A stretch of DNA of 63,965 bases, the filler included, from Dirinaria sp. TL-2023a (lineage: Eukaryota), in the NCBI GenBank assembly GCA_051941275.1. It is 3 parts of 3 records of this genome, joined end to end, with 100 filler letters (N's around TTAATTAATTAA, not from the genome) between each part and the next. Parts side by side here need not be neighbours in the genome. Positions count along the whole stretch, not along the records: positions 1 to 22,638 come from JAVEBF010000219.1; 2 more parts are not named here. The stretch is one strand, 5' to 3'. Positions 1-63,965 of the stretch are shown here, piece after piece. The notes under the pieces were generated by a model. The model did not search any database, had not been told where the DNA came from, and saw only the letters and a list, made by a program, of their open reading frames with translations. The first letter of the stretch is position 1. Every line of letters starts with the position of its first letter. A program made the position numbers and the translations under genes.

Positions 1-696
1 ACCAAATCGGTTTCAAGCACCGTACCTACTGGGGCACCTCCCGCTCCACTCCATCCTACGAATCAAACCTAGCCAGCCTACTCACCGCATTCCGCTCAGA
101 TACACACAAAGAAAAACCCACTACCACAAAACCACTAATCATCCATATCCAGCACCTATCCCGATTCCCCTCCGTTCCTCTTCACGAGGAATACGTCGGC
201 GAAGAAGGCAGCGGGTTCGAAGGGCAGCACGGCGTGGATTTTTTCCCCTTCGCGCGCCCGAGGGACGGGGAAGAGGTGCGGACGAAGAATGTGAATTCGG
301 CGTTCATCGGGACCGATCTCGAGGCACTGCTGCGGGCGAAGGAGATCACGACCCTCGTGGTTGCGGGTGTGACGACCGATCACTGCGTCAGCACGACTAC
401 GCGGATGGCGGCGAATTTGGGCGTCGTCGATTACGATGGGGTCAGAGTAGGTTGCGGAGATGCCAATCCTCTAGAGTTTTTTTTTTTTTTTTCCTTTTGT
501 AAGCTCATTGAAAGCTTGAGCAAATCTGATTCCAATGCAATGTTAGGGACGCATAATACTTGTTGACGATGCTACAACTACGTGGGCGAAAGGCGGCTTT
601 GAGGCTGAGGTCGTGCAGAAGGTCAGTGTTGCAAGCTTGGCCAATGAGTTCGCGGAGATCAGATCGACGGCGGAAGTCCTTAAGCTCTTGAAGTAA
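1..696 (+). CDS. Isochorismatase-like cysteine hydrolase (5' end outside window, one intron at about 441-546)
   Basis: Frame is open from base 3 ([11 protein letters not shown]...). It contains [13 protein letters not shown] and [12 protein letters not shown] (catalytic Cys motif). The last exon reads [13 protein letters not shown]...SLANEFAEI...LK* with TAA at 694-696. Confidence 0.85.
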
Positions 697-1032
697 TGCA
701 CGTAACGAAAAGATTGTATATTCATTGGGAGGGCGTTTCAATTACCATCATCAGAGAAGTCGGGCTGGCCATTCAGCATCGTGCAAAAATAGTACTGATA
801 ATCAAGTCATTCTCGGCAGCTAACACCACCATTCAATTTTCAGGGTATGACTCGTTGATAAATTTATGGTGGACTAAACTGGAGTCTCATCAGTGAGCGG
901 TCGTGCTGCGCACAAAAGTCATACATCTTAATTAAAAGCCCCCCCTCGGAATGGAACAACTGCCTCATCGGGCCTCGCAACTTTGTCAGATTTTCAACCC
1001 TTCCCCACCTTTGATTTCTCCGTTCTTCCAGC

Positions 1033-2654
1033 TCATTCAAAATCCCCATCATCCTCACCGTCGATTCCGAATCCAAAATCCTCGCTTGCGTCATCGTATT
1101 GGTATCCAGATCCATCTTCATACCAAGGGTATCCTCCCTGGCGTCAAGCGTTAGTTTCCTGTAACCCCCTCTAAATCAAGAGTGGAGGCACTTACATGAT
1201 GCTCCCTCCCGTGAGGCCTACGATGATGATGAAAATACTCAGTCGGTACACTTACCGACACGGGCGTGTATGAATAGACCGCAACGCTGCTAGCCGATAG
1301 TGCGGTCAGCGGGGCAGTAGTGAATCCAGAGGACGCGCCAGTAGGGCTTCCAGTAGTCGAATTGGCGATAGTTGGCGTTGGATAGTTGTATTCAGAAGAA
1401 GTGCCGATGGACGTGGCTGCGGTAGTAGGCTCAGTGCAGGTTGTGTCAGATGAGGTGCCAACAGGGCTGACTACTGTACTGAATGTACTGAGGCCATAAG
1501 ACAGGCCAGAGGAGCTACCAGTGGGCCCAGCCGTGGTGTTAGCTGTGACAACGGACGATGAAGACCCGTTGTACGAATAGGTGGGAACGGCTGTTCCTGT
1601 CACGATAGGACTGACGGTGGGGGAGACATTAGTTGGATTAGCCGGAAAGGAGGAAAAGCTATAAGGCCCGGGCCCATGTGGGAGAGAGGAGGTTGTGTTG
1701 GCAGTGATGGGACTGTTGCTGATACTGCTTGAGGCGGCTGTAACGCTCATAGTTTCAGACGTCGTAACATAAGTAGTGCTAGCTGGCGACGTGCCATTTG
1801 GGAAGGTAAAGCTGTACGGATAGACTGAGCCAGGTTTTGAAGTCTCGACAGGTCCCACAGTGGTTGCGTTACCATAGGTAGCGGTCGGCGACTCTCCAGA
1901 GCTCAAAGGACCCGTAGCACTGCCGCTATAATTACCTGTTGGCAATGGTGGTGAGCCCGTACTAGCAATAGTAGGACCTGAAGTGGTCGACGGGATAAAG
2001 GGGGGAAAGCTAAATGTGTATCCATATGTGGGATATGCGGGACCTCCCGTCGAAGCCGAGGAGTTGGATAGAGGCGGAACAGGGGAAACTGCGTAGGAGG
2101 AGCTCGCTCCGGTACTGAGCGGTGCACTGCTGAGCCCTGAGCTCAACGGACCATACGGGTAGGTGGGCAGGACTGGCGCAGCAGAGCTTGAAAACCCGGT
2201 CGGTCCAACCACTGACGAGCTATTGAGAGTTGGAGTGTAGCTTTGGGTTCCGGTAGGGCCAATTGGTGAAGGGGTCACTCCAGTACCGATAGGAAAGGTT
2301 GTAAAGGGGTAGGGCGTTTCACTGTGATTGGAGCAACGAGGCTTAAGTGGTGCATGCAATTGCGCTGAAGTCGTGTCAGTCAGAGAATAAAGCTCAATGG
2401 AAAATAGATGGGAAAGAGATCTGCGTGTGAAATCGCGATATTGCAGATCTCAAAAGCCGAGTAAACGTGCAAGGGAAGCTGGGTGAGGATAATGGATATG
2501 ATATATATTCAGGTGAGATACTTGACCATCGTCCTAAGGGGGAGGTTTGAATAGCTAGAGAAAGGATTCGCCAACTCGCAACATGCTCACCTGGCAGTGG
2601 CTCAGCCCATGTCAAAGCAAGTAGGCCGGTGCATGTCAATAGTTGTCGATGCAT
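1033..2654 (-). CDS. Secreted Ser/Thr/Pro-rich mucin-like protein with His-rich and acidic C-terminal tail (3 exons: 2654-2591, 2364-1196, 1137-1033)
   Basis: Exon 1 MHRQLLTCTGLLALTWAEPLP looks like a signal peptide and is followed by GTGAGC. An in-frame CTGAC...CAG acceptor leads into the 402-aa S/T-rich ORF. A GTAAGT...CTAAC...CAG intron adds GGYPWYEDGSGYQYDDASEDFGFGIDGEDDGDFE*. Confidence 0.7.
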
Positions 2655-3977
2655 TATGTATAAATTCTCAGCCGCTGGATCAGTAACGAAGGAATGAGGA
2701 TGAGTTCGCAACAATTGAGTGTGCCAGCCTTAAAACACGAGTCGAGCAGCTCAATTTATATCTTCGTATGCCTACCTCAAAGCTCGACAAAGCTAGGAAG
2801 TTAGCTCTCCCATTTTCCCCCCGGTCAATTTTTCCGCTTGAGTAGACCAAAAGGATGCACCTGCTTTGGCAACATGCAAGGTGCCAGCGGAGAATTTTGA
2901 AAGCTGCATATATGCTGCTCTCCGTCGGCAAGATTTGGGGATTTTCCTTGTGAGAGATCGGGCCAGGCGGTGATCGTGAATTTCTGCTGATCCTCGAAGG
3001 AAGAGGAATCGCTGGTTACAAGTGGAGCTCTTAAGAGGTTTTGAGTGGTAGAGAGATCTGTAACGTTGAACGACGTTATATCTTCGGACAAGCCAAGGAG
3101 AATCAATTTTTAGAAGTGGTGAGAGGTTCCAAGAAGCTGCCTGCTCAAGTCTCCTTGCGGTCCGCAGGCGGCTGCACGGAATCATGCAAGCACACCCGTC
3201 CGCAACCGGCGGAGGAGAGCCGAAACCTTTACAATGGAGCGGTAGGGTTTTAAGGAGATTGAAGGAGTGCTAGTGAAGGTACAGGGACCAGACGCGAGGC
3301 GACGGAGAATTTTTGACGCAGCTTGCTGCATGTTCAACGGCGGTGAAGCTCGGTGGCGGAGACCTGCTTGAAGCTTCATAGAAATATTTACCAATTTCCG
3401 CAAAAGAAGCAATTAAGAATTGAGGAGCCAAACAGAGAGTGGCAGAATCCCGGACGGGAGAGACTGCTGCGCCATTTTGGAAAGAGGGGACGAATATGAC
3501 GAACAATTTGAAAAACAGGAAGAGTCCCCAAGGGAGGCAACCTACCTGGAGGCTTTTCGCGAAAGATGTGCGAATAGGTACTTTACCGTAGGAGACCCTG
3601 TGCTATGTAGCTGCAACTTTGATAGTTGTACATGATTTAAACGGAGCTGCTCCTTGCCTCTGCCCGCAGCGGGTTGACAGCTTTCGCTCCTTGTTCCTTG
3701 CATAAGGCGGCATCTTGCATTCCAGGGATCTCGATGACAGATACAGGATGTGATCTTTATCTGTATCACAGAATCGCTCTCGAGGCGAGGAGAAACGGGT
3801 GAGTGCTCGAATTTCCATTTTCGACATGGTAAGCAACGGCTAGGATGGATGTAACCCTGGATGTTTTCACGTTTGGAACCCATGTACAGTACCGGTATAG
3901 GAAAGGGAAGGTGGCACCGAGGAAAGAATTGCTCACGTCCTGTAACACATGGATGTCGGTGATCAGTTTGTGGAAAT

Positions 3978-4051
3978 ATGATGACACGATGACAGGGGCA
4001 TGATGACAGGACATGATGACAGGATGATGATGACAGGATGATGATGACAGG
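3978..4051. repeat. Imperfect minisatellite, about 6 copies of (ATG)ATGACAGG
   Basis: atgatgacacg atgacagggg catgatgacagg acatgatgacagg atgatgatgacagg atgatgatgacagg read directly from the sequence. Confidence 0.85.
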
Positions 4052-4606
4052 GCATCCCTGAGATCCCGGAGAGATCCAAGCTCGCCAAAGCTCCAAATTC
4101 CCCGGCTCTACCAGTTACCTGCGTTAGTACGGAGTTACCCGGCTTGGCATCAAGCTTCCCCTGTCCGCTCTCTCGCCCTATCCCGCTTCCTCTAATGGCC
4201 GCCACTTGCTTAGGTAGAGATGCTAACTGAAGCACCAGCGTCATTGAGTTCATTTTCTCCGCTTTTTAGAAAACCAATTGACCTCACTCCTGACCTCATC
4301 ACCGCCTTTACATGGTACCTTAAGGTATGCCCAGAGAACTGTCCACCAGGGAACATCAGTCTGATTCGTGGAATCCGGCCAATGATCCACCCCGAAATGG
4401 AGGACTTCACTGTAGTTCCCAGCGGGTTTCAGTCGCATCAAGACGTCATTCGCTATGACTTAGATGGCGCCGACCGTCTTCCAAGCGACTACATAAATCG
4501 AGGCTCCTCCCGGATTCCAGGTAGTGAAAAGTTTTGAAGCCTGAAGTCTGTGAAAACCCCTATCAACCTTTCCCATACCTGTGGATTTCAAATCTCCCAC
4601 ACCACA

Positions 4607-4956
4607 ATGGACAACATTAACAACACCGCCGAAGACATCTCCAACAAAGCCGCGGGCCACAAGGCGAATCTTGCCAACCCAAGTACGTACCGCTCGTCTT
4701 TCTCTTCAATCATATCCCTCACCCCCTGAACTTAACCTAATTCGGCAAACGTTCAGACACATCTGAAGCCTCCAAAGCCAATTCCAAGGAGGTCCTTGAG
4801 TCACTGGATAAGCCCTTCTACGGCGACGAAGACCAGAATGCTTCCAAGAATCCCAACCAGGTTGCAGGAGGGTTGAAGGCCGCGATTAACAACCCAAACA
4901 ACACGGAAGCGGGGACGGAGGCGGCGCAGAAGAAGCTGGATAGTCTGAGTAGCTGA
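4607..4956 (+). CDS. con-6: Conidiation protein 6 (Con-6) family hydrophilic stress protein, intron 4683-4756
   Basis: Spliced product MDNINNTAEDISNKAAGHKANLANP|NTSEASKANSKEVLESL...KNPNQVAGGLKAAINNPNNTEAGTEAAQKKLDSLSS* carries two Con-6 repeats (GHKANLANP, GGLKAAINNP). Missed by the ORF track. Confidence 0.85.
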
Positions 4957-5946
4957 TTTGAGTCTAATTTGTCGAAATTCGAGTGTAGGCTAGATCAATA
5001 TCAACCGAATAGATCAGTAATTCCAATCAAAGGCTTCTAGGACAACTCGATCTTGTGTATGAATTTTTTAACATGCCGTAGGTCTAATCGTGATGGTTCT
5101 GGCACCTTCCGTCCAGTGTGTTCTCGCTCACACGGGCCATGACGTTGGCAGAGCATTGTATGTATACATCCGAGCAAATATTCCCTGAAAAAGAGAGAAC
5201 AAGAGAATAAGGGTCCAGGGATCAGGCAGAGACCCTTAAAAGTGACTGTTTCCTATGTGTCGGGACCGACGTCTAACAACAAGGAGCCTCGGGATGAATC
5301 AAATTGGCGAAACAAAAATGAAACATACTGTAGAATTCGCTTGATTGTGGACTACGGCGCTGAAGACATCGCGAATGCATGAAGCTGAACGATTTAGGAG
5401 CAAATGGTAGAAAGTATTGTTAGACAGCTGAACATCATGTCATAACCGATGAGTCAAGGTATGCATTTATTCAAGTCAAGGACGATCAGCACTGACCAGA
5501 AAGCAGCGACTTGAGCGCTCTGGAGCAGGAAACTCGTTTCTGATTCGTTACTGATGGAGTCGGGATGTGTTCAAGGCAGTGGGCATCTGGTGATAAGTTT
5601 TTATCTCTTGATTGTAAAAGAGTACGATGTGAACATTTGAGCTTATGATAACGAGATTAATGATCTGGAAACGATAAGACATGACAAGACACGAGAGTTC
5701 CAAGAGAAACTATACCAAGGAGTACATCATCGTAATTAAATCAGTAAAGCACACTAGGTTTATTGGTGAACAGAAAAAAATTCACAGAAACCTCCCTTTT
5801 CCTTTTCGGGTTCATCGATTTGTTTAGGAGCATTCTTCAGTCTTACCCTTCGTCCTGAAAAGCAGTATGACAGCTTTCAGCCGCTACACAGTGTCAATTT
5901 TCGTAGTACCTGACAACGGCTTACCAGTTGTTGTCCAAGCAATCCA

Positions 5947-7768
5947 TCATGCCTTTTTCCCGTTGACCAGAGCCTGGCTTGGCTGCTGCTGCTCTTGTTG
6001 CGATTGCATCTGCGCCAGCCAGTTCGGCGGCTTGATGCCAGTTTGGTCATCGATGGTGCTCAATAGTGGTGGTAAAGCCTGCAGAATATTTCTGATTGGC
6101 GCAGCCGAGTCACTGCCACCGGCATTCTCGCCGGTATTCCAAACAGTGATTTTCGGTTGTAGACCATTAATGGCTTTTGCGTTGGCTTGGGCCAGCTTCT
6201 CGTAGGTGTTGTTTTCGAGCATCATGTACTGAAGCAAGCCTTGTGGTCCACCAAGGACGGAGGCCATCTTCTCATAGGCTTTGGCCATCTCGGTGATTCC
6301 CTCTGCTTCCTTCTTCTTTGCATAGAAGGAGGCTTCGGCTTCTTTGGTGGCTCGGATATAATTCGCTTCTACCTCTTGCTTTTTTTGATAAACCAGTGCG
6401 TCGGCACCTTTGACCACCGCCAAGAACTTGGCCTCGGCTTCCTGTTGTTGCTTGTAAAGATGGCCATCAGCATTCTTGTTTTCAGCATACAGTTTTGCAT
6501 CAGCCTTTTCTTGAGCGGATTCTCTTTCGATCTTGGCATGTACAACGTCCGTTGCGCGCCTCTTTTCGAGCTGCATTGCTGCACGTCGAGTCTCGACGTT
6601 TTTCTGAAGCTCTGCATCTTGGGCTTCTGCTTCGCGGGTCGCTTGTATCTTTGCAAGATTGATGCCCATGTCCAACTTTGTTTGAGTGGTCGTGAGTTCA
6701 GCATCGGCCTGGGCCTTTTCGCTCTTACGTTGCGTCTCGAGAACAGCGGTTGCAGCATCAATTTTACTGATCTCCTGACGGGTTTTGCCGCGCTTTTCCG
6801 CCTCACCTGATGAATTAGCAAAGATTAGCAGTGTTTCAGAATATACGAGCACGACTCGCAGATCCTGTTCTCCGCGCACAGACGGCGTCCTGGAATGAGT
6901 AGTGACGCTTGAACGCATTGAAACTACCTTCGGGTGCGTTTGGCCACAAAATGACATTCATCAAGTGCCCACACTCGAACTCGGTCATGTCGTTGGGTTC
7001 ACGCTATGGCACGAAACACAAAGGCAGGGCCGAAGAACACCTACCAATATTCCCTATCATTTGCGCATTGGCGACATCAATCTTGGCTTGATTGGAAGCA
7101 CCTTCGTGCGCTTTACGGCTGAGAAACTTGAAATACTCGCTACCAGCCGTATCTTGAAGTTCTTTGACATTGGCATTGTATCTGTACTCAGTTAGCACGC
7201 TCGACAGGTTGGAAATTTCCGACGGCTGAAAAGGCACTGCAGGCTGGAAATGGTCTTTAAATAACAGAATCTGTTCGCGATGGGCAAGGTTCAGAAGGGT
7301 AGCTCACATTCGAAGACCAAACTGGTTCAGCTCGCTTTGCACATTCTCAATGACTTTTGTTTTGAAGACTTGGCGCTCTTTGAAGATCTCTTCCATAGTC
7401 ATGCCTGAGACTATGACTCGCGTCTCTCCTTCTATGATACCTTTGACGATATCCTGGACGTGATTCCGGCCAGTCGCCGTGGCCTCGTGTTTTTGAGCAT
7501 TCGCAACTTTCCCGGTGAGAATCTTCGCATATTTGCAGAGAGCTTCAATGTGATCATCCGGACCGATGGTGAAAACTGCGGGCAAGGAGAACTGTAGTTT
7601 CTCTATGGTCATCGCTTGGAGAGTGATCTCGAAGTCGAAGGGACTGATAGAGATCCTGCTATGTTTCTGCCATGGATAGACCCATGCTTTCTTGCAAATC
7701 TTAACGTCCTCAATGCCACCACCTGTGACAACAAGGTACGAATTGGCGTCAGAGACATTGTACCCCAT
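5947..7768 (-). CDS. floA: Flotillin-like SPFH/band-7 protein (exons 7768-7308, 7181-7045, 6806-5947)
   Basis: SPFH N-terminus (YLVVTGGGIEDVKI...FSLPAVFTIGP...IIEGETR...GLRIYNANVKELQD), an Ala/Glu-rich coiled coil and a C-terminal NAKAINGLQPKITVW. Splice phases are consistent. Confidence 0.9.
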
Positions 7769-8938
7769 ATCTACAGCACGATTTCAGGCGTTGGGTAGTC
7801 AGCTGGACCCGGTTTTCTTGCCGGCCACAGCAAATGAAGGATCTGTCTTTAATAGCCACTGGGCTAATAGATAGCAGACTGTTCTCAATCAGATTCACAA
7901 GCCAGAACAAGGCCAGATAGGACCGCAGATTTGTTAGTCAATGCAGCAGGTAGTGAGAAAGTGTAGCCATTTTATATCTGTAAGATGGGAGGCTGATGTC
8001 TACGTTAACGATGGCCCAAAAAGCCTCGTCTTAGATACCATGTGATCCCAACAATGCAGCATACCGTAGATAATGCCGCAAGCTGTAGTAGTGTTCCCAT
8101 GAAGTGCCCGTCCCCAACCTTCCTGAGGTTCTCGTTCGGTTCTAAATGTTCTAGTTCGTTTTCCGATTTCAATCCCACCAACAGGTTCGGCAAGCCAAGC
8201 CTAAGCCTTCCACTAATCTTTTCTTCCGACCGAGTCTACTTACCTCCCAACTTAGCCCAAAACCTCTGTGATTATTTCTTTGAAAGATCCCCCATAAATC
8301 ATAGCTCTATCTGGCGTGACCTTAACCACGAGGTATTAGTAGTAGTCCTATGCTCTCTGGCCGGAAGTAGCTCTCTCTCCTAATTGCTGCGTTCTCAAAA
8401 CCTGAGGTCAGGGAAACGTCGGCTTCTCAGTTCTCACAGCCTCGTGCCGATGGCGCAAGGCTGGGGTTGACCCCAACATTTAGATAAAATAGCGGCCGCA
8501 TGTCGAGTCTGCAAGCCATCGTGGTGTGAGGCATTATCCTCGCTAGTCGTTGGATGTTGTTAGACATACTCGAGCGCTGTAGGCTTCAACCGTTGCTGCC
8601 TTGCTGATCCAAAGCCCATGTGACTGCGTTGGTTGCTCAACTCAATTGCTGCGCGACCCGGGCGGCTCGAATCAATCTCCGCCTTTTTCTGCAGCACCGT
8701 CGAGGCAGTCTCCTGGTCGCACTAGTAGTTTCAATGCACATTAGTGAAGTATGTAGGAAGCCAAAAGAGCCTCGGGCGCGACACTGCATGACATACTCAT
8801 CCGTGTCTACAAATCTTTCATCTACCTTAGTCTTACCAGAAGCGCTTGGCTGAAAGAGTCTCCCTTCATCTGCAACCCGTCAAAAGAGCTCTATGACCCC
8901 ACATTGTGAGTCATCTACAATCGCTGCACTATCGCAGC

Positions 8939-9568
8939 ATGGAAAAGACAGGATCCGAAGCTCCTCCACCATCATACTCTGAAAGCCTTTCCGCGCCTCG
9001 GCCTTCGAGCGCGCTCACTGGCGCCGTCGATACTCATTTCCTCCCTCATGTACACAGCGCCATCGTTAACCAAATAGCCTCGACAATCCTTGTCGTGGTA
9101 CCATCAAATGTCTCAGCCCTGAGTCGAACGGCTGAAAGTCCTTCGGAGAAAGAATCCACCCCCTCAGCCTTCCCTGGCGAAACCTTCGTTGGCTTTTCTG
9201 TCTCGCCCACGGCCATCCGCCTCTCCGGCGCAGAAAATAGCCTTGAGTTCTGGCGACGACCCGCAGTCTTGAAGGAGCTAGAACACCGGCTGCGGAGGAC
9301 GCTCGAAGATGAAGGTTATTCAATTGTTCACAGAACGCCTAAACCGCAGTCGAACGCTACCATAGCGGGTTCGCGCAACGTCGACTGGAAGAGCCAGGAC
9401 CTGAAGGTCCTCGGCGATGGCGAGGCAAAGATGTCTGCGGAGGTCGAGGAGATGTGCTTGCGGATCGAGAACGAGATGGGGCTTTATGAGACGAGGACAG
9501 GGAAGGCTGTTATCATTCGAGTTGAGCTTGGGATACGAGAGCACCAGGATACAGAATGGATTGAGTGA
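8939..9568 (+). CDS. Hypothetical fungal protein with an N-terminal PPSY motif
   Basis: Uninterrupted 209-aa ORF from ATG at 8939 with protein-like composition (LEFWRRP...EEMCLRIENEMGLYETRTG). Confidence 0.6.
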   Translation: MEKTGSEAPPPSYSESLSAPRPSSALTGAVDTHFLPHVHSAIVNQIASTILVVVPSNVSALSRTAESPSEKESTPSAFPGETFVGFSVSPTAIRLSGAENSLEFWRRPAVLKELEHRLRRTLEDEGYSIVHRTPKPQSNATIAGSRNVDWKSQDLKVLGDGEAKMSAEVEEMCLRIENEMGLYETRTGKAVIIRVELGIREHQDTEWIE

Positions 9569-10253
9569 GCACTCCCCATTTTTGACCATTGGAAAATCAT
9601 CAAATAAAGGTCAATTGCCTAGAAAATTGGTCAGTATATAGATCTTGAAAATTAGACTTGCAAAGGGGCTTCCTTTACGTAGGATATGCTCCCTCTGCCT
9701 TACTTATTTTCATCAATTGCTATACCAGGCCCCCCAAAATCGCTTTCCACGCAGTATCGCGTAGTGCAGTATCTTAATTTCACACTTCCATAATATTATG
9801 GGAGCTCTCCGTATCGATATGATAGTGATAGACCCATGCTGTGTCGAATAGCCCAAAGCCTCTCCTGCTTCAAGTCGTCAGATCGTAAGTGTACAGTATC
9901 TAGTTGCTCTGGATTACCATGTATGATAAGTGGATCTGCCAATTGCGCGCTACTCTGATGTCCAGAAACCACAATTACGTTTCAGAGACTTTGACAGTGA
10001 GTAGCGAGTGGCGCTCCTGAAGCATGGCCTGCTCTCATGACAGGATCTTGCAACAAGCATCGTAAAGATACTTGAAACCGCGTTTGCAAATTGAAAAATT
10101 ACATGAAACGAGACTGTAGAAGACATCTCTGACCTAGGACTATACAAATCGCGTAAGCATTATCGAATTCCAAACATCATTTGCCGAAGAGCGCAATTGC
10201 AGAATCCTCTTCCGTTCATGAAGTAGGCAATATCAAGAAGTCAATGAGATAGT

Positions 10254-11442
10254 TCAAGATTGGCTCTGCTCTACCATCTGAGCAGCTTTTTCCGGACGCA
10301 TTGCATTCCCAACCAACCTTCCAGCGCGGTGCCTCAAGCGATTCTGCCACCACATCGGCATAGCCCTCAGCGGCCACGCAAGCCAGGCAGCGGCCTCGGG
10401 AACGAGAACAATCCCACTGCTGCCGCTCAGAATCTTCTGAACCACTTTCTCAGCCACCGTCTCTACCTTCTGCATCGGCATGAGAAATTTATCAGCCACT
10501 TTGACGGTCTTCGTCATGCTCGTTTCCGTCCAGTTGGGCATCACGCACACCGTGCGCACTTTCGGCGCATTGTAAATGGTAGCCAACTCGGCCGCCAGCC
10601 CCTCGTGGAAAGAGAGCGCGGCGGCCTTGGTGCAACAATAATCCACGATCTGAGGCGTGCTCCCGACTGCGGCTGTTGAGGCGACCGTTACAACTGTGCC
10701 GTGGTTGGCTTTGACCATGGAAGGCAGGAATTCGCGCACGAGGCGGAAGTGAGAGAGGATATTGACATCGAAAACGCGCTGTACTGCAGCATCAGAGGAG
10801 TTGATGATGGCCAAGCCCGAGGCTGTGCCAGCGTTGTTGATTAGGATCGTCGGATGGCCGAGAGTTGACCGGATGGACGCGGCGGTCTCGGTCACGGCTT
10901 CTGGTGAAGTGATGTCGCAGGTAAAGTGGTAGATGTTTGGTCCTAAAAGAACGGTTTAGAAATTTTCGAAGACAGTTGACGCTAGGTTGAGCATACGGGG
11001 CTCGAAGGTTGGAGGCTGAATGTCCAGCGAAGCGATCTTGCAACCCTTCTCTGCCAGGAGCCACGAGATGTGCTTCCCTATGCCATCGCTACCTCCGGTG
11101 ATGATGACCACTTCTCTGATCCAATCATACTTCGCCTTCTTCCAATTGTCCTGCGAGCCTCTACTGAGGAAGCCATTGACCGATCGAGCAATCCCGATGT
11201 AGAGGAGAATCTTGAGCCACTTCAAAGCTGCTGTATAACGTATGGAAAAATCTTGACCTTTGCGCGTGTAGTGCGCGACAAGAAGCAAGGGCAAGGTCAG
11301 AGCGGGATTCAAGGCGGTGTTCTTCACGATATGACCGACGACGTCGGCTGTGAAGCCTAGGACCCAGTCGTCAGTGCAATCGATCGACAATGAGAGCTTT
11401 GGACTAACCTTCGCGCGGCAACCAAGTTCTTCTAACAGACAT
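10254..11442 (-). CDS. Short-chain dehydrogenase/reductase (17-beta-HSD11/RDH10-like, membrane-anchored), 3 exons
   Basis: TGGSDGIG nucleotide-binding motif, LINNAG, catalytic Ser and YCCTK (YxxxK). Exon 1 is MSVRRTWLPRE followed by GTTAGT. Confidence 0.9.
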
Positions 11443-12175
11443 CTTCGCCTTCGGTAGGTAAAAGTTGCTACATGATCTCTTCCTTCGTCTTCACTGCTTC
11501 AACTCTTCAAGACACCGGACAGCGGATCGGCACTAGAGCAAAGTGCCGAGGTATCTCGTACACTACTCAATGATTCATGATGATTTTCTAGAGTCCTCAT
11601 GGCTTTGGTGCTCTCCACTATGTTCATCTTCAAAGGTCCAACCGCTCATCATAGCATCAGGCGATCGCCTAGAAGCAATTTTATGAGTATGACAATTTCT
11701 TGTTCAGGATAATCTAAGGTATGTATGTACGCACTCCAGGGGTACCTTAGGGTTCTACTTCAATAGGTACCTTATGGAGTACCCGCTTAGCCACTACGAG
11801 GCCCGCGAGGTACCAGGGATTTAAAGTTGTGGCTGAGGCGGCAGATCGCCATGCGCTGTGGCTTGGTTGGTGTTTCTTCTTGTTCGCGCGTCATTTCCTT
11901 GATTTGCTCCTGAAGATGCCCAAACCCAAACAATTCACTCTTTGTCATTCCTTCTTCTGTAACGCTTGGCCTGTTTCCACAGTACATATTCTGAATCCTA
12001 GCCACCTCTCCGGCTTGAAACCTTCTTTGTCGTATACGTATTCTTATTTTCTTAGGCCACGGAGCTTTATGACATTGCCCAAGCGTGTTGCTGCCTCTGT
12101 GTACTTCATTCTTTAAGGTGCTCGTACCCAAGTCACACCATACGAGCACCTCGTGACAACGGCTAGTTGTTCACC

Positions 12176-13878
12176 ATGTTCAGATGCTTATCTACCTTGA
12201 TTCTAGTAGTGATACCTCTTGCCGCGTCGGCCGCTGCTCCAAAACCGGTTGCAGCAGCACTCGCCGAGCCTCCCTTGATAACCCCTTCGCCCTCGCAATG
12301 GGATCCTACAAGAACGTTGAAGTCTAGGAGAGGTGTAATCAGCGACATCGAAGGCGATGTGAACTCAGTCCTGTCAGGGCTAGGGTCCGACATACCCTCC
12401 TACGTGGCATCCGGTGTACCAAATTTCTTCCAAAACTTCCCTACCGGCGACAATGTGAGAAGCAGTCTTGGTTTGGAAGATAGTCAAATTGCGGCGCTCC
12501 CAACGCAAGTTCTGAACGTGCCGTATGTGTGCCAACTCATGAACAGTATCAGTTGCTGAAATATATTGTAGGGGCTATGGAAACTGGACAGACCGAGGCT
12601 GGAACCTACGTTTTCACGGCAACGTCTTCAAACAGCCCAACATAAGCGAGTCAAAACTTGATGACCTGGCAAACGGGTTCCTCATAGGTACTTCTGTTCA
12701 GTCTCTGCCGCCTTCCCAGGCCTCTCAAGCAAGAAATCTTACTGCCGAAATCTATGTCCTTCAGCAATCTGATCAAAACGTTACTTTCAATATCAAACCG
12801 GCCCCAACTGCTGGGGCGTCTGGCGAGCAAGGCGGTGGTGGAGCAATCACCCCACCGGGCGGAAGCCAGCAGATCAAATTTCCGACCCCCACGACATCGG
12901 AAGGAGACTTTGATGGTTTCGTACAAATCAATGACAGCGGGCTCATACCCGGCAACAGCACTCATGATATTCAGCGCATGAACGTCTACACTCAGGGAGA
13001 CATCAATGGCAACGCAACAGCATACCTTGTGCCCCCCACAGGCCTCACGGTCATTTCCGACATTGATGACATCCTGAGGGTGACCAAGATCTACGAGCCC
13101 AAAGAAGGCTTACTCAATTCCTTTGCTCGTCCTTTCACGCCATGGATGAACATGCCGGACATTTACGCCAATTGGTCCCGCAGCATACCGAACTTCCATT
13201 TTCACTACTTGACAACCACCCCTGAGCAAGTGACCCGCAACTACATGGACTTCATCTACAAGACCTACCCCGGTGGATCTTTCGATACCCGCCCCTTGAA
13301 CTTCAGTGATGTCAGCGCTACGCTAAGTATTCGCAAATTTCTCTTGCAAAAGATCTTCATGACCTTTCCGCAGCGGAAGTTTATTTTGGTCGCGGATACC
13401 AGTAATAGCGACGTAATGAGGGATTACCCAGAGATGGTCACAGACTTTCCAGGACAGGTCCAATGCATATTCTTGAGGAATACATCTGCAACGGACGACG
13501 GTGATAAATTTCCGTACGATACGAGTGGGTTCAAGGGTCTCAACACATCAACGTATATGTTCTTCCACGTGCCTGTGAGTCAATATAGAACGTTCTTTTG
13601 CTTCCTTATTTGGTTTTTGTGCTTGCCCAAGCGCAAGACTGGGCTGCGATGCTAATGCCTTGCAGGACGATCTTTCGCATCTCGACATTTCCAATGGTAA
13701 TTGTCTCAATACTACGATTGGTCAAAACGTGACGTACGGAGAGCAAGGCCTTCCATTCGGCATCAATCTTGGCGGCGGGAAGCCTAACGCAGCCACGGGA
13801 TTGTCTGTAAGCTTTTGGACTGCGTCCGCAACAGTGCTTGCTTTAGTCTTCTGGGGCTTCAGCTCAGCAACGCTGTAG
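12176..13878 (+). CDS. Secreted, probably GPI-anchored APP1-like (DUF2183) phosphatidate phosphatase-family protein; introns 12523-12571 and 13575-13665
   Basis: Signal peptide MFRCLSTLILVVIPLAASAA, HAD-like ISDIDDILRVT motif, FPQRKFILVADTS and a hydrophobic C-terminal tail. Confidence 0.8.
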
Positions 13879-15267
13879 ATGATGACTGCGGACCAAGCCA
13901 GGCGCTAAAGGGTGGCGTTGGATGAGCACAGGTTTAGGACTCATCCACAAGGCAGTGGAAAATTGTATGCGTAGCGTGAACGTCATCAATCAGTGGTTTC
14001 TTCTCCCATTGGTCGATGGATGACTTCTCTTGTACTGTAGGTTTGCAGTCTCCTAATCTGGCTTCTCCAGGCTGAGAAGCCGATGGATGCGGTTGGTGCC
14101 TTTCTTGCCTTTCTCCCAAGCCCAATACTGCTGCAGATACGATGGTACCAAGGCACCAGGACTACTTGACTTCCTTTGCTAGCGATACAAGGCAGCATGG
14201 TCGGTTCAGTAGACATTCGACCGTAATCCACAGCGGTGTCCCACATCAGGCCCTGGTCAAAGAAATGTGGAATTCATCCGCCCTACCGGTCAGCTGGTAT
14301 CTTACCTCAAGTCGGGTAGACCATCACTACCCAATGAACATACATTACCTACACACATGGATACGTGTAGGAAAGGCACAACCTAATCGGTCGGATTTCC
14401 CCTCTTGGGATTACCGGGCGTACATACTTCAGTGCCTTGAGCGATGTACAGCAGTACCTTATTCAATACCCAATTTACATGTAATTCACTCTACCTAGGT
14501 ACTTGGTACTTGAACGCTGTATCCTCGGCCGCATCACCATCTCTCGACTACCTTAGAACATGACCCCGGCTGATAGGGATCTCTTTCAACATACACCGAT
14601 AGGTATCCAGGTGGGGCGTGTATCGAAATCTTCCTTTATTTGTCCCACCGGACTCGAATAGTCTCGTCATGCCGGCTCCGCTCTGGTAACGGATGTCTAT
14701 TCCGTGGCTGTGTTCTTTCAACTTGGTGTCGTCACCGAAAAGTAGTTGACATTCCATTCATCCACCGGTGCAGTTGAACGCATACAAGATCCCTCTTGCA
14801 CCCTTTTTTTCCTCTTCTTTTTTACATCCGTCCTTTCACCTTCTACTTCCGCAACTACTCTGTCACTCTTGCAGCATCTTCAGCCTTCCGACCAGGCTAC
14901 AGCAACAGTAAGTGTTCTGCCTTCTGCTTTGCCATTGGGCCAGGCTTCGAGCATCTACTTGAATAAGTAGAGTGACCCAGCGCTTCTTCCCCAACTTGCA
15001 CCTTGTCACTATTGCGGATCCCAGGCAGCTTAACATAAGCCAAAGCCTGGAGTAGTTCACTGCTTCCTTGGTCTTCATCCTCCAATAAAGTATTTTAAAC
15101 TCACCCATCGCACTGGCCTATCTTGCACCTCTTTTGGTACCTCTCGAGAATGATTCGCTTCTTCCCACCAATTGCCTGCACTGCGTTAGCAGACTTGGCC
15201 CATTGCACTTTGTTTTCTGATTAGCCGAGTAGGTTCGTCTTTCGACTATCCACGATCGTTCAACATC

Positions 15268-16611
15268 ATGAAAGCAACCGCCATTCTTGCTCTCTTGGGC
15301 ACCACTATCTTTACTATCCTCGACGTCAATGCTCACGCAGTGCCCGAAGCTGGTAAGCGCCTTCCTTCCTCACTTCGCAGGATTGAGGTTTACGTTGTCT
15401 GACACTCCCCGCTAGTGGTAGAGGTTTCAAACGGCCAACTTGGTTTCCCGGAGGCCAAGCGTGACAATGAGGTCCTTCATCCTTGTTGGCGGGCTCCCGA
15501 CGACTCAATCCAGTGTCCAGTCGTCAAGCGTGATGCTGAGGCTCAGCCATGCTTTGATGGCCCTGGCGGTATCGTTGCTTGCCCTGTCAAGAAGCGGGAA
15601 TTCTGTTGGGAAGCCAATGATGGCCGTAAGTCTTATACAGGTGTCGTTAGCCAAATTACTTGCCAACGGTCTTAGAAATCCACTGCAGCAACCCTCCAGA
15701 GAAGAAGCGTGAGTTTTGCTGGGAGGCCGAAGACGGTCAAATCCATTGCAGCAACCCTCCCGAGCAGAAGCGCGAGTTTTGCTGGGAGGCGCAAGATGGT
15801 CAAATTCATTGCAGCAACCCTCCTAAAGCGAAGCGCGATGATCCTTGTTACGAGGCTCCTGATGGACAGTCGGTCCATTGCCCGGTCGTCAAACGAGTTG
15901 ACGGTAAGTGCATCTTCCTTTGAAACCGCAGCCTCCGAGTTTCTTTTCCGGTACTTTTCATTCAGTTGTGTGCTTTCTTGTGCTCTTTCCCCCTTGGTGT
16001 TTAGCATCGTATCATTCTCGACTTCTAATCACCTAAACCTCTCCAACGTATCATCGTACGTAGGCACGGCATCATTGCCCGTCATCCCTGGCACATCGAT
16101 ATACTGTAGCAAATGGTACAATGTCACGACTCCAGATCCTCTTGCTTGCAGCAAAGCTCTCGCTGCAGGTAACATTGGTATAGACCAGTTTCGGGCACTC
16201 AATCCTAGCGTCAACAACGAGTGCACGAATGTCATGGTGGGCTATGCCTATTGTGTTGGATGTAAGTCGCTCCACCTGAAAGCGTGGCCATGGCTAACAT
16301 CAACTGTGGCCAAAACCCACGGTTCTTCCAAGAACGGCACCAAATCATACACCAATGCCTCTCCTACGTCAACAACAGCAGCCTGGTATAATCCCATTGC
16401 AAAATCCGCGGCTTCCGAAATCACTACTGCTCCTGGTGATCCGCGTTTCTGCCTCCATGGCAAAAGATGCGTCACACCTCCCAAACGGACGCGACATCCC
16501 GCATTCGTAGAACCCTTCCGAAAAACGGATTTCGCTGGCTGGTTCGCCGCCACAGCTCTGTTGACCGCCGAACCTGCGAGCACACCTACTGAGCGGACGG
16601 AGATTACATGA
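15268..16611 (+). CDS. Secreted Kex2-processed repeat precursor (six Cys-x9/10-Cys peptides) spliced to a C-terminal LysM domain; exons 15268-15352, 15416-15625, 15676-15903, 16064-16611 (3' end uncertain)
   Basis: Signal peptide MKATAILALLGTTIFTILDVNA. Three phase-1 GTAAG...TAG introns restore one frame. KR-delimited repeats such as EFCWEAEDGQIHCSNPP are followed by the LysM signature CSKWYNV...C...IGIDQFRALNPSVNNECTNVMVGYAYCV. Confidence 0.8.
15711..15836 (+). repeat. Two adjacent 63-bp coding tandem repeats, plus an intron-split third copy from 15598
   Basis: gagttttgctgggaggcc...aagcgc (15711-15773) and gagttttgctgggaggcg...aagcgc (15774-15836). Confidence 0.9.
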
Positions 16612-17635
16612 TCATGGACCCAAAAGCAAAACCCAAGTGCCTGCAAGCACAAACCCTGGAATTTATCAAGAAATCACAGACGTACGAAATGGCAATGTCG
16701 GATTAGCCGGACTCACTGCAAACCTTGGTCCCTTTTTATTTTGATTTCCATCCCTTGTACAATATAGCTAATATGGTCGTTGTCTTTTTTCGTTCTAGCA
16801 ATCTGAAAAGTTTTTTTCTTTCCACGCTTTGCTTTCGTCTCATTCTGAATTCTGATATCATCCTTTGGAGGAACCTGCAGCTAATGCTTGGACACAGATA
16901 CCGCAGCCGCTGAAACCTGAGCATGCCGGTTCCTGACCAAAACCCGGAACACAGCACTCGGACGTGCTGGTCACATAGGTGTCCTAGTGTATATGGATGG
17001 ATGGTGGTTGCACGGAGCATATTTCGCACCTCTGCTTTCAATTCTCTCTATCTAGCCTTCTTCGCACATATTCGCCTGCTATATAGCTTTTGAAAAAAAA
17101 ATCCAAAAAAAAAAATCCAAAGAGACAAGATTCAAATAGAGCACGGATACCACGCATCTTTCCGGTTTTTTTTCTCTTTTCTTTTCCGGTCCCCCTATAT
17201 GCACTACCTCGTACTCGTACGAGTAGAGTACCACCCACATCTACTCATGTCGTGTTTGCAAGGCATCTAATTTCCCAAACATACGAAAGAAAAAACAGAA
17301 AAAAAGGCTTCGACAACCATAAGTATTTCTTCCCTACCCTACCCACCTACTTTACCTACAAAGTAAATCCCCTCTCCCCTCTCCTAAACGCACGCACCAA
17401 AGCAGAACCTACAAAAAAACCCGTGTCCATTGAATTTCAATTCAATCAAACCGATGCATCCAGATCCAGCGCAATGATTGATCTAATGAAGTGAATGCCC
17501 GCTTCGCAAAAGCCCCCTTCCCCCAAATAAAAAGAGAAGAAGAAAACGCCCAAAACCACCTGTTCAATAACCTTAGGTCGACCCCCCTGACCGGGTAAAA
17601 AAACCCCCATGAACAGATAGAACAATCCACGCACT

Positions 17636-19815
17636 CTAGAACGCAGTTCCATCCCCCCCTCCCCCAGCAGCAGCAGAACCGGCACTAACGCCGCGATTCA
17701 TCCACCCGGGCATCCAACTCCCTCGATTCGCCTTCTTGCGCGCCTTCTCCCGTTCCCGTTCCCGCTCCTCCTCCTCCTGCTGTTGCTGGTGCTGGTCCTG
17801 CAGGCTCCTGCCCTCGCCTCCTCCTTCGCGCGCGTTCTCCTGCACCAGCCGCAGCGGCCGCAGCCGGTTCTGCGTCATCACCGCGCCTCCGTACTGTGGG
17901 CCGAGCCCACTACCGCCTCCGCCCCCACCGCTACTGCTCCGGGGCGGGGAGCTCGTGCTGCCGACTTCGAGCTTGTCGTTGTTGTTGTTGTTGTTGTTGT
18001 TGGTGCTGCCGCGGTCGCTGAAGGTGCTGTTGGAGCTGCTGCCCGGGTTGGGATTGGAATTCGGGTTAAGGGCGGAGCCTGAAGCGGCGCGGGAGGTGGC
18101 GGTGGTCGTGATGGTTGAGGGTTGGGTGGTGGTGGAGGTGGAGGCGGAGAAGAAGGAATTGCGTGCCCCTGCTGCGCTGCCCACGGAGGGTGATAGACGA
18201 GGCGACATCAACGGTGACCCGCCTGATGGGGGCCCGCGGTACATGTGGGTCACGAGTGGGGCGGCGCCCATGGGGGCCGGCATGTCGGATTGCGAACGGC
18301 GGTGTGCGTCGCGCACGGCTTGCGGGCGGGCGATAGGGACGCTTCGCGCTGTGGAAGGGTCTTCGGTGGGAGGAGCCTCGGCTGTAGGTGCTGCTGTTGG
18401 TGGTGGAGTGGAGGTTGTGGTTGGAGCTGCCGGAGCGATTTGGCTGATTGGACGCGGTTTCCGAGGGCCGGCGACCACGGAGCGCGCGCGTTGCAGGAAC
18501 GTCGTGGGTTGAGGTTCTTCGTCTTTGGGTGGTGGAGGAGGCGGGAGTTCTTTGTTGGTGTTGCCCGATGATGGAGGGCGGGCTTTGCCTGACATCAGGT
18601 CCGGGTTTTTCTCCAGCACGTTTTCGAATTCCTTGTGCTGCAGCAGACGGCCGATGATGCTTTCTACGTAAAGGCTCAGGGCTTTGTTCTGCTCTCGCAG
18701 TGATTTCGTTTCCAATTCGAGCCGGCGGTAGTTCTCGCTTTCACCTTCGGCTGACTCAAGTTCTTCGGCGAGGGATCCCAGTCCGGAGGAGTTGTGCATC
18801 ACATCTGTCTTGCTGAAGTCACCGTTGAGTGTTTTTTCACTTAGAAGAAGCTGGAAGCTTTCGTTGTCCTCCATTAATCTGGCATTGGTAATGCGCGTTT
18901 CTAGTAATGTCTTCTCAAGCTCTTGCAATTTCCCTCCGCCGGCATTCTCGAGCTCGACGGCTTTTATTTGCGCTTCAGCAAGCTCGAGCCGTAATGATTC
19001 GATAAGCTTATCTTTGGACATGGCCAGCTTCGAGTTGTTCTTAGCATCACTTGCTGTAGTAGGTGAGACAGGGGCGAAGTGACCATCTGCTGATGATTTG
19101 CTTCTCAAGCTTGCTAGAAGATGTCAGCAAAATATTCTTTCAGCATGATGCATGTAACCCTACAAGGCCTGGATGGAGATCTTTCTTCATTGGCCGTCAT
19201 CTTCACCTCCCGCTGAGCCAATACGTCCTTAAGCCTTTGGATGACAGCCTGCTGCTCCTCTGCTTTGGCGGTTTGCTCAGCCTTATCACGCACCATAGCT
19301 GACTGTTCGGAGTCGAAGAGATCTTCCATCTCCCGCTTTTGCCGCATGGAATGGACTTTCTGATCTTCAAGATCATTGATCTGGGCTTCACTCTCATGCA
19401 TTTGCTCTTCAAGCTTCCCTTGCTCCTGCAAAGACTCGTCCAACTTCATTTGCAGCATCTTCAATTGTCGCTGATACTCTTCCGAAGCAGTCTCTGCCTT
19501 CTCGACTCGACTCCTCAGCTCTTCCATCAAGGCATTGTGCTCCGCCCTTGCATCATCATCGCCAGGTTCATCTGAGACATTTGCGTTCATATTGAGGAAG
19601 CTTGTATTGGGCGACGGTCTCTTGACGTTAGGTCTTACTGCTTTCTGCGTGCCATTTGATGCTTTGAACGAAGGCGATCGCCCATCTCCATTTGCGCTGA
19701 GGGCCGCGGAGTTTTGGCGGTTCGTACCAGAGGGACGAGGAGAGCCGGAAGTAGTGGATCCTTTTGAAGGCGTTGAATTCGAAGGGGGCTGAGGCCTCCT
19801 ATTGACACTTGCCAT
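17636..19815 (-). CDS. Conserved fungal coiled-coil protein with low-complexity C-terminus (one intron at about 19163-19114)
   Basis: ORFs of 233 and 490 aa joined across a short intron. Heptad coiled coils (LLETRITNARLMEDNESFQLLL; EQNKALSLYVESIIGRLL) and poly-N/G/Q/E tracts. Confidence 0.75.
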
Positions 19816-20480
19816 GATTCACGTTCTTAGTTCCACGGAATACGAGCATCGATGCTGGCTGGTCCTGCTTCAGTACGTTCTCAGCAAAAGCGGACGCGCG
19901 AACCATTTGAAGAGTTTGGAGAGGTTTGAGCGAGGTGAATGATAAAACTAAAATTCTCGAATCTCTGCAATGTGAAATTTCTTGCTTGTTGGACTGCGAT
20001 CGTAAAGCTGAATCCCCGATCCAAGTCTGGCCCAAATACCGCCGTTGCCCTGGTTGACCCCTGGATGCGGTATCGAGAGGTATGTGATACTACCTTATGA
20101 ACGATGTGGATACAACGGTATAGGTCTATACGTACAGCCCTCGGCTTGAGTGGCTTTCCTTCAAGTAAGCCGAGTATCGATAACTAACGACAATGAGTTG
20201 CCTATTTCAGTCTTGGTGGCTGCTGCATGTACACATTCATGGTCCCTTACTACTGTACTGTAATATTGCATGTGCTGAGCCAGAGCTGATGAGGTCGCGT
20301 CTTCGGCCGAATCAGGGTCCCTCGGTCCATCTTTAGCCTGCAGATCACCCGCTCGCTTCTGGATCGAGGGATCTCGGGAAAAATTCAGGGAAGCACACCA
20401 CCATCGTTCAGTATTACATACAATTTTGCAACAACCCCCAAACATTGCTGGTATCCTCCACTTACATACCACGCGCAAAG

Positions 20481-21091
20481 ATGCCTCCAAAAAAAACCAA
20501 GAAGGCTGCTGACAGCATCAACTCCCGGCTGGCTCTTGTCATGAAATCCGGCAAAGGTGAGCCAATGCGGCTGATTCCCTTGTTGGCTTCGCCATTTTCA
20601 ACGAATTTATAAACAAGACCGCTAACATTGAATCTTTTACCACAGTCACTCTGGGTTACAAGTCTACACTGAAAACCCTCCGGTCAGGCAAAGCCAAGCT
20701 CGTCATCATCGCTGCCAATACCCCACCACTGCGCAAAAGCGAGCTTGAATGTACGTCGCGCTGGAACCGAGAGGATGTATCAACCACAGACTGACCGAGC
20801 ATAGACTATTCCATGTTGTCAAAAACCAACGTACATCACTTCGCCGGAAACAATGTAAGCATCCTTTCCGATGTCCCGAGCGCTGTCGCTTCCTCCGCCC
20901 AACGACGAGACTCGCACTTGAGGGCCTACCCTGCGAAGAAGCCTTTCGATAGGCTTTGGAGGGTACACGCAAATGCTGACTAGCTGTCGCAGATCGAACT
21001 TGGAACAGCATGCGGGAAACTCTACAGGTGTTCGACAATGGCGGTGTTGGATGCTGGCGACTCGGATATCTTGACAGGGGCTACTCAATAG
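20481..21091 (+). CDS. RPL30: 60S ribosomal protein L30 (eL30), 4 exons
   Basis: [109 protein letters not shown]. Missed by the ORF track. Confidence 0.97.
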
Positions 21092-21603
21092 AATAGAAAC
21101 TAGACTACGCATGAGGTCATCCAAATCATACATTCTCCAACCCGCCCATGATATCCTCATATCTGACGTGTCTCTGAATTGTGTTGTGCTCTGGGGGCCA
21201 ACTTATGTGATTTCGCAGCCAATGTTAATCATCCCGAGCATCGGGATATTTGTCAAGCTTGACTTGCAGAGCTTTTCTATACCATGATCATTGAGAAAGG
21301 ATCATCTCAGTAAGAAAATGGAAATGACTACGGGGCCACATTCGACTATGAGAAAAGTACCTTGAGGCACGGAGTAAGGTAAGGTAAATATGATTTCGCC
21401 GTAGCCGCCTCGCCGCCAAAGCTCATCCCAAGAAGGCTAGTTACAGGGTTAGGGCATAGCCACCACTAGCGCCGTAAACTCTTGGCAATGCTTGCAAATC
21501 AGACAAAGGTGAGATTATGACAACAACTTCGAAACCTCTTCTCCTCCATCTCCATTTCATATTTGTTCGCAGGAAGTGCAATACTACCAAAGACCACACA
21601 AAG

Positions 21604-22535
21604 ATGGCACGACGTCCAGCGAGATGCTATCGCTACTGCAAGAACAAGGTGAGCAGGTCCTGCTTTTCAACTATCCACAGCAGAAACAAATCCCCCTACG
21701 TAACTATACCATCATCACATCCCAACGCAACATCCATAGACTATATTAAACCATTTTCCCTTTCTACCCTCCTCAAACAATAACTGACTAACGCTTTTCC
21801 CCGCAACAGCCATACCCAAAATCCCGCTTCAACCGCGGTGTCCCCGACCCTAAAATCCGCATCTTCGATCTCGGTCGAAAACGGGCGAACGTGGACGAAT
21901 TTCCTCTCTGCGTACACATGGTATCGAACGAATACGAGCAGCTGTCGAGCGAAGCGCTCGAAGCAGCCCGGATCTGCGCCAACAAGTACCTGGTGAAAGT
22001 GGCGGGCAAGGAAGGGTTCCACCTGCGGGTGCGCGCGCACCCGTACCACGTCGTGCGCATCAACAAGATGTTGAGCTGCGCCGGGGCGGATCGGTTGCAG
22101 ACGGGGATGCGCGGCGCGTGGGGGAAGCCGAACGGCACGGTCGCGAGGGTGAATATCGGACAGATTCTGCTCAGTGTGCGGACGAGGGATAATCGTACGT
22201 TTTCCTTTTCCCCTCCCTTCTTTTGTTTCTTCTTCCATATCATATCATATCTACCTTCCAGATAACTAATCAATCAATCACTAACATCCCCAACAGACCG
22301 CGCAACGGCAATCGAAGCCCTGCGCCGCTCTCAATACAAGTTCCCGGGCCGGCAAAAGATCATCGTGAGCAAGAACTGGGGCTTCACCCCGCTGCGCCGG
22401 GACGAGTATCTCGAGAAGCGCGCCGAGGGCCGGGTCAAGATCGATGGCGCCTACGTCCAGTTCCTGCGCAACCACGGCCCCATCGAGCGCAACATCGGCC
22501 TTTTCCCGGACGCGTTCGAGACCGCGGAGGCGTAG
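21604..22535 (+). CDS. RPL10: 60S ribosomal protein L10 (uL16), 3 exons
   Basis: [37 protein letters not shown]...[20 protein letters not shown]...[16 protein letters not shown]...ETAEA*. Confidence 0.98.
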
Positions 22536-22638
22536 ACTTGGAAAAGAGGGGGAAAGGGAAGGAGGAGCTGGATGATTGAAAGCGGGGAGGGGAGGGGAGA
22601 ATAGAAGGGAGAGAGGAGAGGAGAGGAGAGAAGGAAGG

Positions 22639-22738
22639 NNNNNNNNNNNNNNNNNNNNNNNNNNNNNNNNNNNNNNNNNNNNTTAATTAATTAANNNNNN
22701 NNNNNNNNNNNNNNNNNNNNNNNNNNNNNNNNNNNNNN
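22639..22738. other. Artificial contig spacer (N44-TTAATTAATTAA-N44)
   Basis: N runs flank a 12-mer that gives stop codons in all six frames. An identical spacer occurs at 45353. Confidence 0.97.
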
Positions 22739-23257
22739 GCCTCCCCCTCCCCTTCCTCTCCCGCCACAGCCGGGGTCCCATCATCAAACTCGCTCCCCTT
22801 CTGCCTCACATGCTTATCATACCTCGCATGCCCCTTCGACAGCTCCGGATTACCCAGACTCTGCAGATTCTTCGTGCCCACCGTGTCCGGCAAGGGATCG
22901 CCCGTGCCCGTTACTGTTTCCGGGATCGGTGCCGTATCGTTCACACTCTAAACCCATTTCATTCATGAATCAGCTTTCCCTTTTCCCCCCCTTTCCTTTT
23001 TTTTTTTTTTTTTTTTGTATAGGGGAAGGGCTTACACGTGGTATATCCCCCGTATTCTCAGCGACACCGCTAAGATCCGCAGAGCCCATGTCGTTCGGGT
23101 CTTGAGATGCGGGCAGCTCCTGTCCGCGGGCGGGTTTCGAGGGGATGTAATTTGGAGTGGACGACGAGGCGGGGACGGAGGTTCCTGTCGCGGCCATTTC
23201 GGAGAGGGAGCCGCCGGAGGGGAAGGGGTCTTTGGAGGGGTTTTCGTGGGAGGACAT
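22739..23257 (-). CDS. Small hydrophilic hypothetical protein, 3' end truncated by the gap (intron at about 23035-22948)
   Basis: MSSHENPSKDPFPSGGSLSEMAATG...NTGDIPR|GTAAGC...TAG|SVNDTAPIPETVTGTGDPLP...GHARYDKHVRQKGS runs into the Ns. Confidence 0.7.
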
Positions 23258-23559
23258 TGTTTTTTCTTTTTTTTTTTCTCTTTTTTTTTGGTGGTGGTGG
23301 TGGTTGTTGTTGTTGTTGGGCTTTGGTGTGAGCGGATTCTTGTTTTGGATGGGAAGGGGTGTGGTTAGTGGTGGGTTGTTGTAAGGTATTGATAGAGGTT
23401 TGGGAGGTTTGAGGCTCTGTATGACGATAAGGTACCTTGGAGTGTGGGGTGGGAGTGTCGTCATAAGGTAGGTAGGATACGGTACGGAGTACCTTAGGTA
23501 AGATACGGGAGATCGACGCCATAAGGTGAGTCCTACCGTAAGGCGATTGTATTGTCCGC

Positions 23560-23663
23560 CTAGCGCATTTCTCTCTCCGAAGCCTTTCTCGAGCGTTTGC
23601 AGCAGAGCCAATCACAACGCGGCAGAAGCGATGAAAGCATTACTCATCAATTCTTGTCACGTG
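23560..23663 (+). repeat. Dispersed ~105-bp direct repeat, copy A
   Basis: Aligns by eye with 26833-26937 (ctagcgc..aagcctttctcgagc..gccaatca..gcatKactcat..tcacgtg). Confidence 0.8.
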
Positions 23664-23768
23664 CTTTATGTTTTTCTTCAATGAAGCCATCAGAACACAT
23701 CTTCATCATCATCTCTCAAGGTCTCTCACTGGAAATCAATCTTTGCCATCATAACTCGTCTCCGCAAT

Positions 23769-24399
23769 CTACTCGATCGTCGGCGCATTCGAATCGTAGC
23801 CTACAGCAGCGTCGTCATCCATGACAATCTCCACAGGATGTAGGTTCCCCGCCGCGTCGATGAATGTGTACGTCCGGCTCCACTCCACGGTCCGATCGAC
23901 GGTCGAGAATTCAAGCATGTATTGAAAGTCTCCCTCGCTTAGATCTTCGTAGAGTCTGTATCGGTAAATGCCCGTTTTCCCTTGGAAATCCGCTTCGGTG
24001 TCTACCCAATCGGTGTCGTCGCCCACTGGCCAATTTACTGGATACCGGATTTCTTCAGTAGGGTGATAGCAACCCCCGCCATTTCCGCGGTGGTTGTGGG
24101 TGTACCCTGGTAGGGTGAGTCCCATTTCTTTTTGTGTCCGTTTCATTTGAGAGGATCTTTGGTAGGTCTGAGTACCCTTCTCGGTTGAACCGATCCTACA
24201 ATCGTCTTTGTCTTTGCGAGAGCGAGCATGGTCTTCCCACTGCTTCGTCAGTACGACAGCTCGCATGGAATGTATTGGAGAAAAAGCAATGATTTACTGG
24301 TATGCTAAGAACAAATTTGAAGTCGGGACTTGGACACGCAGTAGCAAAGACTACAAGGGGCAGTCCCAGCAAGATACTAAAGATAGCGTTGAATCGCAT
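23769..24399 (-). CDS. Small secreted hypothetical protein (intron 24297-24240; possible in-frame intron 24175-24107)
   Basis: Signal peptide MRFNAIFSILLGLPLVVFATA. A phase-0 intron with an ACTGAC branch point joins the 165-aa ORF (VNWPVGDDTDW...GIYRYRL...YTFIDAAG...YDSNAPTIE*). Confidence 0.65.
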
Positions 24400-26832
24400 G
24401 GTGAGTTGCTGGAAATCGACGTGGTTGGCTGACTTTGCTCCTTGTTCACTTCGAATTTGAGAATACTTAAATTTGAGTTGAAAAGAAAAAAAGAGGAGCA
24501 AAGACAAGCGAGACTTGATGTTTCGTTATGTAGTCAATGACAGAGAATCGGAAAGGTAAAACCAAGCAATTTGACTATGAGAGACTGTGGCCAACAGGAA
24601 ATCTTCCTGATAATCTCAGCTTTTCGAACACGATTTGCTCATCTCGTACCTTATTGTTTGTTGTTGCCCAGCAATGCATTACGCATCACAGCACAGCGGT
24701 CTGACCCATCAATCTGGCTTGCGTTCAATTGACATTCTTTGCGGAGAAGTTCGTACTCAATCCATCACGACTGTGTATGCATGGCTTCCAAGCGTCCGAA
24801 TCGGTATTTCGTCGCTGTGGGAACGTCTTATATCGATCAGCTTCGCCGAGGAACTCCGCAGTGGTACGCTTCGATTATGTGCGGAGTTTTACACTCTAAA
24901 GATTCCCAAATGTATGTTGACTAGTTCCGCGGAGGAGAAGCAGATGACCATGGACATCATCCTGCAACATGTTTTTGTCTTTGCTTCGATTATGGACGGC
25001 GGTTGCATAGTGAACGTCCTGTGTGCGCCAAGAGACCTCAAGTGCTTTTGATGCTTCTTGGACGCATGTATTTACATTACTAATTTGGGCTTCATCGGCG
25101 CCAAGAGCAACAAAACCAAAATCATGGCCTACAAAATATGGCCAATACGTCTGCATGTAGGCAATCCGAGCAGCAGAAGTAGTATCGACAGCATGTGCAG
25201 CATCTAGACGCTTGCCGCTCATTGATCCTGGCTGTGATCTTCCCGAAAGTCTTCCTGCAGCACGGAAGATAGCGTTGATGGTGATCAAGTCCAATCATAG
25301 ATCAATTTACGTTGCTCTATGTCGGACGCACCGAGAGCAGATGTCTTTATCACGTCGCGGAGCTCAACGGTCAAAGACATAACAGCGCTGGAGGCAATCA
25401 AGGTAGTAGACATGGATACCTCAGAAGCGACCGAGCTCTCTCAACTGTACGCTGAGATACAGAGCTGGAGATGCAGACACATCGAATCGTGAAAGAGCTT
25501 GGGATACCTGGCTTTGGTGATCCCTTTGGCCGGATCGAATGTGTCTGTGATATCCTGCTTGTGGTCTGATAGCTGGGAATATCTACCCGAATACCGTCAG
25601 CGTGGGAATCAGCTGCTCCGTTGAAGACCAAGGCGACAGATTCGGGCGCTGAATACGTGAGAAGCCTCCTTTGATGTATTTGCAACGCAAAGTCCGGTGG
25701 CGGTGAGGCTGCTTGGTGTGCTAGCATCTATGACCTTTGATGACATCTTTCTTTCGAAAATTCAGACACTGCATCGCCAGCTGCCCAGACAAGTCGTTCA
25801 CTTTTCTCCACCATGTTTGAACTAATACTTGGCTTCGGTCGCAGCGCTCTAACGAGGATAGCTAAGATGATGTCGCTTTAGAATGCCTTGACTTGTTCTG
25901 TGACGTGTCATAAGGCTAAACAGATTTTTCAGCAAATCTTCATAATTTCTCTGACCTAAGAGAGAGTTTTCGATTCTACCACTTGAGATTATCATTCGCT
26001 CGCTGATGTCATTTGACGTTGCTGCAACAAAAGAATTAGCTCTGGGAAGAGATCTTTCTGTGACTGATGACTAGCTGGTGTTCGTATGCAGTCTTGAGAG
26101 TGTGTTGACGAATATTTGCTGCTCTTCTCTCCGTCTTATATTCTAATTCCAATTCACATTGAAAGGGAGGGGGAGAGATATTAAGTGACCAGCAGCGTAA
26201 GATAGTAAAATCTTTTTGATGTATATCTATGCCGAAACTGTCTTGATAAGCTGGAAATGTCGAGATTCTACTGTCGCAACGAGTGATTTGACAGGATTGC
26301 TAGGAGGTTTTCAAGGATGTGAATATCCCGATCCAATACTACAGTCAATGGGATTCAACTGATTTGATGACACTCAAGATAGAAAGCTAGGGGTTTCGCG
26401 GCCTTACATACATTTGGCGATGTCAAAATACTATTTCTAAGCGAATTTCCTGCAATATGGCTTATCTCAATAGAACCACACTGTCTAGTAGTACCAGAAC
26501 GGGGATTCTGATATTGATACCTGTCGTGTAAAAGTATCATGCCTAGATGAATCAATGATTGTTAACGTGATTAGCTAGGATATAAGAATTCCACGGCGTT
26601 TGAACACCCTCTCCAACAGTTCTGGTAGTATCTACCGCCAGCTGCATGGAAGGACTTGGTGGACTCTGCAACAGTCTATGGTTTTCAAGTAGGTTTCGGA
26701 GGAGTCATGAGCCCTCGATTGGAAGCGCGGGGCTGTTACCAGAAAAGGTCTAGGGGCTGCCTGATTAGGGTTGTAGGGGCGAGGGGCCGAGGGGCCGGAG
26801 AGACGTACATAAGGTAGGTAGGTATTGACTAA

Positions 26833-26937
26833 CTAGCGCCATTCTCTTTCCAAAGCCTTTCTCGAGCATTTATGGCAAAGCCAATCAACAATGCGAGAGA
26901 GGTTGTCGAAGCATGACTCATCCATTCTGATCACGTG
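26833..26937 (+). repeat. Dispersed ~105-bp direct repeat, copy B
   Basis: Second diverged copy of 23560-23663. Confidence 0.8.
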
Positions 26938-28071
26938 TCGCTTGTTTCCCCCCCCGAGCTTAGGCGCGGAAACCTGTGCCTCGTTTTATGGCCTGCATTT
27001 CGATCTTCTATCCCATAAATGGCCACAAATCGTACCACCGGGATGTTCGGGTACACTAGCAGGGGGGGTCTGCAGATCATCCAAATAAACAGTCCCAATT
27101 CCCAAATCGCGTTTTTCTTATGTTTTGTACCTTATTGCTTCAATTATAACTCACCTAACAGGGCTGGATATGTTTTTGGATGTACCTACACATTAGACCA
27201 TCTCAGATCTCTGAGATGATCTAAAATTGAATGAGAGAAAGACGGGAGTCTTCGGAGATGTACGGCATGCGAACATGACTTGCTGTCTGGTCTTTTCCCC
27301 CACCGCAAGGCGCTGTCGCAGATATGGATCAAGCCTTGAGGAATGCGGGATAGCAGGACTTTAGCGTGCTGCAGGTTTACAGGACCAATGATACGACAGG
27401 AGCTCAAGCTTATCTGCTCTACTTATTACCTTATTGATTAGCTGATCTAGAGCGGCTTAGCACACCATTACCGGAGTCGTTGTGGCTGCCTTCTCGCTTC
27501 GCTCTAAGATCTGTGATGGAGCCCTGTCACTTGTCAACCTTGCCTTAGAGAATGGTCCAACACTTATGGAGGGCATATTTTCAAAGTGCAAGGAGGCTCG
27601 AAAACCGATGGCAACTCGACGGCGATGGGGTATTGATGCGAGAACTTGCGATGGCTAGAAGAGCTTATCAAGCTTCTTTAATCGTCTGTTCGACGTTCCC
27701 TCGCAGTCTCCACGCTGGCTGCGTGCCATTCTCTTTTACGACTGGGAGTGATCTTTGGCTGATTAAAGTACGGAGTACGGAGTACTTCTGTCTTGAAACT
27801 GCAGCCTCGTTTCAGCGACACGGTCTTGGCGCTTCTATATGCGCCCAATCGGAGAGTTCCGAGCTGTCAACCCCCCCCCTAGTGTTTGGCGAGCTCTCCC
27901 GCCTACCAAACTTGCATACAATTCAAAACAGGCAAGTGCGGTTCAGCCGGCGATGAAACCCATCCAATCTATTGCAAATGGCATAAGTACATCGATACTA
28001 CCACAACCTCATGATGTCTCTCGAACCACCCAAGCTCTCTAGTGGAAGTTCCATCGTCACTTCTGGACATC

Positions 28072-28950
28072 ATGCTGAAAATCACCCTCACCTCCTTCAT
28101 TTTCATCCTGCCGACCATATCCCTACACGTCCTTCTCCCCCTCTACCTCTACCCGGGTGATAACGCCGAAGCTTGGGAACCTATCTTCTCGACCATATCC
28201 ACCCACACGCAGGTCCAATTCGATGTCGTTGTCAACCCCAACAGCGGCCCTGGGACAACCGGTGCTCCCACAGACGCCAACATCATCGCCGGCATCCAGA
28301 AGCTGAACAGCTATCCCAACGTGCAAACAATGGGCTACGTACTCACCGGCCATGGCTCACGCGCCATGCATGACATAACCAATGATGTCGATACCTACGC
28401 GAGTTGGGGCTCCGATGACTCAAACCTTCATATCGGTGGCATTTACTTTGACGAAGTCAGCTCCGAGACGACCAGCACGATGTACTCCTTCTACCAGTCG
28501 GCGGCCGAGCACGCGCGATCCAGCATATCGGGAGCACGTATAGCGTTCAACCCGGGGACGATCGCGCCGACGCAGTATTTCGATTACTGTGACACGATGG
28601 TCGAATTCGAAGCTTCGCTCTCTGACTATCAAAGTCAGAATCCGGTCCAAAAAATCCCTGAACAGTATCATGAGAAGACGGGGTTCCAAATCTACAGCAC
28701 CCCCGCGGATACGGATGTGAGTCCAATTGTGCAGGCGGCGGCGGGAGAGGGCGTGGGGGCCATTTTCTTCGGCGTGGATTGCTGTTACAAGGTCTGGGAT
28801 GCTGGGTTGTTGAATGCTATGGCGGATGCTGTCAGTGGAGCGGGAGGGGCTGCCTCGAGTGAGCCAGCTGCCAATCCGCCGCCTTCTAACGCAACTCTGT
28901 TCTCTTCAAGAACTCCTAATTTCAACCTGAGAAGGAAGTGGTCCAAATGA
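28072..28950 (+). CDS. Spherulin-4 family / GH135-like secreted glycoside hydrolase
   Basis: Signal peptide, then LLPLYLYP, VVVNPNSGPG, MGYVLT, GGIYFDE and FNPGT motifs typical of the spherulin-4 family. No introns. Confidence 0.9.
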   Translation: MLKITLTSFIFILPTISLHVLLPLYLYPGDNAEAWEPIFSTISTHTQVQFDVVVNPNSGPGTTGAPTDANIIAGIQKLNSYPNVQTMGYVLTGHGSRAMHDITNDVDTYASWGSDDSNLHIGGIYFDEVSSETTSTMYSFYQSAAEHARSSISGARIAFNPGTIAPTQYFDYCDTMVEFEASLSDYQSQNPVQKIPEQYHEKTGFQIYSTPADTDVSPIVQAAAGEGVGAIFFGVDCCYKVWDAGLLNAMADAVSGAGGAASSEPAANPPPSNATLFSSRTPNFNLRRKWSK

Positions 28951-29928
28951 GCCCGTGTAATTTGGAGGCTTCTGAGAAGCTCCTCCGTCTTTCATATAAT
29001 CACTCAATTCAAATGACAATCAGAAAACTTCAACAAAATATCGACCCTGGTTTGTGCGTATCGATTTCCAGGGTATCCATCCATAAGGTAAGACTAAGAA
29101 AACCTCACCACCACTAACAAAATTGCCAAGATGTTTTGACGAAATCGGTTAGATTGTAGATGAGTCAGCAGACTCCGTGTATTTACTGCCCACAAAAGTT
29201 CTCCCTTTAATTTTCAGGCAATTGAGCACCGACACACATACATAGGTCCAATTCACCTCCAAATCATCAGAATCTGACATCATCGATATTAGGAGATGAT
29301 ATTAGGGTTACTGAAGGGGGATCAGTAAGCAGTGCCATTAGACTAAGATATCCTACTTGCTGGTAAACACCTCTAACTCGGACTTTATGCCTTTGAAACC
29401 CACAGTAAGATAACAATCGGGACTACCGGTTTATGTTAAGCCCAGGCAAGAATGGGCGGTCGTTCCTTGGCATGCCCATAAGGTGCTCGTTTATTTTTTG
29501 TTGTTGTTCATAGACCTCTCTATTGGGCAGTGTTACTGTGGTACTGATATAACATTGACGAGATGTCTATCTGGGATAGCTCATGACATCAATGGTGTGC
29601 TGGCCGATCTTGGTTTCGTTGATCCTGTTCGTTATGGCCGCTTGAAAGGGAAGAGTTGCTCGTCTGCTTGGCAGTCCCTTGAAACATTTTATCGGCCCTG
29701 ACGCGGAATGGAAATTGATGACGAGAGACATACTAATCACCTATCGGTGCCGATGCGCTGATGATTCAGGAGCTAGAGATCATGAGATCAGAAATGTAAG
29801 TCTCAAATACAGAACGTGCTTACTCGAATGATGAAAATATCTTAAATATCGCAAGCACAAGCTACAAATTCAACCCTTATGGCAGTATCACGCTTTCTTT
29901 CGCTTTACTTGCACTGTCATACTGGAAT

Positions 29929-30740
29929 TCAATGGTCATTCGTCTTAAGGTACTCCCTCACCGCATCCCTCACATCCACCGCTTCAATACCCACCAACTC
30001 ATTCTCCACCTTTTCCCAATAATAAAAAATTCGCCCATCCATCTTCTTCATTGAACTGCGAATTAAGCGCCAGACCTCTGTTGGCAAGCCTGGGCTCTCC
30101 CCTCTCTATACATTCCAGAGCATGCTGCTTGATCTTCTTCACATCGACACGCTCCACATGAAAATTTCTGCCCAATCTCCGTCTCCAGCGCTGCGAGGAT
30201 GTTATTCTGCGTGATGCCGCGCACTCCAGAAACGAGAATCGACCCATTCAGCACAGTACCCGGGTTCTTAAGCATATTCACCGTCGCGCGAGCAATAACC
30301 GGCAACGATGTCCAGCACGAAAGATTTGTATCAGCATCATTGATCGTAGCACGAATATCGAACCCAGCAACCCCCTTACGAAGCCCTAACCACAAGCAAA
30401 ATCCCTCAATAAATCTCGCAAAATCATCCATTACTCGACCAGTACAGTAACTCACACATATCAAAAAAAAAAAACAAAAAACGGCCCTCTCTATTCAAAC
30501 GCCATCCACGCGATCTCGCGCGCGGAAGCTTTGCCCTTCCAAATACAGCCTCACCTCACCTCGACTTTCTCCCCCACGACTTTCGGTCGGGAAAATCCGG
30601 AAACGCGGACACGAACTCGTTTGCAAAGAATAATTTGACTCGAGGCTATCGATGAGCAGCTTCTGCGTCTCGAACCGAGTGACGTCGCGAAGCACACAGC
30701 ATACGAGCGCATCTTGTTTGCGTAGTGCGTGCACCAGAGA
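29929..30740 (-). pseudogene. Degenerate NmrA/isoflavone-reductase-like oxidoreductase
   Basis: Fragments in changing frames: ALRKQDALVCCV...QKLLID, VGEKVEVR, IAWMAF, GFDIRAT, WTSLPVIARATVNMLKNP...ITQNNILAALE, VERVDV...ENELVG. Several frameshifts and stops; no N-terminal Rossmann exon found. Confidence 0.7.
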
Positions 30741-31880
30741 TGGTTTGGAGCTGGTTTGTTGTAGTAGTAGTAGTATATGAAGAAAAGATGTAAATTGAAG
30801 AAGAGCGGGTGAGGGCAGTGATGATGAAATGATCTGAGTTCAGGAGCGCATGAATGATTACAGATCCGACGTTTCCACCTAGCTAATTTCATAGGGATTG
30901 AGTTTGGAGAATGGTTATCTCATTTATTGATATGTGATTTACACCAATGACTGCTACTGTCTGTACTTGCATGAGTTCTATCTTATCTTATATCAGTGAG
31001 TTAACAAAAAAAATCTTTTTTTGCTAAGTTAATATTATTAATTATCATGGCAGTCAAAGTAACCTCCTCTCCATCAATGAGTCACATCACATCGCATCAC
31101 ATCGCACCAGCTATACTGTGCCGCTCGGCTGCTTGCTTGCTTAAATGCCAGACCTCCTCCAAACGCCCCGAATCCCCCCCCCTTCTATCAGATAACCACC
31201 CTCCCTTCCCTTTTTTCAACATCGGCACAACCAACTGTTACGACCTTGAACACTCTAAAAGCAGTAAGATAGGGCAACCAAAATCGCTGACTTGATTTAG
31301 TCGGTGTCAGATTTGGAGGTAATTTATGAGTTGAATTGGGTCTGTTTATTATGTGTGTATTGGTGCTCCAGGTGCTCCAAATTGCCTACAAACTAAAGGC
31401 AGAAACTTTTTTGGACAGTATAAATAGTAGGTCCCCGTGGGGGATCTGCTGACTACCCAAGCTTCGGTCTACTCTGACCGCTTTCGTCAAACCATACTTG
31501 GGCATTTTTTTCTTAATGGTGGTGAGGTTTTCTCGGTCTTACATTTTTGTTTTTTTTGGGGGGGGGTTAACAAGATCGATCGTGTGACGGCATATCCATT
31601 CTTGGGTAATAGATGGAGATGGTTTGTTTGTGTCGTTGTGAGGATAGGTTATGATGGGAGTTTCATGGTGCTAGGTTTTAATAAGGGGAAAGGGATGGGG
31701 GGAAGTAGGATATCTAACATGCCTCCATCAATCAATCGCTTTCTTTCAATTGGTGTCTCGATGATCGAAAGAGTATCTATGTTCTATGTGCAATGGAACA
31801 GAGAGAGAGAGAGCCACCCGAAAACTCAACTTCTCACGCACAAAAAAAAAGAAAAAAAATTCCCATACCAAACTCTTCCC

Positions 31881-34022
31881 CTACCGCTTCAGCATCCACT
31901 CCACATACCTCTCCCCCCCCGTCCACCTTGACGCCAACAGATTCGCAAACTCCCTCCTCGCCTCCTCCACATCATACCCCTCTTCCCCCTCCCTCTTCAA
32001 CCTCAGCGGCCAATGCGGGATAACTTTAAACCTCGACGCCGAAATGAGTCCCGCGCTCCCCGCGCACTCCCACAGCCGCACTCGCTCCACATGCAGTCTC
32101 CACAGCCGGCCGAAATCCCGCACCAGCGCCCGCCCCAGCAGGCACTTGTACTTATCCGGAGAAAAGTTTTCTTCGTCGTCGTCGTCGCCGCGGTGGTGGT
32201 GGTGCCAGGCTTGCTGCTCCGCGGTGAGACCGGCGAGGTCGAAGACGAGCTGCATTTGCTCGCGGAAAAGGGTTTTGTGAGCTTCTTCTTCGTCACCACC
32301 ACCGCTGGGGCTGGCGCGCTCTGCGCTGTCGATGGCGGTGAGGAAGAGCGTGATGATGGTGGCGTGAGGATTCAGTTCGCGGGGTTTGAGGAGCGGGCCG
32401 AAGAGCGACAGCGTGCTTCGGATCCCGACGTTGTTCTCGTCGCCCAGATTGCCCACGTCGATGCGGTCGAAGCCGAGGAAGGGGGCATCGCGCGGGATGT
32501 TCTGCGCGAAGGCGGCGATCTCGAGGGAGGACAGCTTGAAGTGCGTTTGGAACGAGGAGGCGGAGGCGGAGGGGGATTGGATCCGCTGGCAGAATTTTTC
32601 GAGGAGCCCGCGCACGTGGAAGTAGAGGAGGCCGTTCATGTCTGCTTCGGCGGTGCGGCGGAGGTTGGATGGCGCGAGGATATATTTCAGAGACCAGCCG
32701 TCGAAGGGGCTCTGGGAGGCGGTTTGCAGCCATGCACTTGTCTCGGCGTCGAAGAGGAGTCTTTCCAATCCATCTGGATTAGTATATAAAAGACTTAGCG
32801 GTGGGGGGCGCGGAGGTATGGAATACTTACGGGTTCGAGCAATCGAAGTGCTTGAGACTGGACCCAAAAGGCACAAGAACGCCTGTCTTCTTGAACCTTG
32901 CGGCATTGACACGCATCGCGACAGGTGCTTTATAAAATTCGAGCTGCAGGAGGTCGTCACGATCGGCGTCGAAGATGACTTTCTCACGCGCTTCCTCTGT
33001 GGTCTTGAGCTCCTGCTCCGCAAGCAGGGAAAGCAGGGCATCCCATTGCCGCCTGTACAGGCGGACGGTGATCTCTGTTGCGCCAAATCTCCATGTCTTT
33101 GACAGCAAGTTGACGTTGCCTCGGGAGTCGACGTTGGCCACTACATCTGCGATCGGCTGCCTGACATACACGTCGAGAGCCCGCACCATGTTCTGGGTCA
33201 GTTTGGCCGAGTAACACACGTGCAGGATAAGTTCCGCAGCCACCAAGGGAGGCAGCTGTGCGGCGATCAGAAGCATGGTGAGATTTCTCGCCCCGACGCG
33301 GAGGTTGTAGCTGTTCAGAACGATGGTACAAGTCCCTGGGTATGTGGGAGGGAGACGGTTGATAGTGCAGACCACGTTGCGGAGATCAGCGGATGCTAAA
33401 AACGGAGAACTCGTCAGCACTTCTGCTACTCATTTGAACTTTTCGAGATGGGAGTCGATTGTTCGCTTCGAGCCGAATACCCACAGAGAATTATCACCCT
33501 GGAGCAGAGCAGTCTCTATGTTACTCACCTACGAAACACAGATCGAGATCTCTCCTGTAGTCCTGGCCCTCCTTTCGGCTGATGTTGAGCACATCAAAAG
33601 CTGGCATATTCCCCCAAAGAGAGTTGAGATCGCCGGTATGCCGCAATGATGCGACATCGTCTCCAAAGTCTGGTTCACGGCCTTCTTCGGCCCAGAATGG
33701 CGTCCACGATGCGTCACCTAAAGCCGACGTGCAAGCCTTTTCGTGGCTGCTCTGGTGCAAGGCCTTGCACCGACTGCTGCAGTACTATTGTTGCATGAGA
33801 TTTGGGCTTCTGAGCTTCAGCCGGGGGGAAGGTACTCACGCTCACTAGATGGCAGTTGTTGCAGCTTTGCGTGCCATCATTTCCACAGTTCGCAACTTTG
33901 CCTTCGCCAATATCCCGGATATTTGCACATCGGGCCTTTCGACTCGGAATGTAGCCGAGAATGTTTATAGCCGTGGCAGCGGTAGATTGTGGAGCAGCAG
34001 TAGCTTGTTGAGCGTTCTCCAT
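31881..34022 (-). CDS. MYND zinc finger plus DUF4470 protein, 4 exons
   Basis: CAN...C...CNNCHLV|QYCSSRCKALHQSSHEKAC (MYND), then LWGNMPAFDVLN, ASADLRNVV, ARNLTMLL and FDRIDVGNLGD, typical of the fungal DUF4470 family. Confidence 0.85.
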
Positions 34023-34287
34023 CTTCGATGAGAGCAGGAGAAGAGAGCAAAGGTGGAAAGAACGAAGGATTAGAATGGACCAACAAGGAGCAAGGAACGT
34101 TGTCTGTTGAAGTGCCAGAGAATATTTAGCAGAACACGCAGCAGTTTGGTTGAGCGCTCTCCGTCGTTGGTTTGAGCAGAAGAGCAGGAAGACAAAGGTG
34201 GAAAGAATAAAGGATTAGGATGAATCGACAAGAAACCTGGTCTGTTTAAGTGCAAGAGAATATATAGTACGGTAACACGCAGCGGTT
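34007..34287. repeat. Imperfect tandem duplication, 2 x ~140 bp, covering the start and promoter of the MYND gene
   Basis: 34007-34146 and 34149-34287 share gttgagcgYtctcc, caaaggtggaaagaa, aaggattag, tctgtt.aagtgc.agagaatat and aacacgcagc.gtt. Confidence 0.85.
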
Positions 34288-37200
34288 ACGCGCTTGATTG
34301 CCTCCCTCTTGCCATCTACGACTAGACTTGATCTAAAAACTCGGCGTTGTTGTTTGGTATGCGAACTGCCTTCAAACAATGGCAGCTATCTTCTCTATGA
34401 TGGACTTGCACTTCTAGACTCAGGATAGATTGTGCAGATCCCCTATCAGGCTTATTACCTTGAAAATCAAATATGTTGGACTTATGCCACCAGTATAAAG
34501 TGAATATGGGTAAGATATTATGTCATGAGTGGTAATGGAAGTATCTAAGAGCAGTGTTGAACAAGTTTTGTGTAGAGATGTTGCATTCATCTGCAAGCCT
34601 GTTGCAAGATACACTGATTCAAGTTTTCGATTGATATCGAGCGTTTAGTGTTTCTCCTGGAACAAATACCTATTCCTTTGACCCTGTTACATTTCAACTT
34701 TCGAGACTGGGACTTGTACGACCTTGTTCCAGAATCGGAAATTAATGTAAGGTTAATGTGTTCAATGGGTTAGCAACGAGGATGTTGGGTGGGTTCCGAA
34801 TCGCAGACTGAAAGCCATGACGACGAGGTTAAATTCTCGCTCTTTGAGGGTCAGAAGACGTATTTTAGCGCATGATTTGTTCCTGAGTCCGTACAGTTCC
34901 AATCGAGTCCAGATGGCATATTAGAACTTGCTTCTCCCAATCGCCAATAGAAAAAGTGCCGTCTCAGCTTCTTTGGTTGGCGAGAAAGCCGTATTCAGCG
35001 CTGCAAGGGTAAAAGCGCTCTGTTAATCCACAAGTAGTGCCCCAAGAAAGAGTCACTGGCTTTTCGCAGATGAATTACGCGTAGACGACCTGAGAGGGTA
35101 TGTTTTGATGTTGAGGTATGATCGACTTGTGGCGGGACTTTTATTTCGTCCAATCGCCATCTTGTACGCATATAGAAGAGACACATCAGCGATTGTGGGC
35201 GTCCAGGCATGTCCTTTAGCACCTTCTCGATGTGTCAACTCGTGAGGCGAGACTTCCGGTAAAATTGGCAGGCAATTTGTGGAGATGTTGAGGAAGATGC
35301 AGAACTTCCCTATCATCTCCTAGGCCACCGGGCAGAATTGCGAGCCCTTTGCTGATATTCAGTAGAGTCCTGAATTCGTGCGTCTCTCTCACCAGTATGG
35401 AGGATAGAAGGCGTACCTGATCAGTGGCTGCCTACTTGGACGTTATGGCCAAACGTGGTTAGCGCAGTGACTTCTACTCAACTCGCCATCAAGTACTCCT
35501 TTTCAACCCTTTCGATACGTTCAGTCGGTGGTTGAGAGGTGCTAGAGAAGCGGTGTTGCCCGTCGTGGTTACCAACTGCCATGTTGGAGTTGCTCCAGAA
35601 GATCTATGCCTCGCCAGATTCACTTAGCCACAGATCTCGCCATGATCGATGCACAGCGATTTTCCCCATCAAGGCACACCTTTCCTGCTTAGCATCATTG
35701 ATGCCATGTAAGTGCCTCACGCCACTTTGCACGTTATCTCCGGAAAAGGGCTTTCTCATGGCTGCGGAACAGCAATTCAAGAGCAACCGTACTGCGCAAA
35801 CCGGCACTAAGTGATTTTAGAGTGATCTCTACACACATCACTGATGAGCACGAACAATTAGCTTTAAGCAGGAAGACCTTTGGCGAGCTCGAGAGAATCT
35901 TGCTCGTTCGCGGCGTCTCTATTCGTCACTGCTTTGCGAGTTCAATCACAGCACTTGCCCGTTTACGCCTTGCGGATCTCATTTAGACTTCATCGACCGA
36001 ATTAATCAGCCTCGACGCAGCAAGAAGCGGTGAAACTGAAAGAGTTGGTGATCGTGTCGCACAGTCAGAGCGATGCTAGCTCCAAGGTGAGTTTACTATC
36101 GGGTGGCCAAGTGAGTGACCTGAACACGGGTTCAGGTCCTTTTGGCTGTCTGCATACCTCATATGAACAGGTTTGACCGTGATATAGGACCTCCGACAAC
36201 CGTGACACGGACAGTGAGCCACACTGACGAAAAAGTTTAAGGTACTCATATACTTTATATGGTAGTCTGGAAGCGTGTGAAGATATCGATGAGACAAACG
36301 AATGCGGTTGGTAATATACATGTATATTGACATCTGGCTGCTATGAGACTTGGGCCAGGTCCTCGTGATTATGAACTCCTTTTGGATAGGTGACATCTGG
36401 ACTTCCTGGCGGTTGGAGAGCTAGCTCAACCGAGCCGCTGGCCAAAGGTCGAAAGTTGCTATCGTAAAGGCGTCACCCCTAAAGAGACCATGCTTGCTTA
36501 CGAGCGCGAAGTGGAATTCGATCCGAGCCACAGTATACTCGAGATTGTCTCCTGACAGAATCGACGTCATATGTAATGATAAAGATTCAGATTGGGAATA
36601 CGCCCACGCCGTGCGTCGACTTCTATCTATCGACCAAAGACGAGCACACTACATCGGAGTGAAGAAGGTTCTCAAGGGAGATGACTTATCAGATGACATA
36701 ATTTTCTTCTATCAATGGCGGAAGCGAGTTTCGCACTGGGTTGACCACGCGGATTGAAGCAGATCCTTTCGATCGCTTTACCGGCCAACGGAAGACTAAC
36801 AAAAGAGCGACCTCAAGACCACCTCAACCTATTGTACGGTCTTCCTCACTGAAAGCTAAAGACATCGCTCCCAGACCTGGCGATGATCAGGATCAGGCTA
36901 CCATAATGCGGAGGACATCAAGGAGCTTCCATCTAGTCCAGATAACATTGTCCGTAAACAACGAATTCAGCCGCTTCATTTCCGACTCGAAGCGCAGTAA
37001 AAGGTTGGGGAGTTGTGCAGTCGACGGCCTTTTATGACTATGGACTCGGCGCCATCGAGGCAAGGAGGTGAAATGTTGCGAGGACAAAGCAGCGGCCGAA
37101 TTGCTCCGAGGAATTAACTTCATGGAACTGTGGGGGACAGGCTTTGCGAATCTTGCGCATGTCTGTTCGCGTGCGAACTGCCGTCTAAGCTCGATATCGC

Positions 37201-38879
37201 ATGCCAGAACCTCTTTCTGGATCTTCTGCCATCCGCATTCCCTTGACGCTTGATCTTGACGCAAAGTTCTCAGGCCAGTCCTTGCACTGGTTCCAGACTT
37301 ATTATGCACCCCAGACGGCAGCCAAGAGCGGCTACTTACTGTCGGGCGACAATGTGTTCGCGCGGAAGTCAATTGATGAGCGGAAGCGTAAAAGTATCTC
37401 GGACCTGCAGCCGCCAACGGTGTCGCTTGTAGAGTACCTTAGAGCTTGCACAGGACAGTGCACTTTTGACGCGCGAAATAGACCCAACGCCCCTGCATGA
37501 TGCGAGTCACCGCATGATCGAGCAAGAAGTACCCTCTAAACCTCTACTTGTAGGCTTGTGCGACGAATATTTTGGCGGTGCCTTTTGGGAGCTTGGCAGC
37601 AGGAAATGATCCAATCTTCAAGGTGGATGTTGTAACCGCTGGTGGGGTAGAAGTCGAAGTACCTTGGTACCTTTACCACATTAGGACAGAAAAGGTGATG
37701 CGGCTGGCTGATTACATTCGCTAAGCTCTGATTGGTCGAGGCCGTTACTGTCCCTCAAACCTTCACGCACGAGCCAAAGAAACATCTTCCCCCCAAGGCT
37801 AAAGCAGCTACTTGACTTTACTTCGTCTTTGTGATCTTGAAAGAATCCACAATTCAGAATCCATATCGTCCGTATATTTTCTTTATACAGACTTCTAATC
37901 AAGTACTGTACCTCAAGAACCTTGAAGAGAGCCTCCCCAGTGTTGTCACCGTTCGGGCCTCCAACCACTCTTTGAACAAGGATCGCAACAGTAGAAGAAG
38001 AGTGTCCCTGCATTATTCTGTCTTTGTGCTTTTGAACCCCGGAATCGACACCCCTGCATCCAAGCAAGCTTTCAAGCCTGAAGCGTCTCCATAGTCGACA
38101 AGAGTGACTTCCGTACTATCATTCAGATCTTGAGCAAGGGTTCAAACTTAAGCCAAATTAAGGCTAGAGCAAGATTGTCCCCGATTCTCACATTTCAGTC
38201 TTTGAGCGACTCCTTGTCATTAGACTGGCAAGATTAATCCGAAGGCTCGGAGCTTCAGATCAAATCTTCTTCTCATCACAAAACAACCCCGTAAGAGAAC
38301 AAGAGCGTCGCCGGTTTACTCATTGCAACCTCGACCAACGACTGATCCTGAAAGGGTGTCAACGACAGAACAATAGTGTCGTCGGTAGTCTCGGAAGTCC
38401 GTCCTTGGGCTGTTTCTGGTCATCAAGAGAGCAGGGCGAACACAAATACTTCGCGTTTCCAGGTCGAATCTTTTCTGACCCCAGCGTGTGTCGACAGTAG
38501 AACAGCATCTTCGGTGCTTTAGTTTGGACCTGGAATGCTAGAGACCCGTCAATCCACCCTTGATTTCTGATCATAGCTGGCCTCCAAAAATGTAAGCCCG
38601 GTGGAAACGAGAGGCCCAGCCAGGTATCAATGAGCTGACAGCGTGCTGCAGAGGCCCTGACGTCTGTCCTACTTGAGTCAAGCTAGAAAGCTTAAGCAAG
38701 GGCTTTCCGCTGAAGCACGCCAGCGACAGGACGAGTGTTCATCCAAGATCCCGTCGTGGTAAACTGAGTACACCACAAATCCGGTTCAAATCGCGCACCC
38801 TCATCACCCATTCTTTGAGCAAGTCTCACTCCCAAAGCACTTCCGCCACGCCATACCAAATTCAAAGCGTCCATTCAAA

Positions 38880-39922
38880 ATGATTTTTACGCTTCTAAAG
38901 GCTATCATCAGCCCGATATCTTCGCGTCGCGCTAAGAACACTCCACCAGGTATGTTGCCGGCGGAACGAGATAGGTGCGACTGATGGATGGCTGACCAGA
39001 CTCATGATAGTCTTAGCGGCCGGATCTTCCACCTTCGAACTGAAAGATGGCGATATGGGATACAGCTCCACAAGCAGCGTTACGGGAAGCGATATCGAAG
39101 CTCAACGTCCGAACCCGGAATCCGCCCAAGAAGGTCCCCAGAGGAAGAAGCCATGGTCATTTATAACACGGTGGAAACCCAGTGCTAAGATTATCAAAGA
39201 TGCTACCATCGGCTTGTCCGATGGTATGACGGTACCCTTCGCCCTGATGGCAGGACTTACGACGCTTAAGTCGAAACATGTTGTAGTACTTGGTGGCGCG
39301 GCAGAGCTTGTCGCGGGCACCATATCAATGGCTATTGGCGGGTTCCTCGGCGAGAGAGCCGAGAAGTAAGATACAGAGAATATATCTTGGATATAGCAAG
39401 AGCTGACAGTCATGTAGGAAAGATTATAATGCTGCTGAGGCCGAGACCAAGAAAATCATCGAGGAGGGACGGGCGCTGGACATCATAATTAGCCTGTTCG
39501 AACCTTATGGAGTGACCGCAGCCGTGGCCGGTCAGATCTACGCACAGCTGAGCTCCAAGCCCCACGGTATCCGCGACTATATACTGAAAAACCGATCCGG
39601 GGTCTCAAAACCCAGTGCTTCCGCGGCTTGGAAGTCCGCGCTGACAATTGGCCTGGGATACGCATTTGGGGGTCTTCTACCCCTGATCCCATACTTTTTC
39701 GTTGGCGACGATGAAGTTATCACTGCTTTGGCAATCAGCGGCAGCATCATGGCTGTAGCCTTGTTCACGTTCGGGTATGCGAAGACAGCAGTAGTCGAAG
39801 GTTGGACTGGGAAGGACAACGTCAAGTCGGCCCTGATAGAAGGGCTGTACATGCTGGTGATCGGTGGCGCGGCCACAGGCCTCGCATTTGTCGTGACCCG
39901 GGCCATCAATCATGGATTTTGA
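38880..39922 (+). CDS. VIT1/CCC1 family vacuolar iron/manganese transporter, 3 exons
   Basis: IIKDATIGLSDGMTVPFALMAGL, GAAELVAGTISMAIGGFL, YAFGGLLPLIPYFF and ALFTFGYAK motifs. Introns 38950-39010 and about 39366-39417. Confidence 0.9.
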
Positions 39923-40492
39923 GAATCCTAGTTCGCCTAGATATTCATGGTCTAGAAAAGAAGTTGAGCAAGATTTCCACGGCCTTTGGGCCTCGATGAA
40001 GGTGTTCGGTGAACTCATCCAAAGAATAACTTGAATCCAGAGACCAATCGACTATCTATGCCCAGTCGGACACGACAGGCCGTTCTTATGCTCAGAGGAT
40101 CTCGAAGGTAGGCTCTATACGCTTAGTACAAGAGAATTAGGTAGCGATGCAATTAGGAGCTTGCTGCTAGCAAGCCTTCGGTCGATATTCGTTATGAACT
40201 TGAAAAGATGACTTACACTGACCGTTTCTATCATCCAAGCATATATTTTATATATGGAAAAGGATTTCATTGGCCATTCCTTTCGTCAAAACAATTTATA
40301 TACGGCAAGGGCTGCAACTTGGAATAAGTACTGCGAATATGATGGCTGATTAGGATGAAATGAAAAAGAAATGGGATGGAACTCAGTGAAGCAGTGCGGC
40401 ACTGACTCTGAGAGATCGGAAAGATGTTATATACGATTTGCAAGAACAAGTAGTCGTATATGGACTCCAAAGCTATTGGCGGAGATAGCGTT

Positions 40493-41101
40493 TCAGGAAC
40501 CGGTTATTTTTCCTTCTTTCACCATGGTCCTGGTATGGTCAATTGTCTGCTTGACTGTCTCTTTAGCCATTTTCCAAAGGCGATCGGAGGTCTCCTTCTC
40601 CTCTTTCGAATTCGGTTCAATGTTTGGAAAAGGCCACTCAAAGTAGAAGGTAAGGGATAGATCCGTCTCATCGTGGCCTTGTGACACGATGTTGCTAATG
40701 AAGGCTCCACTATCGAGGTTTTTGAAGTCTGCCTAGAAGCCAGCGGTATGTTGTTAGCCTGCTCAGGAAGTCTAAAGGGCGCCTCAGAGGACGCTTGCCT
40801 TCCATGGCTTCCGTAATGTAATGTCTTCTGTGGCGCTTCCTCCGGGTGGGCCCATGCCCTATTTTTTGTAAGCTGCAAGTTCATTCTCCTCCTTCATCTA
40901 TCGGACCTCCTTGAATATGACTGTCCTTTTGATGAATACTTCCGTCTCTTCCAGAACCTTGGAGCCAGATATCGCAGCTATGAAGAGCTCTGGCTTTCGG
41001 CATTTCAGGACTAATACTTCCCAGAGCTGAGAAGTAGTAAGGACGGGCTCCGCGCCTGGCGGGTTGATAGGAAAAGTCTGCGACTGGTATAGGATGACCA
41101 T
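40493..41101 (-). CDS. DUF1857/AtaL-like (SRPBCC/Bet v1 fold) protein, 3 exons
   Basis: TFPINPPGAEPVLTTSQLWEVLVLKCRKPELFIAAI...IKRTVIF, then ISNIVSQGHDETDLSLTFYFEW...AKETVKQTIDHTRTMVKEGKI*. Confidence 0.8.
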
Positions 41102-41658
41102 GATTGCGAGTGGGTAGGCTTGCAACCAATCTCTAGCTCTACACGAGTCGTGTGAGAGAAGGCGAAAAGAGGTTGATCTTAGCTATGAGAAGGTCGATGA
41201 CATGCACAAATACTAGATCCTGCCCGAAACTCAATAGAAGAGGATTTTTGGCTCGGATACAGACCGCAACAGGAATCAGTGCATGAAGGCAAAGGAGGCG
41301 ATCAAGGAAAAGTCAAGCAAAGCAGTACAGGAGAGAGTTCAAGCAATCAGTCTGATGTGGCAGCTTACGTGAGCTGTATGGCTGTAACTCCGAAGAATTC
41401 CCGCCGCGCCACTGTGGCGGAGTTCTCCTCCATTTGCATGGAACGAGACTAAGGTAGGTACAGTATGAAGAAGTGAGCTATCATTGAGAATTTCATAGTT
41501 GTACAAATGGCTTTCTTCAGTTCTAATGTCTACCCTGTTCAATTGACCCATATCTGTTCTCATAATGAAGCCCTGTCCGCCTTATATCTCATCTACTATC
41601 AACATGCTTTTTTGCATTATGTAGAGTTCTAAAGCGAAAACGTCTCGTTTGTAGCGCC

Positions 41659-44213
41659 ATGAGGAAGCTAGGTTGGCCGCTTTCCAGCTCTGGCAAGGAT
41701 TTTGCAACAATCACAAGGCTTGATCACACCTTGCGCAAGTGCATGGGCAGCAAGTGCCACTTTTCTACTGCCTTGGCAAAGAGAGAGTACGCAGATACAG
41801 TGCATCATCTCAAAATTGGCTCTGGTACTCGTGTGATTTTTCAAGGTTTCACTGGGCGTCAGGTTCAACGAGCGCTATTCTGATTGATCAAAATGCACGA
41901 CTAATTTGGTAGATTAGGCAACACAAGATGCTAAACAATCACTCGAGTACGGTACGAACATTGTCGGTGGTGTCAAACCTGATACCGATGGAGAGCATCT
42001 TGGGCTACCGGTCTTTCCAAATGTTCGTGCAGTACGTATCCACTCCTGGCCGGATACTTGAGCTATTAGCTTCTACCGGGCACAATTGAAACCCTATATA
42101 GGCCAAAGAAGCTTTAAACCCAGATGCGACCGCGGTCTATGTCGCAGCATCACGGGCAGCGGCAGCTATCGAAGAAGCAATAGCTGCCGAGATACCTCTG
42201 ATCGTTGCTGTAGCGGAACACATCCCACTGCATGACATGCTTCGAGTAGGATTGCATCTCAACACCAAGAATGTTCAATTAGTGATGCAATCCAGGTACA
42301 CGCAATCCTCCGAAGTCAGTCTGTCTCTCGTTTGGTGGGTGCGAACTCTCCAGGTATCATATCCCCGGCGAATAAGTGCCGGATTGGTTTTCATCCGCTT
42401 CCCGCTTTCATGCCTGGGAGCGTGGGAATCGTGGCAAAGTCAGGCACTCTAAGCTACGAGGCTGTAGCTTCTACGACACGAGTTGGGCTAGGCCAAAGCC
42501 TCGTCATCGGCATGGGAGGCGACATACTACCGGGTACAGACTTCGTAGACGCCCTACGCGTGTTTGAAATGGATGACGAAACGAAAGGCATCATTCTGAT
42601 TGGAGAAATTGGTGGTGGAGCCGAGGAGAAAGCCGCTCGATGGATTAAGGATTATCGGGAACGACACAAAACCCCAAAGTATGTGACTTGGCCGGTGCTT
42701 CAAGCTCGGGGCTAAATACAAGCAGACCCATAATGGCTCTCGTTGCTGGCATGCAAGCCGTCGCTGGTCGCATCATGGGCCATTCTGGCGCTTTTATTGG
42801 TCACCTTGACGGTGATGCCCAGCATAAATCAAACTGCCTTGCAGACGCAGGAGCGGTCCTAACAAACCATCCATCCAAATGCGGCACAGTAATGAGAGAA
42901 CTACTCGAAAAAAGCTCAACACGTGCGGTTGGTGCTGCCAAGCTGGCTCTTTCAGCCATTCAATATGCTATGCTAAAATTTCGTTCAGCCCAGTAGCGGA
43001 TCAGCTTCAGCGGTGTCTGCAGCCTTCCAGCCCTTTCGGAGACCCCTGCCGCCGTCATTGAAAGTCGGGAAACCATTGCGTCAGGACCGCAATTTCGTGA
43101 CCAATAGCAAAGGTCATGAACTTTTAAAAGAGATTGACCTTACAGAGTTTACAATGCTTGATACCCCAAAGCAATTATTCCTGGGGGTAAGCATCGACAG
43201 AGAAAATGTTTCGCCGCGTGTGTATGCGACGCTGGTTAGAAGCGAAAAGTATCCATATTTTGGTGCCGCAACTGCAAGTGCCATCGCTGGGATGTCAACG
43301 ATCGAATCTGAGCGTTACTCCCCGTGGTTTAAATGGGAGGATTCCAGCCAGCGCGAGATCAAGCGCGATCCTTCACTCAATGAGCCAATTCTGAAACTAC
43401 TTGCACTATTCTACAGCAGGGAGATGTATTTTTTGGAAACGTGGTGGACCCCAGAAGCTGAAGGACCAGGTTTGAAATGGATAATATCCAAGACAAGATT
43501 TGGCTTCGACGACTCGGCACACAAGAGTAGTAATCGACAAGAACATATACATCGTGGCATAAAACAGCTTGAGGCCATGGATCTGCAGGAGGCCATGGCC
43601 GAGAACCACGGCATTGTCTACATCAAGTAAGACAAATCTTGCTCCAGCTAAAAGCCAGCATTCCAATAATACATCTCTAGACTTCAGGGAGCCGGCACCA
43701 TCGGAACATTAGGCAAATGTACCGCTCCACCTGATTACTCTCCCCACTGACGATAGATACTCAGTAAATGGCGCCGGTCTCGCAATGAACACCAACGACG
43801 TCCTCACCTCTATGGGCGGCCCATGCTCCAACTTCCTCGACACGGGCGGCAAAGCGACTGCCGAGACGGTAAAAGCGTCCTTCCAAATAATCCTGCAGGA
43901 TCCGCGTGTGAGAACCATCTTCGTGAATATTTTCGGTGGACTCACGTTATGTGATATGATCGCCGAGGGGATCATGCTCGCGTATCGGGATCTGGGAATC
44001 CAAGTCCCAGTTGTGGTGCGGTTAAGGGGGACGAACGAGGAGATCGGGCAGAGGATGGTAAGTGAAGGTTTCACTTGTGATGTCGTACTTTGATGGGTCT
44101 GTTGCTTTTTACTGATGAACTCGTGGTTCTAGATTGAAGAGAGTGGATTGCCGCTCTATGCGTTTGATGATTTTGAGGAGGCGGCTCAGAAGGTGATTCA
44201 GTTATCTCAATGA
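41659..44213 (+). CDS. Fused succinyl-CoA synthetase-like alpha+beta protein (multi-exon)
   Basis: Alpha part: VIFQGFTG, EHIPLHD, GANSPGII, AKSGTLSYEA, GMGGD, IGEIGG and IMGHSGA (catalytic His). An in-frame splice (42928-42988) leads to beta-like SIDR, FGFDDSA, NGAGLAM, NFLDTGG, VNIFGG and VVRLRGTN. Stop at 44211-44213. Confidence 0.85.
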
Positions 44214-45352
44214 TGGGAACATGGGAAGCAGCTGCCATATTGCCTTATGTTTGTCTTATAGGAATAGATATCGAAACATTGACGACGCGTTAATAGAGGA
44301 TTTTTTAGAAAACAGTCACACTTTCAAGAACCTCAATGGCTAGAACGGAGAATCCAGAGTAGATGAATGAAGAGGCCGTCTTCACACACCAAAACAAAGA
44401 AAAGAAAAAAAAAAAAAAAAAAAAAAGGTAGAGAAAGAACCCACAGTACTTCAAAGGCCACTTCCTACTCAATCAAAATACAGAAAATAAAATCTAGAAT
44501 ATGAAAGAGAAAAAGAAAGGATTATTTGAGCTACTGTTTTTTATTTAGAGGGGTGGACAATTACCTTCAGAATTCGCAAACGCAAGCCAAGCTTAATTAA
44601 GGTAATATAAGGGCTGAAGGAGGGTTATGTCCCATGTAAGTGGAATGAAGGGGGGGGGGAACCCTCGGGCATGAGAATGATTGGGCAGTGCAGAATACCC
44701 TCTGCCCGCTTACTGTCGAAAGAACGACGCTAGGTCGCCACGAACAGACCGCCGACTTACAGACCACTCGGTTTCACCTACCTTACCTTCCTTTCTTATC
44801 AGAATTAGAATTACAGAAAATATTCCCGCCCCATCAAAATGTCTTCCATCGCCATTAAATAATCTACTTCTTCTAATCGTTCTACATGCATCGATTCAGG
44901 AGATGAATTCTGAGATATATTTTTTCAAAAGAAAATGATATAGGTGATTATTTTGCTGTGAGAGAAGCAATATCAATGCATAGACTGCTTCAATGACTAT
45001 TTCGATTATTAGAATTGTTTTTTTGTTTAGATTGATGATGATTTTGGAAATTGATGATTCTTGGATAGGGGGGGAGAGGTGGATTGTTTGGTGGTGATGA
45101 TGGGAAGCAAGGGGAGATTTTTTGATGGGGTGAGGATATTCTCTGGAACTTTAATCCTGAGAAGAAAGTAAGGTAGGTGGATGAGAGTAGCCTTAACTCT
45201 GGCACCTTGATGCAATGAAGGCTACCCTCTCACTTGACCTAAGCCTGTCTATTGTCTAAATCAAGAACTCAAAGAAATAATAGCATTGATCTATCTTGTA
45301 TCAGCTTCTTCTTATACAATTTAGTAAACTCGACTTCGCCTAAATTGTGCAG

Positions 45353-45452
45353 NNNNNNNNNNNNNNNNNNNNNNNNNNNNNNNNNNNNNNNNNNNNTTAA
45401 TTAATTAANNNNNNNNNNNNNNNNNNNNNNNNNNNNNNNNNNNNNNNNNNNN
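45353..45452. other. Artificial contig spacer (N44-TTAATTAATTAA-N44)
   Basis: Same structure as 22639-22738. Confidence 0.97.
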
Positions 45453-45471
45453 GCGCAGCACCGCCAGTAAA

Positions 45472-46687
45472 ATGCCTTTCCTCTCCTCATTTTCCTCCCC
45501 ATCTTCCTCCCGCAGCGCATCCCCAGCCCCCCCAGTCGACACCTACGAACCCAGACCAGCCCGAATCTACGACCGCGTCGAACGGGTCGAGAAATCCATC
45601 GCGGAACTTCACAGAGCGCAGGAGCGGGCGATGGCGCTTTTTGAAGGGTACAAGGACGACCATACGGGGATCGAGGATAGACTTGATATTGTAAGCCAAA
45701 TAGCCCCCTCCACAAACCCACAAACCTCCAACACCAGAAAGAGAGAGAAAGAAAAGTAAACAATAGACTTCGTAAGAACTTCTGAATGGTTGAAAGTAAT
45801 ATGAAGGAGTATGAGCAGAGCCGATCTTAAGATTGCGGATGGCTGATTTTTTCTTTTTTTTACAGATCACGGAATTCCTGGGCATCCACTCGCCGAGGGT
45901 GTTGCGTGACAAGAGGCAAAGAGAGGCACAAGAAAGACTCGATAATCTTCGTGACGTGCCGAAACCACCACCACCTACAGCGGCGATCCCGGCCTTCTTC
46001 TCGCTCGGTCCTCCCGGATCAGACTCGGAGGACTCCGATGTCCCCACTTTAGAACACAGCGACGCCGAATCCACGGAGTCACCGCTGCGCAAAGCGACAC
46101 GGACGCTGACGACCGCGTCCGAGCGGACACTCACTCCCAAGATTGATGATAAGAAGCAGCGCAAGGACGACTCTGAGCTGCGGAACCAGAAGAGACCCGA
46201 GAACGAAGAAGCGAAACAAGAAGAAAATCCCCTCAAAGCGCCCCCGATGCCAGACCAAGAACCAAGGCGAGGTCGCAGCAGGATGCGAGAATCATCACCC
46301 GCTGCTTCTCCAGCTTCCGCTCCTCACAGCCCGAAGCCATCGAAACATATTTCCTTCATCAACTTACTGCCGCTGCACCACAAGAAGTCCGCCAGCGCCT
46401 CCGACTTGGTGGCCACCGCCCAGCATGCCAGTACTAGCCTCGCCAGCCCGGAGGGATCGCCGAACTCAAGCTCGTCGGATCTGAAGGCAATGGGTGGTAC
46501 GCCGGCAGAGGAAAGGCGATCGCGCAGTGCGATCAATCTGAGAGGGCTGACGGAAGGAATGAGCCATTTCCATCTTGGAGAGACGGACCCTAAGAGGATG
46601 CGCACGGTGGATGCGACGTTGGCTAATACGATGGTGTTTGGTGGGTTGAAGAAGGGGAAGGAAGGCAGTGAGGAAGGGTCATCGTGA
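45472..46687 (+). CDS. Hypothetical low-complexity protein (intron 45691-45865)
   Basis: ORFs of 95 and 284 aa join in frame (IEDRLDI|ITEFLGIHSPR) via GTAAGC...GCTGAT...CAG. Confidence 0.6.
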
Positions 46688-47136
46688 ATCTTGGACTCTT
46701 ATGTGAGGTATTGCGGCTGATCCTATCTTGGGAGTTTTAATCGTAAGGTGCAAATTAATACACGTTCTGCTCGCCTAAACTTGTTGAACATGAGCATCTG
46801 TCTGATCGACTGTCTTTGAAAGAGCGAGGGAGCTCCTCAAGGAAGACTCAAAGGGATCTTCGAGTTCGCATGATTGAAACCATGAAGCTTGAGGTAAAAT
46901 CTTTGAGCGCGACTTGTATTTTATCGAAGGAGAACACCGGCCATTGCCGCATACGCTAATACACAGACTCGAAAAGTGTGTCAAGGATCCGAGCCGATTG
47001 ATTTTGTTTTATCGAATTCCACACCAACGAATGCCCCGAACAATGCAGAATGCCAAATGCCATACAAGTTTTATCCTAAAAATATAGTATATAGCGTCGG
47101 TGAGGAAGAGAGGTAAGTAGAGCGGCCCTGCCAATG

Positions 47137-49492
47137 TTACCAGTGCCCTTGAATTTCCATAGGATCTACACCGTCGCCTTCTTCAGACGCTGAGTCGTTA
47201 GTCATGTCTTCGTAATCCTCGTCCTCAGAGCCATCTTCGTCTTCTTCATCCTCTTCGTCTTCGCTACTGCCGTGCAAAGAACTTGGCATGTCGTGATCGA
47301 TGGGGCTATGCATTCCTAGTATATTAAGCTCCTCAAATTCATCGTCTTCGAGATTCATTGAATTCATACTCGGACTGCGAGAGGAGGTATTCTGGGTTGA
47401 TTGACCCGGCATACCAGGTGAGGCAGACCTTGTCACTCGTCGGGCGAGATGTGGTCCAATGTCGAGGGGATTCTGTAGAGCTGATACGGAAGTCCTTGAA
47501 CGACGTAAATGGCTTGCGGTTTGTGGATTCCTGCCACGAGACGGTGGCCTGGACGGCGGCCTAGATTCGGACGTTCCTTCGTCCCGCCTGATGTCAAGGC
47601 CTTCCATGGTTTGAAGAGCTTCTGCCGGCAATTCGTCCAAGTTCGGACCAGTCAAAATCCGGATTTGTGCCGTGTTGAATGATTTGCATCTGAGAAAAGG
47701 TCAGCCTGCTTGAACGTTTTATTTTTCTATTGGTACTTGCACTTCGCATCGAGTTCCAAGCCAATGATATTTGACGGTAGTTTTGGCACTGCAATCATTG
47801 CAATAGACCACCGCCTTAGTATCTTTGAACTGCGGTGGCATTGGTTGAAGGTCAATCTGCCTTTGTAAATTGTCGAATTGGATCTCCATGTTCACGACAC
47901 TCCTGCTGCAGATTGGACACTTGTAAGAGCTTCTCATATGCTCCCTGTAGCACTCATGGTGGATACTATGACCACATTGCATGAAGACCACGGTTTGCGG
48001 CGAGGTGAACATGTATTCGCCGCAAATCGGACAGTCGCAATGGATTGAGCGCTCAATACATCGATGAGAGTTTGCCATGCGTATGGAGAGACATACGCAG
48101 CAGGTCTTCACAATCGTCAACAATGCCAACCACAATTCAGTCCGCCCTGACCTTACTGACCTTGCAATGAAAGAAGTCTTTTCCAAGACCCTCACCAACT
48201 CGGCATATTCCACAATCATCGCAGTGATAAATGCTCCGTCCAGGATCATCGTCCCAGAGCTTACACACGCCACAATAATACCAAGCGGCCCTTTCCCCGC
48301 ACTTCTCGCAGACATCAGAGGCCTTTTGCGGGCAACCGCAGAACATGCATAACATATTTTTCGTCTCTCTCCGATTAAGAGAGTGATCTTCGACTTCATC
48401 GTGACAAAAGCGGCACGTGTACCAACGGCCACAGGCTGAGCATTGTAATTTTATATTTCGCTTGTAGTGGGCACAGCCAAAAGGCAATGTGCTCTCGTCA
48501 ATCTCGCTCGAATCGCCTTCTTCGTCTGGTATCCTCCTATCTGAATCTGGATGTGCAGAAGCCGTTTGATTCTTTGTGTACCGGGTAACTTTACGATCTT
48601 CGGCAGACACATGGAGAGTGAGCGGAGAACCGACCGGTGGGGATTGTAATGTTGGTGGCGATGTACCAAAATTAGGGAAGTTGATAGATATGATTGAACG
48701 AGGTGTAGGTGGCCTTTCGTGACTGATGGAGCTTGCCGGTGAGTTTGGCCCGAGACGAGGGGATTGTAGGCTTGGCTGTGATGAGTTATACTGCTCTGTC
48801 ATCAACGCATGCATCCGGCGAGATTTATCCTCTTGAGATCCTTCCGCCTTCTGTATCTCGAGTATCCGTTTCCGCATTATGCTCATTCCGTCATCTGCAG
48901 GCAATGTCCCATCGCCGCTACGAGTATTGCAATTGCTTGCACTTCCTTCTCGTTCTCGTCGAGACTGTCCGGTGGAAGAGATGCCTTCTGTATGTTCCAT
49001 CTCCACATCTTGGATCGACGGTGCTGAGCTGCTCACTGACGTAGCCTGAGACCGGAGACTCTGGGGTATGCCATGGGAAGGGTTGCTCGACGTTTCATCA
49101 TCAGCCAGTACCGTCTGCGCTCTTATCACACTCGCAGGCCCAGCATCTAGAACAACTTCCATAGAATCATGGGGATTGCTCAGCTCGTACTCCGACGGTG
49201 AGGGTACTGGGGTTTCTTGCGGCACAAGGTGTGTCCTGGTCGTGGTCGTGACATTTCCGTAGGTGAGTGTCGGCTCCCGAACGACTCGACCCCGTTCTGT
49301 GGTGCTCAAAGAGGTCTCTCTAGCACCTGGATCAAGAGGGTCCTCTATCGCGACCTCCTCTTGGTGCGATGTCGTCGACCCATTGCGGTTAGAGGATTGT
49401 GGGATGACGTGAGGGTTGTCGCTGTCGTTGCTTGAACGAGAAAGGCGGCGCAGGATTGGTTGGACTACGGATTCATAGATAGAAAGGCTCAT
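47137..49492 (-). CDS. CHY/CTCHY/RING-H2/zinc-ribbon E3 ligase (Pirh2/RCHY1-like), 3 exons
   Basis: GCAHYKRNIKLQCSACGRWYTCRFCHD (CHY), YYCGVCKLWD...IYHCDDCGICRVG, CPICGEYMF...CGHSIHHEC...YKCPIC (RING) and CNDC...YHWLGTRC. Confidence 0.93.
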
Positions 49493-50060
49493 GGGTAGAT
49501 AGTGGGATGGGTAACATGCAGGTTATAAGGATACATCTCCCGTGGTAATATCTTGCATTTTCCAAGTACTTTAGTCAGGTAAGGTAAGGTACGGAGTAAG
49601 GTAGCTTAGGTAGGTACTGTACCTTACCTTAGGGGACTACCTTATCTTTCTTACAGAGTACCTTGTTAGCTCTCGAAGCATGTGATAGAGAGGCTGGTTG
49701 CGACGAGGGTCCAGCCCTCTGATTGGCCGCGTCATGCGCCACGCAGGAAAGCGCGTATGGAAGCCGCGTCTCGGAACTTGTTGCCGAAATTCTTCAGATT
49801 GTCCTCCAGGTATCTTAAGGTCCAGGACGCTGATATTCAAATGCCATACCTTGGCTCCCCCTCGTCCGCGGTTTGCAGAAAAAATGGGACACTAAAGGCG
49901 CCAAGCCTCCATCAAAATGTCCCATTTTCTCTGCAAACCGCGAGCTTGGCTTATAGAAGCAATTGAAATGAGATCATGAGTGGAACAGGTCATGTATCTA
50001 TCGTCATAATGAGTCTACTCTACCTTAAGGCGCCCGTTTTTTGACACATTACTCTATTGT

Positions 50061-51842
50061 TTACGAATCCCGTCTTTGTGCCCTTTCATTCACAATGAAC
50101 AGCAAGGCCAATGCAACACCCAGGCCACTGAGCCCGATACCAGCATACCATGCGCCTCGGAAACCTCGAAGTGTGTCATCGCCGTTGCGATTGACGTGCA
50201 CCTCGACCGTGCCTGCGATACCCAAGCCTAAGGAGATGGAGTAATTGACAATAGTGTTTACCAATGATGCACCGAGGCCTTGGTGCTCCTTTGGCATCGT
50301 GTCACTGAGAATCAGCGTGCCGGCGGGGAAGCTCATGTCCATACCCCAAGGAGTTATGACGAGAGAAAGGAAAGTCTGGATCCAATAGCTCTGCGAGACA
50401 GGCGCCGTTGCAACGAGGACGTTTCCAACGCAAAAAGCTAGGAGTGCAATGGTCATGATGTACTCAGGGCGCATGCGACTAAGGAGGAAGCCCGTAGTGA
50501 CCGCAGCACAGAGTCCCGAAATGCCAGTCGGAATAGACATGGCTGCTGAGGTCCTGGGCGAGACTCCTCGAAGGAGCTCCAAGAACTGCCAGAGGTAGAA
50601 CAGCCTGAAGCATCAGCAGTCAGCGAATCTTTTCTATGCAAGATAATGTTGCCTCGGACCATCCGAGAACTTCACTCAAGAGACGGTTCTCGCTGCTCTT
50701 CTCAACAAAATAGATTTCAGTACACAAAGGAGAACAGGATTATTTACCAGATCCCAAAACTTGACCATCCTAAAGCGACACATCCAAGAACAAAAGCGAC
50801 CTTAGGCGAAAATGCTTCAAAAGGTATCAACGGTACGCTGACTTTTCGCTCAATGAGAGAAAAGGCGAAAAGAAAGCAAAAGCCAAGAATTAGCAGAATG
50901 TAAACGTAGGGTGTACTCCAGCCAACAACAGGGGCTTGGTTCCAGCTCACGTTGAGGAGGACTAAGCCTGCCACTCCAGTGATGGACCCAGCATAGTCGA
51001 ATGACCTGTCTATGGTGTTGTCCTGATGTTGCTGAGGTATAACGAAGAATGCTACGAACCCTCCTACACAGCAAGCAATGGCTAAGCAATAGTAGCCCCA
51101 TGACCACCCAACATGTTCAGTCAGGGTTGAAGCAAAGCCAGAGCCCACAATAAATCCCCAAGGAGCAGTGGCGCCGAACAAACTGAAAACCATTTCTTTG
51201 CGTCTGCCTTGCGGGTAGGTCCGTCCCAAGATAGCTACAGCATTTGGTAGCATCGTAGCAGGCCCCATCCCTTGTAAGGCACGGCAGCAGTCATAAAAAA
51301 TCTGCGAATGCGAGTAGACGGTCAACCCCGCCACCATGGACCATAACCCGTACCAGAGGTATCCAAGGATCAAAAGAAGTTTATGTCCATAGATATCACC
51401 AAGGCGTCCAGCAATAAGGATGAAAGTCCCGACAGTGAGGGAATAAGCTGCCACATCTTGAGAATCACAAAGTCAGCACCACCTTTCCCCACATCGTCAC
51501 CATAACGTGAAATAAGTTCCATAAGTACCACTGGCAAAATGGTCTTATGGCTCTTTGCAATTACCAATGGAAGCCGGTCAGAGAGGAAAAGATTTGCTCA
51601 CACCAACTGAGTTCGCCGGGATCTGTAGTACCGAAGCTCTTGCTAATAATGTGCAGCGGCGTAATGGTATTACCAAGGCTAGCCTGCGTTAGGAGCTGAG
51701 TAGAGCAGAGTACTATTACAAACGCTGTCTCGTGGATCAGAGGAAAAGGGGGCTTCGGCGAGTGACTTTTATGGGGCGACGTTTCTGCTAATTGCTTCTC
51801 AGCATCCTCGCTGAGGACGTTATCTGGTTCCGAAACGTCCAT
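50061..51842 (-). CDS. MFS drug:H+ antiporter-like transporter (DHA2/ATR1-like), 3 exons
   Basis: GELSW, AAYSLTVGTFILIAGRLGDIYGHK (motif A), RALQGMGPATMLPNA, FDYAG and GMDMSFPAG...HQGLGASLV. Confidence 0.92.
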
Positions 51843-52457
51843 TAAGTCCGTACTTGGATCACAGAGAGAAAGATGACTACAAATATACTCGTTGATATAG
51901 AGAAGCAAACAGAAGATCTCAGAGATCACAACGAATGATGAGGAGGTTGTATTTGAGAAATTGGATCATGCCCAGGAAATGTCCCATGGCTCACAGTGGA
52001 GCCGCTAGTCGCCACCTCACTCATGGCAGACGGGAGTGTTGGAAATTTGTATGCATAATCATATTGTATACAGTCAGCAAAGAAAAAGAAAACCAGTCCA
52101 AGTGCAGGATGGAATGGAAATGGCTTGATTAGGGATTTAAAAGCCCAAAGGGTCCACTTGCAGGATTATTATTGACGATTTGATGAAATCTTACTTTATC
52201 ATATCCCCAAACCCCGTGGAAATAAGGTGAGCGCGGAATTACTCCGTCAGGAGCAATCAAATCTGATAAGATAAGGAAAGGGTCATGCTTGGCAGTGAGG
52301 TCAGGTACTCGAGTACCTTTGTTCAGCACGCGTCCTCAATATCTAAGCAGATGAGATCAAATCCCGAATCAAACATCAAACATTGCCCAGCGGTATAAAC
52401 TGCGAGTTCACACCCATGTCGCGGCGCAAGTAAACCGCATCTCTAACCGTCCTCACA

Positions 52458-52811
52458 ATGCCCCCCTCTGGAAGCATCAGACAACAACAGACCGCCGCAC
52501 GCGAGGCCACCGATGTATTATTCGAAATCTCAACTCTTCTGGTATACCTACCTTATCTTATGGCCCCCATCTCGCACACTAACTAAACTGGCCACCTTTA
52601 GAACACACATCTCGACCGTCGGGCATTATCGTTATGCATCTCACTTATTGAGCACGGTGTGAATCCCGAGGCGCTTGCTGTGAGTTGCTTTTCTTTTTTT
52701 TTTTTTTTTTTCTTGTTGGATGAGGTGGGACAGGAGACGTTGATTGATTTATGTTGTCTGCAGACTGTTGTTAGGGAGCTGAGGCAGAAGAACCAACAGG
52801 CTCAGCAGTGA
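52458..52811 (+). CDS. MZT1: Mitotic-spindle organizing protein 1 (MOZART1), 3 exons
   Basis: [69 protein letters not shown]. Missed by the ORF track. Confidence 0.92.
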
Positions 52812-53027
52812 GTGTTGAGGCCTCCCTTGGGGATTACTGGGGCGTGCAGTGCGGGAAAGGGGTTTTTGGAAGTTGGTTCCATCGTAGGTACGCTGCGGTA
52901 AGACTTGGCAGCAGTCACATTTCATTGATTTTCACTAGGTATTGTACCTACGGTATGGAAGTACGCTTACTACTACGCTTTGGGTCTTCTTATCGGCCTC
53001 AAATCTTACCTTAAAGGGGGAACGTCC

Positions 53028-54572
53028 TTAAGGTTTGTTCACGAGCTTCTCCGTCTCTTTGTCTCTCGTACCAAAGCTCCCAGCTCTCTCGTGTGGCTCG
53101 AGCTTCTTGTCGCCCGATGAGCTAATATCTTCTGACATGGCCTCAGCGGCTGCTTGCTTCAACCGCTCGGTATCATCAGACTTGAGATCTTTTTTCTTCG
53201 CCTCTTCATCGTCGCTATCTCCTAAGCTGAATGGATCATGGTCAGCAACAGGGCTTGGATCAATTGCCGCCAGAGGCTGCCATTTGCTAGCTTTGCCGCC
53301 GGGGGGCGGCGATCGTGTGTTAGGGTCTGATGTCGGATGAGACTGTACACCAATCGTCTCAGGCGGGCCATCCTGAAATGATACTCGACGACCACCTTGA
53401 GCTTGAGGACGCGGTGGAGTTGGCTTGAAGAGGTCAGGGTTCGCTAACGGGCGGCTTGACCGGCGCTGCGGTGCTATAGAAGGTCAGCCAATCCCGATGA
53501 GACCGATAGGCGGTTACTGTACCTTCAGTGTCACGCAGCTGAAGACCCGTCAAGTCATCGCCAAGCACTTGCGGATCAGCATCGTATCGGTCGTGATCTT
53601 GACTTCGCCTTTGGTAGTCGCTGCTCCTTCTGGCCCCATATTGAGGCTGTCGGTAGCCCGTCGCTGGCGCTGGAGCTCCTTGCAAATCTTCATCGTTTTC
53701 ACCATCTATCTTCTTTCGAAGGTTTGTAACCCAGCTATTGACCTTTGACTGAGTTTCTAGAAAGCCTTTCTTTATATTGTCGCGAATTACAGGCAGGTCG
53801 TCTCCATACTTGTTAGCTGAAGCTCTGCTGCAATCCTGCCGTAGCACATACCATCGATGAAACTACGCTCACGTTCGTCGTCATAGATATCCCCTTGTCT
53901 GGATGATTGCCGTTGGCCGAGAGGCGCAGCGCTTCGTTGGGCTCGTGACGCAGTCCGAGGGGCTTGGTATGCCGCCGCGCCATTGTAGTGTTCTGCCAGC
54001 TGTCGAGCGTATTGTTCGTCGGCAGCGAGCTGGCTTTGTGCTGTGGAGGTCTGGTTCATAGGCGACTGTGCTCTCCTAGGAGGCTGCGGAGGAGGGGTAG
54101 GTTCTGCCTGGGAGTCCGGATCCGACATGCCTAAGCGCGGTCAGACGCTGATGCGAGAGGCGAAATTGCTCCGATATTACCAAGAAGAGCGTTAAATGCT
54201 GGCTCCACGCTGCCTCCACTTGCTCGTAGCACAGCCCTAACAACAGCAGCGTCGATATTTGGGAAGGCTTCCTTCAAGGTGTTTTCGGCTTGCTGCATTG
54301 GATTTCCTGGGCGTGGGGGCTTTGGTGGAGGAGCATCTTCGCCTGAGCCAGAAGGCAGCACTTTAGATGCAGGCTCTTTCTTTGGTGTTGATGTTCGTGG
54401 TGGTGGTGAAGCTGAAGTTTCGTGAGGCTCATCATCGAAATCAAGCTCTCTGGCTGTAGTTGGAGACTCTGGAGGCCCATTCGCCTTCTACGATTTGTTA
54501 GGAGAGAATTCAAGAAATCCTGCTAAGCATTCAATCTCGGAGTCAACATACTGATTTCTCGTTATCGGCCAT
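53028..54572 (-). CDS. CUE5: CUE-domain ubiquitin-binding protein (Cue5-like), multi-exon
   Basis: LKEAFPNIDAAVVRAVLRASGGSVEPAFNALL (CUE domain), QLAADEQYARQL, DDLPVIRDNIKKGFLETQSKVNSW and a C-terminal WQPL...DHDPFSLGDSDDE. Confidence 0.85.
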
Positions 54573-54986
54573 GGCTGAAATCTTTGGCTGAACAGTTGTT
54601 GATGCTAAGCATCCTTGGTTCAGGATGTGGTGCAAAGTTGCGTCAGATGCTAACTATGTAGGACATTCAGCCTTACATTAGCCGAGCTTGTCCCGAACTT
54701 TACCCGCCATGAATTAGATCTGGTTATTGTGTTTGCATCTCCAGGGCATTCCATGGTAATAGAAGTCTTCATGCATATCATAGTCAAGACTGGTTCATTT
54801 TATTTTGTGTCTGCTCTTTTCCTTGTCAAGCTGTTGACACATTATGAAAAGGGTTTAAAAATTTGTGCAGATTCTAAAGTCCTTAATTCCAGCTGCAGTT
54901 TCATTTGAAGGGTCCATTTCAAATTTATCCATGGACGGACAAATGTCTCTGCTTACATTGAAGTTCGATGGATGAATTCCCTAGCC

Positions 54987-57125
54987 ATGGCTACTGACTT
55001 CGATGTTTCCTCTTCATACATTCCTTCTCTTCACAAACCATCATCTCTACTGCCTATCGCTCGTCATCGTCAGAGCCTGCTCTATCTTATTGAGGCATTC
55101 CCAGTCACCATTGTTGTCGGGCAGACGGGCAGTGGGAAGACGACACAGTTGCCGCAATTCTTAGAACAGGCAGGATGGTGCGAAGAAGGCAAAGTTGTGG
55201 CGGTGACGCAGGTAGGCAAGTCTACCCCTCTACTTACAGTAGGCCGGTTCTTCTTAGTATTAACTCTGTCGAGTAGCCGCGAAGAGTTGCTGCTACTACT
55301 GTGGCCGCCAGAGTGGCTGAAGAGATGAACTGCAAGCTGGGTGAAGAAGTTGGCTACTCGATCAGATTCGAGGATCTGTCGAGTGCTACAACTCGAATCA
55401 AATTCCTGACAGACGGTCTACTACTTCGTGAAGCGTTAGCAGATCCTTTGCTATCAAGATATTCTGTGATTATGGTCGATGAAGCACATGAGAGATCTTT
55501 GAGCACTGACGTCTTGCTTGGCGTCCTGAAGAAAATCAGGAAGCGAAGACCCGAGTTGAGAATCATTGTTAGTAGTGCAACTCTCCTGGCCGAAGACTTT
55601 CTGCGGTTTTTTGCCAGTGAGGATGCCCCGGCATCTCAAGGAGATGTCCAAATTGGAGGCGATGTTGCACGGATCATCAGCTTAGAAGGCAGAATGTACC
55701 CAGTTGATGTTCACTATTTGGAGGAGCCTGCAGAAGATTACGTCGAGCGGGCCGTAAAGACAGTCTTCGATATACATTCCGATGAACCCGATGGAGACAT
55801 TCTGGTTTTTTTGACAGGGCGAGAAGAAATTGACACAGCTGTACAAATGATTGCGGACCGGGCTACTTCCTTGCATGCTCGCGCGCCCGCAATTCTTGCT
55901 TTACCTCTCTATGCAGGGCTTACGACCGAGCAGCAGCTTTACGTCTTCGAACCTGCGCCGGAGAATACAAGAAAGGTCATTATTTCTACCAACATTGCAG
56001 AAGCTTCAGTGACCATCGATGGTATTGTCTATGTGGTTGACTGTGGATTTGTCAAACTCCGAGCGTTCAATCCAAAGATTGGTATTGAGACACTGACGGG
56101 GACCCCAATTTCTAAGGCCTCTGCAACGCAGCGAGCTGGCCGTGCAGGGAGGACAAAGCCAGGAAAATGCTACCGATTGTATACAGAAGCTGCGTACACG
56201 AATCTTGTAGAAGCGACGATACCAGAAATTCAAAGATCTAACATGGCACCAACGATCCTGCAATTGAAAGCGTTAGGCATCGATAACATTCTCCGATTCG
56301 ACTTTTTGACTTCTCCTCCGGCCGAGCTCGTCATTCGTGCATTGGAGGTCCTCTATTCGTTAGGCGCGCTGGACGACTATGCGAAACTGACGAGGCCTCT
56401 CGGCATACGCATGGCTGAGCTCTCTGTGGAGCCCATGATGGCTAAGGTTCTTCTCTCTTCATCCGATTTTGGCTGCCTAAGTGAGATATTGTCGATTGCA
56501 GCAATGATCAGCCTACAAGGTACAGTGTGGTTCCATCACGAGGGCGAGAAAAAAGCAACAGAGACAGCTAGGCGGAAATTTGCTGTCGAGGAAGGGGACC
56601 ACCTTACGCTTCTGAACGTTTACCAAGCATTCGTCACCAAAGGCAAAAAGGAGTCGAAATGGTGTCGTGAAAACTTACTCAATTTCAAGTCCATGACGCG
56701 AGCTGTCAGTATCCGGAACCAGCTTAAAAGATATCTAGAACGGTTTGGCATCAACGTTGAGGAATCGCTCGCTCCACGGAAGAACCCAGAAGAAGCGGCT
56801 AATAAAGGAGAGCAAATCCGGAAATGTCTGACTAAGGGATACTTCGCAAACGCGGCAAGAATGCAACGGGATGGCTCATTCACAACAGTCAACGGAGGAA
56901 CTGTATTGCACGCTCATCCGAGTTCATTGATGTTTGTAAGTTATGTCCTGGTTCAATGAAGACCAAATGAAGCTGAAGCTGCTATAGAACAGGAAGGCTG
57001 ATTGGGTCATCTTCCATGAGATATTGGAGACTGGCAATAAAACATATATCCGGGACATTACGAAAATCGAAAAAAGCTGGTTGCTCGATGGCTCTTTGTC
57101 GACATATTACCAAATCAAAAAGTAA
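54987..57125 (+). CDS. DHX35: DEAH-box RNA helicase DHX35-like, 3 exons
   Basis: GQTGSGKTTQ, TQ|PRRVAA, DEAHER, SAT, STNIAEAS and QRAGRAGR motifs plus HA2/OB regions. The N-terminus is short, as in DHX35. Confidence 0.85.
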
Positions 57126-57431
57126 ACTCCAATGGAATAGAGATATTTTCTGCCAAAGGGTGGTCGACAGATTGCTCCGTGTGAAAGACTTTCTGAATTC
57201 GTGTAGAGATCCCGGTTATCTATTTATGAGCATAATCCAGTATTCACTGGGCCATTCAAAATAGATGAATGTGAATTGAAACCACAGATGAAGAGCCTGT
57301 ATTCACATTTCTCCCTCCCACCGCTGACGTGATTCGTATAAATCCGAGAAGTCATCCAGTCATACCACACTTTTGTTCTTTTTGAGGGACTTTTTGGATA
57401 GCCAAGCCTTTTTTGGGCCTCGAAACTGAAA

Positions 57432-58164
57432 ATGTCCCACGAACACTCCCACGCTCACGGTGACCACGGTCACCATCACGATGGCGATGACCATGGCCAT
57501 GATCATTCTGATGAAATCACACCTGCCCTTCAAACCCTTATCTACAAACAGATTGATTTCGATAAAGTCCGAACTTTGAACGAGAGCGAGCCTAATGCCG
57601 GGGCACAAGTCGTTCAGAAGACATGGGCCCAACGGATGGAAGCCGAACCCGAACTTGTGAGCGATGCAGATGAGCAATTGCTCATGTTCATCCCGTATGT
57701 AGACTTTTCCCTCCGGATGTTTGTCGTCGGAGAAATCCTGATGAGTACCTTTTGCCAGCTTTACCGGCTCACTAAAGCTCCACTCGCTGCTCATCCGCAC
57801 CTGCTCCGACTCTTCAGCTCCCAGGACACTCAAGATTTTTTCCAACAAGGACGACCTTGATTTTTCCGGAGCTAGCGATCTTGCTCCTACCCAGTCTTTC
57901 GAGCTGGCTCAAACGGCGGACGTCCAAGAGTATGCCGTCAAGCGGACGCTTTTTGGAAATACCTACAGCTTGACCCTCTTTATCGAGGATAACTTTGGGG
58001 ATGAGGTCTCTCGCGTCTTCTGGATTGGTTTCAAGGGCGAGTTCATGAACCTCTCCCGGGAGCCTGTGGAGGTGCTTTACGAGAAAGCTGCCAATCCCAA
58101 AGATCACGTCTTAGCGTCAGGCGTGGGAGAGAAGGGGATGAGTGGAACTCGACATGGTATGTAG
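57432..58164 (+). CDS. PITH-domain protein (PITHD1-like), intron 57695-57758
   Basis: His-rich N-terminus, IDFDKVRTLNES, SDADEQLLMFIP|FTGSLKLHSL and LTLFIEDNFGDE...YEKAANPKDH. Confidence 0.92.
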
Positions 58165-58383
58165 TGAAGCTTGGATCGAGAGACGGGTGACGACAGATGA
58201 AGGTTATCAGGCAGCTTAGCCTGTGGTTCTTGATGAGTGTACAATACTTAATATATGTGCATCAAGATACTCAGTATCAAAAATCTACAATCAGCTATAA
58301 GATGCTTAAGAGACTATGAACTTGTTCTCCCCCTTCTAAAAACGCCGCCGCTATGCCCATGTAATCGACATCTATGATCAATG

Positions 58384-59083
58384 TCAAGCTGCGATTGGCC
58401 TGGCCGCCGGTGCCAGGTCTTCTTCTCTTGCGCTTGCTTTTGCCATGACTTTCTGTCCCCTGACCCGGTCCTTCGTTACCTCAAGCTCCGTTGTAGGCGC
58501 AGCCGGATAGGCGACTTCTTCATCTTCCCTTACGCCACGAGTCTGTCGCTCTAGCGCCTCCAATTCATCCTCCACTTCGTCTTCATCCTGATTCGATATC
58601 TGCCCTTTCAGCATATCACTGATTTCTTGCTGATAGGCCCTTGCATCCTCGCTCTCGCCCATCAACTTTTCCACGTTCTCGATACCGCCCATTTCTGCAT
58701 GGATTTGCTTGAGCACGCTCGTCCCTTGTTGTAGCCCGAACACAACATCTTTCTGTACAAGTGCGAATTCGACGTTGCTCGTCAGCTGCTCCAGGGTTTC
58801 GAGCTGAGCGTCCGTTTTGGCGAGAAGCGATTCTTGGAATTTCTTGCGGCGGAGTGCGAGGAGCGCTTTCGACTTGTCACCACGGACTAGACATGCCTTG
58901 GCCACAGCAGTCTCTCGATCGGTTATGGCTGTTATGCGCTTCTGATATTGATGGAGTTTATCGCGCTGGTTTTTCATGTCCAGAATTGCTCTACAAGATG
59001 GTTAGAAAGCCCCCACGAATGGTCTGCACGCCTGCGCACCTATCCTGTGCGGAGACCTGATGTGAACTGGAGCTATTTCCCAT
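58384..59083 (-). CDS. VPS20: ESCRT-III Snf7-family protein Vps20/CHMP6, 2 exons
   Basis: Myristoylation-type start MGNSSSSHQVSAQDR|AILDMKNQRDKLHQYQKRI...ALLALRRKK...VEFALVQKDV. Confidence 0.93.
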
Positions 59084-59184
59084 GGTGGCATATTGCCTGA
59101 AACAGATTTCTAAGAAAGTTGAGAGCTGCAAGTTACGCTCTTGTCAAGCTATCGGCGATGTTCTACGTTGATCTAACCCTCAGC

Positions 59185-59206
59185 TAGCCCTTATCGATAA
59201 GGGCTA
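59185..59206. promoter_or_regulatory. Perfect 22-bp palindrome in the VPS20/RIX7 divergent promoter
   Basis: TAGCCCTTATCGATAAGGGCTA equals its own reverse complement. The regulatory role is inferred from position only. Confidence 0.55.
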
Positions 59207-59256
59207 AACTCAACATTTCTCACGAATCAATCCTGATGCCACACTCTCCAAGTCCA

Positions 59257-61496
59257 ATGCCTGCCAGATACGAACGCGGCAGGGCCACTCTAGGTCAAGG
59301 TCTTGACAGAGAAGTACGAGCGCTGATATCCTACAATAGTGAGATATTGATGCCATACAGGTTCACCAAATAATAAGATCAATTGCCGATAACCAAGCAC
59401 AGTACGGCGATAGCCAGCCACAGCGACTATCAGTTCCCGCCGTTTACGAGAAGATTAAGCGCTCCAACTCAAGTCTGAACCGCAAAAGCAAAAGGCTGTT
59501 GGAAGATAGCATTGAGCGCGTACTTGGCTTCCTGAAAGAAGAGGCAGCCAGCGGCGATGAAGGGGCCTCGGTCGAGGGGGACTTGGATGGCAGGGAAATA
59601 TCAGATGCCACAAATGGTATGAACAGAAGCATAGTGGGAGCATGGGCAAAAGGCTCTCCAAAACCCAATGGTGTTCAGATACCTGCGATCGACAACAAAG
59701 AGGCAGCCCTGGAGTCCAGGAAACGCCAAGCTAATGGAGAGCCTCTACCAAAAAGGCGGAGGGCCGCACCGCAGCTCGATCGCTCTCCTCCAACGCACGT
59801 ATCTCTGGCAGATCTTGGTGGCGTAGATTCAGTCATTCAGCAGATGGAAGATCTGATTGTACTGCCGCTGCTCCAGCCGCAGATCTATGCCACCTCAAAG
59901 ATACAACCCCCACGAGGAATATTGTTATATGGGCCTCCTGGCTGTGGCAAGACCATGTTGGCCAACGCATTTGCAGCGGAGATGGGAGTATCTTTCATAC
60001 CTCTATCTGCGCCGTCAATCGTTTCCGGCATGTCCGGCGAATCCGAGAAAGCTCTGAGAGAACACTTTGACGAGGCGAAGAAGCAGGCGCCATGTTTGGT
60101 CTTTATCGATGAGATTGATGCTATTACGCCAAAGCGCGAAAGCGCTCAGCGTGAGATGGAGAAACGTATCGTTGCGCAGTTACTGACGTGCATGGATGAT
60201 CTAGCACTTGAAAAGACTGGCGGCAAAGCTGTAATCGTCATCGCAGCAACAAATAGACCGGATAGCTTGGATCCTGCACTGCGCCGGGGCGGAAGATTTG
60301 ACAAGGAAATAAACCTCGGTGTGCCCAACGAAGCGGTCCGTGAGCAAATACTAAGAGCTCTGACCCGAGAGATGCTTCTCTCTGATGGCTTTGATTATCG
60401 CGTTTTGGCAAAGAAGACTCCAGGATTTGTCGGCGCGGACCTCAATGATCTAGTTTCGACAGCAGGCTCAGCAGCTATCAAGAGACTCCTTAATACTCTC
60501 AAGGCACAAGCTAGCGAAATGGATATTGAAAGTGACCCCGTTCAATGTTCTGCCAGGGTAGAAGAGCTGCGGCGCCTTATTAGATGCGCGAAGGGGCCTC
60601 GCGTCGAGGGAATGGAGATAATATCAGTCACACTGGATGATTTCTTGAATGCTCTGCCGAAGATACAGCCGTCGTCAAAGCGTGAGGGATTCGCCACTAT
60701 ACCAGATACCACCTGGGCAGATATTGGAGCCCTAAAATCTGTGCGTGAAGAGCTGCTTACTGCGATAGTTGAGCCCATAAAAAGCCCTGAGAAATACGAA
60801 CGGGTCGGCATTACAGCGCCTACCGGGGTCCTGCTATGGGGCCCACCTGGGTGTGGCAAGACGCTCCTCGCCAAAGCTGTGGCTAACGAGTCACGAGCCA
60901 ATTTCATCAGCGTAAAAGGCCCGGAGCTTCTTAACAAATACGTCGGAGAGTCCGAGAGGGCTGTACGGCAAGTTTTCGTTCGAGCTCGGTCCTCTATTCC
61001 ATGTGTAATATTCTTCGATGAGTTAGACGCTCTTGTGCCCAGGCGAGACGATGCGCTCTCAGAATCATCCGCCAGGGTGGTGAATACATTGCTCACGGAG
61101 CTCGATGGCTTGAGCAATCGTCAAGGCATCTATGTCATCGCAGCCACCAACAGACCAGATATCATTGACCCGGCAATGCTCAGACCAGGGAGATTGGAGA
61201 CGCTACTCTTTGTAGATCTACCTGGTGAGGATGAACGAGTTGAGATATTACAGACCATGAGCCGAAATCTTAAAATTCCTTTTACGGACGCCATTGCTCA
61301 AGTTGCGCGAAGCTGCGACAGCTTTAGTGGTGCGGATTTAGAAAGCCTACTCCGTAAAGCTGGATACGCAGCCATCAAGCGCAACGATGATATCAAACTA
61401 GAGGACTTTGTTGCTGCCAAAGAGAGGGTGAGACCCAGTGTGATAGATCGGAAGAAGTATATTCGATTAAGAGACCAATGGGGCGACGGCATATGA
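59257..61496 (+). CDS. RIX7: Ribosome biogenesis AAA ATPase Rix7/NVL (intron 59314-59360)
   Basis: Two AAA modules (GPPGCGKT twice; FIDEID and FFDELD), SIVSGMSGESE, REMEKRIVAQL and QPSSKREGFATIPD. Confidence 0.95.
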
Positions 61497-62057
61497 TGAC
61501 TCTAGAAGGACTATTTATGCTTTTAGCATAGTCTAGCATAGTCTACGACTCCTTTTTGAAAGCGATAATGGTGCGACGAAGACAGCAATGTTACCAACAG
61601 CGCAGAAATGGAATGTGCAAAGCATCTGTATCGCATCTGGAAGAGGCCAGGAGCAAACTGAAAACTGCATCATCCTTGTCTCAATTGATACCTTGCTTTA
61701 ATTCTGCATTGAAGGGTGTGTCGTGCCTGCGGAGCATGAAGAATGAGCAAAGTAGCCTGCACCAGATAGGGCGTCCTTTCCAACTGCCGTTGAACCTTCT
61801 TTCCTCGTGGAAATATCTACTCTACAGTTCCTTCACAGCTTTCCAAAACCGTGCTCACCAGTATACTTTTGCTGTTTCTTACCCAAAGCATTGTCATCGT
61901 TGACAGCAGTCATTCATTATTCAAGAAGCCCTTTTTCTTTTTATTTTCAACGGTATAGTTGGAGTTGCTTTCTGTTGTTTACCTCGTAAAACATCAATTA
62001 TAAACCTGAGGCCAATTAGCCATCCTTTACTGGCTACAATCCCGTGTCTTCACAGCA

Positions 62058-63884
62058 ATGGCATTGGTCAATCTGCGTGGTCTGAGAATCCTCTTCTCAA
62101 AGCTGGGGCGGATTCCAGCGCGGATTCCAGCGCACCTACAGCAACAGGTTCGAGCAATCAACCAGAAGCGGAGAAGGTCCTACCGTGATGCTGCCAGACG
62201 ACTCTTCTGGCGGTTCGTTGCGTACTTCTTCCTCGTTGTTCCGGACGCCTTCATGCTGGTCACAGTCTATTTCCTCTGCTTGTGGATGCGGACGAACGAT
62301 GTCATGTACCGTATGAAGACGCGCGAAATCCCTCTCTGGTACGATCCCACCAGAAAGATGTGGTATGGGCCCACCGCAATCAGCCATCCCAGACCCGCGC
62401 CGGTGATCTCAAGTCTTCACACAGCGGTGGCTCTTCTCGCGATCCCGATAGCGGTATTCCTCTTGATGCAACTTCGCGTGCGCAGCTTCTGGGACGCAAA
62501 TCATGCCATCTGGGGACTGTTCAAAGCTGTGGCTCTAATGTACGCACGTCTCTTGATCCCCGAAACAAAGTGCTTGTGAGTATTGACATACAATCCAGGA
62601 CGCTTCTCGAGGAGACATTCAAACGGTTCATCACGAGACCACGGCCGTATTTCCTGTCCGCATGCCAGCCTGATGGTACAAGGCTCGGACCCGGCTCCCC
62701 CTACAAACCAGTATGGGCCACGATATCGAATTGCCAGAACAAAGTGGAGCCCGATGCCATGCAATCTTTCCCGAGCGGGCATACGGGGAATTCCTTCGCA
62801 GCAGCCACTTTTCTCGCCTTGTATCTCAATGCCAAGCTCAAAGCGTTCTCAGACTACCACACCAACTTCGCAAAGCAAATGGCCATTGTCGCGCCTCTGA
62901 TCGGAGCGGGCCTGATCGCCGCTGGTATGGTTGTGGACAGGGTGAGTTCCATTTCCCTTCACTTCACTTCACTCAGCTCACAACCCTCCCTCTTCTCATT
63001 CCGCCAAAAAAAAAAAAAAAAAAAAAGAAGAGAGGGAAAAACCTGCTCACACAAAAAATCATCAGAACCACCACGCCACAGACGTCCTCCTCAGCATCTT
63101 GCTCGGCGCCGTCTGCGCTCTCCTCGCCTACCGCGCCCAATACCGTTCGCTCTTCGATTACACCAACAACCATCTCCCCCAACCCTACCGCGAGCGCAAC
63201 AGCTTCACGGCCTGCTTCGGGCCCGACCAAACCCCGCCTCTGGGCCCTCTTCGTAGCACTCCTGCCGCCGCGGGTGCTGACGTTGACAACCATCATCGCT
63301 CTGATGATAGTAGTAGCCCTACCACCGCCCATCCTGATAAATACCTCGCAGTGCCGTGGCCGTTCCCGAACGCTCACAAGCGGGGGCCTGTGGACACGAA
63401 GAAGAAGAAGAAAGAGAAGAAGAAGGAGAAAGAGAAGAAGGAGAGTAAAAATCCCCAGCAAGCACGTGAAATGCCCTCCCTCTCGTCTAGATTAGATCCG
63501 AATCACGATCCTGTGGCGGGGGAGATGATGGCTTCCCCCTCTTCCTCGAATCGCCATCCGTGGGGGAAGGATGTGCGGCGAGATCCGAATTCAAGCGCCA
63601 ATAACGTCGTCTGGAATATGAGTGGTGCATCCCTTCATGGGAACGGTCCCTATGATGTTTATCCCTTGTCGTCGACGAGTGCAGGGAGGGATGGGAAGGT
63701 TCTGGATGATGATAGTAATAGGGCTAGAGGGAGGGGGCGGAGGGGTGATGGTGCTACTAATACTGCTAATAATGATAGTTATGCTGCTGCTGCTGCTGGT
63801 ACTGTTAGTGAGGAGGCGCGGAGGAGTGGTAGTGTGAGGAGCCATCGAGAGATTGGGGGGTCCGATGTCGTGGAGATGGTTTAA
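62058..63884 (+). CDS. PAP2-superfamily lipid phosphate phosphatase with a long disordered tail, 3 exons
   Basis: C1 KRFITRPRPYF, C2 SFPSGH and C3-like VDR|NHHATDV motifs with multiple transmembrane segments. Confidence 0.88.
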
Positions 63885-63965
63885 AGCGGTTTTGACTATT
63901 GTGTGCGGAGAGATGCGAGTGGGTGTTTTTGATGGAGAGCATAGGGGAGGGGTGGAGTTTGGATG

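Follow-up and report, generated by a model that had tools for sequence, protein, structure and literature searches.

Tandem two-cysteine loop peptides in a probable new family of Kex2-processed repeat precursors from lichen fungi of the Teloschistales and Caliciales

The gene analyzed here, which lies on the plus strand of the window (the whole stretch of DNA under study, 63,965 nucleotides with filler), belongs to a lichen-forming ascomycete, a Dirinaria MAG by its source, and RNA of a relative shows it to be transcribed. It encodes six tandem peptide units with two cysteines each, and it belongs to an undescribed family that is common to two orders of lichen fungi. The reading that best accommodates these data, and one that we consider likely, is that of a new family of Kex2-processed repeat precursors (KEPs) in which some members bear a fused LysM or CBM18 module. 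That the peptides serve as signals is the least secure step of this reading.

The coordinates of the gene are given in Table 1. By inspection, the hydrophobic core of the N-terminus comprises 16 residues between M-K and V-N-A, and a like pattern is found in the homologues. The introns proposed for this locus in a preliminary description (15353-15415 and 15626-15675) have canonical sites, and RNA confirmed the first and was compatible with the second. The RNA contigs derive from three runs of one sample of a close relative that is approximately 90-99% alike; they are low-depth (2.6-5.3) and were placed at 90% likeness, a setting at which joints can stem from other organisms. Of the 11 differences listed for the relative's RNA, six are synonymous changes at third codon positions. 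In the exon 2/3 region the relative's contigs skip 113 nt, from 15624 to 15738. Since this length equals intron 2 (50 nt) plus one 63-nt unit, the skip is consistent with intron 2 but is an unclean confirmation, as it is confounded by the missing repeat unit, for which a copy-number difference or an assembly collapse are both possible explanations. The position of intron 2 is conserved, as shown by two homologues (P0035 and P0049) in which the reading continues across this position. The gene had been described as hidden, but an identical model is already public as P0001, a 356-aa "hypothetical protein" of a Dirinaria MAG that is 100% identical over exon 3. The end that had been placed at 15903 proved to be the end of an exon, and the coding sequence continues beyond it. 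The preliminary description also missed the transcript beyond 15903, the possible joining of the LysM-fold exon, the conservation across two orders and the resemblance to two-Cys alpha-pheromones.

Table 1. Features of the precursor gene and its 3' variants, in window positions
Feature	Position	Strand	Details
5' untranslated exon	14779..14907	+	RNA contig X1 record 1, then joined to 15233; start at or before 14779
5' UTR intron	14908..15232	+	325 nt, GTAAGT..TAG; joint 14907 to 15233 in X1 (side 119) and X2 (side 30)
Exon 1	15268..15352	+	ATG at 15268; translation
Signal-peptide-like N-terminus	15268..15333	+	residues 1-22: M-K, hydrophobic core, V-N-A; by inspection
Pro-region ending in first KR	15334..15462	+	translation; interrupted by intron 1
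Intron 1	15353..15415	+	63 nt, GTAAGC..TAG; skipped by X1 record 1, GT..AG ends, side 119
Exon 2	15416..15625	+	translation of joined exons
Unit 1 + KR	15463..15531	+	loop C-W-R-A-P-D-D-S-I-Q-C; unit type also in Heterodermia P0037, P0038, P0049
Unit 2 + K-KR	15532..15597	+	starts D-A-E-A; loop C-F-D-G-P-G-G-I-V-A-C; type at equal rank in P0035, P0049
Unit 3 + K-KR	15598..15710	+	loop C-W-E-A-N-D-G-Q-I-H-C; intron 2 splits its Gln codon
Intron 2	15626..15675	+	50 nt, GTAAGT..TAG; 113-nt skip in contigs X2 record 7 and X3 record 8
Exon 3	15676..15903	+	ends phase 1; donor GTAAGT at 15904
Unit 4 + KR	15711..15773	+	loop C-W-E-A-E-D-G-Q-I-H-C
Unit 5 + KR	15774..15836	+	loop C-W-E-A-Q-D-G-Q-I-H-C
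Unit 6 + KR, then V-D + first base of split codon	15837..15903	+	C-x10-C loop; exon 3 end
Intron 3, short form	15904..16063	+	160 nt, GTAAGT..TAG; leads to LysM exon
LysM-fold exon (predicted)	16064..16261	+	198 nt, four Cys, phase 1 at both ends; GTAAGT at 16262
Open reading continuation of public model	16262..16614	+	Ser/Thr-rich tail, stop 16612-16614; frame open 116 codons
Distal coding exon	16898..16920	+	7 codons, then TGA (16918-16920); transcript to at least 16951

Translating the joined exons reproduced exactly the six KR-delimited units with two cysteines each that had been proposed. Seven KR sites are present, one after the pro-region and one after each of the six units, and the cysteines are spaced C-x9-C except in unit 6, where the spacing is C-x10-C. 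The precursor holds at least three unit types, and the order of the units is conserved in relatives. The repeat at 15676-15838 is more than chance; Tandem Repeats Finder reported a 63-nt period there with 2.6 copies and 88% matches. Among the near-identical units 3-5, synonymous and non-synonymous codon differences numbered 9 and 2, 10 and 3, and 4 and 3, and since synonymous changes outnumber non-synonymous ones between these units, the repeats are under selection. The KEP architecture that had been suggested for this gene is thus well founded: its start resembles a signal peptide, it has more than the three internal repeats required (six units, of which units 3-5 are near-identical), and KR separates the repeats.

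We then considered whether the KR sites might go uncut, in which case the product would be a modular secreted or wall-bound protein, with a string of disulfide hairpins serving as a spacer or binding array before LysM and CBM18 domains. In 12,050 residues of 41 family proteins we counted 226 KR, 27 RK, 41 KK and 24 RR pairs. Given 675 Lys and 620 Arg residues, approximately 35 KR pairs were expected, so that KR is approximately 6.5-fold over-represented, and it is approximately 8-fold more frequent than RK. Within 14 residues of the 140 loops, we found a KR on the downstream side in 117 and on the upstream side in 105. This enrichment, at sites between nearly every pair of units, argues against an uncut protein. 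So do the residues that follow the KR sites: among 90 units with a KR at each end, X-Ala or X-Pro opens 32 and Gln opens 33, starts that are sensible only if the N-termini become exposed. Unit starts of the form KR-[S/D/A/E]-P-Q-E-H-C-W in some species correspond to KR-Q-E-H-C-W in others. In the window precursor a Ste13-type start occurs in one of the six units (the D-A-E-A of unit 2), and the earlier suggestion that this is an X-Ala trimming site gains strength from the paired X-Pro-Q-E-H-C-W and Q-E-H-C-W starts of the relatives. Family units range from 16 to 31 residues, most of them 19-22.

The AlphaFold2 model of P0001 places hairpin strands at residues 92-94/100-102, 113-115/121-123 and 134-136/142-144, giving two-strand units with a cysteine at the strand ends. 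Mean pLDDT was 75-86 over the 10-residue blocks that hold units. It fell below 50 in the pro-region (residues 24-48) and over the KR linkers at 66-68, 88-90, 108-111, 129-131, 148-154 and 170-184. The prediction agrees with the hairpin units of the preliminary description, and the location of the KR pairs in low-confidence linkers is a further point against an uncut protein.

The 3' end of the transcript is variable, in that exon 3 can be spliced to a distal exon, giving a peptide-only form of 181 aa, or to the LysM-fold exon. For the former, three contigs of one sample (X1, X2 and X3; side 55) contain a joint from 15901 to 16897, which fits a GT..AG intron at 15904-16897 after a shared G is shifted. 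For the latter, X1 record 3 begins at 16063 and is preceded by a loose end that matches 15882-15902 at 19 of 21 positions by eye; at 21 letters this overhang is below the 31-letter bridging rule, and the junction otherwise rests on ab initio gene models, P0001 among them, which uses the same 15903-16064 junction. Downstream, the tail at 16262-16614 has pLDDT below 50 and a weak similarity to P0053 (score 67 against 37.8 +/- 6.9 for shuffled sequences, with 1 of 500 shuffles reaching it). A putative intron of 71 nt from the donor at 16262 to an acceptor at 16332 would, if removed, lead to an immediate stop, and with the same donor spliced to 16898 the LysM exon would be a cassette of 198 nt; read-through gives the 356-aa model. 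The RNA contigs leave 16220-16896 without coverage, a hole that proves nothing.

Exon 16064-16261 is predicted to fold as a LysM domain, with chitin binding as a putative property. Its model (pLDDT 85.9) has a beta-alpha-alpha-beta order (E17-19, H27-35, H39-45, E61-63). The top Foldseek rows were LysM domains, including 5ylg_C (prob 0.98, rmsd 2.0 A over 50 columns) and 5bum_A (1.7 A over 52), and VIA-align returned 5k2l_A at Z 5.2 (rmsd 1.9 A over 48), with LysM proteins making up most of 35 rows. Statistical support for these matches is weak (Foldseek E >= 0.068; a Z of 5.2 against a typical best Z of 7-8 for unmatched models), modest scores being expected for a domain of 50 residues. The Pfam LysM profile PF01476 gave no match up to E = 10, either with the exon alone or with nine domain-bearing proteins. 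Those nine models (P0002, P0006, P0009, P0010, P0013, P0022, P0032, P0037 and P0053) conserve the LysM-like domain, and Chitin_bind_1 (CBM18) was above the Pfam cut-off in P0009, P0016, P0034 and P0045, where it follows a stretch rich in Ser/Thr of a kind typical for wall proteins. The nine models that join repeats to a LysM-like domain, the four that carry CBM18 and the one RNA overhang across the exon 3-LysM junction are what an uncut modular protein would lead one to expect; because the relatives' models come from MAG annotations, some fused models may merge neighboring genes. Against an uncut protein, peptide-only forms exist, both as the 15903 to 16898 joint and as models in relatives (P0003, P0007, P0046 and P0047). 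Taken with the KR distribution and the unit starts, we regard the uncut protein as very improbable and continue with the reading of a processed precursor.

Relatives of the precursor were sought among 1.84 billion representatives, giving 37 at E <= 1e-3 and 19 at E <= 1e-10, and more came from further searches. A profile search with alignment A1, in which the best 8000 candidates by shared words were scored, returned at least 13 matches and is no census; an RCC1 protein among the matches was disregarded. P0039 (1125 aa, E = 5.9e-4) lacks the loop by pattern and was dropped as a probable chance match. All named members are lichen fungi placed in the Teloschistales or Caliciales (the orders were checked for Dirinaria, Heterodermia, Brigantiaea and Letrouitia), and as far as the searches reach the family is confined to these two orders. 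The loop, C-W-E-A/T-x-D-G-Q-V/I-x-C, was compared over 184 C-x9-C loops in 48 proteins (this one and 47 others), excluding P0039, P0040, P0043, P0052 and P0053, which are fragments or not family. Position 2 was W in 155 loops, position 3 E in 124, position 6 D in 132, position 7 G in 167, position 8 Q in 132 and position 9 V or I in 172. A metal-binding role for H-C...H-C was rejected because the first His varies among the family. Near-identical tandem units occur in Teloschistaceae, for example in P0004 and P0007.

The repeats had been described as unrecognized, and this holds for the sources consulted. Pfam has no family for them and gave only sub-threshold or composition-driven matches. DUF4124, zf-P11 and DUF952 were seen on exon 3, DUF7028 was above cut-off in P0004 only (1 of 41 members), and Ntox37 was reported in 3 of 41, with Ntox37/UL128 in P0008 lacking any stretch that passed alone; all were taken as tandem-repeat artefacts. 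The supplements of two KEP catalogues (PMC6339444, PMC7329392), in the portions available to us, lack Xanthoria rows, and a search of them for loop strings found none; section 10 of PMC6339444 does not list the loop motif with the conserved motifs. In the literature we found no account of the family, of a KEP-LysM fusion or of a lichen alpha-pheromone.

With respect to function, the main and serious rival is a divergent alpha-pheromone. The gene would then be the clade's alpha-type sex-pheromone precursor, the counterpart of Ppg1/PpgA, sensed by a Ste2-type receptor, and C-x9-C would be a lineage-specific elaboration of (W/F)-C-x-x-P-G-Q-x-C. Like Ppg1/PpgA/Ccg-4 and yeast MF-alpha, the family has a signal-peptide-like start and pro-region, Kex2/Ste13/Kex1-type marks (KR, followed in part of the units by X-Ala or X-Pro), tandem short peptides that are near-identical in P0004 and P0007, two cysteines and a Pro/x-Gly-Gln turn. 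In Ascomycota the Ste13 signature is generally tied to alpha-pheromones, and two-Cys alpha-pheromones have been described, including the R-F-C-H-L-P-G-Q-G-C-S-K motif in Xylona (both in Le Marquer et al., PMC6339444). The present loop likewise runs F/H-C ... P-D-G-Q ... C-S. ESM Atlas neighbors included "Pheromone 1" (0.82) and MF_alpha (0.80), which are below the 0.9 level and serve as leads only. Known alpha-pheromones have 9-13 residues, whereas the predicted peptides have 17-21, their net charge averages about -3, and their cysteines are spaced C-x9-C instead of C-x6-C. Several further features set the family apart from a pheromone precursor: it has at least three unit types in one precursor in an order conserved in relatives, it carries LysM and CBM18 modules, and in six relatives unrelated two-Cys peptides (P-x-C-G-A-x-I-C) share the precursors. 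More weakly, the Ikaeria MAG has two members at different loci (P0004 and P0024), and the Wetmoreana sp. 5 MAG has two adjacent ones. The Pfam scans of the window revealed no mating-type gene domain. The short alpha-pheromone core of the (W/F)-C-x3-G-Q-x-C type (in part after PMC6339444) was not found in the units. In the part of Umemura Table S2 (PMC7329392) that we could consult, none of the 12 KEP rows of two lichen fungi (Umbilicaria pustulata, seven; Endocarpon pusillum, five) is flagged as a fungal pheromone, so that this catalogue does not identify an alpha-pheromone of these fungi; the Endocarpon genome paper reports the loss of an alpha-factor-like precursor in that non-Lecanoromycete lichen fungus. 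On balance we judge the alpha-pheromone reading unlikely, and the broader reading of a new KEP family is retained.

A second alternative is a heavily modified RiPP precursor (dikaritin, borosin or other), with cores cross-linked by tailoring enzymes and not by a simple disulfide. KEP architecture is shared with ustiloxin-type precursors, and DUF3328 genes lie on average approximately 3 genes from such KEPs, according to Umemura (PMC7329392). The preliminary description saw no DUF3328/UstYa or tyrosinase gene, and two Pfam scans bore this out. They covered 95 of the 125 ORFs of at least 110 aa in the whole window (all but 30 overlapping ones) and 123 ORFs of at least 65 aa between 3966 and 28039, within approximately 12 kb, and neither revealed a domain of DUF3328/UstYa, tyrosinase, P450 or methyltransferase type, in scans that could miss domains split by introns into shorter pieces. 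Neither a nearby DUF3328 gene nor a Tyr core for cross-linking, as in dikaritin or ustiloxin-type precursors, was found in these data: Tyr is absent from units 1-5, including the near-identical units 3-5, and occurs once, in unit 6. We give the modified-RiPP reading almost no credence.

As a new KEP family, the precursors resemble catalogued KEPs (Le Marquer et al. 2019, PMC6339444; Umemura 2020, PMC7329392) in the signal-peptide-like start, at least three repeats, KR between them and, as in most KEPs, no DUF3328 neighbor. They differ in the 11-residue two-Cys loop C-W-E-A-x-D-G-Q-I-H-C and in the LysM and CBM18 modules. Hum3 and Rep1 of Ustilago maydis (PMC4617103) also have tandem repeats parted by Kex2 motifs, and Hum3, in which a cell-surface hydrophobin follows, is a precedent for Kex2 repeats before a wall-related domain. 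In contrast, the Hum3 and Rep1 repeats have 31-55 residues, are amphipathic and lack a Cys loop, Hum3 carries a hydrophobin instead of LysM or CBM18, and the organism is a basidiomycete. The LysM effectors Ecp6 (4b8v/4b9h) and Mg1LysM (6q40) are among the structural neighbors of the predicted beta-alpha-alpha-beta exon 16064-16261, which differs from them as a single divergent domain, missed by Pfam LysM, that lies behind a peptide precursor and a KR.

From the sequence we infer that the predicted peptides would be secreted, cleaved, trimmed and closed by a disulfide, and any activity is likewise inferred. The signal peptide would carry the precursor into the ER, where its approximately 20-residue units may fold as small beta-hairpins and the cysteines at the ends of the 11-residue loop may be oxidized to a disulfide. 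In the late Golgi, Kex2 would cut after each of the seven KR sites in the disordered linkers, a Kex1-type carboxypeptidase would trim the trailing K/R, and a Ste13-type dipeptidyl aminopeptidase would remove X-Ala or X-Pro pairs (from unit 2 here and from many units in relatives), often exposing an N-terminal Gln that could cyclize. The expected product is six secreted acidic loop peptides of approximately 17-21 residues, and from the LysM splice form a small domain of chitin-binding type, located behind the last KR, would be delivered as well. Because the peptides bear the marks of alpha-factor-type maturation, they may act outside the cell as diffusible signals that are hormone- or pheromone-like. 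More speculatively, and with considerable doubt, the loops might serve lichen fungi as an extracellular signal specific to their lineage, either as the alpha-pheromone in the Teloschistales and Caliciales or as a signal in the thallus or the symbiosis, perceived through a Ste2-like or other receptor; splicing would then decide whether LysM is delivered, coupling signaling to the wall surface as in no described KEP.

To our knowledge, hardly any secreted signaling molecules are known from lichen-forming fungi, and none of their mating pheromones has been identified. This family offers concrete, synthesizable peptides of 17-21 residues with a core conserved across two orders. Such conservation is far stronger than in most KEPs, of which 838 types have been catalogued together with 2560 precursors that stand alone, with only approximately 200 types in more than one genus (Umemura, PMC7329392). 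The link to LysM and CBM18, possibly made through alternative splicing, would be a new architecture for the KEP class, and it suggests the chitin wall or hyphal surface as the site at which the peptides may act. If they are pheromones or thallus signals, they would provide a handle on sexual reproduction or tissue organization in organisms that are very hard to manipulate.

Joining the exons by script and translating them reproduced the exon and intron reading of 15268-15903 (+) given in the preliminary description, with its pro-region and six units delimited by KR (Lys-Arg, the Kex2-type site). The product opens with M-K followed by a hydrophobic stretch that ends in V-N-A, which looks by eye like a signal peptide; the pro-region ends in KR, and KR stands behind each of the six units. 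The donor of each intron reads GTAAG[C/T] and the acceptor TAG. Pairwise codon differences among the three near-identical units were 9/2, 10/3 and 4/3 (synonymous/non-synonymous), and because these differences are mostly synonymous, it is the peptide sequence itself that is maintained, beyond mere repetition of the DNA. KEX2-processed repeat proteins (KEPs) are defined, in the available part of PMC6339444, by a signal peptide, at least 3 repeats and KEX2 sites between the repeats. The proposed KEP architecture fits this definition, with the signal peptide judged by eye.

Features of the precursor locus and its neighbourhood
Feature	Position	Strand	Detail
Short ORF	4741-4953	+	Con-6 (conidiation protein 6) match, E = 3e-15
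5' UTR intron	14908-15232	+	325 nt, GT..AG; contigs of two runs
Coding exons	15268-15352, 15416-15625, 15676-15903	+	joined by script, translated
Tandem repeat	15676-15838		period 63 nt, 2.6 copies, 88% matches (Tandem Repeats Finder)
Distal coding exon	16898-16920	+	seven codons then TGA; completes 181-aa product
Unit 1 loop		+	C-W-R-A-P-D-D-S-I-Q-C (translation)
Unit 2 loop		+	C-F-D-G-P-G-G-I-V-A-C (translation)
Units 3-5 loops, three copies		+	C-W-E-A-[N/E/Q]-D-G-Q-I-H-C (translation)
Unit 6 loop		+	C-x10-C type (translation)

RNA support came from three runs of a single lichen sample, each holding a small share of the window; aligned at 90% likeness, they yielded eight low-depth contigs (depths 2.6-5.3) of a close relative. 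One contig lacks the 63 nt of intron 1, with 119 letters on the shorter side, which bears out that proposed junction, while support for intron 2 is indirect. It comes from two contigs that skip 113 nt from 15624 to 15738, the combined length of intron 2 (50 nt) and a single 63-nt unit; the relative either has one unit fewer, in which case repeat number differs between close relatives, or lost it when the repeat was collapsed in assembly. Among the listed coding-exon differences of the relative, 6 of 11 are synonymous third-position changes. Three contigs, one per run, join 15901 to 16897, and the intron 15904-16897 fits GT..AG after a shift of a shared G. This joint, together with GTAAGT after 15903, makes 15903 a phase 1 exon end; the previously given span therefore holds as an exon end but not as the end of the coding sequence. 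A separate contig spans 16063-16219 and carries a 21-letter loose end that reads K-R-V-D and matches 15882-15902 at 19 of 21 letters by eye. This implies a second splice, from 15903 to 16064, which is weak on the overhang alone because 21 letters fall short of the 31-letter bridging threshold.

The same junction appears in a public model. A search with exon 3 gave three protein matches among 94 candidates, one of which, P0001, is a 100% match deposited as a 356-aa 'hypothetical protein' from a metagenome-assembled genome (MAG) source-named Dirinaria sp. It has the same three exons exactly, then the 15903-to-16064 junction and a stop at 16612-16614; the gene is thus not hidden, contrary to what had been supposed. 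The other two matches come from two Gyalolechia MAGs. The proposed homology search did find relatives: phmmer with one family protein, P0003, against 1.84 billion representatives returned 37 proteins with E <= 1e-3, among which 19 reach <= 1e-10 and 5 reach <= 1e-30; of the 37, 35 were retrieved along with ten sequences from later searches. Every named member (22 of 30 named by clusters, plus names from two other searches) is a lichen fungus. Taxonomy look-up placed Dirinaria and Heterodermia in Caliciales, and Brigantiaea and Letrouitia in Teloschistales. We take Ikaeria, Caloplaca, Variospora, Seirophora, Squamulea, Villophora, Loekoesia, Wetmoreana, Blastenia, Gyalolechia, Xanthoria, Xanthomendoza, Polycauliona, Flavoplaca, Xanthocarpia, Calogaya, Teloschistes, Gallowayella, Pyrenodesmia and Fulgogasparrea to be Teloschistaceae. 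No order beyond Caliciales and Teloschistales was represented among the named matches of these searches, a range that is a lower bound because short, fast-evolving precursors are easily missed. Two proteins of the window's own lineage, P0035 and P0049, have the unit types in the same order as the window gene, and since they read through at the codon of intron 2, the position of that intron is conserved.

Processing signatures recur across the family. The 12,050 residues of 41 family proteins contain 226 KR pairs, where their K and R composition predicts about 35; RK, KK and RR number 27, 41 and 24. Of 140 loops caught by a loose pattern in these proteins, 117 have KR within 14 residues downstream, 105 upstream and 90 on both sides. 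The 90 units so bounded are 16-31 residues long, mostly 19-22, with a mean net charge near -3; 32 start with X-Ala or X-Pro and 33 with Gln. A shared core follows KR directly in Ikaeria (KR-Q-E-H-C-W), while Gyalolechia, Letrouitia and others have two more residues in front of it (KR-[S/D/A/E]-P-Q-E-H-C-W), the pattern expected of trimming by a Ste13-type dipeptidyl aminopeptidase back to the same N-terminal Gln. Of the 184 C-x9-C loops that lie near a KR in 48 proteins, 155 have W2, 124 E3, 132 D6, 167 G7, 132 Q8 and 172 V/I9. Six relatives (P0019, P0024, P0011, P0005, P0003 and P0002) also carry an unrelated KR-bounded peptide, absent from the window gene, with a Lys-rich leader and then Y-P-x-C-G-A-P-I-C-F (C-x4-C), repeated up to 4 times in P0019. 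The C-termini of P0008, P0041, P0042 and P0032 share a four-Cys tail, Q-V-D-P-K-Y ... C-H-K/Q-E-K-V-P-Q ... G-K-F-C-Q-F-P-P-C ... C, that may be a further small domain. DUF7028 scored above cut-off over the repeat region of P0004 from Ikaeria (39.4 bits, E = 5.8e-10), in 1 of 41 members, probably by summing weak matches to eight identical repeats.

The main rival explanation is that the precursor is that of an alpha-pheromone. The family shows the maturation marks of alpha-factor. In the part of PMC6339444 available, Le Marquer et al. describe two-Cys alpha-pheromones with a P-G-Q centre, and the family's loop has P-D-G-Q between its two Cys; however, both the loop and the peptides of the family are longer, and its peptides carry a net negative charge. 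Two Teloschistaceae precursors, P0004 and P0007, with 4-8 near-identical units, have a textbook pheromone-precursor look, but the window precursor mixes at least 3 unit types in conserved order, and the P-x-C-G-A-x-I-C peptides share precursors in six relatives. ESM Atlas neighbours lean to pheromone, though below the level that counts, while an Ikaeria MAG has two members at separate loci and the Wetmoreana sp. 5 MAG two adjacent ones. On balance we regard an alpha-pheromone as unlikely, and attached chitin-binding modules also speak against it.

The exon from 16064 gave no Pfam family up to E = 10, alone or in nine relatives, and Pfam did not place it in the LysM family at sequence level. 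Folded alone with a 10-row alignment, it reached pLDDT 85.9 with a beta-alpha-alpha-beta topology. Foldseek ranked LysM domains from fern and horsetail chitinases first (prob 0.98 with rmsd 2.0 A, and prob 0.95 with rmsd 1.7 A), with Ecp6 and Mg1LysM lower and all rows at E >= 0.068; VIA-align over 48,161 chains gave a best Z of 5.2, and LysM-containing proteins made up most of 35 rows. We accept a LysM fold on these predicted structures. Models P0002, P0006, P0009, P0010, P0013, P0022 and P0037 have the same domain after the repeats, P0032 has it before them, and a Pfam-significant CBM18 chitin-binding domain ends four relatives (P0009, P0016, P0034 and P0045). These fused models are ab initio from MAGs and may merge neighbouring genes; a real link is favoured by the occurrence of such models in both orders and by the RNA overhang at this locus. 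The LysM-fold exon is 198 nt, phase 1 to 1, followed by GTAAGT, and could thus be a cassette joined to 16898, giving a 247-aa product, or else the reading frame may stay open beyond it, as in P0001. The relative P0053 has an open frame of 151 residues beyond this domain, with weak similarity to the window tail (score 67 vs shuffles 37.8 +/- 6.9; 1 of 500 reaches 67).

AlphaFold2 on P0001 with the family alignment (mean pLDDT 59) predicted each unit as a two-strand hairpin with Cys at the outer strand ends (strands 92-94/100-102, 113-115/121-123 and 134-136/142-144), in agreement with the hairpins first suggested. Unit-bearing 10-residue blocks average 75-86, and the KR linkers (66-68, 88-90, 108-111, 129-131, 148-154 and 170-184) fall below 50. 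Such a model suits a chain of folded beads, each closable by a disulfide, with exposed and cleavable linkers between them.

Pfam found no DUF3328/UstYa, tyrosinase, P450 or methyltransferase domain in 95 of 125 window ORFs of >=110 aa, nor in 123 ORFs of >=65 aa at 3966-28039, matching the earlier report that no DUF3328/UstYa or tyrosinase gene is visible in the window. Since none of these domains was found in the scanned ORFs and units 1-5 have no Tyr, a dikaritin-type RiPP is unlikely. Neighbours are of housekeeping type (short-chain dehydrogenase, APP1-type phosphatase, ribosomal proteins and others). Upstream, 12167-13655 (+), which may be two exons of one gene, combines an APP1-type phosphatidate phosphatase catalytic domain (E = 1e-37) with a signal-peptide-like start, unusual for such an enzyme. 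Downstream, a long ORF pair at 17636-19818 (-) has Ser/Pro/Asn runs, a coiled-coil-like N-terminal part and no Pfam family. Four runs of 44 N's, in pairs 12 bases apart (22639-22682, 22695-22738, 45353-45396 and 45409-45452), were taken for masked or unresolved stretches within low-complexity regions; these positions are those of the filler between records, outside the genome.

In the available parts of the sources, the window's loop is not among the conserved KEP motifs of section 10 of PMC6339444, and neither that text nor Umemura 2020 (PMC7329392) mentions lichens, Lecanoromycetes, disulfides or LysM. Their supplements, in possibly incomplete copies, hold no Xanthoria rows or searched loop strings, so the suggested catalogue comparison gave no counterpart within those copies. 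Umemura Table S2, as available, gives 7 KEP rows for Umbilicaria pustulata and 5 for Endocarpon pusillum, 0 of 12 flagged as fungal pheromone. Our literature search found no published description of the family, of a LysM-fused KEP or of a Lecanoromycetes alpha-pheromone. The nearest architectural precedent, from the part of PMC4617103 available, is Ustilago maydis Hum3, in which Kex2 repeats are followed by a surface domain (hydrophobin).

The KEP architecture class and the annotation of the window gene as a hypothetical protein were known beforehand. The original observation is confirmed, and its interpretation is supported and extended. The locus belongs to a KEP family that is strongly conserved and, in these searches, restricted to one clade of lichen fungi, a new variant of a known architecture class. 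Its cores are predicted disulfide loops, its units bear trimming marks of the alpha-factor type, and a LysM appendix (elsewhere also CBM18) is optional. As a working model, the predicted peptides would be released at the hyphal surface and act outside the cell as a signal.

Follow-up and report, generated by a model that had tools for sequence, protein, structure and literature searches.

A conserved, alternatively spliced fusion of KEP peptides and a divergent LysM domain in the lichen fungus Dirinaria

Results

Gene structure

The window analysed here, the whole stretch of 63,965 nucleotides (filler included) from Dirinaria sp. TL-2023a (GCA_051941275.1), contains a plus-strand gene in which a series of peptides bounded by Lys-Arg (KR) sites is followed by a LysM exon. 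The RNA used to delineate it consists of assembled contigs only, from four runs of one sample of a relative that is ~93-97% identical, and not from this genome. The features of the locus are:

14774..14907, plus strand: 5' untranslated exon, minimum extent (134 letters before 15233 in RNA contig X1 record 1)
14908..15232, plus strand: intron in the 5' untranslated region, 325 nt, GTAAGT..TAG (loose end of RNA contigs beginning at 15233, and sequence)
15233..15352, plus strand: exon with ATG at 15268 and a signal-peptide-like N-terminus (sequence; hydrophobicity)
15353..15415, plus strand: intron 1, 63 nt, phase 1 (RNA joint 15351/15415 in X1, which skips 63 letters, GT..AG, cut +1)
15416..15625, plus strand: exon 2, encoding the pro-region, two complete peptides (1 and 2) and the N-terminal half of peptide 3 (sequence)
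15626..15675, plus strand: intron 2, phase 1, 50 nt, interrupting a repeat unit at DG|Q (RNA joint 15624/15738)
15676..15903, plus strand: exon 3 with the remainder of peptide 3, peptides 4 to 6, the last KR, Val-Asp and base 1 of a Gly codon (sequence)
15904..16063, plus strand: intron 3, the KEP-to-LysM splice, 160 nt, phase 1, CTAAT at 16025-16029 (X1 record 3)
16064..16261, plus strand: LysM part of the exon, 198 nt behind a phase-1 intron, encoding a divergent LysM with four Cys (homology, fold model)
16262..16611, plus strand: Ser/Thr/Pro/Ala-rich tail, in frame to the stop at 16609-16611 (open frame; resembles the tail of protein P0004)
15904..16897, plus strand: alternative long intron, 994 nt, GT..AG, CTAAT at 16881-16885, which takes out the LysM exon and the tail (RNA joint)
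16898..17082, plus strand: terminal exon, completing one codon and adding six more, stop at 16918-16920, then 3' untranslated region, end approximate (RNA contigs)

The last 30 of the 134 letters that place the 5' untranslated exon match 14878-14907 exactly, and at the other end of the gene contigs extend ~132 nt beyond 16950. The repeat exon and the exon at 16064 are joined in frame, and the resulting 356-aa frame (exons 15268-15352, 15416-15625, 15676-15903 and 16064-16611) is open throughout; its product is identical to NCBI model Q9191_002283 ("Dirinaria sp. TL-2023a", metagenome-assembled genome). A reading made previously from the sequence only had already proposed this fusion, and the junction is as it described: behind the last KR (residues 171-172) come Val-Asp and a Gly codon divided by the intron, and the phase-1 donor G|GTAAGT (15903|15904), the CTAAT and the acceptor TAG (16061-16063) are all present. 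It had also held that the LysM exon lacks its own signal peptide and any evident start, in agreement with which intron 3 is free of ATG, and in the LysM frame an ATG first occurs at 16234, behind three of the four Cys. Its frame, in contrast, ended at 16260, where the gene stays open to the stop at 16609-16611; the architecture of peptides plus LysM was thus correct but lacked the tail of 116 codons. A 311-codon frame that is open from 15676 onwards, across exon 3 and intron 3 and on into the LysM, was considered as an independent ORF and rejected, as it is not conserved; in two related metagenome loci, L003 and L006, the upstream frame of the LysM exon closes 41 and 13 codons upstream, respectively, without an ATG. 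Within the window, tblastn revealed no second copy of the LysM or repeat exons.

The predicted protein starts with MK and a 15-residue hydrophobic core from residue 4, followed by VNA-HA (mean Kyte-Doolittle value of 2.11 over residues 3-18); no other 15-mer of the protein is as hydrophobic as this core. A like N-terminus is found in L003, L006 and the Gyalolechia fulgens protein model P0154, so that the N-terminal secretion signal expected of a KEP appears to be present, as judged from hydropathy and from the likeness of the relatives' N-termini.

Repeat peptides

Seven KR sites bound six KR-ended segments with two Cys each, in accordance with the six peptides claimed previously, and the spacing between the Cys is 9, 9, 9, 9, 9 and 10. 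The locus thus has the at least three similar units between KR sites that are typical for a KEP, and at the DNA level a 63-nt tandem array (2.6 copies, 88% matches) covers 15676-15838. The peptides are acidic, 18-21 residues long and of three types within one precursor, three of them being near-identical 21-mers, and their KR-bounded core is of the type CWEAxDGQIxC. Peptide 2, as the only one of the six, begins with Ste13-type dipeptides (DA-EA-QP; DA-HA-QP in its L003 counterpart). A search of the ESM Atlas with the repeat region gave no usable match, and among the sequences examined here the CWEAxDGQIHC family was met only in records of lichen fungi. The KR sites would be cut by Kex2, and the Cys pairs may form disulfide loops, by which the peptides would be cyclic as the sequence-only reading supposed; a host or a competing microbe may be their target, as it also proposed.

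LysM module

Translation from 16066 through ...AYCVG yields a module of 65 aa, which is matched by 851 proteins at E≤1e-3 (phmmer), led by proteins with multiple LysM domains. Pfam LysM (PF01476) was found in 10 of 15 phmmer matches scanned, with E-values of 2e-7 to 2e-55, and in two of them (P0015, P0114) the stretch matched by our query overlaps the PF01476 stretch. The module itself is not matched by PF01476 (P0001, none at E≤1; P0003, none at E≤0.01), so that the Pfam scan put forward in the sequence-only reading as a check for a LysM domain turned out negative; the three closest relatives, P0004, P0073 and P0092, are likewise without a Pfam LysM match. Searching the PDB with the LysM exon as a single sequence produced only a chance match (E 0.83), and a profile of the subfamily only had the fern chitinase LysM structures 5bum (E 0.0055) and 4pxv (E 0.025) as best PDB matches, with its four Cys aligned to 5bum.

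An AlphaFold model with pLDDT 95 and pTM 0.81 shows a strand-helix-helix-strand order (E17-19, H27-35, H39-45, E61-63), although it leans to the LysM fold because the alignment contained canonical LysM repeats; from 11 sequences only, the model was poor (pLDDT 55). In a Foldseek comparison with the PDB the top three matches were LysM domains (probability 0.96-0.99, TM-score on target 0.72-0.77, rmsd 1.8-2.2 over 50-52 columns, with E-values of only 0.04-0.075), and the remaining matches listed were mostly LysM-containing proteins. Both homology to recognised LysM domains and a beta-alpha-alpha-beta fold were therefore found, in line with the four-Cys fungal type proposed earlier, but the Pfam gathering score was not reached. 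This Pfam miss is a detection failure of one model and not a structural criterion, and by homology and modelled fold the module is a true but divergent LysM, in which all 19 residues invariant in the subfamily, including the four Cys, are kept.

The loop between strand 1 and helix 1 of LysM domains contacts the sugar. Here, the GD(T/S)C loop at this position is two residues longer than in canonical relatives and is replaced by a PDPLAC-type sequence. Of the chitin-binding module proposed previously the LysM identity is thus retained, whereas chitin binding is not assured, because there is no Pfam LysM match at E≤1 and the ligand-binding loop carries a two-residue insertion; the domain may nevertheless bind a glycan.

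The tail contains a second GTAAGT donor, at 16262, followed by CTAAC and by AG at 16331-16332, and the window tail may not be made at all, because splicing from this donor to the nearest AG gives a TAA stop at once. Tails are open for 116 (window), 151, 102 and 121 codons in four genes. Similarity between them is restricted: the window tail scored 67 against that of P0004 compared to 37.8±6.9 for shuffled sequences (Smith-Waterman; reached by 1 of 500 shuffles) but gave no BLASTP match to it (E 57), and the comparisons with the tails of L003 (reached by 45 of 500 shuffles, not significant) and L006 (375 of 500) were negative.

Splice choice

Transcripts of the relative use donor 15903 in two ways. 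The LysM junction, from 15903 to 16064, was present in one of the four runs (X1), where it is carried by one 178-nt contig, record 3, which covers 16063-16219 and whose 21-nt loose end, the whole of its upstream side, matches 15882-15902 with 2 mismatches and nothing else in the window. The LysM-skipping junction, from 15903 to 16898, was detected in three of the four runs (X1, X2, X3; joint read as 15901/16897, with one letter between and 54 letters on the shorter side); it drops the LysM exon and the tail, and the protein ends seven codons later. The joint 15624/15738, which X2 and X3 contain and which a loose end in X1 fits, skips 113 letters, corresponding to the 50-nt intron 2 plus one 63-nt repeat unit. 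The depth of assembled contigs cannot rank the LysM form against the LysM-skipping form, and the two junctions could in principle stem from two paralogues in the relative.

Because the same donor also joins 16898, the delivery of peptides together with a LysM is optional and not obligatory: the transcript required for the co-delivery supposed in the sequence-only reading exists (one of four runs), alongside a form that omits the LysM (three of four). A third arrangement, a cassette form joining 16261 to 16898, would be in phase but has no counterpart among the contigs of the four runs, in which the region 16220-16896, including the tail and the 16262 donor, is without any contig. The acceptor region of the terminal mini-exon aligns between the window and the loci L003/L002, and the columns of branch point, AG and stop coincide.

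Conservation in lichen fungi

KR-bounded CW/Y..DGQI.C peptides lie directly upstream of the LysM exon in 15 of 20 metagenome loci. These 15 loci, all on lichen metagenome contigs, represent two distinct genes, group A (6 loci) and group B (9 loci). Modelled splicing keeps the frame along the whole of L003, giving 621 aa with at least 13 KR-bounded Cys peptides, and of L006, giving 302 aa with 3 peptides; in both a KR is found 3-7 residues before a phase-1 donor, each with a phase-1 acceptor; intron 1 of the window has its equivalent at the same codon in L003. The search for orthologues with repeats and LysM that had been suggested together with the fusion therefore yielded two further genes with their junctions in phase. 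The common layout (signal peptide, KR-bounded peptides, phase-1 intron, LysM, phase-1 donor and Ser/Thr/Pro-rich tail) is complete and in phase in these two lichen-metagenome genes and partial in a Gyalolechia protein model: P0154 of G. fulgens has the same peptides and then half a LysM. The model P0155 of Gyalolechia sp. 1 stops right after the repeats. P0092 (Acarospora aff. strigata) and L016 consist of a signal peptide of their own, a non-repeat linker and a LysM, and have no repeats.

The CWEAxDGQIHC core is almost unchanged between Dirinaria, Gyalolechia and group A, even though window and group A share only 57-60% identity in the LysM. For a selection test within group A the loci, which differ by 0-2% in LysM exon and tail, provide too few changes, and group A introns are no more diverged than exons. 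Since a KR site directly precedes the LysM in every locus examined, we can soundly infer that Kex2 would release a free LysM protein.

Discussion

The gene described here is a real, conserved and alternatively spliced fusion of KEP peptides and a LysM. The 851 matches of the LysM exon, the RNA contig spanning the junction and the in-phase recurrence in two further genes make the fusion more than a chance product, and the in-frame splice proposed from the window is upheld by the deposited model, by this one contig of a close relative and by the phase kept at other loci.

We consider it probable that the gene encodes a secreted polyprotein with two splice fates from which Kex2 releases its products, and that it derives from a plain LysM gene. 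The signal peptide would carry the precursor into the ER, followed by a short pro-piece and the six acidic two-Cys peptides. Splicing to 16064 would add a single divergent LysM and the Ser/Thr/Pro/Ala-rich tail (356 aa), whereas splicing to 16898 would add seven codons only, leaving a peptide-only precursor of ~180 aa. In the late Golgi, Kex2 would cut after each Lys-Arg, a Kex1-type activity would take off the basic residues, and each peptide would close one disulfide loop; from the LysM form, a LysM-tail protein with the N-terminus Val-Asp-Gly would be set free at the same time. A GlcNAc-containing glycan is the probable ligand of the LysM, with the fungus's own chitin and bacterial peptidoglycan as candidates, neither of them assured in view of the changed binding loop. 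The ancestor would have been a plain secreted LysM gene with signal peptide, linker, LysM and tail, of the kind seen in Acarospora, in which Kex2-bounded peptides arose within the pro-region and were then multiplied.

A further-reaching reading, to which we give tentative weight at best, sees in the gene an old switch conserved in lichen fungi, in which one promoter and one donor deliver either the acidic disulfide-loop peptides alone or these peptides plus a free LysM whose altered binding loop recognises a non-chitin glycan, the CWEAxDGQIHC peptides then being lichen-specific signals of symbiosis. The glycan might be a wall component of the algal or the bacterial partner, and the choice of splice site would couple or uncouple signal and glycan binder.

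It is unlikely that the LysM is the real product and that the repeats are functionless, serving as a pro-domain removed by Kex2. Such K2PP effectors with N-terminal pro-domains ending in KR have been described (PMC8528282, in the part cited here), and the genes P0092 and L016, with their non-repeat linker between signal peptide and LysM, demonstrate that a LysM gene can exist without repeats. Yet the peptide core is nearly unchanged while the LysM of the window and that of group A are only 57-60% identical, peptide copy number has expanded to at least 13 units in L003, and there is a transcript that drops the LysM and keeps the peptides, with a conserved terminal exon. The opposite view, in which inclusion of the LysM is splicing noise or an annotation artefact and LysM and tail are a decaying intronic remnant behind a functional peptide-only form, could draw on the skipping joint being found in three runs and the LysM joint in one, on the end of the Gyalolechia sp. 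1 model after the repeats and on the Pfam miss. An intact LysM frame with all 19 invariant residues, a LysM whose phase agrees with that of the upstream exon in three different genes and tails of 100-150 codons open in four genes are unexpected for intronic debris, and we regard this view as highly improbable.

Two other explanations concern the nature of the peptides. An alpha-factor-type, pheromone-like precursor for fungus-to-fungus signalling, with the LysM exon as an unrelated passenger, seems very unlikely to us. Two-Cys KEP pheromones with G-Q before the second Cys occur in ascomycetes of other classes, for example RFCHLPGQGCSK in Xylona (PMC6339444, in part), our peptides likewise have D-G-Q in the core, two residues ahead of the second Cys, and peptide 2 of the window and its L003 counterpart start with Ste13-type dipeptides. 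However, the peptides are twice as long as the pheromones cited in that part of the source and have a Cys spacing of 9-10 instead of 6, there are three peptide types per precursor, and the dipeptides are confined to one of six; alpha-pheromone precursors are characterised by near-identical peptides of ~9-13 aa in which every KR is followed by Ste13 dipeptides (in part PMC6339444), and this is not what we find. No entry listed in a search of the literature on lichen pheromone precursors concerned such a gene. The layout of signal peptide and KR-bounded repeats is also compatible with a dikaritin-type (ustiloxin-like RiPP) precursor of a gene cluster, and lichen fungi hold UstY-type clusters with unknown precursors (PMC12048977, in the part available). 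Against this scarcely credible alternative, a scan of 14 long ORFs in the region 3542-24293, which could miss short or intron-split genes, detected no DUF3328/UstY, tyrosinase or methyltransferase and identified only Band_7, a short-chain dehydrogenase and an APP1 phosphatase; moreover, the conserved residues of the peptides are the Cys pairs, which suggests simple disulfides.

With KEPs, as far as the cited parts of Le Marquer et al. 2019 (PMC6339444) and Umemura 2020 (PMC7329392) describe them, the polyprotein shares the signal peptide, the KR-bounded, near-identical short peptides and, as for most KEPs, the lack of a modifying-enzyme cluster among the ORFs scanned nearby. It differs in the LysM and long tail that are spliced on after the last repeat and are optional by splicing. 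The sequence-only reading knew of no characterised KEP-LysM fusion, and among the papers listed in our literature search none concerned such a gene or a lichen KEP; uncharacterised LysM-bearing KEP candidates, on the other hand, are already contained in Table S2 of Umemura 2020 (PMC7329392), where 30 KEP rows have a Pfam LysM match (3 Ascomycota, 2 Chytridiomycota, 25 Mucoromycota), known here from the table entries and passed over in the cited parts of the text.

Hum3 of Ustilago maydis (PMC4617103) likewise combines, in a single protein, tandem repeats separated by putative Kex2 sites with a folded secreted domain behind them. According to the part of this source cited here, the Hum3 repeats are amphipathic and 31-36 aa long, compared to 18-21 aa, acidic and with two Cys in Dirinaria, the folded domain is a hydrophobin and not a LysM, and the organism is a basidiomycete plant pathogen; in contrast to the Dirinaria gene, alternative splicing is not mentioned in that part. 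K2PP effectors such as SnTox3 (PMC8528282, in part) resemble the Dirinaria protein in having a folded secreted domain behind an N-terminal region with a dibasic Kex2 motif at its end, but the "pro-domain" in Dirinaria is a conserved multi-copy peptide cassette that can be expressed without the folded domain. With the LysM domains of Ecp6 (4b8v), Mg1LysM (6q40) and the fern chitinase (5bum/4pxv) the module has in common the strand-helix-helix-strand order, the positions of the four Cys and secretion. Unlike these, it is a single domain with a PDPLAC-type sequence, two residues longer, in place of GD(T/S)C, and in contrast to known LysM effectors it escapes the Pfam model and is located behind a Kex2 site and not directly behind the signal peptide.

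Secreted peptides and LysM proteins are two main tools of fungi toward partners and hosts. To our knowledge, almost nothing is known of either in lichens. The gene unites both in one precursor, which is kept in several lichen fungi and in which the LysM is apparently regulated by splicing. It provides peptides that can be synthesised and a small domain, testable on photobionts, bacteria and the fungus's own wall, and it illustrates how the pro-region of a simple secreted LysM gene can come to hold a multi-copy cassette of peptides. Some caution is advisable in annotation, as this LysM subfamily escapes domain scans and the ab initio models of the gene differ even between close species (324 versus 160 aa in Gyalolechia).

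A spliced gene with Kex2-type repeats and a LysM exon

The plus strand of the window carries a spliced eukaryotic gene, whose four coding exons join into an open frame of 356 aa with a hydrophobic N-terminus beginning at ATG 15268.

Table. Coding exons of the gene (GT..AG boundaries)
15268-15352, plus strand, coding exon 1
15416-15625, plus strand, coding exon 2
15676-15903, plus strand, coding exon 3
16064-16611, plus strand, coding exon 4

The translation agrees letter for letter with an NCBI entry of this lichen-forming ascomycete, 'MAG: hypothetical protein Q9191_002283 [Dirinaria sp. TL-2023a]'. The splice signals that the sequence-only reading had placed between the repeat exon and the LysM exon are all present (donor G|GTAAGT at 15903|15904, CTAAT branch point at 16025-16029, TAG acceptor at 16061-16063), and its translation from 16064 onward was reproduced. 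As it had also held, the LysM module has no start of its own: intron 3 (15904-16063) contains no ATG and the earliest in-frame ATG of the LysM frame lies at 16234, so that the module cannot start by itself. A frame of 311 codons (15676-16611) is also open, running through intron 3 and the LysM and, shifted against the frame of the peptides, through exon 3; two metagenome loci with the same layout (L003 and L006) do not share it, and it probably arose by accident from the repeats.

Seven Lys-Arg (KR) sites precede the LysM and enclose six two-cysteine segments, 20-23 residues long, in which the cysteines are 9 or 10 apart; a 63-nt tandem array is the source of three of the six peptides. By its sequence, the gene falls within the definition of a Kex2-processed repeat protein (KEP). 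Without their basic residues, the peptides are computed to be strongly acidic (pI 4.05-4.65, charge -2 to -5).

Alternative splicing in the RNA of a close relative

RNA data consisted of four RNA-seq runs from a single lichen metatranscriptome sample, as assembled contigs only, which were aligned to 14900-16950 with a similarity threshold of 90%. Their similarity to the window, 93-97%, places their origin in a close relative. They document a 5'UTR intron of 325 nt (14908-15232), the contig letters before 15233 matching 14878-14907 exactly. Intron 1 is spliced out in one run (X1). In two others (X2 and X3) intron 2 is missing along with one 63-nt unit, and X1 has a loose end that agrees with this; either a repeat is absent from the relative, or the unit was collapsed by the assembler.

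RNA spanning the proposed KEP-to-LysM junction is present in the relative, in a 178-nt contig (X1 record 3) that covers 16063-16219 and is headed by 21 further letters, which form one side of the junction. In the whole window these 21 letters match 15882-15902 alone, with two mismatches, both synonymous as judged from codon position. In addition, X1, X2 and X3 each contain a contig in which 15901 and 16897 are joined through a single intervening letter. Once a C-to-T change at 15902 and a shared G are taken into account, the junction runs from the same donor (15903|15904) to CACAG|AT at 16897|16898 and defines a 994-nt intron with canonical GT..AG ends and CTAAT 11 nt ahead of the AG. The resulting skip form omits the LysM exon and the tail behind it, and after one completed codon and six more it reaches a stop at 16918-16920. 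The T at 15902 is common to both junction types, which fits their origin from one locus. The LysM is optional through alternative splicing; contigs from one sample (n = 1) cannot yield ratios of the splice forms, and none in the four runs covers 16220-16896. The proposed KEP-LysM fusion is thus real and, as described below, conserved, but its LysM is optional, divergent and followed by a tail, so that the earlier interpretation was largely right but incomplete.

A conserved layout in related genes

A search with the repeat exon found two deposited predictions from Gyalolechia, which were compared as proteins. One of them (P0154, 324 aa, from G. fulgens) combines a signal peptide with five ...HCWEAxDGQ[IV]HCS... 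units, one different unit and, behind the last KR, the second half of a LysM; in the other (P0155, 160 aa, from Gyalolechia sp. 1) the repeats are the same, and the protein ends 8 residues past the last KR. That the two models differ in this way, although they seemingly describe a single gene shared by sister taxa, points to unstable ab initio prediction at the locus.

The suggested search for orthologues with the repeat-plus-LysM architecture was successful in metagenome contigs, where a pattern scan returned 20 loci. At 15 of them, KR-bounded Cys peptides of the same family lie directly upstream of the LysM exon; in the remaining five (L016-L020) no such repeats were seen. The 15 loci reduce to two genes, group A (L001-L005, L015; LysM identity 60%) and group B (L006-L014; 55%), which co-occur in four assemblies (prefixes JAABUZ, JAABUS, JAABUU and JAABUW) and may represent paralogous peptide-LysM genes of one fungus rather than two species.

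A splice model built from the DNA of L003 (group A) gives 621 aa. Its exon 1 ends in ...NAVPEAG|, a codon position shared with the window, and is followed by at least 13 KR-bounded Cys peptides, some units with their own DG|Q intron. Behind the last KR come Val-Ser and a phase-1 GTAAGT donor, an intron of 109 nt leading to a phase-1 acceptor and the LysM, and then one more phase-1 GTAAGT donor, a 50-nt intron and a 102-aa tail. The model of L006 (group B; 302 aa, three peptides) shows the KR, six residues, a phase-1 donor, the LysM, another phase-1 GTAAGT and a 121-aa Pro/Ala/Ser-rich tail. In both loci the LysM frame is closed upstream and lacks an ATG, so that the LysM is translatable only via the splice. 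The terminal mini-exon of the skip form is also retained: in an alignment of window 16850-16990 to L003 and L002, CAGCTAAY, ACACAG and the stop codon occupy identical columns, and an L003 skip form would likewise stop seven codons past the junction. Intron phase, KR sites and terminal exon are thus conserved among these sequences.

Other relatives lack the repeats. P0092 (Acarospora aff. strigata) consists of signal peptide, linker, LysM and acidic tail, and L016 has its own signal peptide, a LysM and the same post-LysM donor. In group B, the sequence ahead of the LysM (...PPPAPTNAGTSSSC) hardly differs from that of L016 and P0092, which indicates that the repeats occupy what is plain linker elsewhere.

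Repeat copy number differs among close relatives (window 15626-15738; L015 versus L003, ~4019-4999), the open frame of the repeat exon being 111 nt shorter in L015 than in L003. At L003 3752-4025, short introns interrupt three consecutive units, one per unit and all at the codon DG|Q, indicating that the unit was duplicated along with its intron; in the window this intron occurs once only (15626-15675).

The tail behind the LysM

The reading frame stays open beyond 16260, for 116 codons up to a stop at 16609-16611, and 48% of this tail is Ser/Thr/Pro/Ala. The open stretch behind the LysM amounts to 116 codons in the window (by read-through), 151 in the close relative P0004 (without an intron), 121 in L006 and 102 in L003; at about 3 stops per 64 codons, we estimate the chance of such an open frame in any one gene at below 1/100. 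The tails of the window and P0004 have in common a motif around two Cys and ...P-A-x-V-x-P-x-x-K-T, with a local score of 67 against 37.8±6.9 for shuffled sequences (reached by 1 of 500 shuffles); the window and L003 tails are not significantly similar (45 of 500). A phase-1 GTAAG[TC] donor directly behind the LysM is conserved in four genes (window 16262-16332, L003 5188-5237, L006 5185-5234, L016 ~5172) and is absent from P0004, which reads straight on. In the window, splicing from this second GTAAGT donor (16262) to the nearest AG (16331-16332) gives an immediate TAA, and its tail therefore needs read-through. The protein may end at the LysM or may include the tail.

Identity of the LysM module

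The Pfam LysM model did not match the module at E<=1; homology, profile and fold searches nevertheless support the assignment. With the 65-aa exon, phmmer retrieved 851 proteins at E<=1e-3 from 1.84 billion representatives, 219 of them at E<=1e-10; most of the best 150 have three to eleven matching stretches each. PF01476 is present in 10 of 15 of these proteins scanned (E 2e-7 to 2e-55) and absent from the window protein, its closest relatives (P0004, P0073, P0092) and one protein of 2827 aa. Aligned with canonical fungal LysM repeats, the four Cys and NP...C.N...GY.YC are in register, and the GD(T/S)C of the relatives is replaced in this subfamily by PDPLAC, PDPFAC, PDDSAC or ADNMAC, two residues longer. 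Against the PDB, a subfamily-only profile matched fern-chitinase LysM domains best (5bum, E 0.0055; 4pxv, E 0.025), and a profile including canonical repeats reached 1e-9 and also found AtlA, LytE and Ecp6. AlphaFold gave a pLDDT of 55 with an 11-row alignment and of 95, with strand-helix-helix-strand order, with 39 rows. Foldseek ranks three LysM domains at the top (probability 0.96-0.99, rmsd ~2 Å), and LysM-containing proteins make up most other listed rows; the E-values are weak, and 50 residues would not be expected to give strong ones. We conclude that the module is a genuine but divergent LysM, whose ligand is not to be assumed. Group A and P0073 (WYNVT) retain the N-V-T sequon of the first LysM strand (16120-16128, residues 194-196); P0004 (WYNVP) and group B do not.

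Putative processing and known systems

The gene encodes a secreted-type precursor with a LysM fold and is transcribed in the relative as two splice forms. Following what is established on the fungal secretory pathway (PMC6339444, PMC7329392 and PMC8528282), Kex2 would cut after every KR in the late Golgi, the basic residues would then be trimmed and one disulfide would form in each peptide. The long form would free a LysM-tail protein of 184 residues (calculated 19.7 kDa) with three N-x-S/T sequons, and splice choice would govern whether the LysM accompanies the peptides. Being acidic, the peptides are unlikely to be classical cationic antimicrobials, and a signalling function is our preferred guess.

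In Hum3 of Ustilago maydis (PMC4617103), Kex2-motif repeats also precede a folded domain, there a hydrophobin and here a LysM; in the K2PP class, Kex2-removed pro-domains precede folded effectors. Table S2 of Umemura (PMC7329392) has 30 KEP rows with a Pfam LysM match, 25 from Mucoromycota, which we know from the table rows alone and which are not discussed in the text passages found of that paper; 'LysM' does not occur in the text of Le Marquer (PMC6339444). Among the listed matches of literature searches on KEPs with LysM, lichen Kex2 repeat proteins, lichen LysM effectors and lichen pheromone precursors, no paper dealt with such a gene, and for lichen RiPP clusters the part consulted of PMC12048977 reports that no repeated precursor was found. 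The fusion is relevant chiefly to lichen biology and to the origin of peptide cassettes inside secreted-protein genes.

Genomic surroundings

Among fourteen long ORFs at 3.5-24.3 kb there are no modifying enzymes, and the only domains are Band_7, short-chain dehydrogenase and APP1 phosphatase. A 495-codon minus-strand ORF has no Pfam match, and its DNA looks low-complexity by inspection. The window contains 176 N and has a G+C content of 49.5%; the contig under which the protein is catalogued measures 22,638 nt, less than the window. The neighbours at 7304-13655 and 17636-19123 are ordinary: Band_7, a short-chain dehydrogenase on the minus strand and, on the plus strand, an APP1-type phosphatidate phosphatase.
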